Source: Hydrolagus affinis (Eukaryota). Taken from it: DNA of 64,000 nt. The stretch spans positions 310,001 to 374,000 of the forward strand of contig JAAILG010000001.1 in assembly GCA_012026655.1 (NCBI GenBank). Reading direction: 5' to 3'. Positions within the stretch are counted from its first letter, which is position 1, and each line of letters opens with the position of its first letter. This document shows positions 1-64,000 of the stretch, piece after piece. The position numbers were made by a program, and so were the translations under genes. The notes under the pieces are model-generated. The model was given only the letters and a program-made list of their open reading frames with translations. It did not search any database and was not told where the DNA came from.

Positions 1-19
1 TAAACAAAGGCTTTCTCTT

Positions 20-390
20 GGATTGGTGGATAAATGCATTATGTGGTGTAATGTTGAGCACCAAAGAACAGGAAAGATCTAGTTTTGATCGCTTTTCTCT
101 GCTGGGTTTGCTGATCTCAGCAATGGGAGCAGAATCATGGGCTCTGAGCTAGGTGGGAAACCAAACACAGTCAGGATTCCTGCCAATGATCTCTATCCAG
201 TGACCCTTGCAGAAAAGTGCATATGTATGCGGCTTGGCTTTAATACCCATCATGATCAAATAGCCAACTGGCACGCACTGCCTGGAATTACATATCACTG
301 GGATGAGGTACTGGATAGCAGCTGGAACTTGCGTAACCACACCCTAGCCTCATTCACCATCATCAAAGCGGGAGGAGAGAACAAACTGAG
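20..390 (+). mobile_element. Ancient decayed SINE, AmnSINE2-like family (copy 1)
   Basis: Blocks GCTGATCTCAGC, CAGGATTCCTGC and CTATCCAGTGACCCTTGCAGAAAAGTG align by eye with copies at 10770-11115(-), 26436-26810(+) and 62770-62930(+). Family name recalled, not searched. Confidence 0.55.
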
Positions 391-637
391 CAAAAATGCC
401 GGAGAATAATATTTCCAAATGCCATTCTGAAAATCGCTGTATATTATTTGGGCAATGGAACAAACCCTTTGACCATGGACATGGTTAGATGAAATGAGCA
501 GTTCTCACAAGTAAATTCACTTCTTGTAACCAAACAGAGGATTTAGTTAAGGAAAAATATATTATTCTAGAAGGGAAATGTTTCAATGTAAAGGTCTCCT
601 TTTCCTTTCGCCTCCACTTCTCCTCAACCCATACCCA

Positions 638-709
638 AAGTGCTTTGAGACTTCCAGAAGACGTGAAAAGTGCTATATCAAATGCAAGTACAGTACCATT
701 ATCATTATT
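638..709 (+). mobile_element. 3' tail of (TTA)n-ending tRNA SINE (family A)
   Basis: AAGTGCTTTGAGACTTCCAGAAGACGTGAAAAGTGCTATATCAAATGCAAG...ATTATT matches the tail of the full copies at 26124-26422 and 38248-38520. Confidence 0.8.
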
Positions 710-760
710 CTGAAAGCAAAGGTAAAAAAAAATGTGTTTTAATGTCTGGACACCAGACAT

Positions 761-789
761 TATTTGTCCACATCCTATTTGTCCACATC
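761..789. repeat. Tandem duplication of 14-mer TATTTGTCCACATC
   Basis: Identical 14-mers at 761-774 and 776-789. Confidence 0.9.
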
Positions 790-1519
790 AAATACACCCT
801 GCAGGATACCTAGCATTTTTGCACTTTTCAGCCAGAAAATCCCTGTTCGGGTGACATATGTGCCAGGTTGGTCTTTGGCCGATTGCCGTTACAATGAGTG
901 GTGATTGGCAACCTTCCTGGTTCTGGATGCTGATCCCAACACGGTTACATTATAAAGTTAATACCCGCTGGCCACGAGCCCTGGCTGGTGCTGAACCTTT
1001 TAATGGCATTCGAGCGCCAGATTCACATCAAGGACTAAGAAGGACGGCAATCAACAATCACAGTAACAGTAGCCAGCCAAAGACAAACCCATTGGATAGT
1101 TAACCGAGCACATCTTTCTTGGCTGGAAGACTTGTAATAGCAGGTCTCCAGCAGCCTGTGTTTTGATGGGTACAAATGGGACAATCTTCTCTCAGGGATA
1201 AACCATTTTAAAACATTTTTTTTACACTCTTTCTCAAAGGAATACTTAATATTAAAGTGCTCACCACCCCACCCACACCGGTGACATTCCACCTTAACCT
1301 GACCCTGTGGAATACCCTGGAATCTTTATTGTTAGCAAATAACTACTGCGAGCAGCACTGTAAGGAATTTGATAATTAACTAAAGCCATGTTCAATCCAT
1401 CTAAATTTTGCTGCATCTACTCCACCTGTGGTACCATAGAGGCATGGTGTGGCAGAAAGCTATGCTCTTGTATGGCGTTCCATTCAAACCATTGAAGCAC
1501 AAAATATTTTGTGGGGCGA

Positions 1520-1702
1520 AACAAGTAATCCCCAAAATAAAATTGATCATTTGTTTCTTGGTTGTTTGTGGGAATATGGCTGTGCACATTTACCCTGCCA
1601 CATTGGCCTACAAATACTCACTTCATTTTGCAATAATTCCTGCAAAGCTTTGAGACGTCCTTCTGACATAATAAGGCAACTGTACTATATGCAATTATTA
1701 TT
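1520..1702 (+). mobile_element. Decayed 3' half of Deu-domain/family A SINE
   Basis: GTTTGTGGGA...GCTGTGCAC block followed by AAAGCTTTGAGACGTC...GACAT...ATGCAATTATTATT tail. Confidence 0.65.
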
Positions 1703-1960
1703 AGATAAATGCTCATCAAGTTATTTGACACTGAAAACAATTTAGGCTGAAAATTTCAGTTAGTCTCAGGCTGTAGATCCGTTATGTATTAAAAGTAAAT
1801 ATTGCCCGGAATTGTGGAAAATCAATCATATAGTTTTAATTTGGAAGTCAGTTTCTTTTTAAGAGCTGCAGAAAAGCAGCTTGCAAATTGAGACCTAATC
1901 AAAGCATTTTCTTCAATTTAGGTCGTAGCACTATTTCCTCTGAGTTAGAAGGTTGTGCTT

Positions 1961-2116
1961 TGAATGTCTCATCCAAAGAGTGGCATCTCAGTAATGCAGA
2001 GCTCCCCCAGCACTGAACACTGAACTAAAGCTTGGAATGTGAGTTCAAAGTTCTGCCGTCAGGCTTGAACCTATAACCTTCTGACTCAGAGGTGAGAGAG
2101 CAGCCAACTGGGCCAG
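1961..2116 (-). mobile_element. Deu-domain (SacSINE/AmnSINE1-like) SINE, 5' part
   Basis: Minus strand reads CCTCTGAGTCAGAAGGTTATAGGTTCAAG (tRNA-like head with B box)...CTTTGGATGAGACATT, matching the copy at 22355. Confidence 0.7.
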
Positions 2117-2147
2117 GTTGAAACCTAGGGTCACTCACTACACGGTC

Positions 2148-2205
2148 CACTTTGAGATGTCTTCCTGATATGAAAGTCACTAGGTCAAATGCAAGGATTA
2201 TTATT
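2148..2205 (+). mobile_element. Family A SINE tail fragment
   Basis: CACTTTGAGATGTC...TCAAATGCAAGGATTATTATT. Confidence 0.7.
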
Positions 2206-3221
2206 AAAACCTCAGAGTTTTCTGATTGGATGAACCACCAGCAAATTGGAGGGGAAGAGAGAAGTGTTTGACATTTTATATATTCTCAGTTTAGTTCCAC
2301 TTTTATGAAGCTTATTAATCTTTGTACGTTCTGTGTTTAAGTATACTTTAATACAGCTACTTGCTCATGTTAAATCCATCCATTAGCAAGTTTTGTAGGT
2401 TCAAATATCATGCCACCTAATATTTGTCAGCTTTGTATGAGCACATATTAAAACAGCTTCCTTTGTCTGGTTCATTTCAAAAGCTACTGGTTAGAGATAG
2501 TGTCATTTACTATTACAATATCCAGAATGAAAAAAACACCATGAGGAAATTGTCTCATTGACTGCAGTCAATTAAAAATAATATAGTGGGAATTTATGAC
2601 TAACCTTCCATTCCATCAAAGCACTGTAATAACCTGGGCATGCAACTACAATTAAAAGAGTGAAAACCTGTTTATAAAGCATGTCAAATGTGGCCTCTTT
2701 GCTTGTTTTCTCAGTCATGCATGTCAACATTCTCTTTCTAACACCTTTCTCCCCAATCTCACCTGCCCTGGTGCAAGAGCTCTGCATAATTACTGGCTGG
2801 TTCCTCCACATGTCCTGGAGGGATTCTTCAGAAGGTAAAAGTACCAATAACAGGCACGTTTTCTACATGAGTTATCCTTACACTCCTGCAGTGCCTAACC
2901 CTGCTTCTGACTCAGTCAGCATCTTCCAGTGAGCCTCGGGGCTAAGCTGAAAAAAAAATACTGCATCCAATTTACACACAAACATAACTGCATGTTCACA
3001 ACCACAAGATAATCACTAAACAAAAGCAGAATGCCATTTTTAATGTGATTTCTGGACAGATACAATGACCCTGTGTTTTCACAAGAAAAGATGTCTCATT
3101 CAAAGACTATTAACACTGGGATCTAAAAAAAAACACTTAGCAATTTCCTTTCTTGTTTACTACAGAACCTGATATTTCAACTTTCATGTCACACCTAAAC
3201 ACATTGCTTTGAGATATTCAA

Positions 3222-3400
3222 GCGCAGAGAGTTGCTTTCCATTCCCCTGTTCGGATGTGAGAGAGCGCTTGCTCTCCAAGGATTATACCTGAGCCACGCT
3301 CTGCGAAGAAAGCCATTTCACGGTGCCAGGTAATCGCAGATCACATGACGTGGAGAGTGGCAGAGACTGAGAACTTCGCGGAGCACAGCAGAGCGGGTGA
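3222..3400. promoter_or_regulatory. Small CpG-retaining, non-repeat segment; candidate promoter/enhancer or first exon
   Basis: About 11 CpGs in ~180 bp against a CpG-poor background. Overlapping TCACATGA (M-box-like, 3341-3348) and TGACGTGG (CRE/UPRE-like, 3346-3353). Confidence 0.3.
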
Positions 3401-3759
3401 AAATGAATCAGATATGAAAATGTCTGAAGCAATAAATTAACACTCAGCATGGGGGTGATAGCTTAATCCTGTCTGGTCCAAACAGTACCTGACACCCATT
3501 ATTGTAATAGGAGGTACCACACTGAATTGATACAGAGAGTGAAAATGATCATTCCCAGATGACTTCCAAAACAGTAAAGGTAAAGAGTGTTACTCCCCGA
3601 CAGAACAGATTGAGTCAACTATTGCTATTTATAAAATGAAGCTGAAAGAAGTTGTCAGACAACGATGCAATTTTCTTGAGCAGTTTTGCATTCTCAATCA
3701 CGCTTATTTCTGTACACTCCAAGACTGACTTTTACAAAAAACATTGACTGCTTTCATTC

Positions 3760-3832
3760 TCCCTCCCATCCTCCTCAATATCCACCCACCCCCCACCACT
3801 ACCCCCTGCTCCCCCCCCACCCCAACCCCCTC
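3760..3832 (-). repeat. C-rich low-complexity tract (G-quadruplex-capable on minus strand)
   Basis: More than four C3+ runs, including CCCCCC and CCCCCCCCC. Confidence 0.6.
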
Positions 3833-5306
3833 TGCACCGTTATGCAAATAGCCGACTGCAATACAAAAGTTCAAGTTAAAGAAGTACAGGTAACAGAAAT
3901 TAGGGCATTCAATGTAGAAAACATAGTATTGTACAGACAACAAAATATTGCAGCATGCTGCATATGGCAGGATTGTTCCAAATTTTTGCCTGCACTTTGT
4001 TTACTATATATGCCAATAGTGTAATATTAAACAAAAACAGTGTGTCCTGTGCCAGAATGATTGATTACAAGACTGTGGCAAGGTCACCTCCTAGGAACCA
4101 GCTCAGTGCAGTAAGGGTTGTCTGACTCATACAGTTAACACTATATCCGCATTGTATGAATGTCACCAGGAATCCAGTGATTTATTGCTTGGAAGGCTGT
4201 GTTCAATTTTTTCTGCCTGACCAAATTGCACATTTTCTGAAAAAAGAAGCAAAAATATTTCAACACATAGATTACCCTGAGCCCTCATTTTCCCCCCAGG
4301 TTCATATCTTTTCAAAGATACTGATCATCAAAACTCTCATTTTTATTTGATTTGCTTCTTTTTTTTCTCTCTGGCTGTTTTTGTTTTGGTGAAAACGGTT
4401 TCAGGACAGGGAAAGGAGGTTTAATTAGAATCTGGTAACATCTGTGCGATCGACTTCAGAAAACAATGGTTGCATATGGTACTCCCTTAATTTCAAGAAG
4501 GTTCTTATTGGCAAAAAAAAATGAGCCTCAGGGAGAAAAATATTCTAGCCCCGACAGAAAGGAAATTTCATCCCTGGAACAAACTCTTTCTACCAGGAAA
4601 ATTTGCAGTGAAAATCCCTTTCAAATATGATGGCTCACACAGACAAGACAATTATACTAGATATTCTCATTTACTTTTAGCTGACTTTAACGACAAAAGC
4701 AATGTTTAAGCTGTATTTTTCTCTCTCATAACAAACATAATTCTTACTATGAAGAAATTACATTTGATCAAGGCAATCCCTCTGAAGCCAGTATACTTGA
4801 AAGCAGATCTAATGAGTAATAACTCTGGTGACTATTTGGTTTGTTAGTCAATGTCAGATAAGACAGGATTCTGAAAAAATCTGTTAAATATTTCAGCAAT
4901 ACCTTGCAGCTGTCTTTTAAAATTATTAATTGAATATTTATTCACTTTCCATTTGCTTAAAAATGCTTAGAATTCCACAAGGTTACATCATGTAACATTT
5001 AAATTGCATGAGAACCCATCATTTAGGTCTCAAATCCCAATGGATTGACATTTATGTCAGGCATATGTCTGAAACTGAACCCCTTGTACAACATTAATGC
5101 ACTGGAAATGACCACAGACGTAGCAGGAAACTGAAGTGGTGATTAGTTTCCCTATATTAGTGGCTATCATTGTACAGCATCAACACCTCATAAACACTGC
5201 ACCCCATTTTCAACTATTGTCAGGTTTAAACAGACCTTTACTCCAATTCATTATTTCATTCATTCCCTGATTCCACCTACAACAGCCTCTCTCCCCCCTC
5301 CCACCA

Positions 5307-5326
5307 ACACCACACACACACACACA
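5307..5326. repeat. (CA)n microsatellite
   Basis: Eight consecutive CA units at 5311-5326. Confidence 0.9.
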
Positions 5327-6565
5327 TTTTTAAGATGCATTACTGAATTTTATACACCAAGACTGTAAATTGGGAAGAAGAATTTACATTTCTTCCAGTC
5401 TTTAATTAGTTTTGTGTCTGCAGTTCAAGGCGGAATGAGAAACACGAGCAAAGCTCTGACTGACTTGCAATAATATTGTTTTACATTTTTCACAATAAAA
5501 GCAGTTTAAAGGAGGATATGTCACAGTTTCCTGTGAATATCATGTTACTCCCGTGAGTGCGAATAAATTTGAACTTATACAATCACCCAAAATGGAACAG
5601 AAAATAAGGTCCTATATTGTTTATTTGTTTTTATTTAAATCAAATAATGCATTTTAAAATGTATAGTTATGCATAAATACATATTTCCTGTTGTAGATTA
5701 GATCAACTTGGTAAACCCTGGTTTACGTGCACAGGGAAAATACATTTTAGTGAGATGAATGTTCATTGTATTGAGTTTTACCTTTAAGATTTGCTGCCTG
5801 ACATATTCATAAACTGAAAAGTGCTTATTGATTAAATATCCTCTATGAACATGAAACAGAATCATCTCTCAGGTTCTTCTACAAATGAGTTATGAGATCT
5901 TCCTTACCGGTGAATTAATGTCCTAATTAACTGTTGCCCATGTAATGTTCTTTCCGTTGTATTCAATGACTATTTTGTCTTTGAAAGTTAGGAGACAATG
6001 GTAGTTTCAAGTGCTTACCAGCTAGTTTAGTGGTGATATAACTGGGAAAAATTGTATTATATTACATTTTGGCAGCATTAGAATAAATGTGAACATATGT
6101 TGCCCAGAGAGAATAAAATGCTAGGTCATATTGCGTCGGAGCTAATGGTCCCACACCCTATTCAATTATCTGCTGGGACAATTTTTCTTTGTTTACTATT
6201 ATTTCAGAAATTGCGTATTCATAAAATAAACTAGTCTAGATTTATAACAACATGTTTTGTTTTAAAAAAGGACATTAAGAACCCAAATTATTTTGTTATT
6301 ATAAAAGTGTTTGAGAAAATAAAACTAGATGTGGTGAGATGCAAAAAAAACAATGTGAGATGCTATGCCTCCAGACTTTTGTAAGTAATATTCTTGTTTG
6401 TCAAAAAATATAGTGATCTCAATGTAGAGCTACAATTCTGCCCAAATCAGGAAACAGAAACAACTCCTTGAGTCTATATACTGTAGCAACTTTCACAAAG
6501 GATGATTCTCGGAATGCAAGACGTTCAAAATACCTAATTCGATAATCATTGAGAATGCTGTACAT

Positions 6566-6690
6566 TATAACAATAATAATACTAATAATCCTAGCATTTG
6601 ATATAGTGCCTTATCACGTCACTGAGATGTCTCAAAGCGCTTCACAGGATATACCATAGTGGAGTGATTGTGTATTTTGTGGGCAAAATA
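6566..6690 (-). mobile_element. Family A SINE 3' fragment
   Basis: (AAT)n then CCTAGCATTTGATATAGTGCCTTATCACGTC...GTCTCAAAGCGCTTCACAG. Confidence 0.8.
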
Positions 6691-6887
6691 AGGACTTTAT
6701 AATTATGCTTTATAATAGATATGCTTATCAGGTTTAGAAACAAGAATAGTGAATCTGTGCAACAGTTAGAAACCATTTTGAAGTATTTCAAGAATTGATT
6801 GCCAAATAAAGTTTGAGAAAGTGCTCACAGATTTTTGTTCACAGTTTCAGCTAGCATTCTACGTAATCTGACTGGATTGTTTCTGTT

Positions 6888-6945
6888 CTTATGTCTTCCC
6901 GACATAAAAGGTGCTCTACAAATGTAATTTTGTTTTTGTTGTTGT
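6888..6945 (+). mobile_element. L2 tail-only insert, (TTG)n type
   Basis: GTCTTCCCGACATAAAAGGTGCTCTACAAATGTAATTTTGTTTTTGTTGTTG matches the end of the L2 at 43220-43288. Confidence 0.75.
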
Positions 6946-7514
6946 TCTTTCATTGACCGATCATATAGGCAAATTGTAAGTCTTAGAAGTAAGAAATTCA
7001 ATTAAAACACGACATGCAAAACTTCTCAGTTATAGTGCTGTATAATACAATGCATCACACACATGTGTGAGCAATATTCATTCCACCTACAATTGTATTC
7101 AGAATTGTCTGTGACTGGACTATATCTCTTACAATGAAATATATTTTTTTGATAATTGGCCTAAAAACGTGGATCATCAAAATAGATCTGATGGGCAACA
7201 TTGGTTTAGATGACAATAAGGTTCAACATGAGCTTCTCAAAAATCGGACTGCAAATTACATTGTGTCTTTTAAGTAATTAATTCCTATATCATGATTTCT
7301 AATTTAACACCTCTGTTTGAAACAAGAAACGCCACGTGAGGTTAAAATAAATATTATAGAAAACACTTTTTGAATATTTAATTGAATATGTCACCAAAAA
7401 CATCCAGTGACTAATGTAAATGCTGTGTATTGAAACTGTGCAAAACCTGTCTACACACATGGATATTAATGATGCACTGGCAAGTTATTCTGTTACGTTA
7501 GCTTCTTAAATAAG

Positions 7515-7660
7515 AACAACAACAACTTACATTTACATAACGCTCTTCACGTCGGACGGCAACTTGGAGGGCTTATAAAAATACTCATTTTCGAAAGGGA
7601 ACTAGTCATTGACAACAATAACAACAGTAAATTTACATTTGTATAGTTAGGAGGATGCCC
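7515..7660 (-). mobile_element. Two L2 tail fragments (7515-7575; 7612-7660)
   Basis: AACAACAACAACTTACATTTACATAACGCTCTTCACGTCGGACGG, and a second (AAC)n...TTACATTTGTATAG. Confidence 0.65.
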
Positions 7661-9399
7661 TACCTACGTTCACTGGAACATCATCGTTCTCTGTGCTTCC
7701 CTCTTTTAAAGTTACTGGTCTTCATCATGTGCTTTACAGGTCGTGTCAACCGCATTATGCATACATCTTACTATATCTCAATGTTGTACAGTATATATGC
7801 TTGATTTTTAAGAACTGCAGTATAAAGAGGTTAGCATGTATAAGGCACCCTGTTCAGCTCTTATATAAAAAAATTCTAATCAGATGGTCTGTGCCCTCCA
7901 TATTTTGACTGGCATTCACTTGCACTCTATGGATTAATTCTGGCAGTTCTCGACCAAAACGCTTTGAAGTAAAGGACAGATTCATGCTGGGCACAAAACA
8001 TTAGGATATAGACCCAATGGACCTTCTAAACCTGTTTCCTGAGTGTACAAGGATAGTGCGGAAATTTAAGTTTTCTTTAGAAAGGTGATTAAAAAGATAA
8101 AAGAAAAACTAGTATAAAACAAATAACAGAAGTTGACTGTGTGTAATATTTCCAAAGTTTTGAATTTGTGTATCTGATTATCTGAGGTGAGCTCATAGCC
8201 CCCAATTTCTTCATGGTAAATTGTGAAAAACCTATCATCAGTAGGTACCATTGCATAACATGATATGTTCCACTAGGGTTATTATTAAAACAGTAGTTTT
8301 GGACGATCAACATTCAAGCAGGTTAAAATTCATTATCCTCTGAGAACAATTATATGAGTAAACCAAAACAAGTGAAACCGACAAGAAAAAGCTTGGAAAC
8401 ATTAGTTTTTTTGCCATTCAAAGTGAAGTGGATTTGTTTGAAACTAGTGAATGGCAGTATCTTGAGATAAAGCTCGGGTTTAGGAATTTATAACAAGGCA
8501 ATGCACATTTTAATAATGAATTATGAACCTATTGCCTCTACCATCTGAACTTAGTTTAGCCGTATAATAAATAAACAGGGATAAATGTTGCTGCAAATTA
8601 TAATGATTCCAATGTTGTCATCATTATGGCATTACTGTAGACCTAACGATACACTGGTATGGTTCCAAGACAATAACAATAAATAAAATAAATCATCTAC
8701 AACAAGAAATATTGATATCATATGCACATTCCAATAATGCTATTATTAGATATACTGTACATTGCCCTTTTAGATAATCAATAAGAAGTTCCCTATTACT
8801 GTACTACTAACTTCAGATGTTCTTAGTTTTACCCTCCTCTTATCCAGTTTCCAATGATTTGGCAATTGCACATCCACTTTTGTAACATTGTTCATATCTT
8901 AATCTGTCTGCAAAATTTAATACTGCACAAATCATAATTGAAAACATAAATTTGCTATAAAAAATTGCAGCCATTTACAACTAACTAGGAAAAAACATGG
9001 TATTTTATTTTTCAAAAGACAGAAAATGTGAGAATCTTTCATTTTCTTAAATGGATTACAGTCATAAATTATTAAAAATGTCATGAATCTTTAATTTTCC
9101 TACCATCTACTTAAGAGATATTTGGGTAATAGTGACAAATATTATAAAATGTCCGGAAAATAAGTCTCTGCCACTTTCATTAGTAGTGGTAAAGGTGAAC
9201 GCAGATAAATTAATAGGGCCTTCTTAACGCAAATTACTGTCAGCTTAAAATGTGCAGCAGATTTAACACGAATGTTTCAAATGAATGCAATGCAAAATTT
9301 AATCTCAACAACTCAATTAAACAAATTGAATTTTTAAAGAACAAATGGGAATTCATACAAATTAAAACTGCCGACTAGTTTTAACTTTAGACATTTATG

Positions 9400-9720
9400 A
9401 GTTATAGCCCCAAAAACCCCCATAGCTGCTAGTTTCCTTTATTCGTTGTCTCAGCAGTTAGAGAGAGGGTTGGCAGGCAGCATCACAAAAGGATAAAAAT
9501 GTCCGCAATCGAAACACAGTTTTTGCCTCACAATAAATCATCTGTCACATCATCACAGCCCTGTAGATAATGAGCAATAAAGTTTCCACACTCAGGGAAT
9601 GAAGACCTAGACATAAAAACACAAGTAAGCCTGCCATGAGTCGATTGTTTTCTCTACAGGATTTGCTATTTACTTATCAAATGTGTGCTAAATCTATTGA
9701 TGGCAACAATCATTTTATAG
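9400..9720. promoter_or_regulatory. Candidate conserved non-coding enhancer with Meis + Pbx-Hox composite site
   Basis: Minus strand 9547-9532 reads TGACAG-A-TGATTTATT, in repeat-free sequence. Confidence 0.3.
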
Positions 9721-10225
9721 CCTGTAAAATAGACGGTACACTGCATTTATGGATATCCTGGTAATGAGAACAATGAGTTGAAGGGACGTTTGCTCAGGCA
9801 CAGATTAATTTCCAACACAGGGTAATGGTAATCTGCTAGTTTATAGGAACACTTAGATTGGATGTTGAGCTTGATAGGTGTGATTACTAGACAGCAAATG
9901 CAATAGTTGGGAGTTTTATTTGAATGCAGTTAAATCAAGTACTGAGGATACTGTGTCAAACACATATTGTCATATAAGAAATCCAGATGATGTGGTTTTC
10001 AGCAAAGGAAAAAAGAAGTACATATTAATATAGATGTATTGTATCACTTCAAAGGCATTCCTCAAACACAGACACTGAGAGGCAGAAACTATTGTACATT
10101 AAGCAAGTCACAAAAGGTAACATCCTGTTTTTCTATTACTATTGTGGGTTAAACATCGTGTTAGTTAAGGTGTGTTAGATAGTGTGACTTATTGGATTCA
10201 CAGGTGGATAAGGTCACTTTGGCCT

Positions 10226-10590
10226 AGAACCATAGACATTTATGACACAGAAGAATGATCAGCCCATTGCATCTGTGTCAGCTCCCTCAGAAGCAATCCT
10301 TTCAGTCCCACTTACTTGCCCTTTCCCCATACCTATGTAGCTGGCTCTTTTTAAGGTATGTATCTAGTTCCCTTTTAAAAGCCAACAAGGATTTGGCCTC
10401 AACCATTGCTCCCAGCAGGGCATTCCATATCCTAACCGCTCTGTACATGAAACAATTTCTCCTAACCTCCCCATTTGTTCATTTACTAACTATTTTAAAT
10501 TGATGTCTAATTACTCACTGACCAGTGGAAATAATTTCTCAAGCTGACTCTGTCAAAATCCCTCAAATTTTTAAAGACCTGAATCACCTC
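10226..10590 (-). mobile_element. CR1 LINE 3' end (decayed)
   Basis: Minus strand shows GAAATTGTTTCATGTACAGAGCGGTTAGGATATGGAATGCCCTG (CR1 ORF2 C-terminus, FF.QRVV..WN.L type) and a TCTATGGTTCT-type end. Confidence 0.7.
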
Positions 10591-10769
10591 TTCCAGAATG
10601 TCTACATCAAAGAGTTCCACAAAGCTATATCTGTTTCCATTAGTAAGTTGCATTCCTGTGGTCTTCCACCAGTGGTGCTATGAGCTGGCAGCTGAGGCCA
10701 GATGTATTTGGCGTTCTTTTATTTCTTTTTTCTTGTAGTAAGATACAGTTTCATGGGCACTGACCACCA

Positions 10770-11115
10770 TATGGTACCATGTGCAAGTGGCCATTATTCA
10801 TGTATGAACCTTGTCAGTGAGTGTAAGCCAGCTAATTGACCACAGGTGGCATCACAATGGAATGCTCTCCTGCCCTCCTCTGACACACATTCACACAAAC
10901 AAACATACACACATCTTTCAGCAGCAGTCTCTAGATAGTATCCAGCAATGGGTACCCAAGCTCAATTTTCCTTCCCTAACCCAGGAGCACAGAGGCTAAT
11001 TGTACCTGCTTCCCCAACTGAAATCAGCTAACTCTCCACAGACCAAGGTTTGAACCTATGGCTTTTTGGCCTGTATCACCCAATATTGGTCAATGGTTTT
11101 ACCAACTATCGAGGG
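10770..11115 (-). mobile_element. AmnSINE2-like SINE (copy 2)
   Basis: Plus strand AAGTGGCCATTATTCATGT...CCTTCCCTAACCCAGG...CTGAAATCAGCTAACTC...TTGAACC is the reverse of copy 1, with a tRNA-like B box. Confidence 0.6.
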
Positions 11116-11264
11116 AGATCCTGGGATCTCAACATAAACGCTCTTCCTCAGTATTGCCAGGATAGATAAAATGGTGTTCAACCTCATGTCCTTTCACTTC
11201 TTCTTCCACATCTACGAAGGAGAAGGGAATAAAGGGAAAATGGAGGTTAGCTGAGGGGAGGGTG

Positions 11265-11425
11265 AAAAGATGAAGAGGGGCTCCCATGAAATATAAACAT
11301 CAGCACAAACTAATTGTGTGGAATGGCCTGTCTCAGTGCCTTAGGACGCCCTCCTGAGTTGAAAGGCGCCACACAAGTGTAATTTTGTTGTTGTTGTTGT
11401 TTCAATGCTGTAGATTCCATGCAAT
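11265..11425 (+). mobile_element. CR1 3' tail interrupted by an L2 tail insert
   Basis: ATAAACATCAGCACAAAC...GAATGGCCTGT [L2 tail] TGCTGTAGATTCCATG. Confidence 0.55.
11334..11400 (+). mobile_element. L2 tail-only insert
   Basis: CAGTGCCTTAGGACGCCCTCCTGAGTTGAAAGGCGCCACACAAGTGTAATTTTGTTGTTGTTG. Confidence 0.8.
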
Positions 11426-14184
11426 TCCTGAAATGTGTCCCGTTCCAAGATCTCTGTCCACTTCATAACAGTGCAATGAAGAGGGCTTCCACATCTACAA
11501 AGTGTATGTTTCTATTTTCACAGACGCAGTTGCATTGCTGGGTGAATTGTGTGCATCAGGGGTCAATAGGCTCATTTCCTTCTTGTTGAGGTGCTAAATA
11601 GTAACCATCAAGGCTGAGCTTTGATTGAGTAGCACAAATTGTCAAATAGCGAATATCATGCTACAGTTTGCAACTCTAGTAGTTGGCATGAACAATTCCT
11701 ACATTATAAATCCTAATGTACATGACTCCAAAATTGTCCTCCCAACTACCAAGTTGGATCACAAGACAGTACATACTTTGATCGATACCTAATTTTTTGG
11801 ATAAGGCACCATTTCTCTTGCTATGAAGATATTCCTGTTATAAGGTAACCAGAGGAGAATGAAAAACAATGCATCAATTATTCATTTGAGACTTCTAGAC
11901 TGATTCAGTTCCCACCCAAAAAAATATGCAGTTGATACTATTGTTAGGCATTGGGGAGAATTCACAGTGAATATTTCTGCTACATGGCAGGAAAAAAAAA
12001 CAGAGGGTCAATGGCTCTCCCCTCTCTTCTACTTTTCTTAATGTTACAAACTGGCATTGGCAGAGGTATTGGGATCCAACTAATGTGAAATAATAGATAT
12101 AGCAGGTCAAAACTTACTTAAATACATAGTAAAGAACACCTCTTTATAGTCAAGATATTCTTCCTTATTTTCCAATGACTATTTGATTTGTTACAAGATA
12201 AAAGAACATAAAGCATAGGATGAGAAAGCCATTTGACCAATGAAATCTACTTGTTCCAGCACAGACCCTGTGTGATCCACCCTTTCATATGTCCTACTTA
12301 ATTTTATTTAATCTGCTCAATCCCAACAAACAGCCAGATTCTCACAAGGTTGCACTTTGATAAGGTCTATAAATGGTAGATTTTTTTAAAATAGAAAAAC
12401 TGTTACATTAAATTGTGAAAATGTAGAGGAATGATTACTAAAAAGAAATCTAAATTTGAACAAAAACAATCAAAGCTTTAAATTATGTAGGAATAAGATT
12501 TGCAATTTTCCATGACATGATGCAAAAATCATTTTGCATAAACCCCAACTTGAAGTAATTACTTGAAAATATTTTTGATAAGGTGAACATGTGGCATTTG
12601 TACATTTAGACTCAAAATGCTGAGTGCACAAGCATCAGAAATAACAGTACCATTAAAACATGCACATATTTCAGCTGATCATTCAAAAATTTAATTAGAT
12701 AAAATTACTGAGGAAAGTGAGTATGAAACACTCTAATGCATCTGTAAAATCACACAGCATGCAGTGAGTATGAAAAAATATATGAGATGCTTACTCTCAC
12801 AATAAATTCACCAATTAAGTATTTTGAGTAGTCTTGTTGAAAGGAAATAAGCATATCTATCCTTCCAGAACAGTGTGGCTGTCCTGACAATATTACAGCA
12901 ATGTTCTGCACACAATTTACATATAAAACTACAGATGGACTGATGCAAGCCTTGATTAGACTTGTGTTCCACTACAGTGCAAGGTCTATTCCACGTACAA
13001 CAAGCAGATATTTGTGTTGAAATACTTTATTTATAAGCAAATTTAGATGGTTAGTATATGTTTCTTAAAAAAATCCCTATTATAAGCTGCGGCTGAAGGG
13101 TGATTGTACAAATGTCCTGCAGCGTTCAATCATTCCTTCATTTTAATGTCTATTTTATGATTTTATTGATGAAATACTGCTTACTCTGTGCTCAGAATTC
13201 CTTTTAGGCTGGAGGCAGAGGCTAGCTTGACACGGCCAGTCATATATTATAGCTATATATTTTAACTCACTGTAGACCATCGAGGTTGAAATTAGATAGT
13301 ACCCAGGAAGGTTTACAAATATGAGGGATAAATTTACTTGTATTTATTTATTTAGGCAGTTCATGTCTCCATTTCTTTATTCTCTATTCTTATCAATCAA
13401 TTTATGCCTAAAAAATGATGCACAGTCAAAACACGCTGGACCAAACATGTATCAAATCAAAACACTCTTCTGCTTGATATCTGAAGCCACGGCCGCCAAA
13501 CAGAGTCATTCACAAATAGAGTGGAGGCAATACCTTTTGTTTTATGTCAATGCAGATTTATAGTACAAGAGCTCCTGCGATTGTTCAGATACTTTCATTG
13601 TTTTTTTTCCCCAACTGAGGAAAGAACCTGTACAGGTTTAAAAAGCTGTTTTCAATAAATCTGTTGGGGGGAATAAATAATGGTATTTCCTGAATATAAA
13701 TGTGCATATATAAATACTGTATGTACGCATGTACAGGGAGAGAAATGGCAGGTGAGAAACGGGAGGTGAGAGTAAACAATTATTTAATGATTTAAATGAT
13801 TTTGCTGTGACATTTTTTTTCTTGAACAATCCGATGAAACTGACAAAGAGAAAACACAGGATCAGAGATCTCCTTTTAAGTTCAAAACTTTCAACTTATT
13901 GTTTAAATTTCTAAAACATTAGAAGGGCCAAGGACCAGTCACGAATAAGGAGAATAGGTGGGGATTATTTCCTATCACACTCGGCCATGGATAAAAAGGG
14001 CTGTATTATCTCACAAACAAAGATGATGGTGAGTTGCTAACAGTATAATGGCTCTGGAGTCTGCTGTAATTTTTCTAAACAATCATTCCATTCATTTTAC
14101 AAACTGATCAATAACGTGACTAATTTTAGAGTCATATATCAAATGGGCCACAATCTGTTAGATATCCCCATTAAACTCAGTTGA

Positions 14185-14390
14185 TCGCACTCTGGCCTAT
14201 GATGCTTATGGCCGTGGCTTCTGCTTGCATTCCCATGTCAGGACTTTGAACTCACAATCGGTTACACTCCAATACAATGCTGGGTGGGTGTTGCTTTGTA
14301 GAGTGAGACATTTAAGCAAAGTTCTGTTTCTTTATGTTCAGATGGATGCATTATTAACATTATTATTTGAGGGTCGTAGGACAACAACAC
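14185..14390 (+). mobile_element. Highly decayed Deu-domain SINE
   Basis: GCACTCTGGCCT...ACACTCCAATACAATGCTG...GTGAGACATTTAA...GTTCAGATGGATG are collinear with better-preserved copies. Confidence 0.4.
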
Positions 14391-17300
14391 TCAGTTAATT
14401 CAGAAATACAGTACTCCTGATAACTCAACCGCAATTATTTACCTATTTATACATATGCCTAACTCAACACTGATCCCTTTTCTCTCAGAGTGTCAAGTTA
14501 TCAGGAATTTACTGTACAATGCCAAATAAAATGTACATTTTTAAAATGCCGTGTAACATTAAAATAACAAATGGGTGCAAAACCCTGCATGCATGGGCTT
14601 TTAAACTCAAATGCTTCAAACAGGAGGTTTTTTCGCCAGAAAGGTAGGACTATGTATGTTACAGGCAGGTAAATCAAAAAGACCTGCATGGGAATTTCAG
14701 GTTTATTTTGAGGCCATATCAAACAGGTAGTTTGAAACCATGTATAGCCTCAGCGGACATCCTCGTGTGTGCGCTGCTGGCAAACATAGGCAACAAAATG
14801 GACCCCCCATATGAGCTAGGAGGTTTTCTACTTCATCATCAAGAATTGTTCTCCAGAGTCAATACTGAAGGGAACATTTTTAAAACATGTACCATATGTG
14901 CCCAAGAAGAGCCTAATTTGTCCATTTTGAAATTCCTATGTATTTTGAAAGGTTAGTTAATTCAAAGTAATTTTTCTACAGGTGAAGCTTTCTTCAAAGT
15001 ACTCGATGCATCACCCTCAGTTCTGTGAGTAATTAGAAATTGTCATGTAAGATAAATGCCACAGTTCATGTAAATAACTATTTACCTAAAGGAAATGCGA
15101 ATCCACAAGAGTCAGCATACATTAATGAGGCATGACAATAGAAAAAGTCAATGGTAGAATGCGTCTGTTTGAAGCAGACATCGCTGATGGTAAAAATTGG
15201 GCAAACAACCATTATTTGTTTTTACTTGTCAGAAATAATGTAGCTTGAAAATCTTCAACAAGCAACGTGTGGTCAGACCATTTGTTACATCTAACTGCCT
15301 AATTGTTCTCCTGGCAGAAATAAAAAATTAGAGCACTTATGTCATTTGCCTAAATTTCTAATTAATGTTACAGTATCAGAGAATCTGGAGTCGAGGAAAA
15401 AATGTTGGGTGAAAAATGCCTTAGTGAATGTTCACATAATTTGTCTTTGTTAACTTTCTACCATCTTTTCCCCCTCAAAACAGCAGGTGTTCTAATCACG
15501 GTAAGTATTCTCTTTTTCAAAAGAAAAAGCTATTGTATATCATTGGTTCTAATCCGAAGGAAACAAGACTTCTGCCATCCATCTGCTAAAACTCCCTCAA
15601 CCCAGCTCTGCTAAGTTTAAACACAGAAGGTTACTGAATCTCAAACTATAGGGAAAATATCTTCCTACCGGGGAGCAGTTTGCAGCAAACAGCCTGCAAT
15701 ATGAAAATGTATTTAATGCAATTAATAATTTAAGATCTGAGAGCATGTGCTCGTGGAGAGTTAAATGCTTGTCAGAGTGATAGATGCATGCTTCACCACC
15801 AATACATTTCGTCTGAAGAGCAGAGGGATTTTGCAAACTTGTGCTGACCTTGGACTTCAGTACATAAGAGGCATATTGCAAGACAGCCCCATTCCTATTA
15901 GAGCAGTGCAGCAGCTCCCAATTTACTGCCCTTATACCAATTAAAATGCTGTAAAAACATTAAAATTAATGCAGTCTTAACTCCTGTAGCAGGCCTACTT
16001 TCCCTCTTTCTTAATTAGTGCATAATTATTCAAATTTTGATATCCTGGAAAATTATCACATGGAAATTATTTTAGGAGCTGTAACAATAGCAAAAAAATC
16101 CTTTCCCCAAAACTCTATTAACATGTGGAAGTAATTAACAGTTAATTACAGTGGAAATACTATTACTGTTAATGTTTAATGACTTTTGCCATCGACGGGT
16201 AAGCAGGAAATTCAGCAGTCAGTACTGCACTGTCCTTCTGCGGAATGCACCACAACCAACTTGAAAAGATTAGGCAGTGACTCCATTTAAGATGATTCAC
16301 ACTAGAAGCAATTATGATTCTGTGGCTACATAAGGGTTTAAAAGGTCATTGCTCAGGAAATATCAATGCATGTAAACTAGCATAACATATTCCACTCAGT
16401 GAAAGTAAAAAAGCGAGGAAAGATCACTTTACTTTGTCTTAATTAACCAGCTCTGCAGTTTCCCCAGCAAAGGGAAAAAAGAAAATCTTGAGCAGGTTCA
16501 CAACATGCTCTGTACTGTAATTTACTTTGTTTTAATGTCCCATAGTGAGGTGTTTACTTGTGCTGAAATCCCAAGACTATTATTAGAAAACTATGTTTAT
16601 ATGAAAATGGCAGATTGCTTTGAGTGACTAGATGCCTTAAATCAACACTGTTTTAAAACTAATAGGTGCTAAAAATTCCTTAAAATAATAAAGCAAAAGT
16701 CACACTTTCTGATAAATAATAAATATACAAGGTCCTTAACCCATATTTTATGGGTTATGATCTGTTAGTTAGGTTAGTGTTAGCAAGTTCTAAAAGCACA
16801 TTGTTCATAAAGTCTCAATGGGCTAGAAGCAAATGAACCCAGGCTCATTTCATATTTAAGTGAAATATTATCTTCTCAAATTGTCTCCTGATCTCCCAAC
16901 ACTTACAGACAAGAAGAGCAAACTGCACTTTGCTTCACAAACATTCTCTGCGACTGAAAAACAGAATCCACATCCAAAGCACAAACTGAATGTGTATGTG
17001 TTGAATGGCACTGCTACACGATTGTTTCATTTCACAACAATTCTGATTTATGTTTCTTATAAATATTTGATTCATATTCAAATCGCTGATTTGACTCCTC
17101 CGCAAAGTGCCTCAGATTAAACCCAGCCTTGATTGACATTTGAACTGGGTTAGCCTCTAATATTAAGATTTGCTGGTTCTCTGCCAGCCCGTTGATTGAG
17201 TGTCTCATGATAACCATATGGTCCATCTCATTCCAAGCAAAGTGACAAAGCACAGCTCCATGAAGAGTGGTCATAGTGCACATCATTCTTCTTCCCTGGC

Positions 17301-17439
17301 TGAATGAGTGTGGGAATAACAAAAATAATAATAATCCTTGCATTTGGAAGAGCAAGATTGATTTAAGGCATCTAGTCACTCAAAGAAATCTGACATTTTC
17401 ATACAAACAGATTTTTTCTCATAATAGTGCTGGGATTTG

Positions 17440-17765
17440 GGTAATGTCAACCTGGCATTGTCAGAGGTGCCATTGTCCAGGTAGACGTTAAAGATCCTAT
17501 GGCACTTTTTGAAAAGTGGTGGGATTTTCTTCCAGTGTCCTGGTCAATTCACCCCACCAAAAAACAAAATTGGTCACTTCCTCCATGGCTGTTTGTGGGA
17601 CATTGCTTTGAGCATTTAGCTGCTGCATTTTGCCCACAAAACACATAGTGAATCCAGTTATTCTGCATGTTTCCTGTGAAGCGCTTTGAGACGTCTGTCT
17701 TGATGACATGATAAGAAGCTATATCAAATGCAAGTTTTTTAATACAGTAATTATTATTGTTGTTA
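17440..17765 (+). mobile_element. Deu-domain SINE, 3' two-thirds with tail
   Basis: GTTAAAGATCCTATGGCAC...GTGTCCTGGTCAA...GCTGTTTGTGGGACATTGCT...GTGAAGCGCTTTGAGACGTC...CTATATCAAATGCAAG. Confidence 0.7.
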
Positions 17766-20700
17766 TAGTGGTCTAATAAGTGAGGAGGACTGCACAAAGT
17801 GTTTCACAGATTTACTCTAAAGTGTAGTGACTGTATTTTGTAGCCAACACTGTCTTTGTTAGGAATACAAATAAAGGAGATAAAGCCCCCAAAAGACCAA
17901 ATTAGATGTTAAATGCTGTTGAAATAAAATACTGTAAATTCAAAAGCTGCATGTTAAACTATTAAATGTTTCTATGAAGGTGTCATGTGCACTTCTTAGT
18001 GCATTTAAAGTAGAATATTACTTGGCTATACTACAACAACACAGGATTGTTCTTTCAACAGCAATGCAAGCATCCTTTTGTTGAGTATTCACGTTGCTCT
18101 TGAGTGAGGAAAAGGCACTGCAAGTACACACAAAAGAATGAATCATAAGCTCCAAATTTGTGAAATGTGGGAGGGCTGTGTTTTAATTTGTAAACTTTAA
18201 AAGTAAAGCAGAATAGATCTATCACACAAGGCGTGCCATTTGTGGGAGAGAAATACAACCTCTTTCTGGTCTACCGGTATTAAAATTCCACCTTCTTTGG
18301 TGTCCGAAGATTCTCAAACTGCATTTGTTTCGATAATTCTGATTATCAGTTTACAAATAGCAAATCTGTGACAAAACCAGCAAAGTCTGACAGAAGACTG
18401 GTGAGCAAAACCTTTGTTTGGTTTGTAAATATCCTTTTTTTTCCCCCATCTCATTCTTAGAATGTCACTTCTGATGACACAGCCAAAGTCCTGCAAGGTT
18501 ATGACACTTGGATCGGTGAGAGATCTCTCACCGAACACTCAATTTCATGAGGACAGTTTGTTGATATGTAAATACGTAGTGGGAGGCCTCAAAAGTTAGT
18601 TATGCAAATAGAAAATTGGTCCCATTTTAGCTGATAATTTATTGCAACAAATTGATCCTCAGAGACTTAAACACAATCCTATCCATTACTTTTCAGGCTT
18701 CCAGTTTACTTACTATTACAGCCTTTAGTGCAATGGTTACATCTTTGCATAATTGCACTTGGAGTACGAAACCTATATACAGTATAATGTATTTTTCTTT
18801 TCCTTTCAAATGTGGGGGATATACAGTACTGGTTTTAAGATTTCTTTCCTATTTTCCTATGACAAATAATGTTTCTGATTCTACGTGCTTTCCAAGTGCA
18901 AGTCTGATAACACTGCGACAAAGGTGCTTCCACACAATGCAATACATATTTATGGTATTACTTTCATCCCGGGGGTTATCACTTCTTCTGCTCAAGATGT
19001 TCACGCTAATCTGAATGAGATTCCTGTTAACATATTTACCACAACTAGTGTGTCATTCACCTCGTCCAAGGTCCGTTTCAAGACCATGCTGTTGGCCTTC
19101 GTTTGCCCTTCCCAATCCTCAGCATACCTCCCACCACCAACTCGGGGGCCAAGCCGCAACTGTTAAACACCCTGGGACATTTTTTTTCCCAATATGGTAC
19201 AAATTGATCTTTTCACATATAAATGTCATTGTATTTCATGTACCGAGATTTATTTGTCAATGTACACCTGGAATACCACCTTAATACAGTATTCCAGGTT
19301 TTCTCATCATTGTGATTACATTTCCTAAAATGGGCACATACAGTTTGTTCAACATCCATGTAAATATAGCCCAACTACTGTATTAACAGGAGGAGAGCAC
19401 AAGAAATACTCGCGGTTCTATGTGCTTCTGCATATTAGTGCAGATCACAGTATTTTAGGAGTGCAATTCACTGCAACTCTCTCCTTTTCTAATTTACGAG
19501 TCAAGTGTGGTCAGTGTTACACAGCGCTTTGCAAGTTGTTTTCCCATTGTAGTAGAAATAATTTTGATTTTGAAAGTATATGGATATCATATGACTATTT
19601 TGTTCCCCCTCTCTTAGTCTTAGTAGATTCCACTTTGCGTGGCTGCACAGATATTTACTTTTGGGAGCGTCAGAATTATTGCTGAAACAATGCACCATTA
19701 AAGTACATTCAGATACTAAAACATTGCACACTTCCTTTTTTGGGGGATTGCTATATCATCGATGTTGCTAGACTCTGGACTCGGGTGCCTCATGTACCCT
19801 CTTATTAATGTGCAATTATAAGCTTTTTTTTAGTTATACAATTACTGACTTTAAGGGTGATGGGAGCATAGGGCACTGCAGCACTCTCAAGTAGTGGAAA
19901 GCAGGATCGCAGCTCAAGGTATGCAGTATAACTGTTCCATTAGTCATTTATTTATTTTGACTTTAGAAAGTAAATCACAGCAAATCTAGCTGCCGAATTT
20001 CAATAAAAATACAAATTTTTTTAAGCTAAATGCAAGTTTTTTTTGGTAACTACTTGTGTTTCCATTGAATCTCCAACAGGAATGCTGAGTATTTTTTTTC
20101 ATTTAATATCAGAAATCGTTTGATGTAAGCAAGCCCAAAAGCAACATTTTTGAATGTCAAAAGCTATTTGGAAGTGGTTGCCAACCTTCCTTTTCTTTTA
20201 TTTAACATTTCTTTATATATTAATGTGACTCGACAGCAGTATCATATAATTTATTAGTGAAAAAATCCCCAAATAATCTTGAATATCTTAACGTTTTAAC
20301 CAGTTATCTTAAGCACCGCCCTTAGAGACCAAGTTCTCTTGCAGTCAATCATTTATTAATTACCTATTTCTAAACCTATGCAATTTGGCATTGGCATTCT
20401 TATCATATGTTTGTACGATCTCCAAAATTACATAAGAAAGAAATTTCAAAGACCATAAATTGTTTTCTGCAGCAAGACACTCCTCTTAAAATATCTTGAC
20501 TGCAGGGCCAAATATCTGAATGATAGCTCTCTTGGGCATTATTCTGTATATAAAATTATAGTGTCATAATAATGCCGGTTTATTTATGTGCACCCAGAAG
20601 TAAGCAATTTCCTGTAAAGTCTGTAGAGTTTTAGATTTTTTTAAAATCAGTGCAGCTGTCATTATTCAGACTATATAAACCCACTCTGTAGGAGTTGAAT

Positions 20701-22354
20701 GAAGTGGCAGTATTGCACTCAGAGCTTTACACTTCCTGTTCCGTCCCATTTCAAGCCATGTAGCACTTTGACAGACAGCTGAAGAAATCTGCATAAAGGA
20801 AGAGTAACTGACAGCCAGGGTCAGGCTCTCTCTGTTTAATGACACTGCCAGTTACACATTTTGAATTGTTTAAATATGAGTCTACAGTTTCAACAATCAT
20901 CATCTCACTGGTTCCACTTTTCATACCCAACAGCCAGGAAACTGACACGTAATTACACACTTACTGATGGTATCGCCAGTGCCGATAATTAAAACTGCCA
21001 CAAGAGGATTGCTATTGCTATTCTACAGCTGGGATGTTGTCAAGAGGTGGAAACTCCAGCAGCTTTTAACACTATCTTCTTAAAGTTGGGCCACAGGCAC
21101 CAATGTTGAAGTAATGGAAAGGCCTCAGCACATCATTCACAATGTCTCACACAAATGAAGAAAATCTATTAACAATCCAATAAGTGAAATACAAACACAA
21201 TGACCTGAGGGTTAAACAGTCTGGGTGGACTAGTACTTGTTTCTGCTCTTCATTGTTCATTTTTCTTTTCACATTTACAGTGTAAGGAAAGTATGTTATT
21301 GCCTAATATACCACAAAATGTTGTTATAAATTGCTAGCACTTTCCTTTTTGCAAATGCAAAATCATTTAGTTTCAACCTTGCGCCATCAAAAAAGTCAAG
21401 CATTTCCATAATTTATACACACAACTCAATTACAGTCCCAGTGCTATGAATTAAGTAACACTTTGGTGAAAGGCTACTATTTCAGTTTGAGTTATGCTTT
21501 GTGAACACTTAAAGTGCGACTTTGAAGCCAATTGACGTTCACAATAGATTTTAAAATGGTGTAAGCATTCAAATTAGCTCTTTAAACAGTGATTAGGAAA
21601 AGCAATTTTTTCCCTCAATTTTTCTAAATATTTAGTCAGTACAGCTAAATATGAAATTATCACAATAAATAAGGTATATGAGAACCCTTTTTTGTTGCAA
21701 AATTATTCTCTTTAAATACTTTGGAAACATTTTTACCTGCTTATTACTTGAACTATCCAATTTCTGTACATTTAATTGAAATAAAGCTTTGAGTCGTGAT
21801 TTAAATTTATTTAAAAGTAAACCAAAATGTCATATCTTACTTTAAATTAAGTTTGATTTAAAGAGTTTTCTCTGTAACAAGAGCTAGCAATTTGCAAATC
21901 TGCACTTCCTCATCCTAATGTTATTATTGTCCAGCAATAGAAGTAAAGTTATTGAGTAGATCTATAAATTAAAAGAACCCTTGGTTGAAATTGAATGCTG
22001 ATTTTAAACAGGGATCGGAAGTAATGTTCCAAAAATAATTTCATATAAATGAAAAATCAAAGGCTTCTTGGATGTAATATCCATGCTACTGTTTACCGAC
22101 CATTCATTTAATCATTCTGCTTCCTGATATTTTTGGTGTGGGGGAGAAAAAGTAAAAATTACAGGATGAGAAGTGACTTGATCACAGACCTCTACCAATC
22201 TCATTCTTTACTTGTCTGCTGGGAGCTGCACAAACACAGCTCGGAAGAGTGTCTAGCCTTCAATTTATTCCCGTGTCCCACGGGGGAAAGCACTTGGCCT
22301 CTATTTGGTACCTCTCCCTGATGGTGTGGCCATGGCTGGAGACTCGCTGTGAAG

Positions 22355-22780
22355 ACTGGCTCATTTGGTAACACTCTTGCCTCTGATTCAGAAGGTTGTC
22401 GGTTCAAGTACCACATCAGGAGTTTGAGTTGGTAGTCCAGGATGACGTTCCAAAAACTGTTCAGAGGAAGCACTGTCTGAGCAGAGGTGCTGTCAAATGG
22501 ATATTAGAATATCCTGTTTAAATATCAAAATGAGTTCCTGGTTTCCTAGTCAACATTCCACCCAGATAAAAATGGTTGGTCACTTCAACAAGAACAACAA
22601 CAAAATTACATTTACAGAGAGCTTTCACTTCGGGAGGACGTTTGTGAGGCTTTGTGCAAATTGGCTGCCAAATTTGTTTACAAATATGCCACTATATTGT
22701 ACAGTAAAATCCTGTGAATTGATTTTAGGCATTTTGATGGCATGATAAGATGCTAGATCAACTGTAAGGATTAGTATTTT
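22355..22780 (+). mobile_element. Near full-length Deu-domain SINE interrupted by an antisense L2 tail
   Basis: Head TGGCTCATTTGGTAACACTCTTGCCTCTGATTCAGAAGGTTGTCGGTTCAAGT (A and B boxes). Resumes after the insert with TGTGCAAATTGGCTGCC and a decayed tail. Confidence 0.7.
22586..22652 (-). mobile_element. L2 tail-only insert nested in a Deu SINE
   Basis: CAACAACAAAATTACATTTACAGAGAGCTTTCACTTCGGGAGGACG. Confidence 0.75.
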
Positions 22781-23374
22781 TATCAAAACAGATATGGAAA
22801 TAAATTCACAATCCATTCACAGTTTAATTGTACTATTTTGGACCCTACTGAAATTCTTCTCCCAAAAAAAGCATATTTCACAATAACTATGGAAATAGGG
22901 TCATCTCAGTTTATTTTTGCTAGTATATTGTAGATAACATTCTGGATGTCTTGTTAAAAATTTTCAGGAGGTTAAGTTGGATGGAATTATATAATATGTG
23001 CCTTTCTTTTGGTCTGGAAAATCCAGCTGAAATGAAAACATTAAAATGTTTGTTTAAGAAGTTTGAATTAAAAAGACGTTGTGTTTCCATGGAAATGCAA
23101 TTGCATAAAGTAATACTTGAAATTATGATTAGAAAGGGTGTAGACACCACACACTGTAGCCAATTTACCAGTTCTTCACTGCCAAGTTTATAGTTCAAGA
23201 TGACTGTATAACACTCAGAGGTGGTTTGTAACAAAAGTCAAAATTAATCAGGGTTTGGAGCCCTTCTGGATTATCAAGTTATAGTGACAACAAAAATGAA
23301 ATATAACCTGAACCTTTTTGTGATATTCAATGCAATTTGATTAAATAGAATTAACTTTAACCAGGATAATTGAT

Positions 23375-23483
23375 GTTTCGCCCAAAAATATACAGTCAAT
23401 TCACTTTACAGTATATTCTGTGAAGCACTTTGAGACGTCTAAAAGACATAAAAAGGGCTGTATGCAAGGATTATTACTATTAT
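23375..23483 (+). mobile_element. Family A SINE 3' fragment
   Basis: TTTCGCCCAAAAATATACAGTCAATTCACTTTACAGTATATTCTGTGAAGCACTTTGAGACGTC...TGCAAGGATTATTACTATT. Confidence 0.8.
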
Positions 23484-23799
23484 CAGTATTAACCCTAGCT
23501 AATAATACATTGCTTGGAAATGACTGAGGTACTATTGAAACATGATAGAAATCAGTTATTAGCCAGCCCCTGAGATTGTTCAGGTAATTTTAGTAACAAT
23601 GATATGCATAAATTAGTGCAAAATGTTCAGAGACCATGCTGACAATGATTTGTAGATTCCCAGGTCTGTCCTACCTGAGGAAACAGAGCTAACCATTTAT
23701 TTTTTGCTTTAAAATAAGACTACATCGGTTCACCAGCTAAGCCTCATGTCGTTGAACTCTCATGCTTTCCTGTCAGTTTATTGAACAATATTAAAAAGG

Positions 23800-24195
23800 T
23801 GTACTTATGTTATAGTGCCCGAAAATGATTCAAAGTGGTACGGTACACAGATCGCATTACGTTCAAATGTAGTGACTGTTACGAAGAAACAAACACAAAC
23901 ACAGCAAAAGTGAGCAACTCATCCATCTTTTAGTAAGTTTGTGTGAGAAAAATATTGGCCAGAATTCAGGGAGAGCTGCCTACAACTCTTCAAAATAGCT
24001 CTATGGGATCTCTAAATTTCACTACAACAGGCAGACAACATCTTGATTTAATGTCTCATCTAAGGAGTGGTACTGGCAACAACATAGTGATCTGTTTGCA
24101 GTGCATTGGAGTGTTAACTTGAATGAGCAACTCAAGTCATGTTTGTGGGGCTCAAACCCAATACGTTTTGAACAAAGGCCAATAACTCAGCTAAA
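23800..24195 (-). mobile_element. Decayed Deu-domain SINE
   Basis: ATATTGGCCAG...TCTTCAAAATAG...ATGGGATCT...TTTAATGTCTCATC...GCAGTGCATTGGAGTGT...CTCAAACCCA are collinear with the reverse of the 22355 and 17440 copies. Confidence 0.55.
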
Positions 24196-24794
24196 CTAAC
24201 TCTGAATCTATTATCCTTCTTTCTTCCGATGATTTACTAAAATGTAAAATGCAATACTGAAGTTAAAGTAAAATAAAGAGGAACACCATTTCTTTTTTTT
24301 TAAAGTGCCACAACTCAGACCTAATTTCAAGCTGAATGTGCAAGAATAGAGAATCTGACCTCATCCTGGAATTTGATGAAATGCCGATAGCAGAATATGC
24401 CAAAAATCCGAAAAGTTGGCTGCGAAGCTCATAGCAACAATTAGCTAGAGCAAAACTCTTCCCCACTCATTCTATACTCGCCCAGACTTACACAATGGAA
24501 ATCTCACGGATCGCTGTAATGCGCTAATGTTTCCCATCCGGACTCGTAACTTATGAACCCTGTTACGAATACTGTATTTTACCTTCACAGAATAACAATG
24601 TTGGAATAACATAATCTCTGTCACTATTCCAAGCTTGACCTTTCTCACCCTATTCCCAAATATCTGCACCATTCCTATCTCAGTGTGAAAGCTTTCAGAT
24701 GGATCAACCTTCTGTTTCCTGCTGTGCTCCCTGGTCCCAAACCAGTTTTTCCTTTCACCAGAGAAGCAATAGTAATTCAGCACCCCACTCCTAC

Positions 24795-25155
24795 CCACCT
24801 CTGTGACCTCCTAACCCCCTAACAACTTTCCCGTTCCCTCTGCTCAGCGGGCTCCAGCCTGTTCCACGTCCCTCACCCCACCAGCCCCACGATCAACAGG
24901 CAAGCCTTCAGCCACTCTGCCCCCAACCTTTGGAATTCCATCCTGCAATCCCTCACCTTGCCCCCTCTCTAGCCTCCTTCATGTCCCGCCTCAAGACCCT
25001 CCTCTTCAACCGTGCCATCGATCACCCCCTTTCCCCTCCTTCCCTCAACCCTCCCCGATCCCGACCCCAGATTTGGTCAGAATCACTGACTGGCCAGCAC
25101 CTTGGGATGTGCTCCCGACATGAAAGGTGCTATACAAACGTAAGTTTGTTGTTGA
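24795..25155 (+). mobile_element. L2 LINE 3' fragment
   Basis: Encodes decayed AFSHSAPNLWNSI...SFMSRLKTLLF (L2 ORF2 C-terminus). Similar to 42960-43288 and ends ACAAACGTAAGTTTGTTGTTG. Confidence 0.85.
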
Positions 25156-25234
25156 TTCAGGAAATGCTGGCCTTTGTAAACATGTCACTGTGGTAGTTTG
25201 GATTATTGAAGTAAGTTAAATGTGTGGAATAGTT

Positions 25235-25365
25235 ATAATAATAATAACAATAATAATAATCCTTGCATTTGATATAGCACCTTGTCATGTCTTCTAGATG
25301 TCTCAAAGCACTTCACAGAAAATAATGTGAAGTGAATTGTCTTTATGTTATGTGGGCCAATGTTA
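25235..25365 (-). mobile_element. Family A SINE 3' fragment
   Basis: (AAT)n CCTTGCATTTGATATAGCACCTTGTCATGTCTTCTAGATGTCTCAAAGCACTTCACAG. Confidence 0.85.
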
Positions 25366-25576
25366 CCATTGAAGATGGCTTCTGTAATACTATTGTGAAA
25401 GTACTCTGCACCACAAATACCATTGGTGCCATAGTGGACATGTAAGAGCACCACTACTGACAACTGAGATGAGAATACTTAATACTTCATACTAATACTA
25501 GCTGTGTTCTTGTCAGTCAACTATGCTGCCTTCATGCCAAGGAGCCAATTAGCCAACATTCTGATTTTCAATAATC

Positions 25577-25717
25577 TGCTAAAGGACAGAGGGATTAAAG
25601 GATATGGGGATAGGGCAGGTCAAAGGAATTAAGTTAGAAAATCAGCCACTAAATGGCAAGGCAGACTCGAGGGGCCAAATGGCCTACTCCTGCTCCCATT
25701 TCCTATTCTTCTTATGC
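25577..25717 (+). mobile_element. CR1 LINE 3' UTR/tail
   Basis: GGATTAAAGGATATGGGGATAGGGCAGG...GACTCGAGGGGCCAAATGGCCTACTCCTGCTCC...TTCTTATG, a typical shark CR1 terminus. Confidence 0.75.
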
Positions 25718-26123
25718 TCTGCACACCACAGCGAAAATCTCAAAATCCAGAACTAAGCATGAGATGCGGACCAAACTGACTGTGAACATTTTTTTGTCAG
25801 GCCACCCACAGATTGTGGTGGGAAACCTCCAAAGCTTATTATACCAGCTGTACAAACATAGCCATGACATTCACAGTTGTTTCCTTCATCAGTGCCTTAA
25901 CATTTCTGTCAAGGAATCTAGCCAGGTATTCCCCTTTATTGGCATACCACATCTGGAGACCAGCATCGAGGAATATGTGTCTAAAGGAAAGGAGATGCTG
26001 TTATCAGCCAAACATCAAATGTATAATCAGATGCTGCATGAATGTATTTGTTGACCAATACAAAGCAACACTAACCAGTAGTTGGATTTCTTTAAAAATA
26101 TGGATTACGGAATCCCGATATCG

Positions 26124-26422
26124 TAATAATAGTCCTTATATTTGATATAGTGCTTTTCATGTCGTCTAGACATCTCAAAGTGCTTCGTAGAATATGCTGT
26201 AAAGTGAATTGATTATATATGTACTATGTATATTTGTAAGTGAAATGCGACAGCCAATTGCGCACAGCAGTGTCCCACAAACAATCATAGGTTGAAATGG
26301 CAATTTTTTTTTGAGGGATTATTATCTGGAAGGAAACTTGTTCAAGATTTCTCCCAGCCAGGAATCAAACCCAGGTCTCTCACTTGTGGGGTGAGTGCTC
26401 TAACCGCTGAGCTACAGCACTC
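26124..26422 (-). mobile_element. Full-length family A tRNA-derived SINE
   Basis: Minus head GTAGCTCAGCGGTTAGAGCAC (A box)...GGTTTGATTCC (B box), then body and L2-like tail ending (TTA)n. Confidence 0.85.
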
Positions 26423-26435
26423 CACAATCTTAACA

Positions 26436-26810
26436 GATAAATGCATAGCTCAGTGTAGCATGAAGCTATAGAGGCCAGAGGTTGCATGTTTTATCCTGTC
26501 CAGTCAGTTACTTCATCTTAGCCAGTATGTGTGTGGTGGGGGGGTTGCAATTAACCTCAATGTTCTTATGTTAGGGAGAGGGAAAACAGTCAGAAACCTA
26601 ACTCCTGTTCACTGTCCAAAGACCAATAATGGAAGATGACTGAGTGCAGATGTAGGATAATTGTGATTTTGCCTCCTCCATTGCCAAGCAACCTTGCAGC
26701 ATTAACTGCCAAGGGTTACACATGGATAATGAACACTTAAATGTGGTACTTGTGGGTGACCGGCAATGGTGAAACTGTTCTGAGTAGCTGTTAAAAGAAG
26801 GTAAAATGAT
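26436..26810 (+). mobile_element. AmnSINE2-like SINE (copy 3), head-to-head with the family A SINE
   Basis: GATAAATGCA...TTAGGGAGAGGGAAAACAGTCAG...CTCCTGTTCACTGTCC...TACACATGGATAATG, collinear with copy 1. Confidence 0.55.
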
Positions 26811-29800
26811 AAGAGTGGGGATTATTGGAGGAAAAACTTTCTTAAAATAAAAAGTAGATTAAAAATAAAACACAAACAAATCATGGATTCCTATCTACCC
26901 AATGGTGCTATCTTCCCAACATACCTTAAAGAAATAATGATATCAGTTATCCAGTAGCTTGACAGAAACTGAATTCACTGCTAGTGAACAATTATTCTAT
27001 TCAAATTCTCATTTTATCTTTGCTTAGCCAAATAAGTGAATGTGATCAGTTCTTTGCCAAGTTTCAAAGTATGAAAGCACAAGACCTTTCCTGCCCATAG
27101 ACCTCTTCCAGTATATTAACTCTATTGGCTGTCAGGCTGGCTGTCATCAAAGACATTTTTGTGGATTACATTTTTTTACACTTCTAGCTAAAGGGCTGTA
27201 TGAGGTAAGAAGTCCGAAGGTGTGAAATGTGCAAGACAGTGAAAAGGAAAACCAAAATAAAAGTGTGAGAGCTACCAAGCTATATTTTTCTATGATTGCC
27301 TTTAGTTTTGCTGAGCACAACTCAATCTACTGGTGATTTATTGATAAGGAACGAGAACTGTAACAACTCAGTATATTTATCTAGATATATACTAATGGTA
27401 TGTATGCATATCTTCGCATATGTCAAGCTCTCAGCCTGGATTGGTGACTTATCATGGGGAGAGTGTCTTGGTGATAAGTCGACATGTGTCAGACACCTAG
27501 TAACACAACTGACCAAAGATCTACAGTATTTGACTCAAACTTGATCAATGCATGGAAGGCTTGCTTGTAGAGTGGGATAATACTGCAGCAATAATTATTT
27601 ATAATTAATTAATTGATTCCAACATTATTTTCTTCTAAAAGAGTTAGAACATAGGCTTTGTCCCCAAACTATCAATAAAACTAGTCTTCCGTTAGGTGGT
27701 TTAATGCATTTTTCCTGTTTTACAAAGACAAAACATTGGAATAAGAACTCAACCACTCAACTGGAACAACGCACATTTTCCCTTTAGTTTATAATCATTT
27801 TTGCAAATGTTATTCACAAAGCTTGACTTAGCATTAAATATGTTGCTCAGCAACACAATAGTAGTGACATACGAATGCATTGAAATCCATGCAGATTCTC
27901 ATTTCAATATTCCAGCGGTGACACAGCCCTTAATAAAATTAAAATTTTGCACCGACGCACAACTAACAATCGAATACTGTAGTGAAATTTTGCTCATGCC
28001 TTGTACCTTTGTTACTGTGCATTTTACCTAGACTTAGAGACTCCTAAATGTTCTGGTATAATTTGACATGGTATTGCATGAATAACACAGACTCCTGATC
28101 CTTGTCCACAAAACTGTAAAAGGTGGCAGTCTTCAGGAGAAAAAAAAAGTACTTGAATTCAATTGAAGTATAACCACAAAACTGGGAAAAGCTAAATTGA
28201 CACGAAATAGCTGGAACTATATAAGATTGGTTATGCAGGGCTGCATATACAGCACACACTACTTGACAACTCTCTTAAAATGTAACCTAGCTGGGAGGAG
28301 AAGCATTGGAATATTGTGATTAAATTCAGAGGGCAAATTTTAATTTCACACATTTGAAATGCTCTGAATTCCCATGGATTTGCACACTAAAAAAACACAT
28401 TCATATATGGAATTTTTATGCTATGAATAAGCTCTTTGAAAAACAGTATTTGGGCATTTGACCTAGTCAAAACATGTTTATTACAGTTTAGTGTCACAGT
28501 GTGAGAACAGGGTCACACCCATTAACTTGCAAAGAAAGCACAAAGCAGATGTGTTATGTGTCTGTATTTGTAATTACTGTAACAGATCTGCCTAATTGAT
28601 CCCCATCTGTATTTTAATTATGGTCAGAGACTGAGCATTCATATTTAATGTGAAATGCAATAATTTTAAACTATAGGACTAATATACATTATTTTCCCCA
28701 AAGAGACACACTCAGTTCATTGGAGAAGCCTCAAATGAAAGCAGTTGTCTTGCAGTTTGACGTTTTTGCCTTTAAGTCAGAAATAAGATGTGAGGCTTGC
28801 ATATCATCAAAAATACAAAGTCAGATGCAACTTTGCATATCCATTCATAAATAGTGTATTTACATCCTTAAGGTATACAGTTACCTGGATTAGAATGAAC
28901 TGTGCTTTGAAAGTGCAGTAACTGTGCTTACTAAATAGCAATAACCATTTTTCTGTGCATATCATCCCAGCTAAGACAGCAAAAAAATCGAACCTTATTT
29001 TGTTAAACTCCTAATTTTGAAGGTGCCCAACAAAAGAACTCAATGATCATCTTGAGATAGAATTACTTCAATTTTATATCATTAACGATTGTTTTATGAA
29101 TTTACCAATGGCTGAATTAAACCAACCATGAAAAGCTCGGGCAATATTAATTCTGAGAACTTTTTTGGCAGGCTATGCTTAAATTATATACAGAAATTTT
29201 AGCTTGCTGAATGCAGCTATTAGAAGCAAATGCCAAAGTATCCACCTAGTAACTCGTTCTGGCTTGACCCTTTGTAACATAAGCCAAAAAGTAATCATAA
29301 ATTCCAAAGTGCAGTATAAAAAACATCATGTGTTCTTCAGCAGCTGAAACGGCATGATGTAGTGTATTTAAATTCAAGAATGTGTCAGTAGGACTATTCA
29401 AGTAATATTCAAAAATCACAACAGACCAAGAGAAAGAGAGAGAGAATTTCAACCATTTTAGGAGCAAAGAAGAAGTGAACTGATGTTTCCAATTAGAAAT
29501 CATCCAAATGAATGAAGAGTGTTAACAAGACATGTGCTATTCTATTCTGTTTTAATTGTACTGAGAATGAAGTCCTGTTGATATACTTTATTTATCACAT
29601 GTGGTGCAAGTTGCACGTTCACTACCCAGGGAAGCAATGTCGAACTCCAGTGAATTTAAAAATCATATGAAGATACAGCTGTTTTTCATTCAACAAACTG
29701 TGCTATGTGAACAATTCCAATAGTATGTTTTTTATGCCTTAATTGAATATTGTACCACTGACATTGTGCTATGAAGGTCCTTTTACTCAAGTCGATAAGT

Positions 29801-32800
29801 CGTTGGTCCTTGGTCCTTGTGACTTATGGGTCTCATGGACCAGCAACCAGAATGCACTGCCACCTGTCACACTGTGTGTGTGTTGATTGTGAAAGTTGAC
29901 CTCAATCAGCAGTTTACCACAGAATCCAAAGCAACTCAAGAGTATGAAGAGTTGTGATACATTGGAGGTTGTGAGGTAATGTGGGAGCCTGCTATCCAAC
30001 AAGATCACCTAAAAGGGGAGGATGGAGTGTAGCTGAGTAGGATGGGCCAAGAGGGTGGTGGAATCTGAAGATTATAAAAATTACTCAATGACTCTATCCC
30101 CTCCCCACCAGCTATCTTGTCTTGGGAATGGAACAAACAAGACATCTAAGCCTGGGTACAGGCTAAGGTGGTCAAAGCTTGTACTAGACTCAGTGGAGTA
30201 TGTGCTGTAATCCCATGCTATCTCTCCAAAGGGGTGTTATGACTGGCGATGGAGAGGTTTGGTAAACTGCGAGTTAAAGCAGAGCGGAGAGAGAATGCGG
30301 AATCTGACATCGATCCCAGGCACCTCAGGATTGGCTACAAATGTCTGTTTCTGCCACGAGCACTACATGGCTGTTCATATCTTTGCCTTGTACTCTTTAC
30401 CATCTGTTTGTAAACCATGTCTATCTCTGTGGGTTCAGAATATGTCTATCTAACGTAAAACACGCTTTTTAAATGTAATTTGTTGTGGTCATTGGTCAGG
30501 CTACATTTTATTTGACACACTCAATATGAAAGCAAAATAGTCTACTGCCTTTCCACTAGTTATCTGATTGATATAGTAACTATTCTGGTCAAATTGTGGG
30601 TATTTAGATTTTTTGTTTTGTTATGAATTCTAAAATAATGGATATTCAACCTGCTGTCCACAAAGGGGTTCCAAATCGCAAGGTTACATTTGTAACTTAC
30701 TCACGCTTTGCTAGTTCACCTTTGTGGTGTCATTAGTGCCCTTTAATCGTGTAACTGACTGCTACCCATCAAATCCTCTTACTTGTACTATGATGCTGGT
30801 TACCAAACTAAAAGTGGAACCTTTGACGTGACCCAGCATGACCTTCTGAGTACTTCAAGGAAAGTATAACAAAGATAAGAAAAATTAGTTCTGTTGTTGT
30901 CAATAGTGACAAGAACATTTGTTCATCAAAAGTGCCTTCTTATTATTGAAAGACATGGTTTTCGCGCTACTAGAGCCGAAGAAAATCATATCATACTCTG
31001 CAAAAGACATACCTATTATTTTTCAGTGATATATTGCTTTCCAGCTGTAGCCAAAACAATCTAATAACCACTATTAGATAAAGGATTCTGAATATAAATG
31101 TATTGAATTGTAGTGGGAGAAAATGAACATATTGCAGCACTTATGTCAAAATGGGTTAGGCTTTCGTGTCTCTCTTTCTTTAATAAATGCAGATCAAAAG
31201 AGTTCTGTTATGTAAAAATAATAATAAAAATTCGAGCTATATGAAATAACACTACCACTTTGTAACATTCTGAAAGAACGAGTCACAAATGTGCTGTACT
31301 GAATACAAATAGCATTAAAAGTGCACAAGCATCCCACGAATGCTTCTAACCGTACATTTATATTCATAGCAGGTTCAAAAAACCCTAGAACAATGCTAGC
31401 TATCTATTCACCATAAAGCATTCAGCCAGTTACAGTGTCACTTATGACAGCTTTGATAGACGTATACTATATAAGAAAAAATATCTTATAGTACACAGTT
31501 CATTTAATAAATTGATTAAACTTCCCCTCAGCCAATTGTTTTGGTCTTAACAACATCCTTAAACATCACCTGAAGAAAGAGATTGGGCTTGTTCGTAAAG
31601 ACTACAGCAAAGAGACAGTTTAATCGAGGGCCTAACATTTGAGTACTGTCAGAATGTTGCCCCAAATGATAAATGATTGTATAATGCAACAGTCTACCGC
31701 TAGTGTTGAATTATATTAGCCATCAGTGTTCAAAATCCATTTTAAACTTAATTGTGCTATGATAGCTGTATCCCCCAGTCAGCAGAACAGCAGGTTTATA
31801 AAAATCATCTTCTATGATTGTTAAATGCTTTCCTAATGAAGCTGATGATCACAACATTCTGCAGTAAATGCTTCTGTCAGGCTGTCATACTTGCATGATA
31901 GTGGCCCCTATAGTGAATAAGTGCTTGTGCGATTTGAGTTTATATCAAAGGCAGGAAACTCAAAAGATCTGCCTGCATGTGTAAGATAATCTCATGAAAA
32001 GGAAAGTGTCATATATTAAAATAGGATTATCAACCAGGACATAATCACAGAGCTCTGCAATTCTATGGTAGCACATACATAGGTTCAACCAATCATACAA
32101 GGAAATAATTGAGGGCTATAAAACTTAATTCAGAAAAATCAATAAAATATAAAAGCAATCAGATAAGACCTCTTAACAAATCGATCAACTCTTGTAGAAA
32201 ATCATAATGTGTTTTCCTAAGAGAAAAGCAGCTAAATGAAGCAGAGAAACCTACATAAAATCCCACAAGTAGCTTTCTCAAGGTTCCATGTTCTGGGGAA
32301 GGAAGAAGAATGAAAAATGTAATTACTCCCTACATTTTCAAAGTCATGTTCACTGCGTGCAAACAACAGCAGTACACATTTTTCATTAATCTGAAAATAG
32401 GTGAGTCTGAGCATGGTCTATTACTGCTATTTTTAATAATAGTGTAATATTATTTCTATTTTTTAACCTTGTATATCTGTAACCTTTTTTTTAGCCAGTG
32501 TCCATTATGTAACTGGTGGCAATTTGCAGACTGATGCTACATTACAGTATTTATTCTTGCTTCTGAAATGAACCCTTTACTGACCAAACTGAAATAACAC
32601 TTTGGTATATAGCCAAAGAAAAACCAATATCATTATGTGCATAAATGGTGAAAGAGCAATAAACATGATAAGTAAGAAGGCATTCAAAATAACGGATCAA
32701 TTAAGCAACTGGTAACTGTCTATTGATTACAATTACTGGATGACACAATGGTTTCAATACAACCATTGCCATTTGCTGGTTAACTGCTTTTTTGTGCTTT

Positions 32801-34327
32801 TTAAAAAAAAAACTTTTTAAAAAAACAGAATCTGGCTGAATTAATGGTTGTGGTATTTCTGTTTTCCTAAAGATGCTTTTTATTGAATTTTTTAAAATAA
32901 GATGAAACTGGATATACTTTTAACATTCCTTTCGGTATAATGTACATAAGCAGTTTGTGAAACAGTAAATACAAATGAACTATCCATGCTACAGCTAAGT
33001 TTCTTTCTTCAACACATGAATGGAAATGTAATTTATTATTTTGTGTTTCCGTTTTATTACCTGATCAAAATAAATAGAAAGGAATATATCTTTTCTACAT
33101 TTAACTCCACAAAATGTCAGTAAATTCACCACCATTTGCGTGTGCTTTCTTAAACCTGCTTGTCATGCATATTTTGGCATTTTAAACTTGTATAAAATAA
33201 CATTTACCCTGCATCACTGAGTAGACAAACAAAATGATACTGAAGAAACCATAGTCTGCTATTAGACTGAGCCTTTATAGCCGAAGGCCATAATCTGACA
33301 CAGATTGAGCCCAGTACAGTAGTCAATTAATGGCTCACTGCTCATACAATAATGACCTACTAACCTGATTGTGTGTTGCTCTCACATTTTGCTGTCTCTT
33401 GGGACACCACTGTCACTGTGTTATCTATTGCCTTCTTCCCCATCAAAGAAATAAGCTGGGCTGAAATGTATAAGCATCAAGCTAGTTCATTGCACACCAG
33501 CCTCAGTCACTGTAGGGACAATAGATTTATAAGTTTATCCTACATTAAACCAAACATGCCTGACTGCACTGTAAATTACTAAATAATAAACCTGGCTGTG
33601 TAAAATCTTGACTTGGAAGAATATAAAAATCCATCAAACCGTACAGGACCATAACCATAAATGTGCAATGTATCTAGTGACACAGGTATTCCAGCATCTC
33701 TAACATCACTGGCTCATGGTGTATTTTGAGAATAATGTGTTTAATAGGTTTAAATAGTTTTACTCTTAAATGTGGTGCATAAATTTTTTTTTTTGCTGTG
33801 ACGTTGTTTGAAACAAAAATCTCTAATTGAATTTACTGGATTTGAAAGCCAATGAGAAGAATATTAGTCTTTTGTTTTAATGTAGTTAACAAGCAACAGT
33901 TATTTAATCAGTTATGTGTTAACTATATCCGTGTTCATTTAAGAATGTTTATTAAATGAATCATTGTGACACTACTTCACAGTGACGCTTTAAAAAGGAA
34001 ATGGGTAAATGAATTGTAGTTACCAGACATCACCTATGCAACTTCTCAGTCAAGGATAATAGTCATCATGCTCAATTTAGCTCATCATTTAGTATGTATT
34101 TAGCAAATACAGAATGGGCAACATTTTCTCATTGGAACACCACAATAAATTCAGTTAATGCCAACAGAATTAGATTGTCAGCGACAGAGACATGCTGTAG
34201 ACTTTACAGTGATGATATTTCTCCCCCTCCATCCGCCCCCTGCTCCCACCCAGCTAAATATGCTATAGTTGTGCTGGGAGATGGGAAAATGGAGGGGTTG
34301 GGTTCTGCAACTTGACCACAAGAACCA

Positions 34328-34385
34328 TAAAATTACGTTTGTAGAGCACCTTTCACGTCGAGAGGACACCCCAAGGTGCTGACGT
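34328..34385 (-). mobile_element. L2 tail-only insert
   Basis: AAAATTACGTTTGTAGAGCACCTTTCACGTCGAGAGGACACCCCAAGGTGCTG. Confidence 0.8.
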
Positions 34386-36799
34386 CTCAAGACCACCTAC
34401 TGATTTTTCTCTGGTTCAGCAAACTCCAAGATGAGACTTGTTGCAAATAGCCATTAACATTACATCACAAAAGACCCAAAGTAAAATAAATGTTCAAAGA
34501 ACTGAGCAAAAGTCCTGTCTCCAAGATGTCAGAATTCTGGCAAAACAGATTCATTTATTATTTGTGGTTGAAAACAACAAAATATTTATTAGAATATTCA
34601 AGCACTTGTCCTCTACACCCAATGTGCTATATTCAAATTCCATTGAAAAAAATTGCTGAACGTATACCAGTGAAAATGTATTTTATCTCTGCATGGTTAA
34701 TTCATATCAGCATATATTTATAAAAGGTATGTTATTCAGATGCTAAACTACTGTCTCTGAGTTCCCTAGTTCCTACATCGGATTTATTGTGGGAGCAATG
34801 TGTTAGTGGTACATATCTCCAAATTCAAAGCAAAACATAACTATATTGAGCCAGAATTTCATCCTCTGTGGTTCTACAGATTAAAAAAATAAAATAAAAA
34901 CAGAAGGTTACAATCCAATTGCAGAGTAGTTCAGACGCTAGCTAAAGTCCAGTTTGGAAATGGAACTAAGATTCCATAATGCCTGAGACTGATCCAGATT
35001 GGTGCATGATGAAAAATATAGACCGAATAGATGGGCTGTAGAGGATGAGATGCTATCACAGTTTTGACCAGACTTCAGAAACTAGGAGCATGGCCATGTT
35101 TTGGAAAAAAAAAATGCCCTGTGCAAGGCTGTAATTAATATCTTCAAGTCTCTTAGCCTTTAGCTGAGGTTTCCCATCTCAGGGAAAAAAAAATGACATT
35201 TTGTCCATCTGATCTTTCACTGCGATGGGCGAAGCATACACTTGGAAAATGGGAGAGCGAGAAAAGTTAATAATGTCTGTTAAGTCACACAACTCATATC
35301 TCTTCTGTTATGCTCCTCTTCTACTATGTTACAAATATACTAAACACAGTAATGAAACATATTGTGAGACAATTAGATGATACACTTAAATTGTGTGGAG
35401 AAAAAAACAGCACGACAGAAAGACAAAAAACAAATATTTTAAACAATTATTAAACCAAAGGTCAATTATGGTTCATAAATTGTAGCAAAATATAATTATT
35501 ATTATCCAAAAATGCAAAATATGGTTGATTACAGCTGTAGCAAATTATTGTCAAAACATACCAGCTTGCATATAAATGCTACACACAGGTTCTTTGCATA
35601 CTGTGAGTAGCTACTAATTGTTGCATTGCTTGTCATCGTAATAAAAAATGCAAGAGTATGCAGACTGCTTAATTATGGGTTGGTGTCAGTTCACCATATG
35701 AATAATATCACAACATCTCACCGTACTCATTTAGCATGCCTGGAATTCCTTTTCAGATGAAAAGAGCTTTGCCCTAATACTAATACATCACTTATTTAAC
35801 ATTATAAATACTGTTTGTATGAAGGTCATGATCCACACCATACATAGGAACACATGAATGGGATTATGCACTGAGCAATTATTAATCAGCATTTCATATA
35901 TTTCAGCTTCAAACAGCATTGTTTTCATTATTTCCATGATATATTTAAATGTACTGAATTCCTAAATTACTCAATAAATTGCACCATTGTCTCAATCACA
36001 TATTATTATGTAGTGCTCAATCACGCATCATGCATTGTACAAGAGTGAGGAATATAAATATGCCATATGATATTTTGATTAATTCTTTGAAAATGATATA
36101 TCTGCAATACTTTGTGTTGCACAAATGTAACTGTAGATTTTATAAATAGAACACACAGCCATGCATCATTTAAGGCCATTGCTAAATTAGGTGCAAATCT
36201 GATGCTTCCATATGTATTGTGCTTAAATTAATTTCATTTCAAACTATAATACATATTCATGTGCCATCATTTCTCCATTAATAAGTATGTGAATCTCTAT
36301 AAAATCATTAGGTGTCATTTTTATCATGGTATGGCAAAGGAGACAAATATCTCAAGGACTGTCAGCTCTGTTGCGCTAGCCTTCTTCACCTGATATGCAG
36401 CAAAAAAATCACATTTAGTGAATAAATAAATTACCCAGGCTATGCATCATTCAAATCCTTTAGGATTATTGGCTAATTAGGTGTACAGCAATGTAAATTT
36501 GCCTTGTGTCAGGTTTGGAGGATCAGGACAATAACATAATTAACCAGTGAACAAAGAAATAAGCCTGAGATGGTTATCTGTAGATAATGCACAAAAAAAA
36601 ATTTGATGTCCTAATCATGATCAAAAATTCAGATATCTAAAACATTTGCTAGTATCAATTAATAGATCAATCCTAATTTGGTAGTGGACCGAAGAAGATT
36701 TGCAAATTAAAATGATCAAAAAAAAACATTTGAACGATTGAATATGAGACAAATCAAATCTGTATCCAATGTAAATTATTCAGTTGTGCATGAACATGA

Positions 36800-37270
36800 T
36801 CCAACAGTGTGCGATACACCAGATCACAGATTAAGATCCGCGTGGACCATGGATATTACTTGCACTTTTGATTGAGTGCAGCACCAAGATCTGATGGCAA
36901 AGTTTCAAGAATGTGGAGCTGAAAGCCTTCTGGCAAACTGGCTCCTGAGCGCTGTCCTGGTTATGCACATGCCTTCAGTGAGGAAGGTCAATCCTAGAGT
37001 ACCTCCAGGCTCAAACCGACCTTGTTCCTGGTCTTTGTAAATGGCAAGGAACATTAGTGTGGTTTTGAAATTGATATGTTTACATACGATTCAACTATTT
37101 ATCAAACCAAGTCCTGCAGCTACAGAATAACTGTGGTTGTTTTCAACCACAACAACCTAGAAGCTATCAAGGACAGAGCTACGTAGTAGGTTTTTGTACT
37201 CAAAAGACCAAATTGTTCAGCATCAGGATCGAAACTCAAGTTGTCTATTGACAATGTATTCACTGGCGAT
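36800..37270 (+). mobile_element. Ancient CR1/L2-clade reverse transcriptase remnant
   Basis: Manual translation across frameshifts gives FD*VQHQDLMAKFQECG...NWL, V..RVPPGS (cf. GVPQGS), TLFLVFVNG and MFTYDST (cf. FADD), in correct RT order. Confidence 0.6.
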
Positions 37271-38247
37271 CCGGTTGATTACTTGCCTATTCCTCTTCTT
37301 TGGTTGAAACCTGACAGGGGCAGAGCATGTGAAATTGCTTACATATACGGGCCTTCATAACAAAAGCATTTCAATTCTCTATCCTCATCTGGTCAAGAGA
37401 CTGATTATAGATGTTCAGCTATAGGTCATGATTGAACTATTAAAGGGTAAATATAAATTAGGCATGTATCATATAGAATATTCAGTACTAGAGGCAATAT
37501 AATCATATCTATAACCCAATCCATCAGTACAGGATATGATCAACTGAAATGCAGACATATGACAGGACATCACATTCTGAATGCCATGAGATTGAAGTAA
37601 AGATACTGTGGCATATGTAACAAATAGGTGTTTCAGACTCTGTCATGCTACGCATTTTTAAAAAATTACTTACCTTGGGGAACTGGGTGACACAGAGAGT
37701 TAGAATGCATGGATTTGAGTTTGAATTTACCCAGGCAAATGGAGTCTCTCCTCTATGACAGTTGCTAAGGGTCATGAATGAAAAGAGTTTGGGGGACTCT
37801 CAATTCAGTCCCCAATGGACACAAATCTACAGCAAATTCAAAATGCCTATAGAATGACACTAACTGGAAAATCTAACTTTCAGCGAGTGCAAGCGAAACT
37901 GGTCTAGGAAATGGAAAGAACTTACACTGGTGTAGTGGGAGGAGTTGTTCTGAGGTTTTATTTCAGCTATATTGCTTGGGTAGTAAGGACATTGATGTAT
38001 AGAACCATGCTGTATCTGAACAAGAAATGCTGATTTGGGAATTAAAAATGAGAATAATTTCCATTCCTCAGTAATATCAATGGTCACTAAAATAACCATA
38101 AAAATGGTTTTGAAATTATTTCTTAATAGGTATCAACAATTGTTACTTTCAGTCAATTAAAAGTCATAATATATGTTGTAGTTTAACATAAAATCTTACA
38201 CTGATATCAGATACACTGATATATCTTACACTTACATTGATATTAGA

Positions 38248-38520
38248 TAATAATAATAATCCTTGCATTTGATATAGCGCTTTTCACATCTTCTAGTTGT
38301 GTCAAAGCGCTTCACAGAATATACTGTAAGGTGAATTGACACACAGCAGTGTCCCACAAACAATCATAAATTGAAATGACCAATGTATTATTGTTTTTTT
38401 CTTGAGGAATTATTATCAGGCGTGTGGAGTAAGAAAACTTGCACAAGGTTTTGCCTTGCCTGGAATCGAACCCAGGTCTCTCACGTATAAGGCGAGTGCT
38501 CTAACCACTGAGCTACAAGA
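38248..38520 (-). mobile_element. Full-length family A tRNA-derived SINE
   Basis: Minus: TGTAGCTCAGTGGTTAGAGCACTCGCC...GGGTTCGATTCC (A and B boxes); tail GAAGCGCTTTGACAC...AAAAGCGCTATATCAAATGCAAGGA(TTA)n. Confidence 0.9.
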
Positions 38521-39854
38521 TTAAAGGGAACTAATAAGCAAACGCTTCCTCTCAGCAATTGCTATTCCACTTTGACATGGGAAAAATAACTGAGAAGGTT
38601 GTGATAAGAAATTTTATTTGTGTGTTAATAACTAAAACAATTAATACAATTGTTGTTTTCCAGCATAACAAACAGAACAAGAAAATAACATTTATTTAAT
38701 CTAGTGCTTTTAAAATTTATTGAACTGCCCTTAGCAGCTCAATATACAATGCTTCATACCCTCACAGTAGTGACTCATTAATGTATTTAGGACTGAGACT
38801 TGTTTTTTTACCGAATTGACTACAAAGTACTGTATATGTGTAATTCAAGCATTTCCAATTTCAAATGTTTTTATACCTCACTGAAAGACAGGGCCCTGAG
38901 CTCACCTCTAATTAACCTTTACAAATCGATTGATGTAATCAGACACTCACAATATTAGAGTATTACTCAGCTTTGGTTAATATTCCTTTATTCATTGGAC
39001 ATTTGACCAATAACTGTTAAGAGCAAATTAAGATCTTAATATCAAAGTTTACAGCCCTGAAATGCAACAGTGTTTTATGATGTCTCAGAAGTTCTGTGTA
39101 AAGATTAATAAACACGTAATACTGTATGTGAAAAGCAAAAACAAATAATTTGCTAATACTAAAAGCATCCATCTGTATGCAGACGTCTGTACAACTTAGG
39201 ATTCTCATTCAAGTCACATTTCAAGAAACATACTTTCATTTACCTGTTTATGATAACAGCAATTTCCACTGGCTTAGAATCCATCATCATTCATCAATCT
39301 ATGCCTTAGTTTTGTCTAGGTACCTTATGCCATCAATTTGATATACAAAATATTTAATATTACATCACAAGCATAGAAAGGTGTACATTACTGATAAATA
39401 ATATGTCATGGTTAATTAGCATATGAGGTAAAGCTATGTATTTATGTGATAATTTTCATTGATTATGTACAAACTTGTGCTTATTAACTTTATGTAGCAT
39501 TACAGAACATAGAGCATGAAGTTAGAAAGATTTTTAGGCTCATGTTATATTAGGGATAAAGGTCTGTTTAAAAAAATGCAAAGTTTTCTCATTAAATCAA
39601 CTCAAATGTTATTTTCAAACACATTTGTTCCAGACCGATTATTAGATTTTTGAAACCAGCTATTTTTCATCCGATTGACATGAATGGAACAAGGAAGGAG
39701 AATATTAAATAAAAGCAGCCATTTTTTTTTCTGGAAAGAGCTTTGCTTGAACTCTCTTTTGTTTATGGAGCTTCATGTTTAACTTCTGACAATAACTTAC
39801 TTTACACATCAGTATTTTCATTAATCAGGACTTCAGGGTTGAGTGTTTGAGTCT

Positions 39855-39915
39855 TCAGCATCTGCCTCCTGCCATTAAAGGCTCTCGATAAATGTAATTT
39901 TGTTGTTGTTGTTGT
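39855..39915 (+). mobile_element. L2 tail-only insert (decayed)
   Basis: CAGCATC...CCTCCTG...AAAGGCTC...AAATGTAATTTTGTTGTTGTTGTTG. Confidence 0.65.
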
Positions 39916-41756
39916 TTGAATTCACAGTTCTTCAAAGCCAATACTTGACTGTTAAACTGTGCTATGGAAAGCAACTGGTAGAGCTTTGTAGTAAATAAAA
40001 TTACAAAACAAAGTGAGGTGAAAAATGTTGCCAATATTACAAAGCAAAAGCTCCTTAAGATCACTAGCCATTCTTCTGATTTGTTTTCACAGAACAAATG
40101 GACATGTGAACTCAATGCTTGCCATTCTGTTCCCTACCTGACTCCCCCAAACTGGACAGTTACTAAATAACTATGGAATTTCTTCACATCATTTCCTTGG
40201 GACTCACCGAACACAGCACACCACAAGGCCATCTAGGCCTCCTGTTAGATTGAGAGGAATTGGATGGACCGATCTTCACAAGGGCACTTCATATCCTCTC
40301 TACCAGACTTCTAACATTTTGATAAATATGCCACACTCTTGGCAATTTGTTTTGCCAAAAGTTAAGATCTTACAGATGATTGTAATTAAATTCTATCTAG
40401 TAATACCCATATTGAATAGAGAGAGCCTAACTCTTCTAATAAAATGAATTAAAAACACACTGAAATCTTACATTTCTACATAGTTATTTATGTTTATAGC
40501 CGAAAATATAATTACCAATAATTTTTACATTGATAGAGGGTGGAAAGTAGCACTCTCCTTAGTTTGAAAGCTTGTTTTGATAGTTTCAATGCAAAGTCAC
40601 GATTTCGGATGTTGGTTCAGCCAGCAAACCAATATCATCAACTGAGTCAATCAATGATGGTGTTGGGGTAAAGTTGGGATTCAATTATCTTAAGCAAGTC
40701 TACCATTTTCTTAGATTTCAAACAATGGTGCCATCATTTACAATCCGTACATTTATCATCATGTCTTTTGCGTGATCAATGTATTAAGTGAGTCGGAAAA
40801 TCTTGCTGGTGGTGAATTATAATATTATAATATTAAAACAATCTTAATGACTTTTGATTGTGATGTGTGCAAAACTTCAACAAAGCATTGTGCCGTATGC
40901 TACGTTTCTAAAATTGTTCTGAAAGGACGCTGGGACATGTGCAACACTGCTGTACACAAATAAATTCAATTTTTCAAGTGGCAAAATCTCACTGCCTTCT
41001 GCATGAATACATCAATCATAGTGGAACCCAGAGGACCCACAGGATAAAAGAACAACACATGTTGCAGAATATTCCAGAAACTGTGAAACCTGCACTCAGG
41101 AGGTTGAATGTGCAAGACATGCATTTTTCCAATCTATATATGAAATGGGAATAGTGAGCTGTCTTGCAGGAGGAAGAAAAGGATTGAGCCAGTAAATGAT
41201 AACATGGAAGCTGGTTTTGTTTAGCCAAATAATCAGTAAAAGATAGAGACAGAATATTTTGTCCTTTCCAACCTCCATACATTTATGTACTATGTCCACG
41301 ACAGTGTAGGTGCCTTCATATAAAAAAAAAGTTGAATATTTGTTTGCACACCGTTATTGACCATATATAAGGCACAATACCTAATGTAAGGATCATTCTT
41401 ATAATTATATTGAGCCGAGAGCCAAATTACTCTGACAATTGGCGTAATAGAATGTGACATGATATGCCATTGTGTACGCCAGTGTATCCTTGATGGCACA
41501 GATATTTCGCATTGCCAGAGATCAGTTGAAACCTAGTGAAGCTGAAAATGTGTGTAATCAGCTCAATAATAACTGTACAGTTACCACTGTAGCCTTATCT
41601 AAAGGGTCTTTATGCCTAACAGTCCAAAACTCCCATTCCTCGACATGGTAATAACTTTATGATGGCACTCATGGATGAGTACTTCCGAAGGCTATTATAA
41701 GAATATTTGAAAAATATTTTCTTAATTTAGTTTTTGCATCATGTGTTTGGATGGGA

Positions 41757-41773
41757 GGGGGGGGGGGGGGGGC
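41757..41773 (+). repeat. G17 homopolymer
   Basis: Uninterrupted G run, preceded by GGGA. Confidence 0.85.
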
Positions 41774-42215
41774 GTAAAACAAATAACCCCAACAGGTTAC
41801 ACTTGAGACAGTATCCATTCAGCTGGTTCCATAAAAAAATACATTGAAGGATAGTTACCATGGAAATGTAATGCTCTCTGTAAGTACACATTCCAGGAAT
41901 CTCTCCACTGGATGAGTATTTTTAAGGGCTTGCAACTGGACCATGTTTACCATTGAAAATTAGAATTAATTTGGCTTAATTAAGTTCAATCTTCACGGAC
42001 CTGCCCTCGCCTGGTTCAATTCTTACTTTTCTCACCATCTAGATTTTGTTGCCAACAATGGTTTCTCCTCCAGCCCCCGCACTGTCACATGCAGCGTTCC
42101 CCCAGGGCTCTGTCCTTGGCCCCCTACTTTTCAATATCTACATGCTTGACGATATCATCCACAGATGTGGGGTCAACTTCCACATGTATGTGGATGATGC
42201 CCATCTCTATCTTTC

Positions 42216-42366
42216 TGCCCAAACCGTAAAATACTGCAGATGCTGGAAATCTGAATCAAAAACAGAAATCGCTGGGAAAACTCAGCAGGTCAGGCAGCAT
42301 CTATGGAGAAAGGAAAAGTGAGTCAACATTTCGGGGCCATGACCCTTCGTCAGAACTGACAACAGG
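42216..42366 (-). mobile_element. Penelope-like terminal fragment nested in L2, flanked by 10-bp direct repeat TCTATCTTTC
   Basis: Direct repeat at 42206-42215 and 42367-42376. Insert reads GATGCTGCCTGACCTGCTGAG...TTTCCAGCATCTGCAG, recalled as the shark Penelope pLTR end. It interrupts the L2 RT frame just after YVDD. Confidence 0.75.
42321..42357 (-). ncRNA. Minimal type I hammerhead ribozyme motif (slightly decayed)
   Basis: Minus: AGTT-CTGACGA-AGGGTCATGGCCCC-GAAA-TGTT-GACT. Core boxes CUGANGA and GAAA, stem II GGGUC/GGCCC, stem I AGUU/GACU. Confidence 0.65.
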
Positions 42367-43427
42367 TCTATCTTTCATCTATCCTTCTACCTCTACCCTC
42401 AATTCCAGGACCATTGATGTCCTGAGAGACAGCCTGTTGGACATCAAGTCCTGGATGAGAGCTAACTTTCTATAGTTGAATGTCAATAAGACTGAGGTCC
42501 TCCTGTTAGACTTGCGCCAGCGCCTTCACACATCAGGCACTGACAGCATCAACCTCCATAGTTGCACACTCAATCTCACCAAGCCAGTCAGGAACCTAGG
42601 TGTCTTGTTCGATCCTCAACTGGCTTTCCTCCCCCACATCCAACCCATGACCCGGTGTGCTTTCCCTCACCTCTGCAATATCATCCGACTCCACCACTAT
42701 CTCACCCCACAGGCCATTGAAATCCTCATTCATGCCTTTATCATATCCCAGGCTCAACTACACCCAACATCTTGCTTGTCGGCCTTCCCAATTCCTCCCT
42801 CTATAGGCTGCAGATAATTCAGAACTCTTTGGCCAGTGTCCTCTACCGCTTCAAGCTCTATGATCCCACCGCCCCCTCACCCGACTCCATTGGCTCCCCA
42901 TCACCCAGAGGATTCAATTCAAGATCCTGATCCTCACCTTTAAAGCCCTCCATAGCCTCGCCCCACCCTACCTCTGCGACCTCCTAACCCCCGACCAATC
43001 TCCCCTCCTGCTCTGCTCAGCAGGCTCTGGCCTGCTCCATGTCGCCCGACTCACCCTCCACACCATCGGAAGGCAAACCTTCAGCCACTTTGCCCCTAAC
43101 CTCTGGAATTCCATCCCACAGTCCCTCTGCCTCGCCTGCTCCCTAGCCTCCTTGAAATCCCATCTCAAGACCCTTCTCTTCGACAGTCTCATAGGTTACT
43201 CCAAAGCTCAGGTCTGAAACAGACTGTCCAGCACCTTTGGACATCCTCCCGACGGGAAAGGCGCTATACAAGAGTAATTTTGTTGTTACTTCCTGTTTAC
43301 AATTTTTGGTTTATGAAATTATGAGTGAAATTCACGAACCAAGCATTATAGCTAAAGCTAATTTAATCTAGTGTAGAAATATAACAAATTTGAACTAACC
43401 ATATATTCAAAAGCCAAGGTTGGTTTG

Positions 43428-43477
43428 TTAGTTAGTTAGCAAGTTATCTAGCCAGTTAGTTAGCTAGTTAGGCTAGT
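43428..43477. repeat. Degenerate (TTAG/CTAG)n tetranucleotide tract
   Basis: GTTAGTTAGTTAGC...GTTAGTTAGCTAGTTAGGCTAG. Confidence 0.65.
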
Positions 43478-45070
43478 TCAGGGAATTGATAACTTGACCA
43501 ATGTCACAAACATGTGGAAAATAGGTTATTGCTAGTGAATATTACAACCGGAAATTGAAAAACAAAAGCTATCAATTTGTCAAAAGTAGTGCCATGGAGA
43601 TTATGCTTAGAGTCCACTTTATTGTGAGCTCCTGAGCTCGACTGGGATAGCAGGGAGAGAAGCATAGGACAAGCTAAGCACCTTCCATCACTCGGAAGGA
43701 AATCTGAGAGTATGTCTGTCACTTACAGGTTGAAAGTTAGGGTTATATTTTAAATCCACATCTGACTTGTTTTTCCACTAAGACCCTGGACACTCCAGGA
43801 GGCCCCGTTTAAACCTATTGCAAAGCAGCTGACCTTCTTTGTCTTTTTTTTTCTGGGCAACATCTGCCACATGCATCAGGACGTCAGAAATTTCTGCCAG
43901 TTGAAGGAACTCTGCTCTGGCATTATTAGGAGCAGCTGTAAGATGTAATTAATACCAGAACTCGGCACCGAACGACTACAGGAAAATATCTTGCCTGGTG
44001 CTTGTAATAACAATATGGTTCTTATTATATGACTTAACTAATGGTAGGTGGTTATAGGATTATCTGGGGTAAGAAGATAAATCTGGTAGATAGCAACACA
44101 TGGCGTGAATTCAGTGTGTGCCAAAATCTGGATTAAAATATTGCACCAGTACAAGTTCTTTGACATTGTGTCATGTGGGTATTAGAAGTCACAAGATAAC
44201 CACATGAAGCAATGCACTGCATGTCATGAATTCAGCACTTCTAAATAGCACGCACCTCCTAACTGTTCCTGCTAAGTAGCGACGTTTAGCTTGACTTGAT
44301 TGAACTCACCTCGTATTTTGTTAGTTCCAATTTCTGGCCTGAATTTGCACTCATCCCAATTTTATATATGTCACGCACAGAGTACATTATCTGTAATTAA
44401 CTTGTTGGAGCTATCACTGCCTATTGGTCTTGTGAAAATAAATATCACTTTCATTCATTGACAATAGCATGAACTGTAAATTTTAATTCTTTTACTAACC
44501 CTATAAATGAATTTAATCATCCATGTAGGCTTGCCAAGAAATCCGAGAAATTTTGTTAAATCTGGTCATGCGGAAAATCAACAACTTATTTCAGCCAATC
44601 ATCCTGAGCATATATTTGAACTTGGATATGCAGATGCAGCATACAAATCCCCAAGATTCAGAAATACACTCACAGGATCAACAGCCCCATAGACAGCAAA
44701 ATTACTCAGAAAGCCATGAAATTCATCAAACATGAATTAAAAAGTGCTTTTCAACCTCCTGGATCCTGGAGAAAGAAAAAATCCAATATGCCCATTAGTA
44801 TACTTAAAATAAACGCTGGCGCAAGCATTTTTTTCTAAAAAAAACTATTTATAGTTTGGCATTGAATCAAATGAATTTGAATTTGGCTGCACAAATTGTA
44901 TAATTGTTCATGTTGTTCATAGTGTATCATCATCTTGTAAAATAAAAAACACTGAACTTTGTTGCTACCTGGACAAATAATTTGCTAACACGTATAAATG
45001 TTTTTACTAAACCCCATACACAGTCATTTTTTTTCTGCAACTCCTCAACTTTTACTGTCACTGATCGGTT

Positions 45071-45345
45071 ACTTATTCCACAGGCCTCTGTTTACCTAGC
45101 AATAAGTAGGAACATGGTTGTTTGGTGGATTGCTTTCCAGGGATAATAATCCCTAAAGATAATTAGAGTACTGTACTGTAATTTGGTCACTCAATCCATA
45201 ACTGTTCTTGGGACATTGATATGTGTAATTGGTTACCCACAAAATATAGTCAATTCACTTTATAGTATATTCTGTGAAGACATTGAGCCATCTCAACGAC
45301 GTGATAAGGCACTTTATCAAATGCAAGGATAAAATATATTATTGT
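45071..45345 (+). mobile_element. Family A SINE (long-body variant), head missing
   Basis: CTCTGTTTACCTAGCAATAAGTAGGAAC is shared with the 61790 region; GATAATAATCCCT, AATTTGGTCA and tail ATCAAATGCAAGGAT follow. Confidence 0.75.
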
Positions 45346-46039
45346 TTAACTAAAAATTATATCAGTATTATAACAAAACATAAAGCAGAGAAGCTGTTGA
45401 TAAATATACTGAAAATTCACTTTATTGCTGTTCAATTTGTAGGCTGTTCAACCTACAAAACACAGTCACAACAATTTTTGCAACAAATCGCTTAGAAATG
45501 TAAACTTGTCCGCACTGCTCTTTTTGTATTAAATTATTGTGTAAACAATAAACTTTGAAAAGTAACATTTCTAAGCTACAATCAAGATGACATTTATACA
45601 GAGTTGTTTATGCTATATATACAAGTAGGCTTCAAGACTTTCTTGAGATGCGGCTCTTATAGCAACAAGTATCCATTCAATCAATCCACACACTAATTTA
45701 TTGGAACACAAGTAGCTTTAGGCCTCTAAATAAATTACTTGGATTGAAACATTTGTAGAATATTTGCAGACATTTTATTTCTGGAAATCAAACTGGTGCT
45801 GTTCGCAGGAGTATTTTACAAACTCAAACTGGTGTGTAATAAAAGTCCACAGTTGATTGATTTTTAAAATAATGAACTGAATTTTGGGGGATTTTCACAA
45901 ATTACTGTATTGTAAAATGTTTCAGTTAAATTGTTCACTTCAAGTAAAATCTTCCTGACACACACAAAGAGAATTTTTAAAAATTTACAATTTATCTTTA
46001 GTTATAGTGTAAATCTTAGAGTAAATGTGTACTTTTTGA

Positions 46040-46097
46040 GGTTCTTGGGAAGACCTCCCAATGTGAAAGGCGCTATACAAATGTTGTTTTGTTGTTT
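46040..46097 (+). mobile_element. L2 tail-only insert
   Basis: CTTGGGAAGACCTCCCAATGTGAAAGGCGCTATACAAATGTTGTTTTGTTG. Confidence 0.75.
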
Positions 46098-47444
46098 ATT
46101 GACTTGTCTCCCTGATTAAAATATACTATGTAATAATTTTAAAATCAACCGCACCTATCTACACTCACAATGTCACTGTTTCTAAGTCTCCCAACTCGTT
46201 TACTTCTACCCTAATTATGATCTCATTTGATAAAGGTTATGTTCAAGAGTTCTTCAAAGGTCTTTGAAACAATGGTGAGCACACAGTAATCTACACATGA
46301 CATACTGCAGGCTACGGTATGGCAGAAGTCTGACCAGTGTTAAGATAAATGCTCATGCCAGTGTATGTTTTTTTTCATCTTTGCTAACCTCAACATTTGT
46401 GAGCAATTCAACACTGGCAAAATAAAGTACAGATAAGCTTTATCTGCAAGCGTACAGAAGATTATGTGCATTTATTCAGTCGCTGTGTTTTGAAAAATGG
46501 GGATAGAAAATACACTGGTTTAGATAATTACTTTGTCTGAGATAGCTACTATACCTCCTACTTGGTAAGAGTTTCACACTCTAAGTCTGACACATGTGTT
46601 TGGCGACAGATGATCTACAGGGAAATGTAGCATCAAGAGTCATAAGACACCAGGTCACAGTTCATGTGAATTTGCAATTTAAGTATCTTATGACTGAACA
46701 GAGATGCAGATGAAGTGAGAAACATATTTTATATGTTAGCTCTTCATGTAGGTTAATCAAGTGACAAATGATCTACAGAGAAATATGTGAAACACAATTG
46801 CAAAACAGTGCATCAGAGGTGATGTGTACAGTAATAAATTATTGTAAAAGTGCACATGTAATGTCTTCACCTTTAAATAGCTTATTGTCTTATTTAGGCG
46901 TGCTACTGATCAGCAGAAATGTCAGCTTCCCTTTGCTGATCTTGACTGATGTACTTTTTGTAATGTAGCTCTTGTTTTAGAGTTTCGAATTCCAGTCTAA
47001 TACTGCTTCTATTTTTAATAACATTTGAACAACTGTGAAGAAAGTACCGCAGGATAGAATGGGATGCTTCACAGAGACTAAAGTTAAATCATTGCAGCAC
47101 ACAGAGTAATGCTAGGTGGCAGAGGGCTAATTATAATGGCTTGGCATTGCTTATTTCTTTCACATGTAGGTTCATCAAGGTGAGAGTAAATAATTGTGTT
47201 GAGAATATTTCTTGCTTATAACCAATGACAACAGTCCCAATTCTAACACAGATCAGATGTAATTCTGTAGGTTCTTTCTTTCACATGCACACAGACACAT
47301 GCACAAGAGATGTCTTCATTTCCCACATCATCTATTCTACGGCCTCTCTAAAGATGACTACAGAGTTATTGTAAATTAGTGTTGAGTTATGGGTATTTTG
47401 TGCCCAATAGAAACTGCATTGTGATTCCCATATTCATTTATTTT

Positions 47445-47540
47445 AGGGTTCCTAACAGCCATCAGAGAGAGATTTTAATCACACCTATCCAAGCTGGATG
47501 TGAACTTTGATCCAAAGGTGAAACATTTTCCTAACCCCTG
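47445..47540 (-). mobile_element. LF-SINE-like head fragment (decayed)
   Basis: Reverse complement resembles the head of 56455-56880 (TTTCACCT...GTTC...CCAG...GAT.AAA.TCTCTCTC). Confidence 0.4.
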
Positions 47541-47780
47541 AACTGAACAGGATTGTTTTAAACGTGGATTTTTTTAATCTCTGGGTTTGAAACCTGCTCT
47601 AACAAGCATTGTGGCAGCCCAACCTGTGCTCCCTCTATTATCACCATTTCTAATGTCTGCTTTGCAAAGTTCCACTAGTCCTGCATCTAACGGCCTAAAA
47701 GTAGGAGCCAGTAGCTCAAAAACTGCATGAACTTTAACCCGGAATGTACTGTGGCTCCGACATCTCTAAGAAGGTGATGC

Positions 47781-48180
47781 AGAGAATTAAATTTCAAGAT
47801 CCTCACCCTTGTTTTCAAATCCCTCCACTCCCCTGCACCCCACCCCTCCGACCTCCTCTCTCCTCAAACCAGCACCTGTTGCCTTCGATCCACCGGGTCT
47901 GGCCTCCTCCTTGTCCCCTGTATCCTCCGCTCCACCCTCGACGGCCATGCCTTTAGCCACTATGCCCCGAGGCTCTGGAACTCCCTTCCTCACTCTCTTT
48001 GCCTCACCCCCTCTCTTCCCAGTTTCACGCCTCAGCTAAAGACCTTTCTCTTCGACCGACCCTCTGGTCACCTTTCTACCCCTGCCCCTGGCTCGGTCCC
48101 GGGATCCGTTATTGTGAAGCGCTCTGAGACACCGTCCGACGTGGAGGGCGCTATATAAATCTAAGTTGTTGTTTTTGTTT
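47781..48180 (+). mobile_element. L2 LINE 3' fragment (second subfamily)
   Basis: TTCAAGATCCTC...CTCTGGAACTCCCT...CTAAAGACCTTTCTCTTCGAC; tail AGCGCTCTGAGACACCGTCCGACGTGGAGGGCGCTATATAAATCTAAGTTGTTG. Confidence 0.85.
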
Positions 48181-48957
48181 AAAAAATAGTATTCTGCTCT
48201 TCTGAGGTGAGTTCACTATTGGGTAACGCATAGCATTGAAACCAATTTGTGCTAATGCCTACCCTGAGGACACTTGGAGTTTAGGTGTAACTGTAGTTTG
48301 AAAGTGTTATAAAATGGGAGCACTTTTGCAGTTACAAAAAATGGAGCCAAGTGGTGATGAAGTGTTTCCTTCTACAGTCACTAATTTTTCTCCAGCCTGT
48401 TTTTTCTACAGTGTTTTTATTATTATAGCAAGCACACCATTCTACACTCACAGAGAGTCTAATAACTTCGATCAACATTATGCCACCCTTCAATGACCCA
48501 TCTTGTGTAAAATGACACTGCTGTATTACAGGCAGCAGATTTACATGGAATGAAGCCTTGCTGCCAAAAACTCTCAGTTGGAAGAGAAAATTATAATAAC
48601 TGAAAGAGCCTGAAAATGTGTTTACAGAAGAATAAGAAACAGCAGAGAAACCAAAGGAGAAATATTGTGAAAAGACAATAATGCAATAAAAATACAGTCA
48701 AATCCGCTTTCGCCAGTTGTCAGGAAATCAAACAAAATGTCTGGCTCTGATGCAGTTATATTCTTACCAGTTTTAAATACGTCCATTCATAAGTGGTTCC
48801 AAAACTGTCAATCACCTCGGAGCAACTGCTAATTGTTCACCTTCCCATCCAACGGGAATGACAAAGGGAGAGAGGAAGGTATTTTTCAGTGAAACAAAGC
48901 TTAATATATTTTACTGAATTCTTTGAGAGTATTTTAACTTTAATTCTTAGATTAAAA

Positions 48958-49025
48958 TACTGACTGTCCAGTGCCTTGGGATGTCCTCCTGAAAGGCGCT
49001 GTACAAATGTAATTTTGTTGTCGTT
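48958..49025 (+). mobile_element. L2 tail-only insert
   Basis: GACTGTCCAGTGCCTTGGGATGTCCTCCTGAAAGGCGCTGTACAAATGTAATTTTGTTG. Confidence 0.8.
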
Positions 49026-50609
49026 GAAATCGTCCGGTGTCCTGATTCGTGAGTCAACATTGCTTCGAGTGAAAGCAACATTATTACAACATTATATGGC
49101 ACAACAACTCTCCTTTGCTTGGCAGGAATGGCATTTCGGTTACTATTTGCACATAGTTACTATTTGCACTGGCTTTTATTTTAAATATTTAGAGTGAGTG
49201 CATTTGCTGTATGAAAGAATATTGCACAGAAGTTTTTTTTTGTCATTTCTGATTCTATTATTCATCTTGAATGCGAGACAGAATCCAGTTCTAATGATCT
49301 CTTTTTCAGTGAGTTGAACGCTCAAAGGCCATAGATTAATGTTGTGTTGTTTAAAATGCAATTAGATCAAAATTGAATGTGTAAAAACACACACTGTTTA
49401 TGCTGCTGAGCTCAGTTTCCTTAGCTATTTTAATATTATTTATATCAACTGCAAATATATTACAACAACTTGTAAGATATTGATCACACATAGGATAATG
49501 TCTTGGAGTGCTTCCGAGTGGTGAAGTAACCAAGTATTCCTGCATTTTAATAATCTGGCCTCCACTTAAAAGAAATAAAGGGATGTGAGAAAGTGTGTGT
49601 ATAATTATAGAGTGGTAATTGTCAATTAGAATTGGGGGTTAATATCCTGTGCGTGGGTTTCCGATTTTTTCCAGTGCAGAATGTTCAAAAAGGGACAAGT
49701 TTTGGATGCAGATTAAATTTACTTTAATACCTTTTTTTTATTTGCAAAGCAGAGAGAGGACACTGTGTGATCATTGTAGTTAATTTCTTTTATGTGCAAA
49801 CACCAAAATGTACACACAGCTAGGCTGGGACAAACATACACATACTCATTTAAATCTATTTAACATATGCATAACAAACTAAGCACTGAGGGAATTGCGG
49901 ATTTGTAAATAGCTCCAGTTGTCTATGACTCTACTGAATTTACGTCTGCAGCACAGGGACAAAATCAGGCCCTAAATGTTTTGTGATGTACTTACTGTAT
50001 GGATATAAACAACTTTACTGTACCAGTGTTACTTCCCATAATTTTTCCTCCTCCTTTAGGTCCCTCTGTAGCACACACCAACAGGGTTATATATTATTTA
50101 GCAGTCTCTGGCAATACAGCAATGTAACCAGTCATTAGAAGATACATTAAAGTATTTGAGTTGATTCCTCTTCTGACTTCAACCCCCTCTTGTGTAGAGC
50201 CTCTATTTAGTGCTTCCTATGATAATCCAGCCCAGAACAAGTTATCACCACATAGGGATTCCATGGCAGAGTACACTAATACATCAAAATGCTGCATCAT
50301 TGGAATGCCTTCAGTTCCTATTTTCTGTAGTTTACATACTGTTCAACTGTTAATTTATTCCAATAATGTGAATAAAAATATGAATCAGAAGCTGATATGT
50401 AAATATCATCAACAAAAATAAGATGATTGTGCCTTTGTTCACAGTAGAATAATTCAGATCTTTTATTATAACAGTACATAATAGTACATTAATATGTTGA
50501 ATGAGCATAGGGAAAATACTATCCACAAAAGTATTTTACTTGTTTAAAGTCCTGCAACTTGCAATGCTATTTTCCTAAAATACTGTGAAAGAAATATTCA
50601 GTACACAAG

Positions 50610-50705
50610 AATAATAATCCTCGAATTTGATATAGCGCCTTATCACATCTTTGAGACGTCTCAAAGCGCTTCATGGAATACACTGTAAATTGACTATGTT
50701 TTGCA
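50610..50705 (-). mobile_element. Family A SINE tail
   Basis: AATAATAATCCTCGAATTTGATATAGCGCCTTATCACATCTTTGAGACGTCTCAAAGCGCTTC. Confidence 0.8.
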
Positions 50706-51115
50706 GAGATGGGATTCAAACCCAGTGGGATTAAACAGGCCATCCAAAAACAGCCACTTCAGATGCTTTATTTTTTTTCCCCCAGTGTGAATGTTGGAAA
50801 AGTGATAGCATTACATATACTGTAGACCACAATGGTGTAGGTGTTTTGTTATTGTGATCTCATGCGGTCAGCAGCATTGTTAATTAGTTGACCGATGTCA
50901 GAATCCATGTGGGCAAGGATTTGTTGCCATTTGGGAGGAGCCCTGGCTGGACAAGTTGGAGAATCGTCATTGCAAAGTGAAAACTGAAATTACTATTATT
51001 GTATCAGAGGAGCACTCACTGTGTAGAATCCTGTGAGAATTTTTTCTTAAAACCATGTCTGTCTGCAATCCATTGACTATACAATATAGGGTTATGCTAT
51101 TAACTTATTCAAAAT

Positions 51116-51172
51116 ACTCTGAGATGCCGCCTGTCGTGGAAGGCGCTATATAAATGAATGTTGTTGTTGTTG
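51116..51172 (+). mobile_element. L2 tail-only insert
   Basis: CTCTGAGATGCCGCCTGTCGTGGAAGGCGCTATATAAATGAATGTTGTTGTTG. Confidence 0.7.
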
Positions 51173-51294
51173 CATTCCTTAGTACCTTTGCACGCAATAC
51201 ACTATTTGGTGTCCTGAAGTTGACTGAATTTCTTTATTGGAATTTTGCACACACCAAGGGCTACAAATGGATAATTATGTGGATGACTGACTAA

Positions 51295-51438
51295 TACGGG
51301 AAATTGCTGTGCCCAACTTGAATGCCCACAAAGTACGCAGCCGTTCAGCACCACTTTACAGTATATCCTGTGAGATGCTTTGGAGTGTCCTCCTAGTATG
51401 AAAGGCAGTGTACCAAATGCAAGAATTATTATTAATAA
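51295..51438 (+). mobile_element. Deu/family A SINE 3' fragment
   Basis: TTGCTGTGC...GCCCACAAA...CTTTACAGTATATCCTGTGA...AAATGCAAGAATTATTATT. Confidence 0.6.
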
Positions 51439-51444
51439 TCTGGA

Positions 51445-51682
51445 AAATTGTTAACAAGCACACCAGCAGAAACTCCCTTCTATTTTTGTATGGCATCATG
51501 AGTTCTTTAACATCCACTTGAACAGATAATCGGGACCTCCGTTTTCAATGTCTTCTGAAGTATGGCAACTCTTGACAACACAGCGCTCATCCAGTACTGC
51601 ACTGGAGTGTCATAGAATGAAAGCTCAAAATCCCCAATGTAAAGCTTAGCCCAGAGGCAAGAGTGCTGTCAACTGAGTCATA
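51445..51682 (-). mobile_element. Deu-domain SINE 5' part
   Basis: Minus head TGACTCAGTTGACAGCACTCTTGCCTCTG...GACACTCCAGTGCAGTACTG. Confidence 0.65.
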
Positions 51683-52509
51683 ATAACGATGATGATATAG
51701 CAGACCCAGCACTATAAGACACATATAATTTGAAAGACTCGTCTGAGAAAGCAGGGAAAGCAAGATAGAAATAATCTGTCTGCAATACTACCCAACTGCC
51801 AACAGATACTGGTCCTACAATACTCATTCCAAAGAACCACCTCTTTACTAGAAAGATTCGAACGGAAGCAACAAAATAACAACAAAACAACATCTGGTGT
51901 GTGGCAATGTTGCGCACTTATATTCGGGTGATGAATTGAAGGCAATTTGCAAGCGTTGCAAGTCTTTCATCAGTAGGGACATGTGGAAGCCACACTGTTA
52001 ATGACCAAAGTGAAAATCCATCCCAAACATTTGTACTGTACTATGGTCACGTGGAAAAGCAAGAAGATATTTTCAGAGAAGTTCACTTAACGGAACCGTG
52101 TGATGCTATGAGTAATCCTTGGAAAGTAGAGGCACAAAGTATGTTACTGGATGAATAGCTGAAAACAGCAAAGGTATAGCTCTGAGTACCTATTAGCGTC
52201 TTGTCCGCTACATATTCTTCTTCAGCTAATTAATCATTTCCAATTATAATAAAACACCTGATTCATTTTTATAGAAAGAACATTTTGATGGGTACTGTAC
52301 TTTCAAAAGCACACTAGATGATTGGTTTACTTCAAGATCCTTAAGTGAATCCACACAGAATAGTGACTTTGATGGGAATTATCCATCGCTATCCTCCTTG
52401 GTAATTCACTTTTGGGCAAGATAAGACCCTCATCAGATGCTCCAATAGTTATTTTCTTGCAATAGCTGCTGGATTAACTACATAATAATTTGATCATTCA
52501 ATCTACTCA

Positions 52510-52637
52510 ATTGGCTGCCAGGTTTCGCCCACAAAATATACTATCAATTCACTTTACAATATATTCTGTGAAGCGCTTTGAGATTTCTGAAAGACATGAT
52601 AAGGCGATATTGTAACACATGCAGGAATTATTATTAT
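52510..52637 (+). mobile_element. Family A SINE 3' fragment
   Basis: ATTGGCTGCCAGGTTTCGCCCACAAAATATAC...CTGTGAAGCGCTTTGAGA...ATGCAGGAATTATTATT. Confidence 0.8.
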
Positions 52638-54087
52638 ACAATATATTATTTCACCTTCACATATAAATATTTCACTGCCGACAGGGTACTCCACGTTTGC
52701 TTCAAAGCCTTTGTGTTGCCTTCCATTGCCTACATTTTTTCAATAAATTGGTAAGGCAGCAACAATGAGCCAAATTATAAGTACGAGTCTATGAGAAAAC
52801 AAAATTAACTAAGTGGAAATTGGCATGTTGGGAGCTTTTTTAAATTGCTCAGTTGTAGAAAACAACATTTTATCAAATGCTGGCACAACAACTAATTGTT
52901 GCAGTTGAAAATGTAACAAAAAGTTGCAAGTATGAACTAACTTTAGTTTCAAATTCGTTGGAACTGATCAAACGTTGGCATTTTTTACGAGGTTGGAAAG
53001 TAAGCAGGAATGGAGTATGTTGGAGGTAGCAGATCAAGATCTCATTATGATCATTTTTGCTGTGGAGCTATAAAAAATACAAGTAGTTTTAGAAACATGC
53101 ATTATCAAATGTCAATTCCACATTCTCTACCAGTCTATTTGGGGATATATTAATAGCTTGTCAACATGTTCAATTATAAATGCTGCATTATTTTCTCCTC
53201 ATTCGCATCTTTATGGTGTTAGAAAAGGACCTGCATTTGTCAATTTGTAAAATAAAATCACACAGGCTTGGCTGAGAGTATTACAATATTTAATGCAGCC
53301 TCTTTGCTAAGGCCCAACAGAAAGTGAACATGTACTGTACTTTATACAATAACCACTTGAATTTTAATTGTTTTGAAATATAACCATTTCCAGATCACCT
53401 TAGACATATTTATTTTTGTTTGTCTGGCCTATTGTGATCCTTCTCTGTCTATACTTTTTTTACATGCCACAGACTTTAATGAACAGAAAAATTTGCCTTT
53501 CTCCGAATACCAAGACAAGACTGTCCATAATTCACTGTGTGCAAGCCTTTTAACTGCAGGAGCTCTAAATTATGCTATCCAGGGAATCTTATTGCAATTA
53601 AAACGTATTATATTCCTCTATCCAACAATGTTTTATGAGATGTTGATTATCCCCAAAATATTTTCTGAAGTGAAGCAGAATCGTAAATCCAAATTACTTA
53701 GAACATTCATCTGTGACAAAGGGATCACGTTAAAATGTTGATCTTTTGCAAACACTATGAAAGGTTTAGGTGTTTCTTCTCATTTCAATTTTAACATGAT
53801 AGAAAAATCTCATGATGAGAACAATTCTAATCCTTTTCATTGGTTATTATTATTACATATTTATTATCAGTTGTTGTTTGGATCGTTAAAATCACCTGGC
53901 ATTCCCTCTGTGCATATGAATCTTCATTGGTTAACCTAACCCGTAAATTAGACCTTAATTTCTGTATATCTGCTGGTCATTGTAATCATATAACCTATTC
54001 ACATTTGACAATATTCATGATCTATTATTTGATAAACTGAAATCAATGGAGATACAACCTATGCACACAAAATCAGATCTATGATTG

Positions 54088-54210
54088 TTTCGCCCATAAA
54101 TATACAGTCAATTCACTTTACAGTATATTCTGTGAAGTTCTTTGAGACATTTCGAAGATGTGCTATGGCACTATATCAAATGCAAGGATTATTATTGTTG
54201 TTTATTATTA
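54088..54210 (+). mobile_element. Family A SINE 3' fragment
   Basis: TTTCGCCCATAAATATACAGTCAATTCACTTTACAGTATATTCTGTGAAG...CTATATCAAATGCAAGGATTATT. Confidence 0.85.
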
Positions 54211-55750
54211 TCTGTGATTGTCTCTGTCCTCATTCGATGTAATGTTTTGATTTGGTTTTCAGTCTGTTTTTATTTAATGCAAATGCAAGTTTTTATTCAG
54301 CCCGAAAAACACATCTGCATTTGCTACTCACTGTGAAATATAGCCTTCTATATCTACAAGGAGCAAAACAATTTGTAAAGTTGAAGGGCAAAGTTGTCGG
54401 AGGGCTTTTCATCACATAAGCCTACAAATGACATAATAAAAGAGTAAAGGATTATGTATGATATAATTCTTTAAAATCAGACATTGTTGTTTTTCCTCAA
54501 AGTATAAATGTACACTCTTGCTTTTTAATCAGCTTCTACTCAGTCCTGTAATGCAAGCTGTTTAGGTTCAGTGGAGTTCCAGTAGCATATCTTATTGGAG
54601 AATGCAATTTCTCCAGGGTAAAAGCAAAGCTCTACATCAAAGCCTGATTGAGCAGAAAATACGTGCTAATGTTCACAGCAGTACTCTATTATATTATAAG
54701 TATGCTTGTAAATATTCACTGCATGTTATCACACCATTTGAACTATGAATATTGTAAGGTTAAAGGTTACTCCTAATACTCTCTCAAGAGGCAGTAGTTT
54801 TAAATATATCCAAATGGGATAATGGTCAAGAATACCCAAAGGGGGGGAAAGTAGCACATCATAAAGAATTGCACTGTTTTTCAAGTTTTCAGGACAACAA
54901 AGATGCCAAATAGATACCTCATAAGCAGTCATTATTAATGGAATGATAAGGCTAACACTAAGCAAGAAGCTTTCACTGCAATAAATCTTCTCTGTGCTCC
55001 ATTAGTCCACTTAATTCCAAATGGTAGTGAGGTTATAACCTAACACAGTAGAATTTTATTGTCATGATCTGTAATGTGTTTTATGCCATTTAAAATTTAG
55101 AGATAACACTCTAAAGGCTGAGGCTAAACACTGAGGCTTTCCTCACTGACATGAAATCTTAACACTTTCAGATTTGCATCTAAAGCAGTTTGTGAAAAGG
55201 TTGTTCAGAAACATGAAAGCTTCATCTAATTAAATCTAAGAATCCTTCACAATAACACAGTCACAAATATCAAATGCATTATTTGTGTGTGTCCCTTATT
55301 AATTGCAACAGTTACTGTATAAAATTAAACAGAAGTATTTGTTTTGGTGGGGGGAGGATTGCTATCTATATTGCCTTTTCTTATAATGCTGGAGAACTTC
55401 CTACTGTGAAAGACTCATCTTTGCTTCCCTCGCAATTGCTTATTAGTCAAATCCATTCAGCGAACAGAGCTTTTATGATGTAAATGATATCACCACTATT
55501 TCTAATCGGTTAGCATTAACAAACAGAAATCGTCCACTTTGATCATTTTAGGATTAATATTTTTAAATTATTTGACATTTTTATTTTCAAATGGTGTTTC
55601 ACAAATTCATAGTTTCTTCTTTTCCTCCACATTTATCCACTACTCACTTCCAGATCTACAATGCATTCCTCATTCAGAAGAAAGGTGATTAAGGCCCATT
55701 GATTCTCATGTACTGTCCAGTAGGAAACACTCAGTCATATGGAAAGGAAT

Positions 55751-56323
55751 ATAATATAATCCTTGCATTTGATATAGCACTTTTCACATTTTCTAGATCA
55801 GCGGTTCTCAACTGGGGTTACATGTACCCCAGGTACAAAATTACTTCCAGGGGGTACAGGTGGCGGTACATTGATTTATTTAGCTCTCTTATTTAGTATT
55901 TTATAGCCTCCCAAATTGTATATTTAATTGTTAATCCCCTCCTTTTGTATATGCTAGTTATTTTTTTTATAAAGGAAAAGCTTGGTCATAAAATGCAAGT
56001 GGAATGAGGGCGGTGGTGTGTGTGTGTATGTGGTTGGGTGGGGGTACATGATAATGTTGAAAATTAACAAGGGGTACATTACTGAAAAAGGTTGAGAACC
56101 ACTGTTCTAGATGTCTCAAAATGCTTCACAAAATATATTGGAAAGTGAATTGACTGTATATTTGTGGACGAAACATGGCAGCCAATTATGTGCCACAAAC
56201 AGTCGTGGATTGAAATTACCAAATTATTATTGTTTTTTTTAGGGATTATTATCAGGCGTGTGGATTAAGGAAACTTGCTGAAGGTTCGCCCTGCCAGGAA
56301 TTGAACTCAGGTTTCTACCACTG
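55751..56323 (-). mobile_element. Family A SINE interrupted by a hAT MITE
   Basis: Tail 55751-55798 resumes at 56105 (TTCTAGATGTCTCAAAATGCTTCAC) and continues to a B-box remnant near 56297-56312. Confidence 0.85.
55799..56104. mobile_element. Non-autonomous hAT (Charlie-type) MITE, 306 bp
   Basis: TIRs CAGCGGTTCTCAAC (55799-55812) and GTTGAGAACCACTG (56091-56104), 13/14 complementary. Perfect 8-bp TSD TTCTAGAT at 55791-55798 and 56105-56112. Subterminal GGGGTAC repeats. Confidence 0.93.
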
Positions 56324-56430
56324 GGCCAGATTTTAGTTCTCCCCAATGAAACTTTTGGAAGTTTAGATAAAGTCATCCCTTGGAAACCTGAAATACAGGT
56401 ACATTCATTGAGACCAAAAATCTGACCCGG
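56321..56430. mobile_element. ~110-bp palindromic MITE-like element
   Basis: Left arm CTGGGCCAGATTTTAGTTCTCCCCAATGAA versus reverse complement of right arm CCGGGTCAGATTTTTGGTCTCAATGAA. Confidence 0.55.
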
Positions 56431-56454
56431 GTTTCACAGAGAGACTGAGTTGTA

Positions 56455-56880
56455 CAATGGGTTGCAACACTATCCTTTCACTTCTGGGACCTAGGTTCCA
56501 ATCCAATCCAGACTGATGAAATGAAAGTCTCCTCTCTTCTAAAAATCCATAAAATCAATTTCTTTGAAGAATGTGTGCACATTTTAGAATCACACAATGT
56601 TACATTGGAGTGACGACCAATCAGACACCCTATGTGAAATGAGTTTGTGCGGTCTCAATTCGGTGCCTATTAGTTGAGAATCATAGTTCAAAACTACTTA
56701 TTAATGCGCAGTTTGTCAGAGAATACAAGGGTAGCTCATCTGGGAATGCCCCACTTCCACGACCAGCACCAAACTCTCCCCATGGTGTCATTGGAGAATA
56801 GGAGACGCATTATCGGGATGTTCAGACATTGCTGTGGCTGAGCTAGGTACAGTATATGCATCTGACACCAGATCTGGAAA
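56455..56880 (+). mobile_element. LF-SINE-like ancient SINE
   Basis: CCTTTCACTTCTGGGACCTAGGTTCCAATCC (B box) ...CAGACTGATGAAATGAAAGTCTCCTCTC...TGTGAAATGAGTTTG...GTCTCA. Similarity to LF-SINE recalled, not searched. Confidence 0.5.
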
Positions 56881-59800
56881 TGAGGTTAACCCAAAATAAC
56901 AGCATTTATCTTAATGACTACAAATATTCACTTTCCTAAACATGTCGAAAAGTTCTTCTTTCTTCCAGTTGATACTACTGATTATACAGCCACTTCATAT
57001 CCGATGCTTTTAATCAACAAGTGCATCAGGTGATGAAGATACAGCACTGGATACATTTAAGAAACATCGTGATTCTGTGATGGGAGAAAGGTTGGTATTC
57101 TGGAAGAATACGAATTGTAATCCAGTCTTTAAATTCTGGTCTAAAATATGAACACAGTTATGAGGGTCACCATTCAAAGCTGATTTCTTTCCACTGTCAG
57201 TTCCCTACAAAAGCAGTGCTGTTTGCAGGGGCACTTTACCTTTAACTTTTTGATTCTAGATGTAAATGCAGACTTTGTGAGACATTCTTCCAGGGATAAC
57301 AGCTTTATTTAATTAATGGGTAACATTACCTTCCCATGTTCTACTTTTATACCAGTCACAAGCTGAATGAATAATAAAACCTGACAGACATGAATGACTT
57401 ACAGTAGATCAATGTCATAAGCTCCTCTGTTTTGAAATATCCCCATATGCTTGAATACTTATGCAAAAACCTGGATTTAATGCCTCTTAAGCTTTAGAAG
57501 AATACATAAACTGGATAAGTTAGATAATAAATACATTTCTGTAACTGGAATATTCAATCATATCAGAAATAAGGCGAATATTGTGAAGAAATATCAACTC
57601 TTTAAAACTCAAGTGCTCCATGGATAATATGAAGCTTTTAAAGTCACTAGCTGTTAAAATCATCATACAACAAAAATTATTTTATCTTCAGTTTGTTTTG
57701 AGATATTTAGATTTATTTAATGCAAATTCTGACAGCAGGGTGACTGCCAGAGAATTTCACTAGATTTGGGTGGAAAATTACTACCTGTATCAGGATTCTC
57801 AGAGGGAATATGAATGCCCTCAGTCTGAATGTGCCAGATAACCACCATGTTAACGTCACCAGAGTAATACGTCAGGCATGTACAACACATACATTACAAT
57901 ACAACATTCGACTTACTTCAAATTCTGTCAGTATTATTACCATATATGTCATAATAAAATGATGACTGTGAAGCAGCACGTAGTTAAGCCCATGATAATT
58001 GCACTGTCTATTTTTCCATAGCACGATAATCTTGAAACATATTTTTCCAATTATCCTGTTACCGAATACTCACAGAGTGACAACCTTATTAATCCCCACA
58101 TATTTTACAGCCTGTTGTTAACAGCATAAAAGAGGCAAGGCTGGAGCTCACACTATTACACTTGATGGATTCGCTGAGGGTTGACCACTTGTTCAGCAAA
58201 CGTGAACAATACCCTATGACTGTGGTGCTTTAGACACACTATGGCATGATATTCAACATTCGATAGCCGACACATGATTCTGTCACAAAAAGGTCTCCGT
58301 AAGAGATTTCACAATTTCGAGGGAGTAAAGGACTTGAATCTGAATAACACAATTGAGTTGGAGGCCTTTCACTGTCACTTTCAATTTACCAGGCAAGAAA
58401 GAAGACAATTAGTGAAAGTGACAATAACAGGGCTTTCACTCCAATATCATTCAGTTTTCCTCTGAGAAACATTCAAGATGAACCACTTTGAAACAAAATC
58501 ACTACAAAACAAGTAAGCCACATTCTGCCATGGCTGCTATTGCAATTTTGTGATTTTTTATATTACATTTTCCCAGTTAAAGAGAGATATAAACACTTCC
58601 ATCTGCAGGAAAGATGAACAGCAAGCGACATATCTATCTGCAGCTCAATATATTGGGCAAAACAGAACTAACAAGCAGAATTCCAAAAACACTCTCAGAT
58701 TCAATTGTATTTATTTAAATGTTCTTTTTGCCTGTGTGCCAATGCTCTTGTCATATCATGGGTGTCTGTATAAACTCTTCAGGTCTCAAAAACAATCAAT
58801 AAAAAAGTGTTAATCCCTAAATAAAAGTCAGCGGTAATCGTTTTAAACAAAACCCTAATCAAGATCCCTTGATGTGTAGTTAATCTGAAGTGACAAGGAA
58901 TACCAAGAACGTACAGGCAATCTTATGTAACAAGTGAAAATATTTCAGATCTGGCAATAAAAAGACAATGATTAAAAGTCAAAACAGCAAATGGGATTCT
59001 ATTAAAATGCTTAAGAACAAGATATTAATGGCACAAAAATTTAGGTTTTGAGGAGTCTATTGCATAATTCTTGTGAAAAAAACAGAAAGAATTGAAATTA
59101 TTCTTTGTAACAATACCAAAGCACAATCTTAGCTGTAGGTACTGTATATAGGCTGTAAAGCATAACAGGGCAACTGCATTCAAAATTAATTGTACCTTAT
59201 AGTTGATTTTATTTTGTATCTAATTGAGCAAGGTTGCTGCTGTCAAACACAGCATGTGCAAATCAGGGCTTGGTGACATCGGGGTAGGGAGGAGGGGAGA
59301 AATATTTTATTATTCCTCGGAATTATGCCTGGAAATGCTCAATTATGCCTCTTGGCGAAAAATAACTACCAAAAGCAAAAATCTTGAATTGTAATGAAAA
59401 ACAGTTTTATTTTAATTACAGCTGTATATATTAGGTTATTAATGAAGAACAATTCACAGTGGTATGTTTCTTTGAAGGAATTTCTTCATACATGCATTCA
59501 TTCATTCAGTCATTCAATATGTGTCGTTTTTTTAAAAAAAATCCTGATTGAGCCGCACACAACTGGAGACAGATTTTGCTCAACTGCAGTTTTACTTACA
59601 CACACAGATGATGAAGCTGATCTAAAGTCAAACTTGTGTCATGCTAATAATCCATCCAACATAAAATTAAGCAATAATGGACAATTTACACAAAATTGCT
59701 TAACCTGAATTGTCATTTATTTTGGTGTCGACCCAGATCATTGCTGCCTGCATAAATGGTAGTTGTAGACTTGAATAGGAAATAAGTGTGTTATAATGAC

Positions 59801-60683
59801 TCTTGCTGCCAGCATTCGAAAATGAGTTGCAATGAGACGCATGCTGAACACAACTTGAAAATAACTCCAAGGTTAATAGCTTCATCACACAGTGACAGCA
59901 TCTATAGCGCATACTTCGTGCGGTACTTGCAATAAGACGGCAGAATATAATCACTGTCAGTAAGGTATACTGCAATACAAGTGATGGCTAACTGGATAGT
60001 ATATACATTTATCTTCCAGCATATTTTAACTTTAAAGACTGCCTGGTATATTTTAAGATGGAAATTCACATTTGTAATCTTTTTTGTGCAGCCCTTACTA
60101 TGTTTTATTGTTGTTGGGGTTTCCAGGTAAATGTACAATGTGCCATACGGTAAATTTTAGCCAAACGTTAAATTTACCTATCAAAATTCTTGTTGGGAGC
60201 GTGAGTAATTTAGTGTATATTTACAGTCAGGTTGCAATCTTATAGTGCATGGTTAGTTTACTAACGATCTTAATCAAATGATTTCATACCCGGTTTTGTA
60301 ACATAGGGAGAGAGATTCAATTTCTAGTGAACTAGCTGCATTCAGCAGTGAATGTGAGTCCATATTTCCTAGCAGTTCAGTGGTGAGTGTGTGCCTGGTC
60401 CCTGGTGAATGTGGGCTGTACAGCTGGAGCTGTCTTTTGTCTAGGGGAGAGACTTGTCCTTCAGCACCAAGACTGAGCAAATCCAGAGTTTGCAGTGCAC
60501 TGTGAAAGTGGAAAGGGAGCATGCAGAGTTAAAATTATACAGACACGTGAATCCAGCAATTGAAAGATTTATTTTGTCTCCCAGAGTATAATATTCCTTG
60601 CATTTCATACAGCGCCCTATCATGTCTTTACAGGATTTACAGTAAATAATCCATACATTTGATATAGTGCCTTATCACATCTT

Positions 60684-61435
60684 CACCAAGCCAGTCAGGA
60701 ACCTAGGTATCCTGTTCAATCCTCATCTGTCTTTCCTCCCCCACATTCAAGCCATGACCTATTCTGCCTTCCCTCACATCCGCAATATTGCGGGACTCCG
60801 CCACTTCTTTAACCCTCAGGCCGCTGAAACCCTCATTCATTCCTTCATTACATCCAGGCTCGCCTACACCAATGCCCTGCTTCTTGGCCTTTCCAAATCC
60901 CCCTGCACATAATCCAGAACTCTGCAGCCCATGTCCTCTTCAGCACCAAACACCGTGAACCCATCTCTCCCATTGTGGTGTGACTCCATTGGCTCCCCAT
61001 CACTCAGAGGATTCAATTCAAGATCCTGGTCTTCAACTTCAAAGCCCTCCACAGCCTCACCCTACCCTAACTGCGACCTCCTAACCCCCTACCAATCTGC
61101 CCGCCCCCTCCGCTCAGCAGGCTTCGGCCTGCTCCGCATCCCCCGACTGATCAGCCTTTCTGCACTAAACCTCTGGAACTCCATCCCGCAGTCCCTTCGC
61201 CTCGCCCCCTCCCTGTCCTCCTTCAAGTCCCGCCTCATGACCCTCGTCTTCGACCTGCCACACTAACTCTTCCCCCTCTTCCACTCTCCTTCCCCTTCCC
61301 CCTACTTTGACCCTCCCATCCCCCCCCATTCCCCCTCCCCGTTCGGGTCCCTACCAGACTGTTCAGCGCTTTGGGACGTCCTCCTGACGGGAAGGGCGCT
61401 ATATAAGTGCAATTTTGTTATTGCTGTTGTTGTTG
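60684..61435 (+). mobile_element. 5'-truncated L2 LINE
   Basis: ORF 60667: KPVRNLGILF...AETLIHSFITSRL. ORF 60931 end: NLWNSIPQSLRLAPSLSSFKSRL. Hairpin tail plus (TTG)n. Confidence 0.92.
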
Positions 61436-61570
61436 TCCCATCGGTCACCCCTAATCCCCTCATCACCCTCCACCCTCCCAAGTCGGGTCTGAAACGTTGA
61501 CTGTCCAGTGCATTGCAACATCCTCCCAACATGAAAGGCACTATACAAATGTAATTTTGTTGTTGTTGTT
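61436..61570 (+). mobile_element. Second L2 3' end in tandem
   Basis: GGTCTGAAAC..GACTGTCCAGTGC...CATCCTCCCAACATGAAAGGCACTATACAAATGTAATTTTG(TTG)n. Confidence 0.85.
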
Positions 61571-61620
61571 CTAGACTTTTCAAACTGCTTCATAGATGAT
61601 ACTGTACTTTTGACCCAAAT

Positions 61621-61683
61621 CAACAACAACAAAATTACATTTTTAGAGCACCTTTCACGTCGGGAGAACATCCCAAGGCACTG
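61621..61683 (-). mobile_element. L2 tail-only insert in SINE body
   Basis: CAACAACAACAAAATTACATTTTTAGAGCACCTTTCACGTCGGGAGAACATCCCAAGGCACTG. Confidence 0.85.
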
Positions 61684-62769
61684 AAAATCACAATCCCAGA
61701 AACAGTCGTTAGATTGAATGACCAAATTATTTTTTTTAAGGGTTTATTATACTCGGAATAATGATCCACCAATCGACTAACAGCCAGGTTCCTACTTACT
61801 GCTGGGTAAACAGAGATGTGTGGAGTAAGGAAATTTGCCCAATGTTTTGTCCTGCCTGGGAATCGAACCCGTGTATTCTCGCTTGCGAGCCAAGTGCTCT
61901 AACCACTAAGCTACAGGACTCCACAAAGTAGTTTGACTGGTATTCGTAGAGTAGTGCATATGTGGAATAGATTCCAAACAAAAGCATTTGAACCTTGCAA
62001 GTAAATCATTCAAAAAGAATTGTCTCTGAGCCAAGTTTGTCTCAAGGCACTTTTATCAGTTTGAGGTAACCTCCACATTACCATTTTCCTGAATAGTCTT
62101 TCATCAATGGATGGATGGAGGTTTAACTGTTGCAATGTGGTATTGACATATCCAGGTTTTACTTGATTTACTTACAACAACAACAAAATTACTTTTCTAC
62201 AGGCTACATCAAATTTTTATATAGATCTTTCCTTTAACAGATACAGTATGCAGTATAGAATTCATAACAGGGTAGATTCTGCCTTGACTGTGGAGACAGC
62301 AGGCTTGATGAGGCAAATGCCCTTTCCCAACTTGTTTGTCACATCTGGTAATGTGTGCGGCGCTTTGTAAAGCCATTCTCTAACTGAGGACGGGACCTCA
62401 GTTAATATCTCATCCGAAGGATGGATACAATGGTCTGAGTGAGTACACAATTTAAAACAGTATTTGGGGTTTTAAAGTAGCATTTCAATGTCTTGGATCA
62501 GAAAAATGACTTTAAGTCAGTTCCTTGTGTTTTTCTTATTGATTTTCTCCCAGCAGAAATAGCAGCGCTGCAGGGGTGAAATTTAAAGAAGGTGGTGGAG
62601 GGGGCTTGGAGAGCAATGGGAATCATGTCAGCTTATGTTGGTGGTAATTAGGAACGTGTTTGCCTTGTTCGATAACACATTACTGGCGAAAGTTATCGCA
62701 AGAAACTGGATATTGAATGTCACAAGTTTCACTCAATGCTCTTAAGGCTATGACAATGAGAATTTGAGG

Positions 62770-62930
62770 GAATCTGATCGGCATCCAGTAAAACCCCTGA
62801 AAAGTGTATTTATGGCCTGGACTGGAGTCAGCTGTAATACCTTCTGTAGTTGAACAGCCTTCTGACACTGATTGTCTGTGCTTACATATGAATAATGGCC
62901 ACTGGAAACACCAGAGAGTGCATCCATAGG
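62770..62930 (+). mobile_element. AmnSINE2-like SINE fragment (copy 4)
   Basis: CTGATCGGCATCCAGT...GAAAAGTG...TACATATGAATAATGGCCAC matches the other copies. Confidence 0.5.
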
Positions 62931-62934
62931 GGCT

Positions 62935-62982
62935 CAGAGTAAAAGGTGAGAAAACAGCACTCCAGAGTAAAAGGTGAGAAAA
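62935..62982. repeat. Direct repeat of 20-mer CAGAGTAAAAGGTGAGAAAA (period 28)
   Basis: Identical at 62935-62954 and 62963-62982. Confidence 0.9.
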
Positions 62983-63167
62983 TTGGAAAGGAAGCATAAA
63001 ACAAAACTTGATGCATACATTGTTTTAATTTTGTGTTTCTATATTTCCAGCCCCTCGAGAACTAAAAACATATTTCTTTAATCTGTCGAGACACAAACAA
63101 TTTCCATCATACTGCAAGAAAGGTTCAAATTAAGGTCCTTTAGTTATTTGATCTCATTCTTCTAGAA

Positions 63168-63335
63168 TAAGCCTACCATTAGCCCAGCTTTGCTTTTGAA
63201 TGAGTCCAGCATTCTGGCTTCAATCACCCTTCTTGGTAACCTGTTTCAGTCATTAACCGCCTTCTGGGTGAATAAATGTTTCCTGAAATTGCCCCCTTGC
63301 AACCCTAAACCTGTATCCCCTTGCTCTCCTGTCTT
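63168..63335 (-). mobile_element. CR1 LINE ORF2 C-terminal fragment
   Basis: Minus strand encodes a decayed RKHLFTQKAVND*NRLPRRVIEA (cf. CR1 FFTQRVV..WN.LP..VVEA). Confidence 0.7.
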
Positions 63336-64000
63336 AATATGTTTTTTTTCCAAAATAATAATCCAGAACAACACTGTACACCAGAATTAAGAACACAAGT
63401 CAGGAAGTTGAAATTATAAACACATGGAATGCATTTCTATTTATTACACAATGGTGAGAAAGAGTTAAAATTCTAATCTTGATTTAAATTTGGATGAGAT
63501 GTTAATGCAGACCTGAAATGTTAATTGAGAAAAAAAATCATGTCCTCATGTTTTTTGTGTGCTATTTCTGCATTTTCAAATATAGATCAAGAAAACAATG
63601 ACCTTGAACCCTCCACCAAAAAATTCATTTCAGAAAACTTAGATATCTAACATTTTATTTTGCCTTCTGAGAAATTCAACAACCTCTCCTTCCATCTGAA
63701 GTCAAGGTCATTGTTTGCACATGGTGCAGTAAGTGAAATCATAATCTTTTCATGATTCTGTTGGTAACATGCTAGGTAGCATTCTGCTTATTTATATAAA
63801 TATACAAATATATATATATACCTCAATGCAAGCTGTTTCTCCAGTTCATTTGTGCTTTTTTTGTTATTCAAGGTCATTATTCGGATAAATAAACCATCCA
63901 ACTACTGAACACACTACTAAAGCATCATGGAGAGAGGGTACACAGAAGAGGAAATAACTCTCTCTGGGAGAAATTACATTCGATGAGGGCCAACCATATA

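Follow-up and report, generated by a model that had tools for sequence, protein, structure and literature searches.

Terminal unit of a putative Neptune-type Penelope-like element in a Hydrolagus affinis LINE, with a fixed 5' boundary that probably marks the end of the template RNA

The insert and its host LINE

The window, that is, the whole stretch of Hydrolagus affinis DNA analyzed here (64,000 nt; contig JAAILG010000001.1, positions 310,001 to 374,000), contains on its plus strand a LINE fragment whose class is evidenced by an RVT_1 match (E 2.9e-6) and which, from its C-terminal motifs, we take to be of the L2 type (Table 1). A first look returned 3,891 candidate relatives, the best of which match at 86-89% over 142 nt. 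Other fragments related to the host LINE are located at 60683-61254, 24790-25013, and 47780-48056, in addition to shorter matches (69-84% identity), and a second locus of the host family (L199) likewise carries a Penelope unit within 3 kb. ARAGORN predicts tRNA-Ile(tat) at 38450-38523 and tRNA-Ala(cgc) at 61848-61919, both on the minus strand, which may represent the heads of tRNA-derived SINEs rather than genes.

Nested in this older mobile element is a decayed copy of a Penelope-like terminal unit, ordinary among thousands. The original prediction held that the insert breaks the host reverse transcriptase (RT) frame, and the frame indeed reads up to the insert, but excising the 161 bp that the prediction implied leaves a frameshift. 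The frame is restored by excising 42217-42388 (172 bp), with a product resembling LYLSASTL, the reading of the empty site in 14 relatives of the host family. Copies of that family align to 42219 and resume from 42378 (resumption there in 7 of the 14 loci); the target-site duplication (TSD) in the window is therefore 14 bp long with 2 mismatches, 14 bp also being the modal TSD length in the Penelope family (16 of 56 detected TSDs). The 10-bp direct repeats first reported as flanking the insert (TCTATCTTTC, at 42206-42215 and 42367-42376) do exist and occur only twice in the 64-kb window, but the true TSD is the 14-bp pair. The second 10-mer is an extra copy of target bases within a junction filler at 42359-42377, and it could alternatively stem from a later local duplication.

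The insert had been delimited as 151 bp (42216..42366), whereas its templated part amounts to the 139 bp of 42220-42358, with 8 differences from the consensus of 49 copies in 137 bases (family median 6.7%) and 89% identity to the same unit in L065, a copy with RT and endonuclease (EN). Likewise, of the ~13 nt placed between the insert start and the ribozyme core, 5 nt match the parent and 8 nt are junction filler. This 8-nt filler may well be what is left of a head-to-head (inverted) arm that folded back at CAG-TT-CTG; at this junction, at least 6 of the 100 listed copies show a perfect inverted arm (hand count).

Toward its 3' end, the unit is predicted to form, around the inner site at which reverse transcription starts, a stem-loop (AGAUGCUG/CAGCAUCU), a candidate protein-binding element according to folding models; the folds of the window copy and of L168 are no better than those of shuffles (z 0.20, 1.21, 0.35, -0.34), the first value being that of the whole window unit. 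The unit (window 42237-42302, minus strand) also presents two strong stretches resembling 3' splice sites, a pyrimidine tract followed by TAG near +52 and TTTCAG near +102, the latter coinciding with the inner start site. The family is high-copy, with 2,218 first-look candidates and 1,591 exact matches to the 3' 27-mer of the unit, compared with 0 for the control.

Table 1. Features of the insert and its surroundings (window coordinates; offsets are counted from C3 of the hammerhead core, C3 = 0)
Feature	Position	Strand	Basis or remark
Fragment of host LINE (C-terminal part of RT, 3' tail)	41983..43290	+	RVT_1 match; extent from 14 family loci
TSD, left copy, 14 bp	42206..42219	+	Empty-site reading LYLSASTL; host relatives align up to 42219
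3'-terminal pseudo-LTR unit (-5..+134), putative Neptune-type Penelope-like element	42220..42358	-	139 bp; 93.5% to family reference
34-nt "tail" between two 3' end sites (~+100, ~+134)	42220..42253	-	3' ends cluster at +97..106 and +126..134
Predicted stem-loop around inner start site	42237..42302	-	MFE and centroid, window copy and consensus
Minimal type I hammerhead, decayed	42321..42357	-	Core and stem columns
Hammerhead stem I	42357-54/42324-21	-	AGUU/GACU
Hammerhead core CUGACGA	42353-47	-	Minus-strand reading
Extra A between A9 and G10.1	42346	-	Minus-strand reading
Hammerhead stem II	42345-41/42337-33, mismatch 42336	-	U.C mismatch
GAAA	42332-29	-	
Decayed palindrome base	42328	-	
Predicted hammerhead cut	between 42325 and 42324	-	+28/+29 from C3
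8-nt filler	42359..42366	-	Resembles reverse complement of core +3..+10; one CpG change, one extra base (by eye)
Additional 10-base copy of target sequence, with one further base, in 5' junction	42367..42377	+	Perfect 10-mer inside 14-bp pair; right repeat of the original prediction
TSD, right copy, 14 bp, 2 mismatches	42378..42391	+	Host relatives resume; frame restoration

The parent element and its hammerhead

The link to Penelope put forward in the original prediction is borne out by L065, which joins on one strand an RT with FLRYIDDC, a CX4CxxC linker with CRRCNTC, an EN remnant, and the insert's own terminal unit. Walking upstream from the longer copies leads through a non-coding stretch of 280 nt to a frame that ends in LGTLQPSGLNIDFNNFRP and a stop, contains VVYCIRCSRCGLLYIGET and CQRRRCNTC, and carries FLRYIDDC farther upstream, the consensus frame being open from the linker to the stop. 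RT and, at the C-terminus, a GIY-YIG domain lie in one frame before the terminal repeat in both L065 and L206. The L035 EN aligns with the GIY-YIG domain of protein P0051 (39%, E 7e-19), which passes the Pfam GIY-YIG cut-off, and a decayed EN copy gives a weak Pfam GIY-YIG match (E 0.025). Shark and ray proteins are the closest to the RT fragment (58-66%); invertebrate RT proteins come next, and some of these carry GIY-YIG (161 matches at E<=1e-20). Comparison of the fragment with PDB sequences yielded no match at E<=1.

At the other end of the element, the sequence immediately downstream of the unit matched, in one locus, the N-terminal end of a full-length homologue, and a search with the N-terminal stretch of the ORF recovered 30 loci in which the unit continues into the ORF start, with the ATG at +168/169 in the three where it was located. 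The same repeat thus precedes the ORF start and also follows the stop, and the unit is therefore the pseudo-LTR (pLTR) end of an EN+ Penelope-like element, although no single intact full-length copy was found among the copies examined. The order of the element is minimal hammerhead, 3' end sites at +100/+134, ATG at about +169, RT, linker, GIY-YIG region, 3' UTR of 280 nt, and hammerhead unit.

The linker CQRRRCNTC, located before the C-terminal EN, follows the CX2-5CxxC pattern, which, in the portions of PMC8557442 at hand, marks Neptune and is common to Nematis, Poseidon being without this linker. Among Penelope-like clades, only Neptune and Poseidon are described as found in vertebrates (bioRxiv 10.64898/2026.07.22.740005, in part), and because Poseidon has no linker, the clade would be Neptune, an assignment made by motifs instead of a tree. 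That the insert derives from the end of this parent element is, in our judgment, close to certain.

The minus strand of the insert reads, as foreseen, CUGACGA...GAAAUGUU with AGUU/GACU (in full, CUGACGA-A-GGGUC-AUG-GCCCC-GAAA-UG-UU-GACU), and the family motif is, again in agreement with the original prediction, a minimal type I hammerhead with the palindrome AACGUU. The core-plus-palindrome pattern has 3,611 exact matches genome-wide versus 0 for the reversed control, and the motif is therefore no chance occurrence; the Rfam hammerhead check that had been proposed returned 0 matches at E<=10 over 41500-43000. The consensus of 176 copies contains the core, the extra A, stem II GGGUC/GACCC, and AACGUU, corresponding to the conserved core, the extra base at 9/10.1, and the palindromic 15.2-16.2 of minimal hammerhead ribozymes (min-HHRs). 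The stem II register proposed earlier, GGGUC/GGCCC, would need a 2-nt loop and gives way to the GGGUC/loop/GACCC of the family, in which the window copy reads GGGUC-AUG-GCCCC with a U.C mismatch at 42336.

Decay of a CpG at position 15.2 had rightly been suspected (C in 116 and T in 56 of 176 copies), but the T-to-C repair suggested for the window copy would by itself leave the mismatch in stem II. Four CpGs are the most variable sites of the family, and the core, palindrome, and stem II are all intact in 16 of 176 copies. Three subfamilies were distinguished, GGGUC-GUG-GACCC, GGGUU-GUA-GACCC, and AGGUC-AUC-GACCU with AAC after the cut site. For the stem II covariation on which the hammerhead reading had been staked, a sister subfamily shows one compensatory change, from G-C to A-U at 10.1/11.1; one-sided changes between subfamilies convert C-G to U-G in stem II and U-G to U-A in stem I. 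Such stem changes amount to one event per subfamily, and changes within the family look like neutral decay.

In the window copy, the U.C mismatch in stem II is accompanied by two G.U pairs in the dimer stem III, and its modeled dimer reaches -0.2 versus -14.7 kcal/mol for the natural intact copy L292 (14.5 worse), so that this hammerhead is likely dead as far as the models indicate. The hammerhead dimer is not the minimum-energy fold even in an intact copy, and stem I, only 4 bp long, is absent from the minimum-energy folds. Published min-HHRs cleave weakly and solely as multimers (PMC4209133, in part), and cleavage with the element's own protein is reported for the anole element (PMC11167929, in part).

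Genome-wide, at least three subfamilies can be told apart by stem II, loop II, and the sequence that precedes the boundary described below; the GGGUU-GUA-GACCC subfamily appears less decayed, comprises many long copies, and appears to be the best place to find an intact element. Seven long copies (L035, L038, L041, L050, L052, L055, and L060) begin at almost a common point (TATTCCCC), some 500 nt ahead of the ORF stop, which makes this another 5' hot spot; four of them have common upstream sequence and may represent one re-amplified composite. Besides, three groups of copies have common flanks (L033, L035, L044, L051, L052, and L056; L036, L038, L039, L045, L047, L058, and L060; L036, L047, L053, and L058) that hold other LINE pieces and tRNA-like repeats over more than 1 kb, which suggests chimeric repeats amplified as a whole.

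Boundary, start sites, and a proposed route of integration

The statistics of the family's copies weigh more than the window insert itself. The 5' ends were taken from the first 100 of the 1,591 copies selected by the 3' 27-mer alone, leaving out of the end statistics the first 29 matches, which had been selected by likeness to the window copy. Of these 100 copies, 56 have their 5'-most templated base at -7..0 from C3 and 13 have it farther upstream; of the rest, 15 stop within +1..27, 15 beyond +30, and a single one at the predicted cut (+29). This distribution upholds the idea, originally drawn from the window alone, of a non-random 5' end. The copies stop mainly at -3..-5, in both orientations, between TSDs mostly of 11-15 bp. 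Genome-wide patterns agree, with 1,232, 871, and 767 matches leaving the parent at -3, -4, and -5, respectively, and 2,154 matching to -6 or beyond; long copies make up at most 2,154 of 5,024 in this ribozyme-anchored count versus 13 of 100 in the 3'-anchored sample, and by eye about 6-17 of each 100 listed short-class copies look like mutated long ones. The boundary also holds where the unit continues into the ORF, as the upstream unit extends beyond -5 in none of the 30 ORF-start loci.

The stop rate of 0.09 per base at -8..0, compared with 0.002-0.01 elsewhere (about 0.003), is 30-fold higher at the boundary, ruling out ordinary random 5' truncation. A 3' splice site is another reading of such an end: an AG (CCCCAG/TT) after a pyrimidine tract is present, and the intron of Drosophila Penelope is described as ending at helix I (PMC4209133, in part), but the copies starting at -2..-5 have, by eye, no upstream exon sequence in common. 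Together, we regard these two readings as having a negligible chance of being correct.

The original prediction had raised the possibility that the insert is a short ribozyme-delimited mobile unit. In its strongest form, this reading would make it a separate non-autonomous element resembling a SINE or retrozyme, with masters of its own. Thousands of copies of similar length exist, many with their own TSDs, and retrozymes derive from pLTRs (bioRxiv 10.64898/2026.07.22.740005, in part). Nevertheless, the boundary lies 33 nt upstream of the cut, and the cut site itself is used by 1 of 100 5' ends (+29) and 0 of 60 3' ends (+28). The latter come from 60 upstream-anchored copies, 20 of which end at +126..134 and 8 at +97..106, with non-independent ends among them (6 at +80 with one flank in common, and about 7 at +130..134 likewise). 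Moreover, short and long copies (40 and 10) are inseparable by sequence, with a permutation p of 0.28 and distances of 0.118 (short-short), 0.122 (short-long), and 0.123 (long-long). The end is thus fixed but does not coincide with the cleavage site, nor do the copies point to a master element of their own. Most of them are single or head-to-head rather than in head-to-tail arrays, those that carry the ORF show the same boundary, and re-transcription of a unit without an upstream promoter would need explaining. A cleavage-delimited mobile unit is thus very unlikely, whether pictured as ribozyme-bounded or as having its own masters.

We propose instead that -3..-5 is the 5' end of the RNA, at which reverse transcription ran off to leave the insert, and we hold this to be probable. 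What sets this RNA end would be, with somewhat less assurance but still on the favorable side, a promoter within the pseudo-LTR that fixes the transcription start. When scored against the consensus Inr and TATA motifs, the region shows an Inr-like CCAGTTC with its A at -4 and, 30 nt upstream, a TATA-like CTTAAAAG (6 of 8 positions), in a span where 390 positions hold 4 TATA-like 6-of-8 matches and YYANWYY occurs 5 times. These motifs fit a start site, although matches of the kind are not rare. Promoters in pLTRs are described for Drosophila Penelope (PMC2377424, in part), and rotifer pLTRs carry putative TATA and Inr motifs for which promoter function is proposed (PMC3846280, in part).

The same parent and run-off could also operate on a longer transcript trimmed back to a folded or protein-bound hammerhead, whose stem I starts exactly at -4. 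Stem I begins on the very base where the boundary falls, the ends scatter over 3-4 bases, and no cap signature is seen: a cap-derived G gave no signal at the 5' junction, where 27 plain junctions included 8 with a G (p 0.39; based on 60 loci drawn from the first 64 of 100 listed). By hand count, a G precedes A(-4) in 43 of 100 copies, a figure confounded by inverted arms and stutters, and the excess of ends at C(-5) is accounted for by a start at A(-4) solely through hairpin junctions. On the other hand, stem I has only 4 bp and does not form in the minimum-energy folds, and the Inr-like and TATA-like motifs stand at canonical spacing, as putative ones do in the rotifer pLTRs; we consider trimming improbable, while giving it some weight, and retain the promoter-set start as the preferred cause. 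Among the sequencing runs listed, none of RNA contained the window stretch, which is neutral as to expression. In 4 of 12 listed runs from organisms A-C, which may not be this species, a comparison on L123 gave no pile-up of molecule starts; as the only raw reads came from a poly(A) single-cell library, this outcome does not bear on the start site. In 3 of these 4 runs, the listed matches have loose ends at 427-428 of L123 (about -2/-3), consistent with the boundary existing in related organisms but not indicating an RNA start.

The 3' side of the copies is equally structured. An inverted arm adjoins 52 of 100 copies, 30 of which end at +95..106 and none beyond +106, and in 0 of the 52 is the outer site used at both ends. 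In a separate tail test, 28 of 60 ribozyme-anchored loci were two-armed, and the tail was carried by exactly one arm in 27 of these 28 and by both in 0 (p 6e-4). Forward arms stopping at +87..98, near the second site, occur in 13 of 100 copies. TSDs were detected in 56 of 100 copies compared with 1-4 in mismatched-flank controls, in many cases immediately next to the inverted arm. The inverted 5' copies and the tail of the present family, with ends at about +100 and +134, agree with EN+ Penelope-like elements, which have 5' copies in inverted orientation and, optionally, a tail of 30-40 bp.

Because the tail sits on one arm and inverted arms end at the second site, each cut strand is suggested to prime at its own site. 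The anole element PAc shows related behavior in the portions of PMC11167929 at hand: RT starts internally at two sites that define a tail, both strands are cut and extended, the start site in the assay is the same on both strands, and hammerhead mutants still insert. The head-to-head structure and the -4 boundary could also result from self-priming through folding back at the palindrome CAG-TT-CTG, perhaps with an antisense strand as template, for which a model is in print for rotifer elements (PMC3846280, in part). The perfect hairpin junctions counted above and the common T before CAG would follow from it, but a hairpin is lacking at most starts, which fall at -3 or -4, the inverted arms terminate at the second site, often abutting the TSD, as fits target priming, and the tail on exactly one arm is left unaccounted for. 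The data favor target priming on both strands over antisense self-priming, which we rate as scarcely credible.

The best overall explanation, and in our view a probable one, is therefore a unit of a Neptune-type element with internal start and run-off at the RNA 5' end. RT would initiate internally, about 135 nt away from the 5' end of the RNA, and run off that end, yielding the window insert; initiation in the upstream pLTR would give the 135-nt run-off cDNA, and initiation in the downstream pLTR the long copies. The endonuclease would make a staggered 14-bp cut whose 3' ends both prime, one at +134 and one at +100, and this two-site priming would produce head-to-head copies with a tail at one end only. 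In the window copy, the +134 arm would have survived together with no more than 8 nt of the other arm. In many copies the forward and inverted arms overlap in sequence, something that simple twin priming on a single RNA does not account for; overlapping arms would need a second RNA or strand displacement. The template would be uncleaved RNA, with inserts not delimited by the hammerhead, and the data argue that cleaved RNA is not the template.

In a set of composite insertions (L216, L221, L228, L232, and L235), a unit that begins at about -4 extends 140-1,000 nt into the ORF start, and another unit, covering -4 to +92..134, comes next. These insertions may record template jumps from the RNA 5' end, which could explain partial tandems. 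A tentative extension of the scheme, which we think more doubtful than not, envisages a dimeric RT-EN that cuts 14 bp apart, uses the outer site on one strand and the inner on the other, and runs off the start 4 nt before the hammerhead, with jumps building tandems and the dimer hammerhead acting as a decapping switch. If true, the thousands of stubs would be a genomic record of the mechanism of Penelope integration, and the hammerhead would remove RNAs from the template pool in a concentration-dependent manner, not serve as a template processor. In the full-text literature that was searched, neither the run-off nor the one-site-per-strand reading was found in print.

Comparison with known systems

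In LINE-1 twin priming, the second target strand primes internally, generating a 5' inversion, and in retroviruses, strong-stop DNA is a short cDNA that runs off the RNA 5' end. The internal second-strand priming proposed here resembles the former and the short run-off cDNA the latter, but the second site is fixed and the arms often overlap; unlike LINE-1 and the retroviral strong-stop reaction, there is neither a poly(A) tail nor a tRNA primer.

Non-LTR retrozymes (PMC7229834 and bioRxiv 10.64898/2026.07.22.740005, both in part) are likewise non-coding, carry type I hammerheads, are related to pLTRs, measure 150-450 bp, and have TSDs of more than 4 bp. However, they form head-to-tail arrays cut to unit-length RNAs by canonical ribozymes, whereas the present copies are mostly single or head-to-head, with a minimal ribozyme and ends off the cut site. 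The window holds a single copy, the 100 sampled loci contain no arrays and few two-unit cases, and cut-site ends are confined to the single 5' end and absent 3' ends reported above (1/100 and 0/60).

Relative to the min-HHRs described in the portions of PMC4209133 at hand, the family has the same CUGANGA/GAAA core, extra base at 9/10.1, G10.1-C11.1, 4-bp stem I, palindromic 15.2-16.2, and thousands of dispersed single motifs. It differs in its 5-bp stem II with a 3-nt loop, the U at position 17, and the A10.1-U11.1 of the sister subfamily, and the window copy is decayed in stem II and palindrome.

Among EN+ elements of the Neptune type, the TSD mode of 14 bp contrasts with the 8-10 bp of rotifer examples, and more than half of the sampled copies here are the terminal unit with a fixed 5' end, a proportion for which the portions of PMC8557442 and PMC3846280 at hand give no such quantification. 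The Poseidon element PAc of Anolis (PMC11167929, in part) has in common with our family the two internal RT start sites defining a tail, with both strands cut and extended in vitro and hammerhead cleavage dispensable for insertion. PAc belongs to a different clade, its ribozyme overlaps the ORF start, and its start sites lie inside the ORF, whereas here all of these are in the 5' UTR upstream of the ATG at about +169; in addition, no strand difference is described for PAc in those portions, whereas in our genomic copies the outer site serves a single end.

The architecture, the tail, the inverted copies, and the type of ribozyme have thus all been described before for Penelope-like elements. 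What bears on Penelope-like integration, on head-to-head repeats with a one-ended tail, and on the role of minimal hammerheads is a set of sharp numbers, namely a 5' limit at -3..-5, two starts separated by 34 nt, of which the outer serves only one end, a stagger of 14 bp, and almost no ends at the cleavage site.
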